This document shows positions 1-64,000 of a stretch of DNA of 64,000 nt, one piece after another. Each line of letters opens with the position of its first letter. Position 1 is the stretch's first letter. The notes below the pieces were generated by a model. The model saw only the letters and a list, made by a program, of their open reading frames with translations, had not been told where the DNA came from and searched no databases. Position numbers and translations under genes: made by a program. The DNA lies in assembly GCA_964057225.1 (NCBI GenBank), contig OZ059894.1, positions 6,076,001 through 6,140,000 of the forward strand, read 5' to 3'. This stretch comes from Auanema rhodensis (Eukaryota; Animalia; Nematoda).

Positions 1-814
1 TAGTTCGAAATTAGATTCTGATCAACAATTTGATCTCTTCTGTGCTTCAAAAAGTTTTTTCTTAAATGATTACTGGTGAAGAATAGTTCTAGTGAAGCTG
101 GACTCTGTTTTCTTTTTTTTAATTGTTTTTAAGTTTCATTCAGCTTTCTTTTACGGGTGTTTTATTATTTCTCAACAACAACAGCATCAACAACTTGCAA
201 CAGTGTGGTCACATATCTACATAGTAGCCATATACTTGTAAATTTTCCTCTTATCCTCGTATACATATTATATACATATAGATGTTGAGAGTAGATTTCT
301 TGCACACAAATATATTCTTTCTGACTGTCTATTTTAGAAAGTTCTTGTATATTAATATCGCTAGAAGATTTTTATTGAAGTATGGACAATAAACATGCTA
401 TTTATAATAATATGTGTTATATTGTTTGAAGTATGCTTTTTAAGCAATGCAACGGGTTTGAGCTTTTTGAATATGAAGACTAATAGAGGAATATGACGTA
501 AAACTGGTCTCATAAGAAAGTTTGGATAGGATGTACCGTATAATCATACAGCCTTTTCGATGAATATTATATATATCCAAGAAATGAAGAAACGAATTTC
601 ATATGGGATGAACATGAAAATCTACCACAACAATTGAAAACAGAAAAACATATGGAGTTGTCGAGTCTCAATTATTAATATATTCTGGGATATTTGTCTT
701 CATCATATGGGCTACATTAAATATAAAGCATAATTTAAGTTATCAGAATGTTTTTTATATCTTTGATTTCAGAATTTTTAACTTGAGAACCTACAAAAAA
801 GTTTGGAATTGGTT

Positions 815-3375
815 TTATGATTTGTTTGGATGTTCAATAGTAATTGTCAAAGGTATAGAAGGTTCAACCTTATTGCTTATCTTCTTTTCTTTTGGCATAA
901 ATGGAATATATTGCACACAGCTCATCTGCAAATAAAATGTTTACGAATTGCCCAGAGTTCTTTTAATTACTTTATCCAGAATTCTCATAACAAACGGTGG
1001 ATAACTGTATGTATCATCATGTAAGTTACCCTCGTACACTTGTCCTCTAGATCGAAGACCTCTCTGTTCACGGGATGCACCTAGAATTTACGTTTAAATA
1101 ATTTATAACATTTGAAAGATAAAAAACCTCCAATTGTATTATCTAATATACATGCACACATGGCTCCAACAAACATTTGTAATGTTAAAAATACTGATAA
1201 TGTAGTATCAATCCAGTCAATTCCTATAAAAAATAATATGTTAAAAGTAATCGTTTATTTTTTTTTCAATAATTACCAGTATTAACAGGATTTCTTGTGA
1301 AATAACTTGGAACAATCATTCCAAACATCATAGAGAATCCAAATATTCCCATGTTTCTTGATAGAGACATGTCAACCTCAAGTATGATCATAACCTGATA
1401 CAATTAAAAAATTGACTTACGGACTGTAGACTGGATACCGCTACTCCTACGACCATGGCCATAGATGAAGCTAGAACTCCACCAACTAATGGATCAGGTA
1501 TGGTTGAGAGAATAGCTCCAACCTGTGAATCATTTATTTTGTTGAGTGGAGGGAAATATGTCAAAAACCTTAGTGCACAATCCAAGCACAATCAAGAATA
1601 ATCCAGCGATCACCATTGTCCATCGTGAAGCTACTCGTGTAACACCAATAACTCCGATATTTTCAGTATGAGTGGTCATTCCAACACCAGGGCCTAATAG
1701 ACCCGAAACAAATGATCCTAGACCTAAATCAAGCAAATTACATTAGATGTTCAAGTTAAATTTGATGAACCTTCAGCCATAATTCCACGGTTGATTGCGT
1801 GGCTAGGAGGAGCTCTTTCTTCTGAAACTTTAGCAGCCAAGTGGTAATCGCCAACTGATTCAAAAACACTTGTCATTGCTGATAACACATAAGCTATGAA
1901 CAAAGCACCACTGAATGATGGAGGACCGAATTTGCCTTAAAAAACATTGAAAGTTAGGTTTGTCATACATTTCAAACCTGGATATGGTAAAGCGAACCAG
2001 CTTGATTCATGAATAACAGAAATTGACACATTCTTATCAACTCTGGCAGCACTATCAGGAGGAACAAGATCGAAGACAGTTAAAACGACACAGAACATCC
2101 ATGAGAAAACAATAGCAATCAGATACTGTATTAATAAAATATAAATAATTATTATAATTAAATTTTGTGTAATTGTTTTATAAAAAAATTGAAAAATGTC
2201 AGAGAAACATACAGGATATTCACCAAAAAGGTTGAAGCGATACCAGTGAAACTTTCTCTTCTTCAAACCCGGTATAGGAACTTTAACATCAGCAAGATAT
2301 AAAATAGTGGCAAAAAGTGTAATGGCTTGTCTGAAAAAATCGTTTCAGCTTCCTGTTTAATCCGATCGTTTTTTCAAATACTTACACAATAGCCACCCAA
2401 TGCTTTTCAATGCGAACTACCATAGTACCGACTTGCGAAAAAGCTAAGAGAAGCATAAGAGTTGAAACCTAAATAAGATTTGTTGAAATGTTTTAATGTA
2501 ATTTATTTAGTACTGTTAATGGTGATATAAGTTTAGTAAGAAGTCCGACCAATCCTGTGGCACCAATTAAAATTGGAATAAGAGAAGAGGCAATTAAACA
2601 ACCTTGAATCTAAATTTTAAATATAAATTTAAAATTTATATAAATTATAATACTAAAGCAAGTTTTGAATAATATTCTTCTGGTTGAACTATCATTGATT
2701 CATTGTTAGCATTACAACCATATTCATGTAACATATAAACTTGTACAGAAGGAAGATAAGCAAATGCTGTTCCTTGTAACAGTGCCAATCTGAAATCCAA
2801 ACACTTTGATTTTTGAAAGATTTGAAGTTGGAAACTTTATTAAATTATAAAGTGTGCAACCTAATGTGTCTCAAGTAAATTTCGAAGTGAATAGTGTGTT
2901 TGAAGTATCTCACGTGAAATCACGTGGAATTCATTTTTTTTACGAATTTTTTAGCGGAAGCTTTTTTTTTGTTTTTGAAAAGGAATTTCAATGAATAAAC
3001 ACCTGACTCCAAATACTGTTTGAATAATTGTTGAAATACCACTTCCCACAAATGTTGAGCTGATTAACTCATTTCTTAATTTTGCTTAAATTTTATCATT
3101 TTATTAACATAGTTCGTTTATATTAAAGCATACTGATATCTGCTCCTGGACATAAAGCATCAGCTAATAAAATTGGTACCGTAAGCAAAGCTGATACACA
3201 TACCATAACTTGCTAAATTAAAATCATTTTAAGTATTATTTGAAAATTTTATAAAACATTAATTAAGTAATTAGCTAATGATTACCTGAAATCCATACAA
3301 TAAGGCAATACCAAGAGATGGGGTATCTCGAGCTCGGATGATAGGTCTCTGCTGGACCTTCTCCTCTGCCACCAT
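815..3375 (-). CDS. SLC23-family nucleobase/ascorbate (xanthine-uracil-vitamin C) transporter, multi-exon
   Basis: Exons encode the NAT signature (TTHTENIGVIGVTRVASR), IPDPLVGGV and ESVGDYHLAAKVS...PPSHAINRGIMAEG. ATG at 3375; last exon ends ...IEHPNKS-TAA at 815. Confidence 0.9.
2910..2927. promoter_or_regulatory. Tandem E-boxes (TCACGTGA, TCACGTGG) in an SLC23 intron
   Basis: Sequence tcacgtgaaatcacgtgg; matches the bHLH-Zip/HLH-30 (CLEAR-like) consensus. Function not shown. Confidence 0.3.
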
Positions 3376-4994
3376 TGCCTTAAACTTGTATTAGTAACTA
3401 TTAGTTTTTTCTTTTATATTGTAATAAAACAAACGTTTTTTCGTACTTTATAGGTACAGGTTAAGTATGAAAAGATATAATCATGATGAATAATATAAAT
3501 TAAACATCATTGAACAGGATATAAAGAGATCATTATATGTTTTTTTTATTTTTAATAAAAATAAAAATAAGATTAAAAGTTTTTTATGTTAAAAGCGAGA
3601 TATAGAAAGATTATTATTTGTGATTGTTGATGCATGACGACGGTAAGAATCATGTTAAAATAAAAATAAAGTTATGTTACTGTGGAGAATTGAAATATGT
3701 AAAACATTCACATATAAATTATGAAAGAGAAGATTTTTTTTGTAAAGAATATGGGTGGAAACTCATCAGCGGAGGGAAAACCAAGTGAAAGCAGAGAGAT
3801 AGTTCACGAATGAATAGTAGTAATAGTTGAATAGTTTTTGAACAACATGGAAAATTAAAAAATGGAAAGAAACATTTAGTTTTGAATTGAGAGGGAAGTA
3901 AAAAAATAGAAAGAGTAGAAGAGAGAAAGGGAGAGAAAGAGAGAGAGAACGTGTGTAGACATAGAGAGAGAAAGAGAGAGAAAGAGGGAGAGAGGCGATA
4001 AATGGTATTGTTCTTGTTCTTTTTCTTTAGAAAACAATAGAATCTTATAAACATAAAAATTTCAACTATATAATAAATATAGTAAACATCCTTGTGTAAC
4101 ATATTTATTAGCATCATTTCATTTTTTACTTGAGAAATGATAAATAAATTAAAAAGTTGGATTAATGAAAGAATATAACAAATTTAAAAAAATCTTATTG
4201 AAAGATAGTGAATTTTTGAAACTAAAATTTTGATTTTATTGGTATTCATGAATGTGAAACAAAAATAAAAGGCAGTTTATGGAAGAAGTCATCGACACAT
4301 GGCATCGGTTAACTGGGAACCGGTCGTTACACAGTCATGATTCTGTGGCCCCGGCATGTGGTGCCACGGCATGTATTATATGTTTGTGTATGTATGTTTA
4401 ACTCGTAAACTGTTTCCAGGTGAAGATGCTTCTTATCGGTTTCAGGATACTCGTCAACATCTTGTTTTGGCTATGCTATCAATGCTATAAGCTTAAAGAC
4501 AAAAAAAAGATAGAAAGACAAAAAAGAACATATCAATTGATCATCAATTTTCAGTTTCACAATTAAAGACTATAGGATTTGAATTGCAAAAGAGAGCAGA
4601 TAGTTGACTATAATCATTATAATCGTATACTGAATGATGAGAATTTCAGATGATACTAGGGGATAATAATGTCATAAGGTCGTTATGAATTTCAATTTCT
4701 AATGGTATTGATACCAAAAATTAGAAACATGAAAATAATATAAAAATGATTTCAAGTACTGTAAATTGAGAACAAAATATCATTTGCTGGACAAGTAAGT
4801 GACGAATTCAAAAAAGAATGCTGTGAGAAAGTTGTAAAGTTACCAACGATAATAAAATTTGAAATTTGGTGAATTAGTACTCAGTGATTATACGAACATA
4901 CAGATATAGAAGACAATTAAAGGAACAAGGATGATGATAGATCGAGAATGATGATCATGACGATAATGATGATAGATATATGTATGTATATAGA

Positions 4995-5029
4995 AAAAGA
5001 GAGAGAAAGAAATAGAGAGGGAAAGAAAG

Positions 5030-5069
<40 letters not shown>

Positions 5070-5070
5070 G
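4995..5070 (+). repeat. (GA)n purine-rich microsatellite
   Basis: Long gagagaga run. Similar GA-rich tracts at ~3910-3995 and ~5994-6050. Confidence 0.85.
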
Positions 5071-6501
5071 GGTAATAATCAATTTCTGATAATGTTGTTT
5101 GCGAATCTGACATAAGATAGTTCATTTTCACATCAAAATCAAAATTTTGTGAAGATGTTATGGGACACGAAAGCTAAATATGCAATAAGCCACAGAAATA
5201 ATAAAAATTTGGATGTTTAAAGCAAGTGAAAGATGAAAGAAATAACAAAATAAGTTAAAGTTCATATTTTACAAAATACAAAGTTTTGCCTGTGAAATAC
5301 GGTGAACAGAAAAAAAAAGAAGCTTAAAATTCAATTTTATAATCGGATTCAGAATATGAGTTAAAATGAAAAAAAAAACCGTTTTTGTTTAAAGAGGATT
5401 CTAAAAACAAACTACCATATCACTTACTTTCATATACGTTTTAAATGATTATTCTTCTCTTTGAATAAAGTTTTTCTCTTTGTATTAACGATATATTTTC
5501 AATATTATCATAAATATCATTTTAATATTAAATAAATCTTAAAAAAACAATTGTTCATGCTGTTCACTTAAATTGTCTATTTGTAATTTGAATTTTTAAA
5601 TTTATTTTGTTCATGATTATCCGACCGTACATTTGATCAGAAACGGAATAGTTGATGTCAAAGCTCTCTCAATATATTAAAATACTTGTATAACCTTATT
5701 TTTAATGTTCATTGTTTTATATTCTGTGTTATTTAATATTCATCAGTTTTGTTTTCTTTTTTTCTTCTTAAATTTGTAGAGATTTTCTTGAAAATTTCCA
5801 ATAATTCATGGTTTGAGGCAACAAATAGTCATTTATTCACCGCATATGACTACAGATGATAGTAGTTGGTGGTAGCCGTTCGTTTTTTTTTCATAAAAAA
5901 ACGCTTTCTGCTTCTATAACAAATCTTGTCAGGACCGTAAATGAAAACTCTCAAGATGGACGCATGGATGTTGCACTGAGACCCGGAAATAATAGAGAGA
6001 GAGATAGATAGAGAGATAGAGAGAGACAGAGAGATGAGATGAGAGGGAGAGAATTGAATGTATTTTTTTTAAAATATATGTATATATATATATGGGTATA
6101 TGATATCTGAATGAATATAAGAGACATTTTGTTTTGTATTAGAGTAATACAGCAATGAAAACCGTTTGAGCTTAATGACGGATTTTTAGAACAGGAATTC
6201 AAGATGTTATATGGAGTTACACATGTTCAAACGTATCTCAATGGTTTTATTTCTGCAAAATTAGAAAATAAAACAAGAAAATTAAAGAAAAAATATATAA
6301 AATTAATTTTTGTCTTTCAAATCAGAATAGAAATCTTAGATGTTTTGTCTGTTTGTCTGTCTGCATGTTCTTTCATGATTTATACAACAGAATTATAGCT
6401 TTTTCTGGATTAGATCAACTAGGAAAGGATAGAAGTAGATGATGATCTGGGAAAGGAAAGAGATCTCGAAAAAAATTTGTCTTTTCGTGGTTTGGATGGA
6501 A

Positions 6502-9500
6502 TTAATGGGTCATTCGCTTGTGAGCAGTTTGAACAACTTGAAGCTTGGAGTTCACATGTCCCATGAGAGGCTCAATTCCCGCGTAAGGTGGTTCTTTGGT
6601 TCCATGAAGCATCAACGTGAATTTCTTCAATGTTCCTCTGTGATCTCCTGGTCCCTAAATATTCAAATTAACTTATTATTTCAGAAAATGCATAGTAGCT
6701 AAATTTGGTAGATTTAACCAACCTGGAATCTGGCGATAAGTCTCCATTTTCCAGTTGGATTTTCGCCCCATGTATGGGTAGTCATAAATGGCCAGTTAGT
6801 AAATCCATCTTTACTATCATCATCTTTAGGACGACGAGAAAGAATCATAGTTCTGGTTCCCATTGGTGAGATCAAATATAAAGTTGTGTCACCACGTCGT
6901 GTGGAGTTGAAAGAAATGACAGCTTGAGCATGTTCCAAGTAGCGAACCTTAATTTTAGGTATAAATATTGTTTTAATAAAACAAGTTTAGAAATTTGAAA
7001 GTTAGCTTCTGTTTCAAACTCTTAACGTGAATCTTACTTCAGTGGCAGATCCGGCACAACCATCGGTATCAAGCTCAAGGACCAAGTTGCCGTCAGCAGG
7101 AATTTCACTGAAAAAAGATAGTGAATGTATTTAGTATTCTCAAAGTCACTAGGAAGTAAAGAAATTGAAAACTCACTGTGGAACATCAATGGTTCCAGCT
7201 GTGCAGTGGAAACGTGGTGGAGCAGTTTTCCAAACCATGGACAACATGACCTGAAAGATAAAAGATTTCATTAGCTATTCAAAAGAATTTTAAGCATTCC
7301 AAAAAAGAAAAGAAGACGTTTTCTCCCACTGCACCATTTAAATAGTTTAATATATTCACTCGATAAATAGTTTTCGCAATAACAACTCTAATATCTAGTG
7401 AGAAAGATAGAGTTTCAATACTTTATATTCTCTCATCAAAATTTTAAAACATTATAATTCAGTCAATACTATATGATATATGTTTTATAAAGGTCAAAAG
7501 ATCCATCATTGAATTTAAAAGCATTTCTTTCTTCAAATTTTCACTCAGACTAACCCATCATCCCTGTTTCCGTTTTTGCGACTTTTCAAGAGTTGTCAAC
7601 GTTCAAAAACATTGCCAGTAATGCAAATAGATCACAATACTTTTAACGAGACATTTGGGGTGTTTAATTTATTTCTATTTATCGTTCTAAACCTCATTTC
7701 TTTCTTCTTTCTTTATTCTTTTTGACCCATTGTTCAAATGTTTAAAAAGAGAAAAGAACTAATTCTTACCATTTCAGCAGCATCAAGAACACCAAATCCA
7801 AAGAGATGATTGTATTCCAAACCAACTCCATTCATTTGCCACTCGAAGTGTGAGCAGTTTCCTGTTGATATTTTGTTATTATCATATCCCTAGAACAATT
7901 AATTGTTTATTAAATTTGTTTGTTTACAGTTTATGCTACCTTCAATGCGAGTTCTGGAAGTTCACGGCATCGTCCATCGAACAGTGAGTTACGAGTAGAT
8001 GTTAAGACTGTCAAATGTTGAAGATCACGCCTAGAACACAAATTTGTCTGTTTTCACAAAGAATAAGTTTATATATAGAATCAGATTTTAGCGACAAACT
8101 TTAATTTGATTTAATGTTTTCGTTGTTCAATATTAGTATATGTGAGCAACATTCAAAACTGAATAACAACCGTTTGCTACTTCATAAAAAACTTAAATGA
8201 ATTTTCAGCGATTGGCATATAACGTGAAAATTTTTCACGTATATTATTTATTCAATTTATGCTAATTTTTATATAAATCTGTTGTTATTATTATTAATAT
8301 TTAATTACAAACCATGTCAATTTGGGATTAGCTTCTAAAGCAAGAGCAAAAACTCCGGCAGCTTCTGGGGCAGCAGCTGAAGTTCCTGAGTGGGAACGAG
8401 TGCAACTGAAATGACGTCCGATTAGATGGAAAAAATATGTTTTTCCATATCAACATGATGAATTTTAGTAAAAAAAAAAACAAAAACATCCTGAGAATAC
8501 ATACCGTCCGTAGAGATCTGTTGTAGCAACACCAGTCTCTGGATTGCGTCCTCCATTAGAGAAGGTGGAAGCCAATGTGGAAGAGCATGACCTAGAAACA
8601 TGAAAAATTAGTAAAGATTCATTAAGAACATAAACATACTCATCGTAATGAGCATTTTCACCATTATTAATGGCAGAGTTGATAGAAATTGTCCACATAG
8701 AAGCAGCATATCCATCGCAATTGCAATCATCATCCTCTCCACCATCTCCAGAAGCCCATACAAAGATGGATCCAAGTCCATTACGTCCCTACAAAATTAA
8801 GTATCTTATAAATATTTGTTTCGTTTTTTTGTAAACGATTTATTTTTCATTCTAACCTCATTAACACCCTTGACGATAGCTCTCATTGTAGCATTACGAG
8901 GTCCATCCACTGTTTTTCCATCATCAGTAGGTCCCCAACTGGCGGAATAGATGTGGATCTTGTTTGGCTCATGTCCCATAGAATTAGCCTAAACTTATTT
9001 GTTGCTTTAAATAAGTAAAAATTCTTCAATGAAGTATATAGAAATATTTTCATTTTATTATCAACTCACCTCAATCAAATCAGTCATGTATGGCTGATCA
9101 AGCATTCTGATTCCAGCAACTTTGCTATCTGGTGCAACTCCTACACCACAGACACCGTTATCACGAGCAGCAGCAATTTCGCCAGCACATCTGTAAGAAA
9201 TAAATATATGTTAAAAATTTCTAATAATATTTCTGAAAAGAGAAAATGTTAGGTTGAAAATCATTTCGCTAAGTGTTAATTTTGTTTGATTTCTTTCAAA
9301 AATTTGAAAAAAGATAGATTTTGCCATTGATAATTTAAGCTTAATCTCACCGTGTTCCGTGGGAATTGAACCAATCATCAGTGTATCTTGGATATGGGAA
9401 TGGATCATTGGAAGAGAAGTCATAACTTGCTTCTGCATTCTAAAAATTTTATTTTATTAATTCCATTAAGAAGAAAAAAATGTTTTATTGAAACTTACAA

Positions 9501-12095
9501 AGTTGTTTTTCAAATCAGGATGCATGTAATCAACTCCATCATCCATAATAGCTGTAGTGATGTTCTTGCCAGTGAATCCAAGAGCCCATGCCTTGAAAGT
9601 AATAATTACATTAAAATTACTTTTTTTAAATATTTGGTAACAAAAAAATAAAAACAAAATGCTAAAATACCTTTTCAACATTCAGATCAAGTCTTGCTTT
9701 TCCACCGGCTTGTCCAGTATTTTTCTGAAAAGTTCAATTGCAAAATTTAAATTTTTTTTGACAACATGCAGTAATATATATATTTTTATTATTTATGTCA
9801 AAAACATTATTATTTATTTGTCACTTAACTCATTTACTGAACAAATTTTTTAGATAGCGCAGTATATTGGAACTTGGAAACCTTCGCAAAATAAGAAAAA
9901 GAGCTTATAACGTTTAAACAAAAGTTTCACTGATGTTAAAGTTGCAACTACATTTGGCTCAAGTCCCTTATGCTATAACCTAACCCTGACGTGTATGACG
10001 TCAGTTAAGTTGAATACTTTACTAACTTACTCCCTTCGCTCTCTCCCTCTCTTTATTTAACTTTGCTCTACTTTGCCACAAAGTATTCAAGTCTCAGAGC
10101 TCATGAAGCTATTCAAAACAATTTTAGTCATCAAAAGAATGAACATGAAGCGAATTAAAATATTCAAATTTTGATTTTTCGATTAAAATTTTAATATTTT
10201 ACTTTCATTAAATATTTTATTATATACTTACCAAATACCATTGATATTGGTATAGAGGATCTGTTGGTGATTGAACGGATGAAAAGTCAAGTTGACTTTG
10301 TAGTCTTTCAGCCAAAGGTCTGAAAAACAAAACAAAAAATAGATGTTTGATGTCAAACTATCATTTTCATGTGGAAATAAATGCCATGCTTGTTTTTGCA
10401 TGCAAATATATTTCAAACATTTGTTTTTGTTTCTTCTAGCAAAAACTGTATTTGTTGGTAAATTGTCAATAATTGGTACCTGTATCCTCTCTTTGTGCGT
10501 TTGTATCCAGTAAGTTGTTCGACATGAGTTACCTGAAAATAGGAACATGTTCTACAATTGTCCGGAAGCTTAAACGATACGAAATGTCTATAAACATACT
10601 CGAACATTCTTAGATTAGAAAAAAATAGCCAAATATAGATATTGTGAATAATATGTACATATATCCTATATACATATATACATACATATATAGATTATAT
10701 AGCATAATGCATAGTATATTTCTCTTCTTATCTCATTATTATGCACTTAGCTTTAGCTTTTTTTTTCTTTTCATTTCATACTTCCTACTGGGTTTCTCTG
10801 ACTCATTTTCTCTACTTTTTTCTTCTAAATCTTTCTCTCTTATTTTATTACATACAAATTCAGTTCTTTTGAACTATCCTTTTATTCTCATTTTGAAAAG
10901 TATTTTTCAAACAATGCTCAATGATCAACAATTTTATTTTGTTATTTAGTTTATAAATCGTTTGACTTTTGAAATAATTGTTAATATTTTTTACTATTAA
11001 CTTCATTAAATTTCTTAAATTTCTTATTTAAAGTATTATTTTAACTTTAATAAATTTTTTTTTATTAAATTGTAAATTTGGAAAAATAAAGATAATTTTC
11101 TACACACCCTTTCTTCAGGGTTTCTCACTCAAAATCCACTAACACAAATGTCAATCTTAATTCAACCAAGAGACAAAACTAACGCTTTTCTATCCGTATT
11201 TTTGGTTTTTTTTCTCTGTGTTTCTCTCTTATTTCTATTATATTTTTCCATCTTTCACATCTCATTAGATGGATTCAAGCAGAGCTATGAGCTTCTTGAA
11301 AAGATACAATAAGACCCTCGAGCAGTGAGATATTTTTGAATCCATATGGATTCCATACCCATACAATTGTCTTTTCAGAAAAGCTTCAGCTGCAGTAAAT
11401 CCATAGAAATCGTCTTTGGGTTTTTTTTAAACATAAAGATAAAAAAATGAAGCATATACTTACATCATCATCTCTGTGAAGCTTCGCATGATGTCCAACA
11501 GATCGACGAGTTCTTGCATGAGATAAAGCTGGTTGAATGAAATGATACTCTGTGTCACTTCCGAGAACCTATGAATTAATGAATTATTGTTTTTTAATTG
11601 GAAAAAAGTTTATTTTATTTCATTCAAGTCAAGTTTTCTTTTAAATCATTTTACAAAATGTTGTCGAATGTATGATTTAACCAAGGCGTGCAACGAATAT
11701 CAAAATAAAAACTGCAAAAATTCAAAAAGAAGTTTTTTTGGTTGTAAAAATTGTTCAACAATGTGAGGACAATTGCTTTAACCGAAAAAAGTAATAAAAA
11801 AAGAAAAAAAAACATAGAAAATGCATTTACCGGTCCTCTATTTACAAATCCGTGCCTCTTGGCAATGCGGTGAGCATTATCAATTCCGGGCTCTTTTAGA
11901 TGAACATGAAAATGATTAGTGAAAACCTGAAATATATTATTTATAATTTTCAACACTTAACCTCATTTTCTGTTTTAACTAATCTTTGAATGAAAATTCA
12001 AAACACGATGAATTAGAGAAACATACCTCTACTGCCTCAGTAAGAGACAAGATTACCAGAAAGAGGCTGAGCCAGATTGGGTTCCGGCATTGCAT
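6502..12095 (-). CDS. egl-3: Neuroendocrine proprotein convertase 2 (PC2/KPC-2), multi-exon
   Basis: Signal peptide [23 protein letters not shown] after a tttcag acceptor. Pro-domain [10 protein letters not shown]...KRTKR. Catalytic motifs MDDGVDY, SHGT-RCAGE, PC2-specific ASGDGG and [23 protein letters not shown]-domain RRGD...[11 protein letters not shown]. Ends ...AHKRMTH-TAA. Confidence 0.96.
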
Positions 12096-12717
12096 TCCTG
12101 AAACCGACAAGAATAGAAAAATGAGAACAACAAGAACGAAAGAAGAGTTTTAAACAAATTAAGAGAATAAAAATCTTTATTTTCCAGAAAAAGAAAGAAA
12201 TATTGAAAATTCAAACAAAAAATATGACGAAAGTAAAATAGTATTTAAAGTAAAGGAGAAGCTTCGAGAAACTTAATTAGGAATCTGAAAACCATATGAC
12301 CTTAAGGCATTTCAACGTCAATACTTTGAAACGAATGATATTGATATATAGAAGGAACATTTGAGAGTAGGTTTTCAATATTCAATTCTATATAGAAAAA
12401 ACTTTAAAACTATATAAAACAATTGAAAAAATGAAGTGAAAAGATAGCAAAGCAATAAATTTCACCAGGAAGCGTTTTTTAATCCTTGAAGCTTCATCTC
12501 ATTTCCAAATCTGATTAAATCATAAAGCTCATTTTATGTTTCAATATTGCTTTAGAAAATTTAAAATAAATGTTGCAAAAGTTTATCGAAATATGAACAC
12601 ACATACATGTATGTTTGTTGTTTTTTCAATATATTAACAAAAACAAAAAAAAATATTTTTCAAAAAAAAAAAGAAAAAAACTTGAGCTTATAAAGCGAAA
12701 TGCAAAATGAGAAATAA

Positions 12718-12735
12718 CTATATGACGTCATATAG
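12718..12735. promoter_or_regulatory. CRE (TGACGTCA) within a perfect 18-bp palindrome upstream of egl-3
   Basis: ctatatgacgtcatatag, ~620 bp 5' of the ATG. A second full CRE lies at 9996-10003 in an egl-3 intron. Confidence 0.45.
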
Positions 12736-13104
12736 GATATATAATATCCAAAATGACCATATACATATATCTAGACGATATGATGATGAATGTCTATAAT
12801 GAAAAGATATTTTAATATTTCAAAAATTAGAAATTGCTATTTCCTCACATACATTCAATTAGAAAACGTGAAAAAAGTATTTGATTTCGTCTCAAACAAG
12901 GATAAATCTAAACAAGATGATACATGAAGATCATATAGTACAATCAATTTTATTTTAATTTTAATTTAAAAACAATTTTCTTCATAGTTATAAATTTATA
13001 TAAAATAACATAACTAGAATTACAATCTTGAATCCGTTCATTGTTATTCAAAAAATTTCAGTTAATCTTGTTCTTTGAATTTTCATTCAAATTAATAATC
13101 TTAC

Positions 13105-13130
13105 CTACATACATACATACATACATACAT
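13105..13130 (+). repeat. (TACA)n microsatellite
   Basis: tacatacatacatacatacatacat. Confidence 0.85.
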
Positions 13131-15764
13131 GTATTTATGTATATCTTGATATATAAAAAATACTTTATATGGTTTTGTTGAAATTAAATTATTAGAAGAA
13201 GAAGAAAAAAAGCAAAAAAATAAAATAAAAAAAACTTTTTATCAATTTGTATCAGTTTATGATATTATTTTTGAAAATAAATCCTAATATATTATTTTTA
13301 TAACTGTCATTAACTTTTAATTATTGTAAAACATTTTTTTTCCTGTTGGTGCAGCAAAACTTAATTTCTTTTGTCGCTTTATCTTTCACTCTTTCTTTCC
13401 TTTTAAGGTAATTAGCTTTGTTCAGTTATTCCTTTTACAATTCAGTATGGAAGGATTTTAAAAAAGAAAATAAAACGATGAAGTATATTACAAAGAGAAG
13501 AATAAAAAAATAAAATAAAAAATAAGTTCAACCGTTCTATATGCTTTTTTTAAAATAAAATGACTTCAAGTTCACGTAATTTTCAAGAAGTGATTTCATT
13601 CAATGACGTCTATATATGCAGATAAGAACAAAAAATAGAATATTATACTATAAAATAAAAAAAATATTTTTTGAATGAAGCTAAAAGTAAAAAATGAAAC
13701 ATTGATATTGTTTCTTTCATATTTGCATGCATCTATAGTTAGTATATGAAAACATGACTCGGCAGTTTCGTGACATATATCATTCATTTGAACATCCAGT
13801 TAACTATACATACACATACATAATTTGTGAAAAGATATATAAATTTATATAATTTTTAAAATTTATTAATTAAATGGAAAAAAAAGAAAAGTTGAATGTA
13901 TTCTTTTGAACTTTTTTTTTTTTTTTTAAATTATAAAAAATTTGTTTTAATTAAATATATTTTACTGTTTTTTCTTTCAATTTGTTTATATGTATATATA
14001 TTGTTCTCAAGAAAGAACAGGTAGAGAGGTAGATATACAAGTATATAGGAGTGAGAATAATGAAAAGATTCTGATAGGAAATCAGAGAAAAATTAACCGG
14101 AACAGATGGTGCAAGAATATGAAACAACCTTGAATAGAAAAAACGAATAACATTAGAATTTTTTCCGAAAATTATTGAAAAACAGGAATACGGAAAGCGA
14201 CAATACTTTTCCAATGTCTGTGTTTCAGCCAAAACATCAATTCATATCATTAAGCTTATGTTTACGCAGTAAATGCCAATTTTTTGAACGAGATGTATTT
14301 GGTTAATTGAGTGGATGAAGAAATAAGATAAAAATGATGACGTTGTAATTCTCATTATATCAAAAAAATGAAAAAGTATAAGATGTCATCATCAAATAAT
14401 TTCATAAAAATTCAAAAAAATATACTTAACTGATTCACAATGATGTACAATGAAAAAAATCAAGGAATATATGAGTGCATACTGGATATTTCCTTTTTCT
14501 TCGCACATTGAGCAAATGAATAAGAAGAAGGCAAATGAGTGAGAGAATCACGAAAAAGGGTGTGAGAAGAGAAATGATGATCTAATGATGATTCCCATTA
14601 TCTAAAACTCTCATCAATATAATGGAAACTATCGCAGTGTAAATGGTGATATTCTTATTTTCCAATGAACTTTTATGTTTTTTCCTATTCACATATGCTT
14701 ATGAGCTTTCAGTCACAGTGCAACTGATTACTGGTCTTGTCTGTCGTTATGCTTGATACATGATGGTTGTAGCTGTTGCACGAACCACAGACAGAGCTTG
14801 CTGCTTTACTAAGCCTTCATGATATTACGTGGGCGGGGTTTCAACACAACGATTATAAAGATGTATTCAGAGTATTTCTTCTTATTATGGCACTGTTGTG
14901 GTTAACGGCATTATTATAAACAAGGCTACATTCTTATAAAGTTGATCGTGTTGGATGCTGCTGTCATATTTAGATATTCATTTTATCATGGGAGCAAACA
15001 GCGTCACGACAGGTGATATCACCTATCGGTGCTGCTAATCAGCGTGAAAAATTCATTTCTTCATACTTCTGAAGCTGTTTGTTACTTCTTCGTGGAAGAT
15101 ATGCAAACACAACATTTATGAGAACGAGGATTTCTTTATGTCAACTGAATGATGACACTAAACATCAAACTGAATGAAAATGAAAATGTTGTAGACTGCA
15201 AACTTAATGCATTGATATACGCAGCTTTCTAATAAATTGCAAATGTTTTTCATATAATTAATATAAAAATGAGGAAAAGCTTGATAAGTAAGTAAAACTT
15301 ACTTGTGAAAGGACCCAGGAGGTCTCAATGAAATACAATTAGTTTGTTCTTTTCTTTCTATACTTTGCTAAACTAAACAAAGCCTAAAGGCTATATTGCT
15401 TTTTTTCAAGCTCATTCTCCAAATATTTAAAAAAAAGGATGTATATATATCATAAATATAAAGATTGTTAAATAGAAAAAAAAGAGAAAAAAAAGTAAAG
15501 AGATGAGAGTAGAAAACGAAACTTCGTTAGTTTTAGTAGGATTTAGAATTCTATTTAAAAGTCACATGCTCATCTCTTTAAATTCCATTAGACGATATAG
15601 TGACAAGCAAGTGAAGGTTTACAGATGCTGTCATCTTTGAATTAAAATAAAAGAATTGTTAGTGAGCAAAAAATGAAGTCCAATAACTAAAATGCAGTAG
15701 CATGAAGTAAAAATAAGAGAAACCGCTTTTAGTGAAAAATATGAAAGTTTTAAATCAGAAAACG

Positions 15765-15960
15765 TCATTTGCAGTTGCTTGTTGGGGTCGTCGACGACGA
15801 CGTCGACGAGCAAGCCGAGGCGAGTAGGAGGCCCTCGGCGGGCTTTCAGCCGATCGATCAGTTGCCGGCCGGATGGAAGCCCTCAGGGCTGGGCCACGGA
15901 TCTGACTGAAAATGGAATGAAAGACATAGTGAAAAAGAAAGTGGGACTGGCAGACGGTTA
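15765..15960. promoter_or_regulatory. GC-rich island upstream of egl-3, probable promoter/enhancer
   Basis: Abrupt GC/CpG-rich block in very AT-rich intergenic DNA. Contains ATCGAT (15853-15858) and palindromic AGCCCTCAGGGCT (15878-15890). Confidence 0.45.
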
Positions 15961-18900
15961 AAGATGTGGAGATACAACATGAATGAAAGAGAGGGTGCAG
16001 ACGTGTGTTATGCTTCGAGACGATAAAGAGCATGGTGTAGGGGCAGAGAAACGGAGCATGAGCAGGGCAGGGAGTGATCAGCGAAGAAGTAGTAAGAAAT
16101 GAAAAAATAGGTAGAGAGAGCTAGGGAAAATAAAGAATGTCGAGAGATCAGAGAAATTGAGATAGAGAGAATGTTCGAATGTGCTGCTGAACGACGGCAT
16201 ACGTGCCAATGCTTCTCATGCTGTCTTTTCCTCTTCAGTTGACGTTCTCTTTCGCTCAACTTCCCTTTTCAGGCAAAGACATTGATTAGGCTTTTCATCT
16301 CTTCCTCTTTTCGTTGCTCTAGTTCTCAATGTCTTTGCTTGTCTGCTCTCTCTACAGTGTTGTATTCAATACTAAGCTTTCTCAAGTAATAAGTATTCAA
16401 CAGCCTGTCTTCAAGTAAGGCTATGCTATTGCCTTTTGAGTTTTCACGCTTCCTCTCGTTCGAAAGCGGATCAACGTCATTTGGAAAAAAAGAAAAAAGA
16501 GAACCAAAGAGAGTCCCTACACACCCTTCTCATGCGTTGTGAGCTCAGTTTTGCCATTTTCGATCTTCCTCTTTCTACCATACTCTGTCTGTCTATGTTT
16601 CTTCCTCTTTCAGATTCATAGTTACTACAACTCTCTCTTTCTCTTTTCTCTCTTACCCTCCTTGTATATTTCTGTCTGTGTCGTCTCTATCTAGTTATTC
16701 AAGCTAGCAACGTTCATTGGAACATAGCCTGAGGGAGCATAAGAAGATTTTCCAAGAAACCGAAAGTAGATCATATAATTCGCTTTCAGCTAACAAGACG
16801 AAATATGTTATAGAAGAGCATTAACGTACTTCAAATGACATAAAGGTTATGAAAATAACATACAAATCTAAGGGAGGCTTGAGAGTCGAATCAATTTAAA
16901 ATAATTGCAGTCAAGACATACGCACATAACCATTATAACCATGTAGGTTTGAGAGAAATTATAAACTAATTTACTTGAGTAGACTCAATGTACAAGAGAA
17001 ACAAATGAAAAATTGAATCATAATGAAAGAAACTGAGAAAAAAACATTGAATTACGACAATTTCAAAAGAGGAGTATTGTAAAAATGTTGTCATGACGTA
17101 TACTGTAGATGAAAGATTGGAAAATGAAAGAAGAAGAAGAAGAAACTGAACCTTATCTCAAGTCTACTGTAATGATAAGAACAGATTATAATGAATTTCA
17201 TAAGTTTTAGGAATAGAATAATATAATATTGAATTTGAAAAATAAAAATGAGATTTGTGCCCTGGTTTTAATTGAAATAAAATAGTTAAAATAAGAAAAA
17301 ATATACATATATAAATATAGATAAGTCTGTAGATGTAGAGAGAAAAAGAGAAGAAAAAGAGAGTATATAAAAATAGAGAGAACAAGATGATCGTTTTGCA
17401 AATACTCAAGATGAAATGAGAAAAATAAAGATATACATATAAAGAATATGGAATTAAATATATGAATAGGCAAAAATATAATAAATAAGAATATTATATA
17501 AAGATTTGAATATTCTTTACTTTATATATTTAAAATATTATAATTTGAAAAGTTTCAAATGTAAAACTGGAAAAGAAAACATGTTTGAGAGGATTTGAGT
17601 TGATTATTAAATAATAAAAAATATATATTATAATTCTATCATATATGTTTATAAAGAAAAAAATACAATTTATTAATATAAAAAAATAAACAAAACGTTT
17701 CATTCAACCTAGAATATAGCTAGTTAGTTTATGCAACTATGCATATGTATGTACATACATACATATTTGACTTTTAAAAATGGTTTTGCTTCAAATTTTC
17801 ATAAAAATTTGAAAAGAAAAAATATTATTTAGATGTATGTTTCAAAAAAATATTTCATTCAACCGATGGATCTGCTAACAGACTGAAAATGAAAAGCGGA
17901 TGTTGACGTGATGCTCACGTAGTCACGTGAGCTTGGCTAATGAGGTGATTAGAAGATTTTTTAATGAATACATGTAGATATCTGCATATATTCGTATTTT
18001 CTTCAACGAAAACGCGTCGATATGAAAATTTGAAGAAAAAACAATTTTATAAAACATATACTACATTCGTACATGTGAACATTAAAAAAATATATAATTA
18101 TATTTTGAAAAATTATTATTAAATTTAAAAATATCTATTTTTTTATTTTATTGTTGATAATATAATTATACTAAATCTTTTTTTTCTAAGATGTGTATAT
18201 AAAATATAATTTTACTATAATATACACATGCATATACATATCGTAATGTAAAAGTAATTTGAATATAATAAAAAGAAATAATATAATTTTCAAGCTTATA
18301 TGTATTGATGCTGCTATAAACGTTGATGAAGCTATGAATTGGAACCATCAATGCTGCAACCAACGACTAACTTCCGGTTATAACTTCTTTTTTGCAATTA
18401 ACATTCATCTATTGAATTTGAATTTGATTTTACTTTTTTTTTCTGTTTTCATGTTGACTGGAATATATTTATATATGCATGTACATATATATATATATAT
18501 ATACATATATCGTTTTACTTTTATTTATAATAAATATAAATAATGAAATATAATTAACAGATTTTTATTTATTTTTTAATAAATAGTATAAGTGAAATAA
18601 ATATTCGTGTATTATTTATAAATATAAGTAGATATAACAACAATATGTAAGCTTATAATCTTGTTGACAATAAACCTGACGAGGTGTTTATATGTTCCTT
18701 AAAAAAAATAAGGAAAAAACAAGAAAAATGAGGTTATTGATTAACATGGTGTTGAATATTTTAAATATAAAATATATGTATATTCATATTTCAAATATAA
18801 ATACATATGTATGTATGCTACTATTGAAAAGGTTCTGATATTGTTGTAGAAAAAAAATGTTTTTAAACTATTAACAACGATTTTTGAATTTTCATATTTT

Positions 18901-21598
18901 CAAACTTTATCTTCTTCGACGTGTTCACAGAAGATGCACAAAAGATTCTCAGAAATAAAAACATTTAATTGGAAACGATATGAGATGGTTACGTACATTT
19001 TGAGTTTTTTGATTTGCAATCATTTAAAAATAAGTGAGATGATATGATTTAACAAGATAATCAGTAAGTATGGAAAAAATGATATCATTAGTATACGAAT
19101 AATTGAGTTGAAGAAATAGAAGAAGAGAATAGCAATCAAAGATTCTTTTGCCCTTTCAAGGCATATATGAGGATGATATTACTTTTCTACTCAATAACAA
19201 AAAAGGAAAGTGGAATATATGAGATATTAAGTAGAATGAGGGAGGAGAGAGAGCAAAGAGGGGGAGATTCAAATGAAAAAAAAGAAAAGAAATAAAGAGT
19301 AGAATGAAAGGTAAAAAAAGAAAAAAAGGAAGAGCCAAATAATAGATAACCAAGAAAGTCTATCTATGAAAAATAATAGATGATGAAGACATAGGATACG
19401 TTTTTGGAAATGAATTGCAAACGAGCAGAAATGTCTAAGCTCAAGCTCAAAGTCGAATCTCATTTAATCGGCATCCTTGAAATATTGAAATTTTTCACGA
19501 AACTCAATCTTATTATTATAATTAGAATTTCTTTCTCCAAAAAATATTTTTAAAACCAAATAATTCCAGTATTCTATAAATGAAATTAAGAAAATGTATA
19601 TTAAGATGCAATTACTTCGATATTTTCAAAAATAAAGTCATTATTTATGTCAACTTTAGAAGAAAAAGGTTGCAACTTGCAGCATGAAGCATGCTATTTC
19701 AATTGTGAATGGATAATTTACCTTTTTCTTCAAATATGTGAAATTTTCTAGAAAATACTTTCCCCTTTTTCATATAAATGAACTTTTAAATTTTTATTTT
19801 GTATATGGACTGACATTGAAGTTTCCAAAATGTACATATAGCTCAGGATTATCTTTATAATCAAAGCAAAATCTGTTTATGAGATATAATTGATGTTCTC
19901 AGAATTGAATAAGTGTGATCGTCATATGATTCTATCTGCTCCATCACATCAAGCTCAAAATCCCACCAATTGCTTATTTTAGCTCAAAGATAGAGATGTT
20001 CATTCGAAATGCTTTTCCATCACGTGTTGAATCGTCAACAAAAGTCTTACAACTCGAAAATCTTGAAGGTACTTATCCTAATCTTTCTCTGAAAATTAGT
20101 CACGTCAACACAATGCTCCAGAATTCATAAATAGCTCATAGCAATTCAAAAATATTTCAGTGTTTTTGTGCTCAATACAGTAATAACTCACGATTCATGG
20201 ATAATTTATACGAAATCTTATATATTCCTAATACATTTGTACTATAACTTTAAGCTAATTCTATTATATTCATCATATAAAATGAAATGTTAAACAACAT
20301 TTGTATTAATAGTGACTCAATGATTTTTTTTATTTAATTGAGAAAAAGTAAACTTAAATTCTGAATTTTAAAAAAAAATGAAAAACAACAACGATATATT
20401 TGAAAATTCGTATTTACTATCAAATACTACTGAAATTATAAACAATATTATGACTTTTTTTCAGATGGAACTTGTTATTTTTTCAAGCAGAGCATTGATA
20501 ACGAAAATATGAGCAAATTTGACATAAATATACAACAAGAAAAAAAAAGAAAATAGATAAATATAACAAGTTATATATATATATATAAAACAAAATATAA
20601 AATAAATCTTATATTATATTAAAATAATATAAAATATTTAATTTATTACTGAGAAATAAGCTGAATCTAATATCAAGTTCAGAAATAAATTGAACTTATT
20701 TTATATTGTTCGTCTGAATATGTTAACGAACGGCTGGAATTTGTAATTTTGGCAAATATTTTGCACTTCTTTTTCATTTAAAGTAATAAGAAAGTTTGTA
20801 ATCATTATATCATAAGTTTTAACAAGTTCTTGATAGTTTAAGTTTGACGTTATGTGTAAATTGATGATGAATACACATAAATCTATATTTATATATGCTC
20901 TTTGTTATTGATATGATATCACTTTGTTTGTTTTTATGCAAAAAAAGAGAAAATTAAGTATGAAGATAAGTTTCATCTTATCAGAGAAGTTGAAAGATTT
21001 GTTCTTCTCATCAGATCAGTCATATATCTTTCACAGAAATGGAAGAAATACTATTGTACTTATCCCTCATACATGACTTGATCTATGTTCTGTTTTACTT
21101 GTTTTATCACTGGGAAGGTTAGCTTATCTCTTCATGTTGCTCTCTGCTGCTTACCTACTTCTTATACATCATAGCTTGGTTACCGTAATTACTCACATCT
21201 CCTTATGTTATGTTTCGTCTTCTCATCATTGTTAGTTCTGTTGGATGTTCGTATAATCTCTCTCACTTATCCTAACGTAACATGTGTTATCATTCCCAAT
21301 ATATCCATCTGAAGACAACTTCACCATCCACATCCTCACGTACTCCGCCTTTTTTTGTTTGACTATAAGTTGTCTGATCCTGTGTCAATAACCGCCTACT
21401 CTCAGCCTGTCTTGTATATAAGCTTGGCGATTCTCTATTCACATCTATCAAATCTCTATTCATTCAAACGTACAGACACTGTCTAACTTCTTGACAGACA
21501 TCCTTGCCTTGGCTACAGTCTTGACGTTTGATCATTTCACGCCCACAGCTAGTGTATTTGGTTGATTTATACAACGAAATACTATAACAAAGTTCACG

Positions 21599-21909
21599 AT
21601 GGAAATGAAGAAGGAAAAGGTATTTTTCCTGTTTTCTCAGCTTATATCTAATTTCTTTTTTTCAGGTCTTTGGAGCTTATTATGATGAAGACAACAAACT
21701 TCGCTTTTATAACTGCGTCCCCGTTAAGGTAAGACTATCTAATCTTCAACGGATCTGATGCTTTCATGTTCCAGGTCAAAGTAAGCAAGAAGAAAGGTTT
21801 TGAGAATGGTAGTCCCATGAAGAAAAATATATTCGGACGCATCTTCAAAAGCACTGATTCTGGATCAGAATTATCAATTGATTCCAATGCTACCAATTCG
21901 TCTAAGTGA
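21599..21909 (+). CDS. Orphan 72-aa three-exon microprotein
   Basis: Exons 21599-21619, 21666-21728, 21775-21909, joined by two 46-nt phase-0 GT-AG introns. Protein MEMKKEK-VFGAYYDEDNKLRFYNCVPVK-VKVSKKKGFENGSPMKKNIFGRIFKSTDSGSELSIDSNATNSSK. TATA box (tatataag) ~21415 and AATAAA at 22171. Confidence 0.75.
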
Positions 21910-23554
21910 ATGATGTTGCAAATTGAAGAACATACTGTGAAAATCAAGTATACAACTTGAAAACTTTATTCACATTGTACATATTCTGTTTCTTCTATAT
22001 CAACTATGCATTATTGTATATACACATTTATTTTTTTTCGGAAAAAGCCAATTTCTCACCCTCACCAATGATTCTATACATTCGCGCACCCCTCGGGATA
22101 TCATTATATATTTTTCTACTCATACATGATTCAGTTTGCCAGATGTTCGTTTTAGTTTTTTTTTGTTTCAAATAAAATATATTATTTTATTATTACTCTT
22201 CTAGATAGATAGATATATATTTCATGATAATTGAGAAAAAAAACTAGTAAATCAAATGATTAGTCATCATCGTCTCAGGCTTCACTTCGGGAAAAAAAGC
22301 AACAAAGAGCTGTCAAATTTCAATTTGCGAACAAGGTGGAAGGGAGAATTACTTTCAAAACTAATAATATTATATCTCAGTGTTCTCTCACTTTTTTCAT
22401 TTTTAAAGGAATATTTGAAATCAATTTAAACACATGTTCTCAAGACTTTAAAAAACATTTTATTGAAATTATAATATCCTATCGGTTATTTAACATTTTT
22501 GTTAAATAAATTAATCAATGATTTATAAAAGTTTTCAAAATACAAAGATCATGAAAACTTAAAAAATAGAGTAAAAAGAAGACGAAATACATAAATAGAA
22601 CGTTATCTATGTATGTAACTCTATAAATTGAAAATAGTATTAACTATGTTTATACATTATAATCTCTGATCAGATTCATCAGGAACATTATGATGTTTAT
22701 CCATTTTACATGTCAAAATCAAGTTGCTCAAACAAAGTTTTACAACTACTAATATTTTCTTTGAGAAAAACTGTTGAAGATGAAAGTCGGAAGTACTTGA
22801 ACGCAATTGTTTCAAGTACATTTCCCTATAACACATGTTACTATAAATAAACAGAACAAACCTTGTAAAAAGTAAAAATTCACAAAGTAGACTATTTCAA
22901 ACGTCATATTGTTAATGATTAGAAGATATATCCTTTCGAGTAAGAAAAAAATAGAAAAAAATCTATTTTTATCAGCGAAAAACGGACGACGATAAGTTGT
23001 TCGTGCTTCAATGAAGTTCGAATGAATAAGTAGTTCGTGTTCTCTGTGTAAAATATTGAAGTTATTTACACCTACAACGTAGTTTAATAAAATAAACAAA
23101 AAAAAAATAATATTTTATAAAAGAATTCAATGTATTTCATTAAAAAAGAAAAAAATGTTTTATATGAATTTCCTATAAGCCTTATTAGCATATCGTTAAT
23201 ATCCAGTTTCAATTATCATTTCATTTATCATTATTGATGTGTGCGGTTGATTCACGCATCATTATTTTAATTTCATTTTTATTTTATTCAATAATTGTTA
23301 TTTAGGTTCAAATCTTCTATATCATATTTTTTGAAATTTAAAACAAAAACTTGATCAATATTCACATTTGTATGGATTCTCTTATACGCAATTGGCAATA
23401 GGTAATGCGTCTAAAGAGTCGTTCGTATGGTCGTGATCTTCATCGACATTGAATCCGGTTCCAACTTCTTAAGGTTGATGTCGGTTGCCTTCTATTTCTA
23501 ATTTGGCGTTTTCGACAATTTGACATCAGACTAAATGATGATGAATAGCAAAGG

Positions 23555-26238
23555 ATGTTAAATTTGAATTTATTAGTTATCTTTATAGATCTAATATATA
23601 TTTTAACTATAGTACTATCAGGTAAATTTTAATTTTAATTGTTTTTTTTATATTTTTTTTGGATTATATAACTATTTCATTTAAATTTGTTAGCTGAATT
23701 ACATATTGAAACAACATACTTGGCTGAAGATTATGGAATAGAAACTGATGAACATCCTCAATGTCGAGCATGGAAGCTATGGGAACGAACTAGGGTAATG
23801 ATGTTGTTGTATGCTTACTGATTCTTCTATTTATTTCAGAATGAGCACGTTGATTTAACACCACAAGATATTGATACATTATCAAGTCGTCGAACAATTG
23901 TTCAAATTGCAAATATCCGAGAAGCTGAAAGATATGAAATTCCTGAAGATTTACTATTAGAACATAAGGTTTTATAAAACTAATACAAGAGTATGAATGA
24001 TATTTCAGCCTATAATTGTGAATTTTGAAGAAATTTGTCGTTTACATCCACGTATACTACATATAACATCACGTCGAATAGCTGTTCGATATCGAGTTGA
24101 TACTAATAGATTATGTTTCACAGAGTTAAATGATACAGTAAGTTATATAAAGTATGATATCATTATATAAAATATTATTTTAGCTATTAATAAATGATCC
24201 AAATGAAAGAATTACATGGTTTAATGATACAATACTTATGTTAGAATATCAGCCTGATATGGATATTAACTTATTACGTATACATCAATCTATAGCTATT
24301 CATAAAGAAAACATCTGTACAAATTCAACTTTGGATGAACCGTTAGATATGCAATATTACAGAGGTTTTCAATTATTTTCGATCTAATTATATCACATTC
24401 TTTTAGAAAAATATGGTCAATTTGGTTTTGATATTAGTGTGGTAGGTGAGAATGTGGATAAACTAATCGAGCAATATCGCAATACTGCTCGAATTGATGA
24501 AGTTTTTAAGTATGTTTCATATATTCCCTTAACAAAGCTTTTAATGATTTGAAGGCTGTTTGAAGAAATGGCTATATCAGAACAAAGGCCGTTTCCTGTT
24601 ACTCAATTGATACCTTGGCTCAAATATGTAAAATATGATTCTAGGTACTAACTTTTTGAACAAAAAAAGTACCTAAGGTCTCTCCTTTTAGATCTCCTCC
24701 TGTAATATTTCAAGGAGAACAAGTCACAGTTAAAATGGGTTTACATATTCAATCTATGAGTAATTTTGAATTATCTACAATGGTGAAAAAGCTGAGAACG
24801 ACCTTGATTTTCATATATGTATTTAAGGATTATATTGTTGATGGATGGATACGTATGGCTTGGTTAGATCCTAGACTTCGTCACTCATTCAGCCGACCTG
24901 TTATCGTTAATGAATATAAATTTTTGAAAAAAATTTGGAGACCTGATCCAATTTTCAAAAATTCAAAAGCTTCTACTTTTCATATGGTAATATGTGTTAT
25001 TTATAGCAAAAAAAAACAATTAAAATGCAATACTTATTCAGGTTAGTAATTTAAACTTCTACATGTTTATATTTCCTGATGGCTTGATATTCTTGGATTT
25101 ACGTGTTCACCTTAAACCAACAGCTGGAGAAATTGTATTATGTAAATATCCACATGATAAACCAGCTTGTTCATTGAAGATAAGCTCACGTAAGTAAAGA
25201 AAATTCTTGAATGTTGTCAGTTTGAAATGATTTTCAGTTGGATTTACACAAGATGCCGTTCGATTTGAATGGTTCGCAGATCATCGACATGCTATTCGCT
25301 TGAACCATGATGTTCAAATTCCTGAATTAGTTCTAATTAAATACAGTGCAGAATACTGTGATGGGCATCGAAAGTCAGGTAATATTGTCTCTCGAACAAC
25401 AAAGGCAAAGATATGTTATTTAGGAAATTATTCCTGCTTACAAGCTAAATTCTACATGCAACGTCAAATTGGCTATCATATAGCTCAAACTTATATTCCA
25501 ACAGCTTTGTGTGTTTTATTCTCTATGATTTCAGTGTGGCTCCCAGAAGAATTCGTGGAGGGTATATCATTTATTTTAAATTTTTCAACTGAAATTATAC
25601 ATTTTTAGGTCGAATTTTTGTTTCATTAACAGTATTTCTAACTTTAAGTGCTGAAAGTAATGCTGCAAAAGAAGATTTACCTAAAGTTTCTTATATAAAA
25701 GTACCAAATTTTACATAATAATATTATTATTTTTATTATTTCACGTAGGCTATTGATATTTGGTTTGGTTTTACATCATCATTTGTTTTTCTAACTATGA
25801 TTCAAGCATTGCTTGTTATCTCATGTGAACATTGGAGTAGAAAATTAGTAAGTCAAATATATTATAAATTATTTTATCAAATATTATTTTCAGAAAAAAA
25901 AATGTGAAAAGAACAGTGATGAATTTAGCCGTTATAAAATTGCTCAAATGATGTTAAATAGTAGATATTATCATAAATTGGGAAGAAACTTGGATTCACT
26001 TTGCAAGGTTAGTGAGTTAAAGCTGAAATCGAATTTAGAGATGTGACTTCAAAAACGTTTCAGACGTTCAGATCGGTTGAAATTTGTGATTTATATATTG
26101 TTTTTGTTATATAATTAATTAGAATTATTTTTATTTTTACAGGTATTGTATCCAGTGTTCTTTATTCTTTTCTTAATGATTTATGGATTTGTTATAACAC
26201 AAGGAGATGAAGACAAATGTATTCAAAATAGTGTATAA
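23555..26238 (+). CDS. Divergent Cys-loop (pentameric) ligand-gated ion channel subunit with N-terminal extension
   Basis: Signal peptide MLNLNLLVIFIDLIYILTIVLS. Ligand-binding motifs WLDPRL and IWRPDPIFKNSK, loop C CDGHRKSGNYSC, M1 QTYIPTALCVLFSMISVWL, M2-M3 LPKVSYIKAIDIW, M4 LDSLCKVLYPVFF. Stop TAA ends at 26238. Confidence 0.92.
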
Positions 26239-26311
26239 TTTTATTATAATTATTATATTTTTATATTTTTACAAATATTATAGTTAGATTTGAACTTCTT
26301 AAGTTCAATTA

Positions 26312-28248
26312 TTATCTAATTCCTGTTTTTGTCAATTTAATTTTCGGCTTATGTTTGAGGCAAGGAGAATTGTCTGAAAGAACGAAAATATGAGTCATGT
26401 TACGAATAATATAAAGTTTTTTTTTTGATTTCATACTTAAAGGTTTACCTGTATTTAGTCTGAACATATCTGGTTCATCGTATATACTATATACACATCG
26501 TAGACGATTCATATCATTTTCTTTGGAATAACGAGTTGCATAAACTTTGGGGGCATAATATGGCAATGGTCCTAGGAATAATGATGTTTTACTATTTTAA
26601 TAAATTCCTTCTTACCTCCATATGGAGCAGGAGCGCAATCACAAACTCGAGATCTCCACATGTTACTCCAATCGGGATGCCATGAATAGCCATGTGGAAC
26701 TGCATCAAAATTATCCAACATTCCTAAATATATATTTCATTGTCAACAAATGCAGAATGAAAAAAAGAAAAAGAACTAGAGGGAGAAACCTTTACAACTC
26801 AAACTACGTTCTGGACCATGTGGGACTTTGAAGTATTTACAAAACCATTTGAAAGCCTTAATTCGCCTTGATTCTCCTGGTCCGCCAGGTTCATCCGAAT
26901 CTTCTCCTCCACATTCATTATTGATGATCAAACTTGTTGGACCAAATATGGGCCCAGCAAAGCCTGCTCTTCTGTTTCTTTCAGATTGTTTCCAATCTCC
27001 TTTAATTGTATAGATATAAGAAATTATTTAAATATGTTCAATTACCAACAACAATGCTATGCATAGATGGTTTAGGAGGTTGTGGAGTCATATAAAACCA
27101 TAATGAAGCTATCATAGCAAGAGGTGGATTCATTTTTGTCATAACCTTTGAATAGCAAATTGGAAAAATGAATACAACTAAGCAAATCTCACCAGATTAG
27201 GATTAGCTAATAGATCAACAACAATATTTTTTGTTAAAAGAAATTGTTGGAATAAGCCATAGTTATAGTTCCATGACAACTTAACAGGAAATATTAGAAA
27301 CAATGATAGTTTCTAATTACCTGAAGTGGACCTCTTCCAAAGTAGCATCCTTTATGGTATGTTTCATTCGCATGTAGTTCTGTTTTCTGATTACAAGGGT
27401 ACCAATATTGAAGTAAAGCATCTTCTTTACAATATCTAGCATCTTGAACACATCTTAATAAAATTAATTTTTACAAGTACAAAAATTGACCAAAAGTAAA
27501 CCTTTTTCCATCTTTAACAGAATATCCTGGAAATGCCGGATGCAGAAAATCAGATGTAGGACCTCTTTCAAACCAATTGTAAAATCCTCCTCGATAAAAA
27601 CAATCAGCTTTTTCATCATCTGTCAGTGTTTCACTAAAATGAACAAGTATATCTTTCATAAATGATAAATTTCAGTTCACTTGTTATATAAACCAAGATT
27701 GTTTTCTCCTGTTTCTTGTAATACGTGAGCGAAAAACGCGGCAAGATCTCTTTTATGATGTTCATCAGGTTTATAAGTCTACAACCAATATTTTATGTAT
27801 AATCAAACTCTTCTTAAATGTATTTAAGCTTACTTTAGTTGGATGTTCGTTACCAAATTCTGGAAAGTATCTAGCAGCTATTATGAACGATTCATAAGAA
27901 TAAGGTAAACATTCATGTGGACCTAACCCTATGTTTGATTTAGGAAATAAATCCTGAATAGATAGAAAGGACAATCATATAATTGATCAAAAATGCATTT
28001 TTACATTAAACATTTCTTCGGTAAACCATTTTTCTATTGCAGATTTTTTAAGATTATTAGGATCTGAAGCAGGCTCACAATTATCTTCTTCTACTGGTTT
28101 ACCATATACTGGAGCTTTTGGACAATATACTGGTAAATCAGCTATAATACAAACATAATGTTTCATTATATTATAAATTAATAAAATAGTTACCTAAAAT
28201 TAATGTAATTTGGCATAATAATGAACATAAGAGGCAAATATATAGCAT
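26312..28248 (-). CDS. Secreted glycoside hydrolase family 19 (class I-like) chitinase
   Basis: Signal peptide MLYICLLCSLLCQITLIL. Motifs YSYESFIIAARYFPEFG, RDLAAFFAHVLQETGEN, YFGRGPLQLSWNYNYG, SLWFYMTPQPPKPSMH and FGPTSLIINNECGG. Confidence 0.93.
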
Positions 28249-29579
28249 GTAGCAAATTTGAATATTAGCTGATAGTTCCTATATGATATGTTTGATTTGA
28301 ATATACTGAGCAGGAGCAACAGAAAGATTTTCAATGATTTTTCTTCTAGAAGATTCTGCTTTGCCAGAGCCAGTAGCAACTCGAATGCAAAAAAGAAGTT
28401 CTAGCCGGTTTTTCTAAAGGAGATTTGGCTCTCGGTTGACACGACGGTATATAGACGCCCGACCCTGACCTTGCTTCTTTGCATCATCGTTTTCTTCATA
28501 AACGTCGTCGTCTTCTTCTTCTTCTTTACCAGCATTTTCGTCGTAGGTGATGTTTGCACGATGCTGCTCATCTAAACACTTAGAGAGACTATTTCTTTAT
28601 TCGTAGGGACAGTGACCGGTCTAGCTTTGTTCCATCATCACACAAACATCGAAAGAAGATATAGTTTCCTTGCCCGGCTTCTGCACTTTTTTGGACGTTT
28701 TTCTTCTTCCGAAAACATTATTTTAGTACTTTTGCCCGTTCAAATTAGATGGATTCTATAGAATTTATTAAGTTGTATATATATGCACATAGGTTTGAAT
28801 TAAAACCTTAACTACAGTTTAGAGAAAGAAATTTAGTTGATTACTAATCAAAAGCTAATTTTCATGTTTTACTTCCAAGGAAATCCTTATTAAAATCTCT
28901 TTAAGATTCTTGAGAACTACTTCTTTTTATATTTTAATCTTCACACCTAAGTATGTTGACTTTTCCAATTAAAGCTTTATTGTGAAAGCTTATTAAATCA
29001 CTATTGTTTGAAAAGATTAATTTCTAATCTCTTTATTAATCATTAAACGAAATTTTCTTTTTTACACGATTTAGATATCAATTTGTTTTTCCTGCAATCT
29101 TGTTAACTTAGCAATATTTTGCGTTTCAGTTGATGTTATGTTTTCTGGTTTTTTTTTGGAATCCTTTTTTTTCCAAATGATGTCGATGAATGTAGCAAAT
29201 GGTAAACGAACAATGAAATAAGAAATATATGCATTCATGTCCTGAAGAATATCGTTGTCAGTAGACGATCAGTAAGTGATAAGAGAAGTAAATGATAACA
29301 CTTTGATGGAGAGTCATAAAGCCTATGTTTGTCTTCCATATTATACAAATTTATCAGATTATTTGGAACACAATTATTTTAAAATTCTTATAATAATTAA
29401 AATTAGTGTATATGATAAACATATCTATGTAATATTTAAATTATTCTACTATATGAGAATATATGACAAAAGTATTTATCTATAAGTATAATATATTTTA
29501 AAAATTAATAGAAAGAAGAAAGATTTTAAAAAATTTCATATTTCATACTCGTTTGTGTTTAAGACTGCATAACAATATA

Positions 29580-29642
29580 TTACGGTAACTATCACTCCTA
29601 AATTACTGTAACTGTCACTCGTAAATTACTGTAACTATTACC
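29580..29642 (+). repeat. Short tandem repeat, 23-nt unit x ~2.7
   Basis: ttacggtaactatcactcctaaa / ttactgtaactgtcactcgtaaa / ttactgtaactattacc. Confidence 0.75.
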
Positions 29643-32600
29643 AGCTATCAGCTAAACAGCGCGCAAATATTTCTTCCAAAAACTGAAAACGGAAAGTTTC
29701 ACAACGCAGTATCTCTTCTATAAAATTATCAATTTACTATAAAAAAAAAAGAATTATGAGTCACAGATTGTAATACTTAACTGTATTCACCTGAATGTCT
29801 GATTTAGCAATTTTAATTGATTTTTTCTAATTGAAAATACTATAAAAGTATAAAATCTAATATCAATTTTTTTAAAAATTGTATTTTCTCCTTGGGGGGG
29901 GGGATTGATTCTAAGGTGTCATAATATTGTTTTATCTCAATTTTTTATGTTCTTATCGCAAAATTATAAGACTGTTATTCTGGAAAAGATCGTAGAATAT
30001 AATATATTCGTATATTTAATATTCAATACAAATATATTAATTCTTAATATAGTCGTTTAACAATGAAATTTTTAAAATTTTTAAAAATGATTGATAACTT
30101 GATAGACTGTATATATTTCGACAAGGTTTTTTTTGTCAATTCATTAAGTGGTTGATACGATTGTTCACATTAATTACGATTTTCAATTTACCTTTTTTTT
30201 TATCCAAATGACAGAAAAAAGAAACAAAAGCTTTTTAGAAACAAAATCTTTGACATATACATATCTAATATGTGAATAAAGCTTTATAATTTATATGATA
30301 ACTAGAGTGACTAGAATAATTTGAATTAAATTTAATTTATTAACAGATTTATTTATATTTATGTTTTATAACAATTAGTTCCATAATCTTTGGACTATCG
30401 TAGCTTCATGGACTCAAAGTATTATTCTTCCACACGTGGTTTTTTCAGATAAGAATGCATTGCAGTTTCAGCACAATATTGGAGAATAAAATGAAACAAG
30501 AAAAAACAAGAAAATTGTGATTAATATTTTATTTGATTATAGTTTGATTATCTGACTACGTTATGTGTTTGGTTACAACCTGTATGATCAGACGGTTATC
30601 AGCAATTCAAGTATTTTTATAAAATTGAAACTCCGTCTTCATATGTTCCAATGAGCACAATTTGTAATAGAATTAGTTTACAAAAATTACAAAAAGCATA
30701 TGTGGTTAGGTATATAACTGATAAATCAGTAATTTGATAATGCTTTGTAAATTCATGGCATTCTATTTATGTGTCCGCCTTTTTCATATCCTGGATGTCA
30801 TCTACTTCGCCCTTTCTTACGAAATATTGAACGTTTATTGTTGTCAAATAATGAATAATTTGATAGCTTATATTAGAAGTAATATGATTACATATCAATA
30901 AAATATTAAATTCTTTGACTAGTTCGGGTTGATTCACTCATACTAATTACATTTTGATCAAAACTAACCCTCCCTTTTTACTATTATAATGGCGAAAAGA
31001 ATAAAAAGAGCTCATTGTACTTACAAATCATAAATTGAAATTGGTCATTGACGTTTTATGAACCAAAATTATTTTATTACGTCTTCGTCCAGTACGAGGA
31101 AAGGTAATGATAAGCTAAGGATCTTCTTGTGTTCATCTTCAAATACATTTTCATAATTTCGATTTAAGAGATTGAAATGAATTTAGAATTTGACAAAAGC
31201 TTCTTTTAAAAGGTTTGAATGCGTGCTTCGTTCAATAGCTTGATGTACAAATCTGAAAGTTAGTCCTCAGAAATTGCTCTGTCAAGTTATATAGCTTCAT
31301 CGAAAATATTCTAATATCTGTTCAATTTCTGCATAAACTTTATTATAATTATGAAACAATTAGAGCTTATCAACATTATAAAATATGCTCATAAAATGAA
31401 AATTAAATAACTTTCTAATGCTGATGCTGGTATTAAATAAAGAGATCTTAATATCTTGATAATATTTTATTTGTTTCTATCAATATTTCAATATATAATA
31501 TATTTTAATAAATTTACATTTGAAAATTGAAACTATAATGAGAGTTTAACAACTTGTCTTATCATTGCACATCTACATTGAGATAGCTACTATACAATAG
31601 TTCATTATAAACTCATAAAAACTATTATATTATTCAAATAAAATTATTCCAATACAAATATATATCTTACTAATTTATTATAAAAATAATTAATTGATTG
31701 CATATCTTGCAATAAGTTTGATTGATAGTCTTCTAAAACTATTACATAAACTTATTTCTTTCACATAGAAATAATGTAATATACATATGTATATCAATAC
31801 TCTATCTAACATCTATATGCAGTTATTTTAAGAATTCTTTATTTATTATTATCTTATAATAGATCAAGCTTCTATCATAATATCTGTTCGCTGATGTCCA
31901 CACTATTCAAATGGTTAACATTAGTCGATTGCAAAATTTGATTTGGATTGACTACCTTATCTATATCACTCGCTCATAGACGTCAGCAGTAATGTTAAAA
32001 ATACAACGAAAAAGAAAGAAATTGAACTATATAATAGAGATTAATGATTCATAATAAAACATTTTAGGGTTTTAAATAAGATTCTGAACTGCTTCAAAAG
32101 TACTAGATCAGGTCATTTGTCTTATTGAAAGTATATCTGATCAAAGTATTTGTTAAAACATAACTGAATTCGAAGGACTTCTCAATCTACCGTATACGTT
32201 TAATAATATAATTATCAAAATAATATTCATCATCTAAACGAAATTAATTTAAATGAATCAATTTAATCAATTGATGCGAATTTGACGTTGAAATATATCT
32301 TTTTTTCTTTTTCAGTTTTGAACATTCTTTGTTCAAAGTAATGAAAATGATCAGATCAATGTCATGAATGAAATGAAACTGATATACATTGCATGTATGC
32401 ATACGATAGAAGAATCTACTGTAGTATAATCGTAACCAAATGTACTTGAAGAATTAACAAACTAGGTAAACGTTATTGGGTATGCAAAAAATCTGAATGT
32501 TTCAATTTTTTTCAAGTTTTTCGGAATTATTATTATACAATCAAATCTTGTGCACAAAAAAGAGCATAATAAAACATAAATAGTTAGATAGATGGATTTA

Positions 32601-33529
32601 TTTATGTTCTATTCTATTCTATTTTCTTTCTATATGATAGTTGCTGAAGTTCATCTGGAACTTTGATGGCTTTATAATAGACTTTATTATACAATCTATA
32701 AGCAGAAAGGACGAAAGAAGGAATAAGAAAGAAGAGAGTAACAGAGAATTTAATTGAATAAGTTAGATAACATTGCAATAATCTTCGTCATGTATACAAA
32801 TTAATGAGCACATACATGATAGTAAACTATGACATTTTAACTTTTTACTTATATTAAAATATAAAATCATATAATTATATAATATATTATCACTCAACAT
32901 ACTTGAATACAAATACAATTATTTCATCAAAAACATGGAGCCTAAGAAAAACTGGGTTTAACGAAGTTATTATAAGAATCAACCGATTATATTGCTAACA
33001 TGAAGTAAAATAACGCACTTTCTGAATTTAAGCATAAGTTCGATGAAGTTTTGCTTAATTGGAAAACCAGTTTTAAGATTTTCAATTGTTATTTTTGAGT
33101 TTTTGTTTTTTTTTAACTTTTATTGTTTCTCGAATTCAACTACGGCATCAAGCACTAGCTAATCATGATGCGATCTGGAACATTTAAAAATTTTTAATGT
33201 TGGTAATGAAATCAGATTATATATAGCTCAAATGCTAATATATTCTCATTCACTAGACTACTAGCATCACGTTTCTACTTTCTATTTGTAGCATAGTTCT
33301 TGTGAACAATAAAGTGAACCATGTTTCGAGCCACGTCTTTATAATTCTTTTATACAGGGAAGGATAGTTCGAAAAATGATTGAAATAGATACAGAACATG
33401 CTGCTACTTGTCGTCCGCTTCAACCGGCTTCTCTTACGTGGCGGAATTCTTCTCATTCAATCTGAATCTCTTCTCTTCCTATAATCTCTTTAGGATCAGT
33501 TAAAGTCCTGCTCCTTTACGACCGCTTGC

Positions 33530-33545
33530 CCACATATATAACGGC
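33530..33545 (+). promoter_or_regulatory. TATA box of the Cys-rich repeat gene
   Basis: catatataac within a GC-richer block (33400-33870), ~620 nt upstream of the tttttcag-a-ATG acceptor at 34161, consistent with an outron. Confidence 0.4.
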
Positions 33546-34160
33546 ATGTTCTGCTCTCTGCCTTCTTCAATGTCTTATCAGTTCAGGAGCAGCTCGGTGG
33601 CTGCACTCCGCCAGCTTCTGAGCTAAATTTATCTATCAGCCCAATACACTCTATCAACTGCTAGTATGCTCCATCATTCCGTCTTTGTCACACATTAACA
33701 GCAATTTCGTGTTCTTATCTAACGATTTCGGTCTTCGACTACGGTAATTCGACCGAAAACCAAAGCTGCTATGGCTTGCTCGCACCTCAGTTTCATTCAT
33801 GCACCTCCTGAGGGTCGGTGGACCTCGAAACACTCGCTCTTCGTTTTATTTGGCCATTCAAAGGGTCCAAAGTTCTTAAGACCTCTCATCTTCAATTCAT
33901 TTAACATCTTAGCGGTTATAATTTCAGACTCATGAAATTTCAACGCAAGCGTTCACACCTATGGTTAACATACTGTAACTGTTTTATGTCCAATTCAATA
34001 TGTTAAATTTTTCATTATTCCATTTCAATATAATATCCTTGTAGAATCAACGTTTTCTTATGTAATTCTATAAAATTTCTATTCTATCGAAACAAAGTTT
34101 CGCCATTCTCATATACATATATTGTTCTTTGAATACTTAACTCTACTTTTTTTTTTCAGA

Positions 34161-37100
34161 ATGCGCTTGGGTATATTCCTGGCCCTAGTGGCCTCAGCAG
34201 CAGCTCTGCAATGTAATATTGGTAATTATATAGTCGAAAGTGGAATTATCACTTCCAAAACCTTAGAATCTGTGAGTTGAAGTTTTATGATTCTTATTAT
34301 TAACTTACTAATATATTATCTTATAACTTCATAACGGCTATATGTTACAGAAAGAATGTTACGGTGCTTGCTCTCGTACTATTTTGCCAAATGGTCAATC
34401 TTATGTTGTATTCTTAGCTTGCCAAGAGAATGAGGTTCTTATGATTCAAAAGCAACTGAAACTAAATATTGAATATTCAGATTTCCATTTTCGTCAAAGA
34501 AAAGGAGCGCCAACTATCCTGCTCTGCTTCTGATTTAGAACAGGATCACTGCTTATGTAAGGACGATTTCTGCTCTGACTTCAAGGCTGAAGAAAATCTT
34601 GTCGTCAAGCAGGTTGCTGATGTTACTGCTTCTGGAGACACGTAAGTTCTATAGATATTAGCATGATTATCAAATCCTTGTGGAATGTTTGCCACGTTTT
34701 TCTTTAATTATATTGTATTTAATTATTTGAGCCATATAATATTTCTTATCAGCCATTATATGACTCTTTGGAGAGTCAGAAAGCTTGATAAACTGAATAC
34801 AAATTTAGTATTAAGCATATGGCACATATTATAAACAACAATTAAATTAATGTTATTTACAAAACCAAATTTTTACTTCTTGTTTATTCTTTATTTTCAG
34901 TATTGGACCCAAATGCTATGTCGGATACTACGTCTCCAACATTACAACCAACATTCCTACCGTGGCAGCTGGAGACACTGTCTACTGTGGACCTTACATG
35001 GCTTGCGTCAGCTTGAACTCTGCAATCATGGGCTATGATGTAAACGCTTACTTCTGCACGCCACAAAAAATATGTGACAGTTTGTTAAACACAGAAACAC
35101 AATGCGGAAATGTCACAGCAGAACAAGGAACCGTTACAGGATGCTGTTGTACTGATGCAGACTGTCTGAAGCTCGCTAATAAAGTACAGCCACCTCCAAG
35201 CCCTACTGTTGTTAATGACACTCAAATCATCTCATGTTACTCTGGTGCTTACTTGAATTATGCTCCTTTATCTGGTGGAGCTGTTACCAAATGCGCTGGA
35301 TCTTGCTCATACTTCTCTCTCCGTACTACCTTTGGAACTGGAAATAACGCAAAACAACATATGCTCGACATTTACACATGCGACCCTGTAGAGCTCTGTA
35401 GTGCCCTCTCTTTGAAGAATGGCTGCGGAAATTTGGCCGTTGCCGGAAGTAAATCAGTTATTCGTTCTTGCTGTTGTGACAAAGACAACTGCATTGACCC
35501 TACTGCCAAGCCACCAGTCTATCCAGTTAAGCAACTTAAGTGTTATACTGGTATCTACGTTCCGGCTACGAACTATTCCATCGGAGCTGAGCAATACTGT
35601 GATGGCCAGTGTGGACGTGTAGAAGTAGCTATTGGAACAACTCTTGTCAAGTATATGATGTGTGCTCCATACACAACCTGTCAAGGATTCGGAATAGCCC
35701 AGGCTGACCAATGCTATAACCCACCCTTGGAAGAGGAAAACAAGGTCTGCTGCTGTTCTTCTTTTGATAACTGTAACATAGACAAACAAGATAGAAAAAA
35801 TATCCCAGTGAACCCATTAGTTGTCCCAACCAATAACTACCCTATCCTCTGTTACGGAGGAATTCATTTGAACGGTGTTCCTATCAGTAATGGAGCTTAC
35901 AGCTTGTGTTCTGGAGAATGTGCCACTGCAAGCTTTGTTACCACTGTTTTTAACCAAGCTCACAATACTACCATCTATACCTGTGATCCAGCCAATGTCT
36001 GCAAAGCCGCTGGAATTTCTAATAAGTGTGACACTATTGGTGGAATTCAAGGCCTTACAGCTTGTTGTTGTGATCAGGACGTATGCTTCGACCCCAACAG
36101 AAAGAACTTCGATGGAAAACTGACTTGCTTCACTGGTATCTACATCCCACAAGATAACTTTTTGTCCGGTGGAGAAATGCTCTGTGATGGATGGTGTGGA
36201 TCATTGTCCAGCAAAGTCAGCAACAAAACCACTTATACCTACTGGTGTGCTCCTGTTCCATTCTGCCGGAAATTCGCTCTCGGTATGGGAGGAGACAATA
36301 ACTGCAACACTATCCAAGGAACTGACAATAGCTTGCAAGGTTGTTGTTGCTCTGAGAAAAACAACTGCAACATCCCAGACAGTATCATGAACAATGTGAC
36401 GGCTATCCCAGCTAGAGTAGAGCCACCAATTGTTTGTTACGAAGGACTTTGGGTGAATGGAGCTCCAATCACTCGTGGACGTTACCGTGTTTGTGATGGA
36501 GAATGTGCTTCCGTCTTTTTGGCTGACGCAACCCCTAATGGAACTATAAATAACGCTATGCTGTACACTTGCGAACCTTCTGGTTCATGCGCAACATTAG
36601 GTCTTCGTAACAATTGTTCCATGATTGATGGATCCGTTACTGCTTGCTGCTGTTCTTCTGATGCTTGTATTGACCCTAATGTGAACCGTTCTCCAGGAAC
36701 ACAACTAACCTGCTACGTCGGAGTTCAAACTCCTTGGAATAACACAATCTCTGTTGGAGCTGAAGTTAATTGCAACGGAAGATGTGCTAACTTGACCAGT
36801 ACTGTCAACAATCAACCCTTCACTTCTTACCACTGTATGCCAACTTCAATCTGTAACGGATTTGGTCTGTCAAACAGCTGTAACAGCTTAAACCTTGATC
36901 GCAACATCCAAGGATGTTGTTGTGATAACGGAAATAACTGTAATGTTAATTCTCAAATCAATACTACTACTCCAGTTGTGAAGCCTACTTCCCCTATCGC
37001 CTGTTATCAAGGAATCAAAGTTAACGGCGTTTTTTCCATTGGATCTTCCTGGCAAGCTTGTCGTGGAGAGTGTATGTCTATCACTCTCAACACCACTTAT

Positions 37101-40100
37101 GCTAATACCTCATACATTGCATCCGTCTACAGTTGCGACCCCTCATCTGTCTGTGGTAGCCTCGGCATTACCAACCGTTGTCACGACATCGAGCCTAATA
37201 CCGTCCGTGGATGCTGTTGCCCAGACTCTGGATGTATTGATCCAACCATTACTCCTGAAAAGAAACCCCATGGAAGAGGACTTATGTGCTATGTTGGAGT
37301 GATGTCCTCCTTCAATAACTTCAGTGCTGGAACTGAGAGCGTATGTTACGGATCATGTGCTTCTCTTACGACTACTCTTGGAAATGCTACTGTCACTGCA
37401 TTCGCTTGTGTTAACACAGATCTCTGTAACAGCATTGGTCTGTATGACAGTTGTGGTCCAATTCCACTAGATAAAAGCATCAACGCTTGCTGCTGTAATA
37501 ACCACGACCAATGTAATATTGATAACTTCAATATTGCCCCTTCGAAGCCTGTTCACGGTCACGATTTCCCCACTGTTTGTTACTCAGGTCTTTATGTCAA
37601 TGGAAATAACATCGGAGGAGGATCTTGGCAAGCTTGTGCAGGAGATTGTGTGTCAATCACCGTTAACAATACCTTCAACAGCAAATTCTATATGGCTGAA
37701 TTTTACACCTGTGATCCCTCTCTCATCTGCCATCAACTCAATGTTATCAACAACTGTACCAATCTTGAGAATGGATTTGGAGCTTGTTGTTGTGACTCTG
37801 ATGCTTGTCTCGATCCTACAAGATTCCCACCAAAGAAGCCCGGAAACCCCCTTAAATGTTATGTTGGTTTGAAGACTGATAATCTCAGTATTGGATCTGA
37901 AGTTTACTGTAATGGAATGTGCTCATCCATTTTTGGAAAAATCGGAAACCCACGCGCTAACGTTACCGCCTTTATGTGTTCTCCAACTCGTGTCTGCAAA
38001 AATCTTGAAATCGATGACAGTTTCAAGCCTCTTCCTTACGACCCTACTTTAAAGGCAATGTGCTGCGATAATTACGATAACTGCAATGTTTTCGACAAGT
38101 CTATTAATGTAACCAAACCTGTTCCAAAGATTGTTGAATACCCCATCTCATGCTACAGTGGAGTACAAGTCAATGGTCAATGGGTATCTGATGGAGGTTA
38201 CCAAGTCTGTAATGGAGAATGTGCTATGCTTACCTTAAACTCTACATACAACAACAACGTATCTGTCGTCGCTTCTATCTATTCTTGTGATCCTACTGCT
38301 GTTTGCCGCGGTCTTGGTGTTATTAACACCTGCAAGAAAATTCAAGACGGTCTCCAGGGTTGCTGCTGCAACACCAACGGATGTATTGACCCAACTAAGA
38401 CTCCACCCAAATTGCCAGGAAACCAACTCACGTGCTATGTTGGTCTAAGTGTTCCAGCTGTAAACATTAGTGTTGGAGCCGCTGTTGCCTGTGACGGAAA
38501 GTGTTTTAGCATCTATGGAATCGTTGGTCAACAACAAGTTACAACATACCATTGTGTTGACAGATCCATCTGCAGGTTTGAACAACATATAAAAAATCAA
38601 GTAATACTTATACATTAAGATCTTTGGAAATAGACGATATCTGTAGACCTTTTGACAGTGCTAGAGAGATCACCGCTTGTTGCTGTGACAACGAGAACTA
38701 CTGTAACAACAAATATGTAAGTTACTGTACATTACAGTATGCAGCTTATAAAATTGATTTTTACAGGCTCCTCATCCACCCCTTCCAACTAACATTGAAT
38801 ACCCTATCACTTGTTGGTCTGGATTGTACGTTAACGGAAACCAATACACCACTGGAAAATGGGATGCTTGCCAAGGAGATTGCGTTTCTATCAGTTTGAA
38901 TACCACCATAGCAAATAAGAACCACACTGCTACTCTCTACACTTGTGACCCATCTCAAATTTGTAATGCTCTCAATACTTCCAACACTTGTCACCAAATT
39001 GAGGACGGAGTCCAAACATGTTGTTGTAATACTGACGCTTGCCTCAACCCTACTAGCGGACGTAAGCCAGGAAACCAATTAATGTGCTATGTTGGAGTTA
39101 AGACTCCTACTCTTAACACAGGAGCTGTTGTACCATGCTCAGGAAAATGCGCTTTGCTCTCAGGAACTGTCAATGGCACTAAAATTGAAACCTTCCACTG
39201 TGCTGATAACAATATTTGCCGTAGCTTAGAACTTTTCAACGAGTGCCAGCCTCTTCCAGGCGATAAGGAAATATCTGGATGTTGTTGTGACAGCAGAAAC
39301 AACTGTAATCTTGATTACACCGATTCAAAAATCGTACCCCCAGCACCAGCTAACTTCACCGAACCTCCAATTGTCTGCCATACCGGTCTTCTCGTGAACG
39401 GAAAATACCTGGCTCCAGCTAGATACACACCTTGCCAAGGAGATTGTGCTGTTGTCCAAATAAACACCACAATTGCCAATGTTCAGCACTCTGCTTCCAT
39501 TTTCACTTGTGATCCTTCTAGAGTTTGCCAAGCTCTTAACACAAGTAACACCTGTAACATGCTTGCTACAGGAGTAAAGGGATGTTGTTGTAACACCGAT
39601 GTCTGTATAGACCCCGTCCGACATAGGGTAACAGATTACAAATAATGTAGATATCTTTCTAACACATTATTTTCAGTATCCTGACAAGCCACTCACTTGC
39701 TACGTTGGAATCTACGCAAAATCCAACAACTTCTCCGTGGGAGCTGAGGTGAGTCTTAAGAAAAACAGAGGAAAAATATTAGTTACTATAATTTTTAGAT
39801 TAATTGCGATGGCATGTGTGCTTCTCTGGAAACCCATTATCAGGATAATTTGGTTAAATCTTACCACTGTGTTTCACGATCTGTCTGCTCTGGTCTTGGA
39901 ATTGACAACAGTTGCAACAGTGTCACTACTGACCGCGAGATTAAGGGATGTTGCTGTGATAACGCCAACAACTGTAACGCCGTTAATGAGCCAGTACTTG
40001 CAAACGCTTCTCTGCCCAGCTCCGCTGACAAGTCTGTTGTTTGCTGGTCCGGACTTTATCTTAACATGAAACCACTTTCCAAACCTGGGTAAGTTTTTGA

Positions 40101-40481
40101 ATCTTAAAACACTTAAGTCCAAATCATCATTTCAGTGCCACCATTTGTAACGGTGATTGCGCCGTCATTCAATACAATACCACTGCTGTTGGCAACCAAA
40201 CTCATAGCTTGACTCTCTACACTTGTGATCCCGTTACCGTTTGTACTACTCTCAATCTCAAGAATACTTGTGGCACTTTGGACGGCGTTACAGGACTCAC
40301 TGGATGCTGTTGTGACTCAAACATTTGCGTTGACGATACATCAATTTATCCTAAGGTCAGTCTTAAGCTATCATAAAGCAAATTTATCTTATTGTTACTT
40401 CAGAATACCAAGTCAACGATGGTTCTTAACTCATTCAATGCAGTACTCTTAGCTCTTGTATATATGATGCTGCGATGGTAG
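34161..40481 (+). CDS. Large cysteine-rich repeat surface protein (ET-module / three-finger-like), ~19 modules, probable GPI anchor
   Basis: Signal peptide MRLGIFLALVASAAA. Repeated LxCYxG...CxGxC...C.P..C...C...CCCxxDxC units. One ~3.7-kb exon (34901-~38575). Hydrophobic C-terminus TMVLNSFNAVLLALVYMMLRW-TAG. Confidence 0.9.
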
Positions 40482-40906
40482 ATGTGATAATTCGCTATAT
40501 TTTTAAAAATTTCGTTGAGATAATATTTATCCGCAGAGACTCTCAGATGCATTTATATTTGTTTTCTTTCAAGAAATAAACTTTTTAACATTTAACATGT
40601 ACAACTAGTTTATGAAACTTCTCAGATGAATAGTAAGAGCGTTGAGTTCAATTTTTATAATTTTTTTCCACCAAGTTGGAAAAACATCATAATAATAATA
40701 TAATATAAATAATATAATTGAACATAAAGTTTTATAAAGCTTCAAATATAAAACGAAAGTAGTATTTTTTAATGAAGATAGTTTATTTTCGGACAAGATG
40801 TTAACAACGCAATCAAAACAATTTCCAACAAAAAAGTTCAACAAAAACAAAAAAACATATAACAAACAAATAACACTGAAATATTGATACAACCAACTAA
40901 ACATTG

Positions 40907-43000
40907 TTAGCTAGTCTTATAACATCAACTTGAACTAATCTTCTGTTTCACCTACATCACTATGCCTGTGTTTCGACTTCCATTTCGAATGAATTGCACT
41001 TTCCACGGAATCATATCTGGTTCTGCAAACGTCATCGATCTCAACTAACGGCTCAAGAACTTGGCATATCTATTTTAAAACAATACGACTGAATATTTCA
41101 ACATATTTAGTATAACAAACCCGCTTTCCAGCAATATTGATTTGTATTTTTTCAGTTTTACCACACTGACTCTCCGATTTTTGACATGCAATTCTCATAT
41201 TCTCTGTTAATATAAGAAAAATTTGAGCTAGAAAATTTCTTTCCCAGCGAGTCAGATGCTGGAGCTGAATAGAAATAATAAGTTCCAGATTAGTACATCA
41301 GATACAAATCTTACATCAATGACAGATGCAATCCAAGTATGCAAGTTATACCTGACAAATAAATCTTGAGCTGAAGAGGGGATAAGTACGGCAGCCTACA
41401 ACATATTTTTGGAATACAGTTTATAAAAATAATAATACCTTTAATGTTTGTAGAATTAGTTTACGAGCAGGTTGATCAGCAATGCATGAACCAAATAAGC
41501 AAAGCAGTAATTTGATTACAGATCTATATATTAATACATTCGTGGTAGTAAAGAGACTGAATATAATATACCTATTTTGTAAAACAGTATAATCCATAGT
41601 GTCAATTAAAGCTTCACTAATTAAACTAAGAATCCATTCCCTCTCTGGTTTGTATTTTTCAACAGAAGTGGAAAATAAAAGTTTGTATAACTCAGGAACC
41701 TAAATTTAAAGTTTTGTTCAAAAATAATTTTGAATTTCAAATCACAAGCTTCAAATCTATTTGAGGTTTCAAACACAAGAATGACAATACGGAAGTATAT
41801 ACAGGATCCTCGGGATGAAAAATTAATTTGCACGTTCTGGCAAAAAAGTGAGTAATCACTGAAACATTTGATAATCCAATCGTTTGATAAATGAGCTTAC
41901 TGTGTGAAATTCTAATTCCAGACTCTTCAATACTTTGTTTAAATAACCGAATTAAATATATAAAAATAGGTTTTTCTGAGAAATCATCCTTTTCTTTTTT
42001 CAATTCCTTAAACATTTCAATTTATTAAAATACAATTTATAAAAACTTACGTTCAATAAAGACAAATATTTTTGTAGCATATAGTATGCTGCGCTTCTTA
42101 CATCTTTACTATGATGACTTGTACATGCAAAAAGAAGAGACAGTAGATTACACTCGACAATTTTCCGACAACTTATCTGCTCATTTAAAAATAAATTCAT
42201 AACTTAGTTTGAAACTTACATCAGATCCAGGATGTACAATTGAATTCATAACTTGCATAACAAATCTAACATCGTATATTTCTTCACGATCTGGTACAGA
42301 AAGAAATTTCACTGTTTTCCAGACCAGTTCAGGATTAAAATAATCAAGAATCTAGATAAGTATTTTAGCTTAGTAATTTCATATGAATATTACCGCATCC
42401 GGATCAATTCTGTGCAAAGTCGAGCCCAGAGTCGCTAGTTGCTCATAATGATCTTGACTTTTCGCACCCCACACCAACGGAGAGATGGGACTGAAAATTA
42501 CGATTGAAGAATGAGAAAGTAAGGGCCAACCTAAAGTTAACTTTAAAATTTTGTTCTAGTGTACTTAGTATGGAATTGATTAGCAGATCTTTCGGTGACA
42601 AAGTTGCATTATAAGCAACAAGAAGTTTTACGATAAATTTTGAATTATCCAATTCCTTGCATTGAACATCCTATAATTGAGAAGTATATAAAACATATTT
42701 AGAAATATGAATTTCAATCAGTGAAGTGTTCAAGCTCTGATGGAGTTTGTTAATTTATTATGTTAATACAATGAAAATTGTAGAAGCAGATACTAACCGT
42801 GTCCTTATTGTCACGTAAAAATGACTCCAATTTCACCAAATGATTAAAATCTATCACTTCGTTTGATAATATTTCTCGAGTTATATCGGCAGCCCCTAAT
42901 AAACTAAAGTTTTTTTTAATTTCCCGAAAAATAAACCTGGAATGCTTTGAGACTTGGAGTTATTCACATACTCTTCAAGATTGTTAGACTTTCTCTTCAT
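40907..43000 (-). CDS. URB1/Npa1 nucleolar pre-ribosomal protein, C-terminal (NopRA1-like) region only
   Basis: LLVAYNATLSPKDLLI, CRKIVECNLLSL, HPEDPVYTSVLSFLCLKPQIDL, VPELYKLLFS, EREWILSL and LHTWI resemble URB1 C-terminal motifs. Start assigned to tttag-ATG (MKRKSNN); the start is uncertain. Confidence 0.75.
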
Positions 43001-43262
43001 CTAAATAAAAATAAACTGAGCTATTATGAAGATTTTAAAAATATAAAAATGGATAAATCCAAATTTTTAAAATAATAATATAATAAGGAAAATGTATACA
43101 TTACATTGGACAATTTCGACAAATATATCATTACGTGAAAGCATAAGACAAGGAACGGTTGAATTTAGAAAAGTTATTGTACGAACTATCACATATGACC
43201 AGTATTGTTAAGTTTGAGAAAACTAGAGAAGTGTTTTTGAAAACCAAAATGAGCTAATATTA

Positions 43263-44128
43263 TTAAAAATCCACTTCATCCCAGAAATTATCAGCTTCGA
43301 CGTTTTCGATATTTTCAACGTTCACTTCTTCTACGACTTTTTTCATAATTCGAATTCCCGTTGGCGTTATATTATCATCTGTCTAAAAAAATTGTTTAAT
43401 AACTATAATGAATGTTAATTAGAGTCTACAATTATTCCCTGGAAAGCATCTTCCATTTTTTCTTTATCTTCTTCACTAAAATAGTTCTCATATTTCTTCA
43501 CAGATCTGATTTTAAAGAAATACAGTATTGCTTATTATAATAAAAAAACTCACTTTCTTCTAGCTACAAGTTTGGGCCGACTATCAATTTTCAAAAGGCT
43601 TTCGAATCTTAAACTACTTAATCGAGGTTCATAACTGAAGAATAGAATTAAAACTGTTTTTATAGATTAAAGTACCTTTTCATTAATTCTTCGGCAGTTC
43701 TCTCAGAATACGCTAAAGAATGACTAGATAGATCAGAAGTAGAGCCCCGTCTTCCATCATCGTCCGCTGAACCTATGCTAGATACAGATTCTGCATAATC
43801 CCAACTGCACAATTCAAGCAGCTCCTCCATACGCTTGCTGTCATCTCCCATATCTTCGCAATTACTGAAGTAATCGTCTTACTGTACATAAGAACCTTCA
43901 AGTAACAAACAAAGCTTTTGCCACCGATGCCCATTGAGCACCACTCCGAAGCAAAAAATCGGATGTTGAACATATAGTTTCTGGCTTTACATCCAAACAA
44001 GCAGTATTTTCGCTGAACTTCACGGTCTAAAAACGGTATCCTTCAAGAGATTCAGAGTAATCAGCAACCTTCCTATTATCAGGAGCCATTGGTGAATGAT
44101 CGGACAAGCCGGATTCACTACTCAACAT
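43263..44128 (-). CDS. Uncharacterised acidic/Ser-rich protein (~200 aa), multi-exon
   Basis: MLSSESGLSDHSPMAPDNRK-TVKFSENTACL...-NCEDMGDDSKRMEELLELCSWDYAES...-VEADNFWDEVDF-TAA, joined by short GT-AG introns. No domain recognised. Confidence 0.65.
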
Positions 44129-44427
44129 TCAGCACTTTGATAATACTAAATTGCACGAAATTTCATATCTCCCATTCTTAGAATTTTACTTTATCTTAAT
44201 TATATAGTTATTGGATCTAACCGGAACACAAATAAACACATAAAAAACAACCGTTAAACACCTTTATTTCAATTAAATAATAATATATACAAACTATCGA
44301 CTAGAATTATTGTTGAAATACACAATATAAACTTATTAGTATTTTGTTTTTTAACTGAGAATATTTATATTTAAGTGCCGTAGTTGAATAGCACATGTAG
44401 AATATATATTTGGACGATGTTCATTAT

Positions 44428-46674
44428 TTAACGTATCGTTTTCAGGTACTTCTGAAAAAGTTTAGTTTTAATTACGTTAAAGCTTGTTAGAAGGATAAAT
44501 TGAGAACACAGTGCATGAAATTGGGACTAGGAGAGGTTAAAAGTGCAACACAAAACATACTCAGAAGCACCCGCTTATTTAAAAAACCAATACTGAAATA
44601 AATTTTTAATTAGTACTGGGAACTGTGCGACATATATTTTTGGAATTAGGCTTAGTGTTTGGGGAGGTTAAACTAAGAGCACCATCACCGAGAATCCCCC
44701 CATCACTTGCCTGCATGAACATTCCGAAGACAATTGATAGAACAATTACCGGAAGACGTCCGAGCCAACCAACAATGCCTGGCATACCAATTCTTGTTCC
44801 AGTTAGAAGTTTCAAGCTTGATAACTTTTTGTCATCCATGGGTGGGTAACGAGCGCTATAACGAAATGGGTTAACATAGAGTACTTTGTTTTTCTCTGTA
44901 CGCTTGAAGAGCCTCTCCGAAAAATCCTCGCTTAAGAACAGCTTTTTCATGAGAGAATGTATCAAAGCCATATTTTCCACGATATCTTCCCATCCCAGAG
45001 GTTCCTACACCACCAAACGGCAAAGTATCAACTTAAAAGGAAAAATACTGAAGAATTACTTCGAAAATAGATACCTGTGATGTGCATGATTACATCATTG
45101 ATTGTCACTCCCCCACTGCTAGTTTCGCTGTATAATCTTTTAGCCTTGGCCTCATTTGTGGTGAAAATATAAGCAGCCAAGGGCTTCTCTCCTTTGTTGA
45201 TAAATTCAATAGCTTCTGATAGATCTCGGACAGTTATAATTGGAAGCACAGGCCCGAAAATCTGGAACACCAAATTTAAAAAAAAAAACTGAATAAATCC
45301 TACTTCATCTTGCATGAATGGATCACTAGCATTAACATCGAGAATGACTGGTGGAATGAAAAGATCATCGCGATCTCTTTCGCCGCCGCTGAACAAAACA
45401 GTTCCTTTGGTTTGATCAAGCAAAGACGAAATTCGGCTAAAAAAAAAGAACTTTGAACACTTCTTGCTTTCAGATCTCACTCGAAATGGCGTTGACTAAT
45501 AACACGAGAATAATCCTTAGAGGACTTGATATCTGTACCATAGAACTCAGTTAAATGTTTACGGAAAGAATCAATTAGCTTAAATACAGTTTTTTCTTTC
45601 AAAAAGGCATAATGTCATACCTTAGGTTTGGTTTTCTCAGAGACTAATATGTAATCGGGTGCGAGGCACGTTTGACCACAGTTTAACCATTTTCCCCAAG
45701 CAATACGACGACCAGCAATGTTCAAATCAACATCGTCTTCCACAACAACAGGGCTGAAAGCAAGCGATTTAATTCACAATATCAAATATATATATATATA
45801 TCAAAAGCATACCATTTACCACCTAATTCCAAAGTGACAGGTGTTAAGAATTTGGCTGCAGCAGCCATAATAATTTTGGCAACAGGAGGACATCCTGTAT
45901 AGAATATATGATCAAAACGTTCAGTAAGTAATTCAGTAGTTTCCGGAATGCCACCATTGATGCATTTAAGATATTCCTACAAAGAAAAACAAAGTTGATA
46001 AAAATATGGGAAGAATAATTAACCGGTTCAAAGTATTCGGTGAATAATTTTTCAAGCGTGCTAGCGGTATTAGCGGAAACTTCTGATGGCTTCACAATAA
46101 TAGTATTTCCTGAATATAAAGGTATATTAGCACTTGTTTCAGGAAGTTACCGGCAGCAATAGCTGGGACTAAAGGCAGAGTTAACATAGAAACAGGATAA
46201 TTCCAAGGAGAAATAATAAGAACAACTCCCAGAGGTTCCTTAACAGTCATTGGCTGATCAAGAGCATTAACTACAGTTTTATCAACCTAGAAGAAAAACA
46301 CAGTTATCACAAAATGGAATAAACATACATAGGTTGTCTGAGCCCATTTTTTCAAATTAGCAATAGTGTAATCTATTTCTTGGATCGTATTTCCTATTTC
46401 TAGTAGATATGTGTTCGCTGGGAGCTGAAATCAAGAAATAAATACAGTCTTCTGTAAAATTTCCGACTCTTTTATGATCTTTGTAAACAGCATCACAAAG
46501 TTCGTCAGAGTTTTCGATCACGAGCTTCTTCAATCTTTCCAATCGTGAGATTCTGCTTTCGATACTTTTGGTATTACCACTTCGGAAATACTCACGCTGC
46601 TTTAAAATAATCTGAAAGAAAATAGAGCAAGTCAGACAGAAATAAATGTATAATATTACGTTATGGTAGCTCAT
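44428..46674 (-). CDS. alh-4: Fatty aldehyde dehydrogenase (ALDH3 family), tail-anchored, alternative last exons
   Basis: [63 protein letters not shown] and [12 protein letters not shown]. Hydrophobic tail [15 protein letters not shown]. Confidence 0.9.
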
Positions 46675-47728
46675 AATTGGTGATGGCCAGCAGAGTCAGA
46701 ACGTGAAGAAAAAGTAAATGGAATGAGGGTCTGAAATGACATTGACTAGAAAACATGATAAGAAGAGAGTGTAGTCTACTCTTTCTTGATAACAAAAAAG
46801 ACGTAAATGAGAGAAAATCACAAAGGTGACAATAGTCAAAGTTTAACGAAACTCGAAGACCTAACCGGCAAACAATATTAGAAGTTTTAAAATACAGGCT
46901 AAGAAGGGCAATGAACTAGGTGTGTCTAATTATCTGATGGAAAACAATGTAGGAAACAAGAAACATTAGTTAAATAATTTTTTGCGCTACTATGATCGCC
47001 ATCTCCAACTCTATTGCGATACTTCACAACATGGTTTTAAATTAGAACCGGTTATAATGAAAATAAAGTAATGTATAGTATTTATTACTTGAAAAAAAAA
47101 TAGAAGTTTCACTGTTACTTGAAAAAAACTTACGTTTCAGAACAGTTATGAATTCCTTTTATTTTATAAGAAAATGTGTACAGTTGCAAACAACTATGTA
47201 TGAACAAGCTAATAATAGCCGATCTGTGAAAAACGATTTCGGTCGAGACTGGACTGTAAACAATGTTTTGAAATACTGTATGATAATACAAAAAGAAAGC
47301 GCGCTCCAAAGCTAATCAGGGTTCATACAGGGAGATGACAGCCCTTTAACGCTCTCTGGAAATTTAGTAATTTACAAAAATCTATGTTTTTTAAAGAATT
47401 ATTCAAAATTTTTCAAAATTTAAATAAGCAAGAAAACTAACATGAATTTACCTTTTTTTGAAGTTTTTGTTTCTTCAATAAAATTGTATTCAAAGCAGAA
47501 TTCGTATAAATCCTTTCACAAGTTGATGCAATTTTTCTGTTTAGGTTTTTTGTTGTTCCAAATAATCTCAACTTTGGTTAATCAGTAAGTTCTTACTGTT
47601 ATTTACTTAGTTCACTAATGTTCCATTTTATTTATGAGAAATTTTGTTTATATTATATTTTTATCTTAGTTCTCATAATTGTTGCTCTGTATCCCATAAG
47701 AACTGTCTTTGATAAAAGTATCAGATGA

Positions 47729-49472
<1,744 letters not shown>

Positions 49473-49718
49473 CCGCGTCTGGTGGCTGGCAGTGATCTTT
49501 TTTCTTCTCTTGTTTTTTGTAATTTCGCTTTTTTAATACAATTTTTGTTGTTCGTCCCGCAATTCCATAAACTATCAACCTCATTACTGATTGCCAGCCG
49601 GCCGCCGAGCACGTCGTCTTTACTTCGCCAAAATGTCGCTCTGCTCTGCGTTCGGATGCTCAGAACGCCCTGCATGGATTCAGTCTTTACGGAAGCATTT
49701 ATGGGTCGGTGGATATAG
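49473..49718 (+). other. Candidate stop-codon readthrough cassette of eRF1: UGA-C, 3' stem-loop and 81-codon in-frame extension
   Basis: TGA CCG CGT CTG GTG... stays open in frame to TAG at 49716-49718. Arm 49480-49496 is complementary to 49583-49607. Confidence 0.6.
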
Positions 49719-50332
49719 AGACATCACAATAATATATTAATACTTATAGGTTGACCGTTTTCAACTATATGTAGTCCTGAATGTAAGAGTTAACTTATAG
49801 GTTCTATTTGCAACTTCTATTATTTATCCTTGTTGGTTTTAATTATTATTCTTGTTAATGTATCGCTGTTGATGGGGATTGATAGTTTAATATAGGTTTT
49901 GCTGAGACGTAGTTTGTTATGAAATTTTCAAGTTTCGAACATTTTATCTAGTTTTTCGTTAGCTTGATTGGAATTAATACATCAAAATGGTTGGCTTCCA
50001 AACACCTAATTGCGCTGTGTTTTTTGATTGAGCGTGTTGTTTCATTCACTACAATTGGTGACACTCCATTTTAGGGTAGAATTGTTTTTATTTTTTCCTA
50101 TGGTCTTTTTCGAAAGTGGTCGGTGTTGCCATGTTGTGCCTCTCTTCATTTTCCTTCAAATATGTATTTGGGTTTCTTTGTCGGTGATCAAATTCTTAAG
50201 AGATATTCAAACTTTCTATAAATTGTTGCCACGAAATTTGTAGTTTTCCTTATCAGTTGTTAAACTGCACTCTATCTTATCAGCATGTTTAACATTCGTT
50301 TGTTAAATGTTATACGCCATTTTTAGTTCGTC

Positions 50333-51705
50333 ATGGTCGAGTTGAACACAACTGTATGTGCATCAGCAGCTGTTGTTGTTGTTTCTAGTATTGCTCTCTA
50401 CTTTTTCGTAAAAAAACCATGTTGTGGAAAGGTATACTTGCTTCTTTTGTAGATTTTTTTGTAAAATATAATTATAGAAAAAGCTTGTTACTCTTGTGAA
50501 TGATACTGAAAAATATTCTCTCATGCTCATTGAAAAGACTAAAGTAAGATTTACTAAAAAAAGTTGGTTTATTACTATCAATGGTTTAAGGTTAGTCATG
50601 ATACTAGAAAGTTCAAGTTCGCTTTACCAACTAAAAATCACACCTTAGGTCTTCCTGTAGGCCAACACATTTATATTTCTGCTAAGGTTGTTGTATTATC
50701 CATGAAATGCTTATATAAAAGTCGTTTATTTAGGTTGATGGAAAGCTTGTTGTTCGTCCATATACCCCCATTTCCAGTGATGATGATTTGGGATTCGTTG
50801 AGCTTATGATAAAGGTTTTTTTGATAGTTTACTTGCAGCTTTCATTGTAAAATCTCAACAGGTTTATTTCCGTGATGTTAATCCTAAATTTCCTGAGGGT
50901 GGAAAAATGTCCCAATATTTGGAAAATATGAATATTGGAGATTCGGTATGTTTAATTGATACTCATCCATTTTTTCAAAATATAGTTTTTGTTTCTCATT
51001 TTTTATGACATTTGTATTTATTAATTTGTTCTCCTGTCAACAATATGCTGTTATTTTTGAAGAACATCTGATTCTTGCAGATTGATTTCCGTGGCCCATC
51101 TGGACTAATCACCTATCAGGGAAATGGAAACTTTAATATTAAAGAGGATAAAAAAGCCTCAGGGGTCCTTAGAAAGTTCAAAAAGCTTTCCATGATAGCT
51201 GGAGGAACTGGAATTACTCCTATGCTTCAGGTTTGGAGATTGAACAAAGTAAGATTTTGTTCATGCGCTTAACGTTTTCAGATTGTAGCTGATGTTATGA
51301 AACATGAAAATGACAACACTGAAATTAAACTTCTCTTCGCTAATCAATCTGAGGAAGATATTCTTTGCAGGTTGATAGCTAATTCATTTAGCAATATTTT
51401 TATGTTTTTTAGAGAAGAGCTTGATCAGCTAGCCGCAGCTCATCCTAACCGTTTCCGTGTCTGGTACACAGTAGATAGACCACCTGCAAACTGGAAGTAT
51501 TCCAGTGGATTTATTACTGATAAAATGATCCAGGTGATCTTGTTTAAGTTTATTTTTAAAATTCTTATTTATGCAGGAGCAATTATTTGCCCCATCAGAT
51601 GATGGTGCTGTTCTCATGTGTGGCCCACCTCCAATGATCAACTTCGCTTGTACTCCAAATTTGGAAAAACTTGCTTATGATCCAGCTAATCGTTTTACTT
51701 TCTAG
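50333..51705 (+). CDS. NADH-cytochrome b5 reductase (CYB5R; hpo-19-like)
   Basis: N-terminal TM anchor. Motifs [67 protein letters not shown] and CGPPPMI. Confidence 0.96.
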
Positions 51706-51860
51706 TTCTTGTAAAATATCAAAATAAAGTAGTCAAAGAAATTTATTATATTTTGTATACATTCTCAGAGATCTGCTGAAATTATGAATAATAGGAGGTA
51801 ATTATAAAGGCACTCAATAGTTCAACAATATTTAAAGCATTTAAAACATTATTTTTCACA

Positions 51861-53954
51861 TTAAACTTCGGTATCCTTATCCAATAGTGATTTTTGCTCA
51901 TCATGTGTCTCTTGATCAACTTCTGGTTGCCTTCCATAAGGATCCATCGTTGATATGTTACAAAAACGAGCCAACGCTACATTCGCATGCTGATTACTAA
52001 ATTAAAACTATGAAAACTAATACTAATTAAACGGAAACTAATAAACCTTTTAGGAACAAATGTTAATTTCTCCAGTAAATCTTGTGTTGTCATTGAGTTG
52101 TCGGTATTAGCCCCTAGGGCTTTCCGCATTCGTAAAGCATTTTGTTCCTGGTCCCGTTTAGCCTGTTCCTCGCCTGTAACAATATAAATAGCAATATATC
52201 GAAAGACTTCCAATACGGGAAAGTGGTGGTGGTGGCCAGTAAACCGGTTGCTCTTGAATGCCTGGAAGCGAATTGGCACGCTTCAGCTTATTTTCAATTC
52301 CAAAAAATGAAACCCATAATGCTTGAACCAAGTCTGTTCCAAATATAACCTAGAAGTATTATTCAGGTTATGGTACAGAGATAAGATATAACCCCCGATT
52401 GCAGCGTTAGCATACGTATAACAAATACACCATCAGTTTTTAAAAAACTGTCTATAAATTTTTGAACGTCATCTGCCGATTCTAAAAAAAGTTATTTCCC
52501 AATATTGTTAGACAAAGGCTTAGAATGATAAAAACCTACCAACGGGGTCGAATGGCATCTCACTCATTTCCAAATGCCTGTTGATAAATCGCTGATTAGG
52601 AAACGGAATTATTGCAACAAAAAGCCAATACAAGAATGAGCCAGCAGTAAAAACAACTAACATTAAATACCTGAAGAACACAATTTTTCTACAATTAGGC
52701 ATCTAATTCGAACTAACCAGAACCACAAAAATATAAAAATTTTCTCATTGAAAATATTGATAACTAAAACACACTGAATGGTATGCTCTTGAACATTACC
52801 CATAACACGAACCTGTAAAGCATTTTTCTGTAATAAAACTCTTTTTATCAACCTACATCAAAATCACATAAAGATACACGAGGAAATACACCGGATTGTT
52901 GCCATGTTGTACCATTTACCAAATCCCACACAGCTCCAAATCCATAAAATGCATATTTATCAGTTTCCAGAAACCTAAAATATCGAAATGTTGTAATTGT
53001 GAAGCTGTTTTAATTAGCTATTACTTGTTCATTAATAGTAGTTGTAGGCACACATTTGCTAAGTAGAAGAATTTTGTGAAAAGGTACATAGCAGTTACAA
53101 AAAACGCGGAGTAAGGAAGGTTGAACAACCAGAAAAACTTATGAGGACGAATTTGTTTTCGATGAAGACGTCTATGAAAACGTAAAGCACCCTGAAGTAC
53201 TCATTAAGACAATTAAAAAGCAAAATACCAACTTGGAGATGAACAGTAAGGGATTTTATATTTGCCCGTTTAATATCGGGTTTGATATTATTCGGATCAG
53301 ATGATAGTCTGACAACTTCATGAATTTTTATTCCTGAGTGACCAGCCATATACTTCCATATTAAGCTAGGTAAACGAAAGCATGCTGCTTCAATCAATAA
53401 GAAAAATGGAACCCACTATAAAAGAAGTTAACACTAGAATTAGAACTAAATATTACTTGATAATAACTAATTTTTCTTTGTCTTTTATATGCTCCATCTA
53501 ACCCTGCTACTGCTTCTCCCATTGGTATGAAATAGGTATCCTGTGACCAGCAATAGTTTTCGGCGTACTAAAAGTTGAATATGTTTGGTTGTAATGAAAA
53601 GCTTACCTGCTCCCAAGAATTAGTGAATGTATCTGGAACCAGGCATTCGATTGGTTTCCCCCCGAATTGCTGAAAAGATATTTATCGTATATCGCCAAGA
53701 AGGAGGATTTTCAAAAAAACAATCAATCACTTCCAATCGCACGTCCACTACTACGTCAATTTCACAAACATTATTTTTTATTGAAAACTTTCAAGTACGG
53801 TTAAAAAAGGAGAGTAGCCTACCTTAAAGCTAACTAAAACCGATAATCCAATAAGAATATTGCAAGTGAAATAGGAATGAAGTCTATCAACAAAATCACG
53901 ATCATCTGATCCAGCTACATAACGCAGCATAGAAAGAACAGCGGCTAATACCAT
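51861..53954 (-). CDS. inx-10: Innexin gap-junction protein
   Basis: [32 protein letters not shown]..., [34 protein letters not shown] and [20 protein letters not shown]. The N-terminus matches my recollection of INX-10. Confidence 0.9.
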
Positions 53955-54769
53955 CTTGAATCTAATTATGCAAATAGAATATAATTATGTTTTCAAAACA
54001 ATTTACCATTAACTATTCTAACTGTAGCAACTTAAAATTGATCATGTATTAAGAGAATTGTACAATAGAACGTATTTTGTGGTTGGTCAGCAACTCCCGT
54101 ACATACTGAAAATTATGAAAATGAGAGTAAGCCGTCGTGTACAGATATAACAAGAGAGAAAAGGATCAAAGCACAGAAAGAGCATTAAACGAAACGTGAC
54201 AACCTACTGAGACAAAATATTGCGTTCATATGTAAATACGAGGAATCATAATATAATGTTAAGATGCGTCAAGTCTTGTAAAGGCAAATGACCTATATCT
54301 GAGCTAATGAGAAAATGAGAAGAAGAATTCTATATTTGTTAAAAATAAAAAACACAAATCTAAAGCAAGAGAGAATGCAAAAACTAAAAGAATAAAATTG
54401 ATGACTGATTCAGAAGAGAGAATTTGACTATGATTTGAAACAAATCGCATAAACGAATGATTAAACAGCGAAAGCTCCGGAATTCTACAACAAAGAACTC
54501 TTGAACAGTACCGAAAGCAAATACCATGCAATGGACGATATAACTAGAAGCTCAAATAAGCGAAAACAGTGCGAATTGTTAAGACGACGACGACGGTAGA
54601 CCGACAGAAGAGCAGTGCTTAAATATTCTTCGGGAATGTGACACCCGACTATAACTTTCTAAACACATATGATAGTAATTTATTGATTGCACACTAAGTT
54701 GCGAAATAACAAGATCAACAATAAACTTTGAAAGCTCTTCAACAAACTAAAAACATAATACTTCTACTT

Positions 54770-56237
54770 CTAATAGAAACTCTTGTAATTACATGAATCA
54801 TGCTGGAATATAGGTTTAACTGGATTAAACTCGAGCATTCGAGTAGGAGGTAGAAAATCTTTCATGAGTGACCTAAATCCCACAGTTTCTCATCACAACA
54901 TAGTAGAACAAAGAGACAACTCACCCGCAAGATACACACGTGGCTGAAAAGGCTAGGGTATTTGTTTGAAGGAAAGTCAGCAAAACAGTGATTTTATTGA
55001 CGCTTCTGCAAAAGTTTAATCACCACATTATGCGGACACAAAGAAAAGAAACCAGCTTACGTTAAGCGTGAGCTTGTTGGAGTGCCCAGCATTCGCGCAT
55101 TTGTGAAATGCCCGATTAGGCGGAATACTTTATATCTAGATTCGCATAAGCCCTCAAATAATAAAAAAGTTTTAATATTCAATAATTATCATTTGAAAAT
55201 ACCGTCTCATTCCATAACTTTTCCTTTGGTGATCCTACTGACAATTGGCACAGGTTCCCGTATTGTACGAACATTGCCGCTTTCATTTGAGGCACAAACT
55301 CTGAATCACTTCGTCTTCCAAGTTCAGCCTAAAGTGAGAAATCAACGAAGTAAATGCCTCTCTGTTACTTCAAGTATATACGACTGGAAACCAAATGGAT
55401 GAAGGAAGATTCTTTGTCGGGAACTTCTTAATTCTCGTTCTTTTGACATTAAATATTTAAAAGCTGCTACGAAATGAGTTGTCGACTGAAGGATTCAGAG
55501 TTCAGATTCTAAAATGAGCGATACCGTACTTCGGACACGTCTGGCTTGCTAGCTTCTCGATTACTATTCATATTATTGATAAAACTATGACTATGAAAAG
55601 GATCATTCCTTGTAATCAAATCAGAACTAGTCGTTCCCAAATTCTAAAAATGGGAAACTAAGAAAAGTAAGTATATGAGCTATATTCGAGCAAGCTCAAT
55701 TGCATACCACTAAAAATTCTTCCGCTTTCATTCGATCAACACTTTCATTAAATAAAGTCAAAACGTCTGGTACTTCCCCTGTCCAAAATAAAGACTGATT
55801 TGTTGAATTTTATACAACAAGACATACCATATTATAAAACATCGTTGAACCTGGATTTTCATTTGATTTATTAGATACAGATTTTGCATATAGTTCAAGT
55901 TGTCTGTAAAATAGTTTTAATTAGTTAGCTGGAACGTGAAACGCACTCATAAATCTTTTCTCCTTCCCGAACAGCCTCTACTGTTTGTTGAGTACTAGAT
56001 AAATCTTTGCTGTCATACATTACACGACGTAATTTTTGAATCAGCAACATAGCTAAGAAGGAAATCTCATATTTACGAAATCTTTATAAGCACACCATTT
56101 TTAGCAAACTGCATTTGAGATATTTGGGGCAAAACTTTGTTAGTTCTTATATTAGTTCCAGGAGTACAGCTGTATGATGTATAAGCATTTCTTTGAACAG
56201 GTCGAAGTACTCGGGCCTTTCTACCATCCGTAGACAT
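54770..56237 (-). CDS. mdt-27: Mediator complex subunit 27
   Basis: Manual splice gives ...ESRYKVFRLIGHFTNARML...AFSATCVSCGSLMKDFLPPTRMLEFNPVKPIFQHDSCNYKSFY, carrying the MED27 C-terminal CxxCG...LPPT...HxxC signature. Some internal exon boundaries are uncertain. Largely missed by the ORF track. Confidence 0.8.
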
Positions 56238-56566
56238 CTGAAGCAGGAACGATTGGCAGTACATGCAAGCAAAACGAGTTGCAACCTAAGCTGCACACAA
56301 GATAACCATGTAAAGAAGAACAGAGAGAAACAAAATAAAAAGTTAATTGAATAATTTAGTAGTTCGTTTAAAGTTATTCGTCACAGTGTTGAGAATCAGT
56401 ACAAGTACAAGAATATAAACCAAAAATATCAAAACAATAATACTAAGTATTTCACGACACAACGATATAGTTAGTGGAATTTGAGTAAGCCGTGATAAAA
56501 AAGATCACCTGAGGGGGGAGAAGCAAACAAAATGTTCAAAAACAGCTTCAGGATATTAATACAAAT

Positions 56567-58791
<2,225 letters not shown>

Positions 58792-58952
58792 TAACCTAAC
58801 AAACAAATTCATTCCCTCGTGCAATATCTTTTTATAATATTTCCATTGGAAAAAACCACAAAGCTAAGAGATGTGATAAACACAACTTTATTGGAATGCA
58901 AAAAAGGAATACGAAATACTATCGGATCTACATTCGCTGGAATGAATTGACT

Positions 58953-59211
58953 CTAGTTCTTCTTAACAGCTTTTCCGGCTTCCCAGGAAGTAACCTGAAA
59001 TAAGCTAGCAAATATAATAAATATTATTTTAATAATCACCTTGAGGGTGGCCTCGGCAGGCTTCTTAGTTCCACTAGCCTTAACGCTGTTACGAGTGACC
59101 TAATGAAGAAAAAATAAAATTGTGAATTACTATTAAAAAAATAAAACTAACTTGAGCAGCAATCTGAGAAAAACGGACGTAGTTAAGTCCAGCGGCTCTC
59201 CAGGCAACCAT
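58953..59211 (-). CDS. hpo-18: Mitochondrial ATP synthase F1 epsilon subunit (53 aa, 3 exons)
   Basis: MVAWRAAGLNYVRFSQIAAQ-VTRNSVKASGTKKPAEATLK-VTSWEAGKAVKKN-TAG. WRxAGLxY.R.S.I.A is the ATP5F1E motif. Not in the ORF track. Confidence 0.92.
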
Positions 59212-59442
59212 GGCTAGTTCTTAAAATATTTAATTTATAATTTAAAATTTGAACTGAATTAATAGTAAATACATCATTATAACATTCATAAGAATAATAA
59301 ATAAAAGTTCAAATACAATATAAAATGTAAATTCTTCAGCAACGTAAGAAGAGAGAACATCAAGACGAGTGAACACTGCAGGACCATTTATGCATATTTT
59401 AGACAGTCCTTTAAAATTTTGAACTCTGTTATTCAACAATAA

Positions 59443-59866
59443 TTATCCTGGAGCTTGCTTCAGGATTTTTCGAACCAAGGAAAATCTGTGAAATTAAAGC
59501 AACGAATAGATTTAAAATAAAATATGATACCCCCTGGCTTCAGATGGTAAAATGTTTTGATTTATTCTGAAAATAATCTGTGAAGACACGCTGAACGGTC
59601 ACCTTACTTGGAAGCGGTAGATACAACGTAATCAATAATTTCCTTCGGCATACTTTGCTCTCTGTGCATGGTTATAGATTCCTCTTGTTTCTGAAAAACT
59701 GGTAGATCTTAGTATTCTTTTCATCATGCTATACTTCCATTTGCATCGAAGCTTTACTCCAACATACCTTTCCATAACTATCATTAGATGTTACTGAAGA
59801 TATAAAATAAATAAAGGAAGGTAAAAATATGATGAGACATATAGCTAGTTTAGTTAAAGGCTCCAT
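59443..59866 (-). CDS. Putative small secreted or single-pass orphan protein (~86 aa, 4 exons)
   Basis: MEPLTKLAICLIIFLPSFIYFISSVTSNDSYGK-KQEESITMHREQSMPKEIIDYVVSTASK-INQNILPSEARG-FSLVRKILKQAPG, with phase-consistent GT-AG introns. Confidence 0.5.
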
Positions 59867-61976
59867 TCTCAAATGAAGTCGGTACTAAGCTTTGAACAAG
59901 TTTCCTTCTCAGTTATGAAGTTGTCAAAACCATATGTTTTAATCACAAACATATCTAACTCTAGTTTTAGTATTACAGTAGATTCATGGCTTCGTAAGCT
60001 CGCAAAGTATCAACTTGTCTATTCGAGTTCCAAATAAAAATTCGTTCGCACTTTTGCTTCTCTGAACATTTCTTTTGAATCATCGTTTGTTCAAGTAACA
60101 TTGAAAATTGTTTACATGCCTTTTTCTAAAAAGTTTAAAAGAGATATAAAGACGTTTTTATAGCATCTCTGATTAACTAATCCTATAGATATTTTATAGT
60201 TGAAGCTAGTATAAGCTTATATTTTAAAATATTATTTTATAGTAGTTTTGCCAGCATGAAATACAGCTTAACGCCGACCTCCCTTAATAATCAAAAAAGA
60301 ATGTGAACGAATTTTTTCCATTGTTTTCATCTGTGAAATAATTGAATGCTCAAAAGTGTAATGTTGAGAAACTATCAGAAAATTTCTAGTATTGCGAACT
60401 ATGGAAATCATAAACAAGTTATAATGGGCATTCAAACTGAATTTGAAGATTTCATCCTTGCTACTCAATATTTTGGAGTAAATGTTGGATAGAAGTCTGG
60501 GTTTTGATGACAGACGTAATGTAATTAAACAGCAATTCTAAAAATAAAAGTATAAAAACTTGAATAGTAGTATTAAAAATCATATTTGAAAATATAACTA
60601 TATTCAACATCCCCTAAAACATTTTGAATTTAAGAAATAGGCCAAGAATTTCCTTTTTTTTTTGAGAAAGTGAAAAAACACATTTTTTACAAGATTAAAA
60701 GATTTCCTCTTTCAGCAATATGGAACAAGGAAAAGTAAATTAATTAACCCGATGTCTGATGTGTTCAGAGTATTTCCGATTAAATCTGATCGCAATTTTA
60801 AAGTATCTATAAAGGTTTATATAGTGATCGGAAGAAGCCACTATGCTATTTCTTCACTTCAAATAGCAAAAGTTACAAAAATAAATAAATATACTGCATT
60901 TGATGAATAACTACAAATCTTCTGATAAACAACAATAATTGAATGTCAATTAATATATTGGCGTAGATATAGATGAGAAAACTAAATGCTTCCACTTTGC
61001 AAATCTTCAATTGTATTAATTGAATATTATTATTATTATTATTATTATCATTATAAAATATAAACATAAAAATATGCACATATATTTATATTTTTCTAAA
61101 TTTGGAAAGCCTACTCATATATGTACATACATATTCTATATTTTTAATGTATATCTGTGTATATTTATTTACACCAAGAAAAGCTTCTTATACTGTGCCG
61201 ACTACACCTGAAAAATTTATGTATGCTTGAGAAAGAGCTGAAAGAATCATGCCCAAAAACAAATCGCATCTTCCTACTTGAATGCGTTCTGTAATTTTGT
61301 ATAGAACGGTGCATTTGAAGAAAGTACAGCTATTATAAGCTGTGTAAAATGACAACAGTAGTACGCTTGAATGCATCCGATTCTAAAAATAATGAAATGA
61401 TTTATTTTAATTGGTTTTTTTATGTATATACGGTAGGTAATATATAAAGCTTCCCATATAGTCTGCATATTTCTTTTATACTTTATTCGTTGCCATTGCC
61501 GTTGCCCATTTTCGAACATCATCGAAGTGGGTGGGTTTAAAAAATGCTTGTACCTTAGTCAAATTCTCCAACTATTCACAAACCTTCCGCCCACTAGGAG
61601 CTAACATCCTTGCGTTCATTTCGTATGCCTGAGCACCCGGAATAAGCTTTTTTCAGAGAATGTAATATTTAAACTTTAAACTCATTCCTTTGGCCCCTTT
61701 CATTGAACTCTCTTGACTTGAGGCAATGTTTAATTTTTATAAAGTACGGCTCCGCCCAGTAATTTGCCTGGAAGCAACGTTGAGGTCTTTGGAATCTTAC
61801 TCTTTGCCCTACAAACTCATTTCGTTTTTGATGTAGAGATACGTTTCGCTCTTCTTGATTCTGCAAATATACTTTTTGATAATCCCACAACTCTCTTTTC
61901 GAGTTCAGCTCACTTTATTCTGTTCTGCTTTTATCGGTATGCGTATCTTTTTCAATATTTTTTTTCTTTTTAGGTA

Positions 61977-62264
61977 ATGAGGTTTATTTTTCTGTTGTTG
62001 ATTTCCATGGGAATTTTAGTTCATATATCAGCAGCATTTTTCCGAGCTAATCAGCGGGTAACTCACTCGAACACAAACATTTATGTATTTTTATTTCTTC
62101 AGGGTATTCCAACTGTGAACATGGACTCTGGTGATATTGAGTGGGTAGCAGTACCCAGAGAAGATGACTCATTTGCCGGAAGGTTTAAATAATATTTTTT
62201 ACTTCACGAATTGATAATTTGAAGATCTCGCTGTGTTTTCTGTCGTAGAGGAGCCTATTCATGA
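61977..62264 (+). CDS. Small secreted peptide precursor (66 aa, 3 exons)
   Basis: Exons 61977-62057, 62103-62182, 62225-62264. Protein MRFIFLLLISMGILVHISA-AFFRANQRGIPTVNMDSGDIEWVAVPREDDSFAGRSRCVFCRRGAYS. ttttag acceptor just before the ATG; AATAAA ~62296. Confidence 0.72.
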
Positions 62265-63684
62265 GCTATATTATACAGATTCTTTTCATTGTTGCAATAA
62301 ATGTTTCGGAAAACTTTTTTACTTTGTTTTGGGTCTAAGGCAAGAATGGTCACAATTCATAGTTTCGATAAATTGCAATCTCTATCATCAGGGTGTGGTC
62401 CATATCCATATTTCCAATGCTCCAGGTAAGGAGTTTGTAATAAATTTTAATATATAACCCTTAAAAAATTCTTTCAGAATTACAATACAACAAGATTGTT
62501 ATATTATTAATTACTAAAAATTTACACAAAAGTTATAAGGAAAAAAAGAAATTGATTGTCATTACCGTAGTCATAAAAGAAGTAAAGTGACATTTAGTCA
62601 GAGTTTTCATATAAATATTTTCATTGATGACTAACTTATTTTTTAAGATATTATGTAACCATTACCTTCAAATCCTCGAAAAAAAAGTTTCCAAATTCTT
62701 ATATTCGTAAAGAACATTCAATGAAGTTTGAGTTCATGCATGTACTTCACCTTTTAACATTTGTATTATTCCTTTCTCATATGAGGGAATTAAATGCCAT
62801 TGTGGGTATAATTTACAATAAAATTTTAGTTTTAAATAAGAATTCGTATGATCAAATACAAAATATTTTCATCTCAATAAATTATACAAACGTTCTCAGG
62901 GATTTCGGTAAAACTTAATGAGCAAAAGATTTAATATTATAATTTGAACTTTAAGGTATAAAACCACTCGTCTGTTTCGTAGAAACATGTTGGAAGCCTG
63001 AACATGTAAGAATATTTCAAATTTTCGTTGAGAATACCAAAGAAGTTCATATATTAATAGATGAGGATCTTGCGTTTGAGTGTGGGGTTCCGAAAAAAAA
63101 ATTATTTTAATGATTAGTATTGAGTATGACTCTTAGTTTTTTCGTTAATCTAACTGTAACAACAAACATTTAAGTGTTGAAAATAAAAATTATTTTTCCA
63201 CCAATTAAATTTATTATCCACTTAAATAAAAACATAATTATCCATATATGTATATAACAATTTATGGAAATTTTTAGATTAAAAATACATATTATTAAAT
63301 TAATATTATAATATTATATCTCAGTTTAAATATATTGGTATTTTAAAATAATAAACGTTTCATCTGACTAAGATTACGTCATATACATCCAACTAATGAA
63401 TTCGTATAATACATAGTACAAATATCTTTGAAAACATGCTTTTAGCACTTCCTCAAGTGATGAAAACAAACATTTCTAACGACTGTTTGATGTGTTTATA
63501 TTTTTATTCGATACAATAAAAATAAATGATTAAAAAGTTACTAATAAACACAAGATGAAGATTACCAATGTATGTATGTATGTATATCGTATTCTGAATA
63601 AGTTTGAAACTGCATGAGTGATCAGTGATCAAAACTTGAATACAAAGAAACCCGTAAAAGAACAATAGACGATAATGGAACATG

Positions 63685-63924
63685 TTAACGTCTTCCAAAA
63701 ACTCCTCCTATACCAGTCATTAGGAGTCCTTCTGCAGCTCCTTTCCAGAACTTCTTTATTGGACCTTCCGATCTTTCCAAACGTGGTCCATAAGAGGGCA
63801 TACCACCATACCCATTCATGGGCATATATGGCTGAATTGGCACATTAACTGCTGCAGGATAGTAAGATGGATACTGCATAACTGGAGATACGCCACAGGA
63901 AATACATCCTTGAGATCCATACAT
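63685..63924 (-). CDS. Terminal exon of a Tyr/Gly/Pro-rich peptide precursor (5' end probably outside the window)
   Basis: ttctaatag acceptor, then MYGSQGCISCG...YGGMPSYGPRLERSEGPIKKFWKGAAEGLLMTGIGGVFGRR-TAA. Confidence 0.65.
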   Translation of the reverse strand: MYGSQGCISCGVSPVMQYPSYYPAAVNVPIQPYMPMNGYGGMPSYGPRLERSEGPIKKFWKGAAEGLLMTGIGGVFGRR

Positions 63925-64000
63925 CTATTAGAAATTAGAAATTAATACGTAATAGGATATAAAAGATAATTGTGAGTGTTATCATACAAACCTGAGTATT

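Follow-up and report, generated by a model that had tools for sequence, protein, structure and literature searches.

The window, by which we mean the whole 64,000-nt stretch of Auanema rhodensis DNA that was analysed, contains an eRF1 gene whose spliced coding sequence of 1326 nt, put together with splice joints from RNA contigs, has a single, terminal stop. An exon used as a query found one match in the species' own genome, indicating one eRF1 copy, and the eRF1 homologues carry the Pfam domains eRF1_1, eRF1_2 and eRF1_3. The gene and the elements downstream of its stop codon are as follows.

47747..49472, + strand: eRF1 gene from ATG to stop, 10 exons, 441 aa (splice joints from RNA contigs).
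49470..49473, + strand: UGA stop (49470-72) and base +4, a C; relatives all keep UGA, and their +4 base is either C or U.
49473..49704, + strand: first part of the candidate read-through frame, 77 codons plus 1 nt, in the 3′UTR exon that holds the eRF1 stop.
49474..49497, + strand: 5′ arm of the predicted helix, +2..+25 past the stop; the homologous arm is gap-free in all relatives.
49498..49587, + strand: U-rich loop of ~90 nt, poorly conserved and free of frame-0 stops.
49588..49617, + strand: 3′ arm of the predicted helix, with a GC-rich core (CCAGCC..GCCGCCG) that has a homologous counterpart in relatives.
49705..49749, + strand: 3′UTR intron of 45 nt, GT..AG, phase 1, starting 232 nt past the UGA and holding TAG 49716-18.
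49750..49754, + strand: end of the candidate read-through frame in the spliced mRNA, G/GU and then UGA 49752-54, with C next.
49755..50324, + strand: remaining 3′UTR and intercistronic stretch (from sequence and RNA contigs).

The earlier note had read the eRF1 stop as TGA followed by C, which proved correct, and UGA is invariant among the nematode-type eRF1 sequences (11 of 11). The UGA-C context holds for the window but not throughout, as two lineages carry UGA-U; the bases after the stop are CCGCGU in the window and UUGCGG, CCUCGU, UCACGG and CUAUAU in relatives. The hexamer CARYYA known from plants is absent after the eRF1 stop in the window and in the relatives compared. The description of this UTR as GC-rich was likewise borne out (46% GC in 49473-49718 vs 32% in the whole window), and because the GC-rich stretch downstream of the stop has no second copy in the 181-Mb genome, an origin from a repeat or transposon is unlikely. 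Selenocysteine recoding of the UGA was considered and rejected, since an Rfam scan of window positions 47000-51000 and of the mRNA contigs L007, L010, L011 and L012 gave no SECIS match; no other family rose above noise in that scan.

RNA evidence for the window takes the form of contigs assembled from RNA runs. These span both helix arms and the spliced 3′UTR intron before continuing unbroken into the next gene, and the intron joint (49703/49749, cut +1) is present in one contig from each of four runs. The 81-codon frame to TAG 49716-18 that was originally described exists in genomic DNA, but in the mRNA this TAG is spliced out, and frame 0 comprises 78 codons, ending at TGA 49752-54, 2 nt beyond the junction. 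The original proposal would have been refuted by polyadenylation ahead of the 3′ arm (~49580); instead, the contigs cross both arms and the intron, and in a Caenorhabditis-type relative (mRNA contig L010) the poly(A) tail lies ~560 nt past the UGA and ~96 nt past the second stop. No AAUAAA was found in 49755..50324, where the variants are AAUAUA (49889), UAUGAA (49918) and UAUAAA (50217); were the last of these the poly(A) site, ~480 nt of 3′UTR would remain behind the second stop. A candidate trans-splice acceptor (uuuuuag, 50318-24) lies just ahead of the next gene's ATG at 50333, and the contig joining eRF1 to that gene is operon-like.

A 3′UTR junction recurs in relatives. It is annotated in C. 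briggsae, where the intron lies 351 nt past the stop, was observed in the L010 and L011 mRNAs and in the strongylid mRNA L007, and is predicted for L002 and S. vulgaris. The next in-frame stop is always past the junction, at distances of 2 (the window), 95, 82, 99 and 108 nt across the window, L002, L007, C. briggsae and L010.

Openness of frame 0 after the eRF1 UGA was compared with that of dinucleotide shuffles, using spliced sequence where the splicing is known. In the following lines, the two stop counts refer to frames +1 and +2.

Window: frame 0 open for 78 codons; 2 and 3 stops; 10% of shuffles open (204/2000).
L002: 114 codons; 5 and 9 stops; 0.9% of shuffles open.
S. vulgaris: 254 codons; 8 and 8 stops; 0.1% of shuffles open.
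L007 mRNA: 192 codons; 11 and 1 stops; 0.8% of shuffles open.
C. briggsae: 150 codons; 9 and 8 stops; 0.6% of shuffles open.
L010: 154 codons; 11 and 8 stops; 0.2% of shuffles open.
L011: 153 codons; 11 and 9 stops; 0.2% of shuffles open.
L012: at least 115 codons; 4 and 3 stops; 0.06% of shuffles open.

The chance of 1-2% first given for the window's open frame was thus too low, since a tenth of the shuffles with its own dinucleotide content stay open. Taken alone, neither the window's open frame nor its stem (2 of 100 shuffles) is significant and, with a z-score of +0.17 for the fold of the full 251 nt, its data are no more than suggestive, so that significance derives from the relatives. 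Combining five lineages by Fisher's method yields p = 4.6e-7, an approximate value because the lineages have common ancestry. The loop sequences cannot be aligned between these five lineages, yet frame 0 is open in each. Downstream of the stops of control neighbouring genes, the frame closes after 4-9 codons, and in a truncated, dead eRF1 duplicate in C. briggsae it is closed after 46 codons while the helix is retained.

Pairing between the two arms, which had been proposed from the window sequence, was recovered by folding: the minimum free energy structure of 49473-49615 includes the long-range stem (-33.8 kcal/mol, z = -2.68, 1 of 200 shuffles), and the best duplex in the window joins 49474-49497 to 49588-49617 (-32.5 kcal/mol). 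The stem had been placed 8 nt past the stop, but pairing actually begins at +2..+7, with per-species duplexes starting at +2..+5 and the consensus at +5..+7, as against ~7-12 nt for known stimulators; a ribosome sitting at the UGA would melt the lowest pairs. Across species, the duplexes range from -32.5 to -47.9 kcal/mol (z from -2.6 to -7.1 vs shuffles) and contain 23-30 bp with bulges, or 8-13 bp in the consensus, closing loops of ~90-300 nt; the 3′ arm is ~115 nt downstream in the window vs 150-330 nt in relatives. In a whole-3′UTR alignment made with MAFFT, the 5′ arms were aligned throughout and the 3′ arms in part, with 8 of 10 rows good; the window and L012 rows were misplaced, so their helices rest on the per-species duplexes and a sequence-only alignment of the arms. 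For this alignment of 394 columns, RNAalifold predicted this helix as the only structure. None of its pairs is broken among the eight well-aligned rows, two-sided changes occur at +12 (GC to AU) and +14 (CG to UA), and more compensatory pairs are found at +15 and +22. A stem of at least 11 bp, a long and poorly conserved loop and compensatory changes, which known extended-stem read-through stimulators show, are present.

Coincidence combined with base composition, in which GC-rich arms and pyrimidine-rich loops would rarely hold stops, would suit the window by itself, given its proportion of open shuffles and the z-score of its 251-nt fold, but it is barely credible as an account of the same frame staying open in five lineages, with the relatives at 0.06-0.9% each and 1-11 stops in each of their frames +1 and +2. 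The helix also covaries, and both the control genes and the dead copy behave differently.

The read-through-like cassette after the eRF1 stop is confirmed as an observation. The conservation checks proposed for it, of stop identity, open frame and covarying stem, were favourable, and its interpretation as a read-through cassette is supported by these sequence comparisons. Caenorhabditis, strongylids and L002 have in common the UGA, a long frame-0 ORF running over the 3′UTR junction and a helix of 23-30 bp. A spirurid-like mRNA has the UGA, the open frame and the helix, no junction being readable in that sequence. The module is probably old because it is present in both clade V and clade III. 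Two sequences fall outside the pattern: L013 has UGA-C and a local hairpin with a frame open for just 33 codons, and L015, a more distant eRF1, has an AU-rich 3′ region with no arms and a frame that is closed at once. In Gongylonema the 5′ arm is present and an assembly gap covers the remainder.

If the frame is translated, its product might matter in its own right. A functional, C-terminally extended eRF1 isoform would account for a long open frame directly after the stop in all lineages, and some peptide stretches are identical within Caenorhabditis. However, frame-0 dN/dS for the Caenorhabditis extension is 1.0-1.6, in contrast to the last 150 nt of the eRF1 coding sequence, where pN = 0 and pS = 0.55, and the conserved stretches are the helix arms and nucleotide-level blocks, in which such few changes as occur are non-synonymous. 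Between lineages the peptides cannot be aligned and vary from 78 to 254 codons; none of the extensions has a Pfam match, and a search of 1.84 billion representative proteins with the window extension returned no homologues. The C. briggsae extension, used as query, matched only C. briggsae itself and two Caenorhabditis-type contigs. The extension of plant eRF1-1 is likewise non-functional, and we consider such an isoform distinctly unlikely here. Judged from sequence comparison, the extension frame is held open without constraint on its peptide sequence.

The same features bear on whether the stretch past the stop is a separate small operon gene with its own start codon. Such a gene has been annotated in C. 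briggsae, as a 120-aa hypothetical protein at L009 4649-5141 including the intron (P0212), and the RNA contig that links eRF1 to the next gene in the window has an operon-like character. The annotated ORF is, however, the in-frame ATG-to-stop portion of the candidate read-through frame, which always adjoins the stop in frame 0 and whose peptide is not conserved. Methionine is absent from the L002 extension and from the pre-junction part in S. vulgaris, and the first in-frame ATG in the window leaves only 17 codons. A separate gene is thus highly improbable, and a read-through frame would explain the likely mis-annotation of the C. briggsae protein. Another small ORF, THAP-like and in frame +1 (ATG at 49633, 40 aa spliced), had no Pfam match, is not kept in relatives and was set aside.

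AMD1 (PMC13025110) offers a precedent for a further device, in which the occasional read-through ribosome would stall where the extension ends and a queue would build up behind it, limiting the number of translations per mRNA. The likeness is that of read-through into a 3′ frame of conserved length that is regulatory rather than domain-making; in addition, the nematode frame terminates shortly past a conserved landmark and its last 33 codons are nearly invariant in Caenorhabditis. AMD1, though, requires a conserved arrest peptide at the tail end, and no C-terminal peptide is common to the nematode lineages. The window frame ends 2 nt past the junction with unrelated sequence, the Caenorhabditis conservation is at the nucleotide level without a synonymous excess, and the conserved intron would be left unexplained, which makes this device very unlikely.

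The conservation could also reflect a regulatory RNA element with no part in recoding, whether protein-binding, acting on stability or localisation, or folding so as to shorten the effective 3′UTR, with the open frame as a by-product. The helix is conserved and covarying, the whole eRF1 3′UTR is 79% identical within Caenorhabditis, which is above synonymous sites (pS = 0.55 in the coding sequence), and past the junction the species share a block of ~90 nt at 93-100% identity; translation of the extension, for its part, is something we infer from sequence. An element of this kind would not be expected to keep stops out of one particular frame through AU- and U-rich loops that cannot be aligned (the combined p-value above), to confine every indel in the Caenorhabditis extension to a multiple of 3, or to begin its open frame exactly at the eRF1 stop and end it past the junction wherever a junction is known or predicted. 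The dead C. briggsae duplicate, moreover, retains the helix and has lost the frame. We therefore regard a purely non-recoding element as unlikely.

The layout that remains resembles the eRF1-1 3′UTR of plants, a functionally tested autoregulatory circuit of read-through and NMD (RT-NMD; Nyiko et al. 2017, PMC5397192). The gene is the same, eRF1; a leaky stop, here presumed so, is followed by a 3′UTR intron well beyond 50 nt; the next in-frame stop is placed where NMD should not be triggered; the extension peptide lacks both conservation and motifs; and the layout is conserved over a large clade (PMC5397192). In the nematodes the second stop lies 2-108 nt past the junction and, in L010, ~96 nt before the poly(A) tail, a position at which NMD would not be expected. 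By analogy, the 3′UTR intron, overlooked in the earlier note, is the very element that the plant read-through/NMD circuit needs. The two also differ, in that the plant stimulator is the CARYYA hexamer whereas the nematode candidate is a covarying long-range helix after UGA-C/U, and in that the next plant stop is <25 nt upstream of the intron (PMC5397192) whereas the nematode frame crosses the junction, with a far longer extension of 78-254 codons. Flowering plants have a second eRF1 gene with a plain 3′UTR (PMC5397192) and A. rhodensis a single eRF1 gene, and the plant circuit is known from functional tests, the nematode module from sequence and RNA contigs.

The putative stimulator has its closest counterparts in extended 3′ stems, which raise UGA read-through up to ~10-fold in the alphaviruses VEEV and SINV, several plant viruses and Drosophila kelch and headcase (Firth et al. 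2011, PMC3159437). These have in common with the nematode module a UGA, often UGA-C, a stem of at least 11-14 bp starting a few nt past the stop, and two conserved arms with compensatory substitutions around a poorly conserved loop of ~100-270 nt (PMC3159437). Known stems, however, lie in coding sequence and give a functional fusion protein (PMC3159437), whereas the nematode downstream frame is unconstrained; the nematode spacer is shorter (conserved pairs from +5..+7 vs 7-12 nt), and the bulged nematode helices are longer.

Taken together, these likenesses make it somewhat probable, in our judgement, that the nematode eRF1 3′UTR corresponds to the autoregulatory read-through/NMD 3′UTR of plant eRF1-1 and is driven by an extended stem of the alphavirus/kelch type. 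With a GC-rich long-range helix whose 5′ arm begins +2..+7 past the UGA and whose 3′ arm lies further downstream, a ribosome at the UGA would have the upper helix at its mRNA entrance, which would raise read-through as in alphaviruses and Drosophila kelch. A read-through ribosome would travel through loop and 3′ arm, cross the exon-exon junction and stop shortly past it, clearing the 3′UTR of the junction complex and UPF1, so that the mRNA would be spared; normal termination at the UGA would leave a long, junction-bearing 3′UTR, a type of feature that exposes an mRNA to NMD. Low eRF1 would then give more read-through, a stabler eRF1 mRNA and more eRF1, high eRF1 would do the reverse, and the module would let the cell gauge its own termination capacity. 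Read-through itself, its stimulation by the helix, the status of the mRNA as an NMD substrate and the response of this feedback loop to eRF1 are all inferred.

NMD in C. elegans was reportedly found by Longman et al. in 2007 to proceed without need of exon-junction-complex proteins, so the intron may act differently than it does in plants; a variant of the model based on 3′UTR length and UPF1 displacement would hold even without exon-junction-complex dependence. Among the C. elegans NMD substrates listed, erfa-1 is absent. T05H4.15 is among the SMG-2-bound C. elegans mRNAs, an observation that we do not count as evidence. That rhabditid nematodes of clades V and III possess a termination-capacity homeostat on a single eRF1 gene, in which a UGA made leaky by the helix and the crossing of a junction rescue the mRNA from decay, we hold to be an evenly balanced proposition.

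Autoregulation of release factors through recoding has a classical example in bacterial RF2 (prfB), where a +1 frameshift at an internal UGA makes the active protein and low levels of the factor give more recoding. As proposed here for nematode eRF1, a stop codon within the factor's own mRNA serves as the gauge of its activity; the difference is that active RF2 arises through the frameshift, whereas normal termination yields active nematode eRF1 and recoding would affect the fate of the mRNA. The release-factor cases named to date are from bacteria, giant viruses and plants, with no animal among them (PMC5397192). A literature search found no report of eRF1/erfa-1 3′UTR regulation in nematodes or other animals, and an eRF1 3′UTR module of the read-through type is apparently undescribed in animals.

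If the proposed circuit is correct, it would be the first animal case of release-factor autoregulation by recoding, and would either have been invented independently for a fourth time or go back to an ancient trait common with plants; it bears on whether such autoregulation recurs, from RF2 through giant viruses and plants to nematodes. It would also mean that nematode mRNA surveillance takes account of a 3′UTR splice junction, though NMD in these animals is regarded as not requiring the exon-junction complex, and it bears on the role of a 3′UTR intron in nematode NMD. With this module, long-range stems of the read-through-stimulator type gain an example that is cellular rather than viral, in which stimulation itself is presumed, and a frame selected only for openness would belong to a class that is invisible to peptide-conservation screens such as PhyloCSF. 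As a conserved cis-module it is open to genetic manipulation in C. elegans or C. briggsae, and it bears on how animals set the level of eRF1 and hence genome-wide stop-codon fidelity and the strength of NMD.

The eRF1 stop of the window is TGA (49470-72) followed by C, as the earlier note had claimed, and the genomic frame beyond it does stay open for the 81 codons described there, to TAG 49716-18. The chance of such a frame had been put at 1-2%, which proved too low: frame 0 remained free of stops in 204 out of 2000 dinucleotide-shuffled versions. The long-range stem proposed after the stop is present in the MFE structure of 49473-49615 (-33.8 kcal/mol, z = -2.68, 1/200 shuffles); the best duplex (49474-49497 with 49588-49617, -32.5 kcal/mol) was equalled in 2 of 100 shuffles, and the full 251 nt folded no better than shuffles. 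GC content of 49473-49718 is 46%, versus 32% for the whole window, and a genome search found no second copy of this stretch in the 181 Mb. Taken alone, the window provides weak evidence for a read-through cassette.

Features of the window
47747-49472, forward strand: eRF1 gene, splice joints from RNA contigs
49705-49749, forward strand: 3'UTR intron of 45 nt, GT..AG, skipped in the contigs of each of four runs

The contigs covering the stretch come from four runs, all of one study, and because they are spliced they represent RNA. In each run a single contig spans eRF1, from which all nine introns of the coding region have been spliced out, and traverses both helix arms. The resulting CDS of 1326 nt encodes 441 aa; its exons, used as queries, match eRF1_3-domain proteins, and a search of the 181-Mb genome found the gene to be single-copy as far as could be seen. 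Two contigs carry a loose SL1-like 5' end, CCAAGTTTG, ahead of 47543, joined at the acceptor tttag at 47540-44 (region 47535-47550); these letters agree with the last part of the SL1 leader of nematodes, so the eRF1 mRNA apparently receives SL1 by trans-splicing, ~200 nt before its ATG. Farther upstream, ORF fragments on the minus strand (45844-46700) with an aldehyde-dehydrogenase-like motif of 14 residues suggest an ALDH gene on that strand.

The 3'UTR intron begins 232 nt past the eRF1 stop, and the TAG taken as the end of the open frame lies inside it; in the spliced mRNA, the read-through frame of 78 codons spans the junction and terminates at TGA 49752-54. A small ORF in frame +1 (49633-49704 plus 49750-49800, 40 aa spliced), which begins MSLCSAFGC, superficially like a THAP zinc finger at its N-terminal end, was rejected, as it has no Pfam match and is not conserved in relatives. 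The eRF1 RNA extends into the next gene, cytochrome-b5-reductase-like (ATG 50333), in assembled contigs from which transcript ends cannot be read. One contig in each of the four runs joins the two genes (49755-51740); the b5-reductase-like stop lies at ~51703 and an AATAAA at ~51722. Between eRF1 and 50333 there are only variants of AAUAAA; a UAUAAA lies ~100 nt upstream of the ATG and an acceptor-like tttttag (50318-24) 8 nt before it. The layout is operon-like, though unproven.

Relatives were gathered by exon query and look-up of the encoding contigs; "-type" labels are inferred from eRF1 similarity. They also include two further genomic contigs (L003, L005) of the same nematode as L002, and Gongylonema pulchrum (L008).

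Post-stop frames (frame-0 codons, counted in spliced mRNA; stops in frames +1/+2 over the same stretch; shuffles left open)
Window: 78; 2/3; 10%
L002, nematode genomic contig: 114; 5/9; 0.9%
L004, Strongylus vulgaris, eRF1/b5-reductase synteny as in the window: 254; 8/8; 0.1%
L007, spliced strongylid-type mRNA contig: 192; 11/1; 0.8%
L009, C. briggsae chromosome V: 150; 9/8; 0.6%
L010, Caenorhabditis-type mRNA contig: 154; 11/8; 0.2%
L011, Caenorhabditis-type mRNA contig: 153; 11/9; 0.2%
L012, spirurid-type mRNA contig: at least 115, to contig end; 4/3; 0.06%

Every relative stops at UGA, so this part of the proposed UGA-C context held, but the +4 base is C or U rather than always C. The open frame recurs in five lineages (Fisher's combination, p = 4.6e-7), a value to be read as approximate given their common ancestry, even if their loops have diverged beyond alignment. 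Two controls gave the expected result. In neighbouring genes the post-stop frame closes after 4-9 codons. A truncated C. briggsae eRF1 duplicate, retaining only residues 334-441 between two b5-reductase genes and annotated as a 103-aa protein (CBG18936 / L5515_008388), keeps the helix (-54 kcal/mol) while its frame is shut after 46 codons; it belongs to a tandem duplication of the eRF1 3' end plus b5 reductase on CP092624.1 (L009 10001-10358 = L006 4001-4358). Two contigs from unplaced taxa, L013 and L015, lack the long frame, and the module is therefore not universal. Frame 0 of L013, a JGI metatranscriptome contig, closes after 33 codons; at 595-640 it carries UGA-C and, ~8 nt past the stop, a local hairpin (GGACCG..CGGUCC), perhaps another lineage's own way of solving the problem.

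Conservation extends to the open frame but not to the peptide it encodes. Indels in the Caenorhabditis extension are all multiples of three, and frame-0 dN/dS there is 1.0-1.6, against pN = 0 and pS = 0.55 over the final 150 nt of eRF1. No extension contains a Pfam domain, and a search of 1.84 billion representative proteins found nothing homologous to the window peptide. Met is absent from the whole L002 extension and from the pre-junction S. vulgaris extension, so this is not an ORF with initiation of its own. An annotated 120-aa hypothetical protein of C. briggsae (P0212, L3Y34_008543; L009 4649-5141) is the ATG-to-stop part of the read-through frame, intron included, and is probably an artefact of RNA-supported gene prediction.

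Covariation shows that the helix, too, is conserved. The 5' arms of relatives align without gaps from the eRF1 stop onward, and in every species the arm forms a duplex of 23-30 bp with the homologous distal segment (-32.5 to -47.9 kcal/mol; z versus shuffles -2.6 to -7.1; loops of about 90-300 nt). In a MAFFT alignment of ten sequences and 394 columns, RNAalifold predicted this helix alone, +7..+14 with the distal core, with zero broken pairs in the 8 rows aligned there. The proposed test for covarying stem pairs came out positive: both sides change at +12 (A-U instead of G-C in four sequences) and at +14 (U-A instead of C-G in three), an arms-only alignment by sequence gave a 13-bp consensus with another compensatory pair at +15, and at +22 the duplexes of individual species have C-G in place of G-C. 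The arms of the spirurid-type mRNA are variants, and 18 nt of them pair with one another.

The 3'UTR intron is likewise conserved and crossed by the read-through frame. It is annotated in C. briggsae (L009 4910-5039), with its junction present in both Caenorhabditis-type mRNAs; predicted S. vulgaris splice sites agree with the junction observed in the strongylid-type mRNA, and that of L002 is a prediction. The next in-frame stop always follows the junction (+2, +95, +82, +99 and +108 nt). Polyadenylation upstream of the 3' arm is not what L010 shows: its 24-A tail, 13 nt after UAUAAA, lies ~560 nt past the eRF1 stop and ~96 nt past the second stop, and thus far downstream of the arm. Directly 3' of the Caenorhabditis junction is a block of ~90 nt (L009 5040-5130; L010 1585-1680; L011 780-875), 93-100% identical among species whose loops share only 47-67%; its few changes are non-synonymous. 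This is a second, unexplained conserved RNA or DNA element, seen neither in the window nor in strongylids.

The nematode helix is the same kind of long-range stem as those that raise UGA read-through up to ~10-fold in alphaviruses and that have a predicted counterpart in Drosophila kelch; such stems have 11-14 bp, a spacer of 7-12 nt and loops of 100-268 nt (PMC3159437). No Rfam family was matched by the window's post-stop stretch or by the mRNA contigs also scanned, and the element is absent from Rfam. Full-text literature searches turned up the plant eRF1-1 circuit, termed 'RT-NMD 3'UTR', but no account of read-through into the eRF1/erfa-1 3'UTR of nematodes or any other animal; the plant paper counts release-factor autoregulation only in bacteria, giant viruses and plants (PMC5397192). 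In that circuit read-through strips the junction complex and shields the mRNA from NMD, with eRF1 level setting the balance (PMC5397192). Both systems combine a leaky stop (leakiness being inferred for nematodes), an intron well downstream, a next stop where termination should be harmless and an unconserved extension peptide; the stimulator differs, the plant CARYYA hexamer being replaced by the long-range stem.

We are highly confident that the conserved module itself exists, and the extension is likely to be translated by read-through. In C. elegans, NMD is not known to need the proteins of the exon-junction complex; the intron may act differently there, or the cue that counts may be the length of the 3'UTR or its load of UPF1, which would likewise be cleared by read-through. 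erfa-1 is not among the entries examined of a C. elegans NMD substrate table; T05H4.15, T05H4.4 and T05H4.7, which share a cosmid with erfa-1 (T05H4.6), are among SMG-2-bound mRNAs (PMC5765348 File S1). By analogy with plants, the nematode eRF1 3'UTR would be a termination sensor: read-through past the UGA would strip the junction complex and spare the mRNA from NMD, with eRF1 level setting the balance, a full feedback loop through mRNA decay that we consider slightly favoured.
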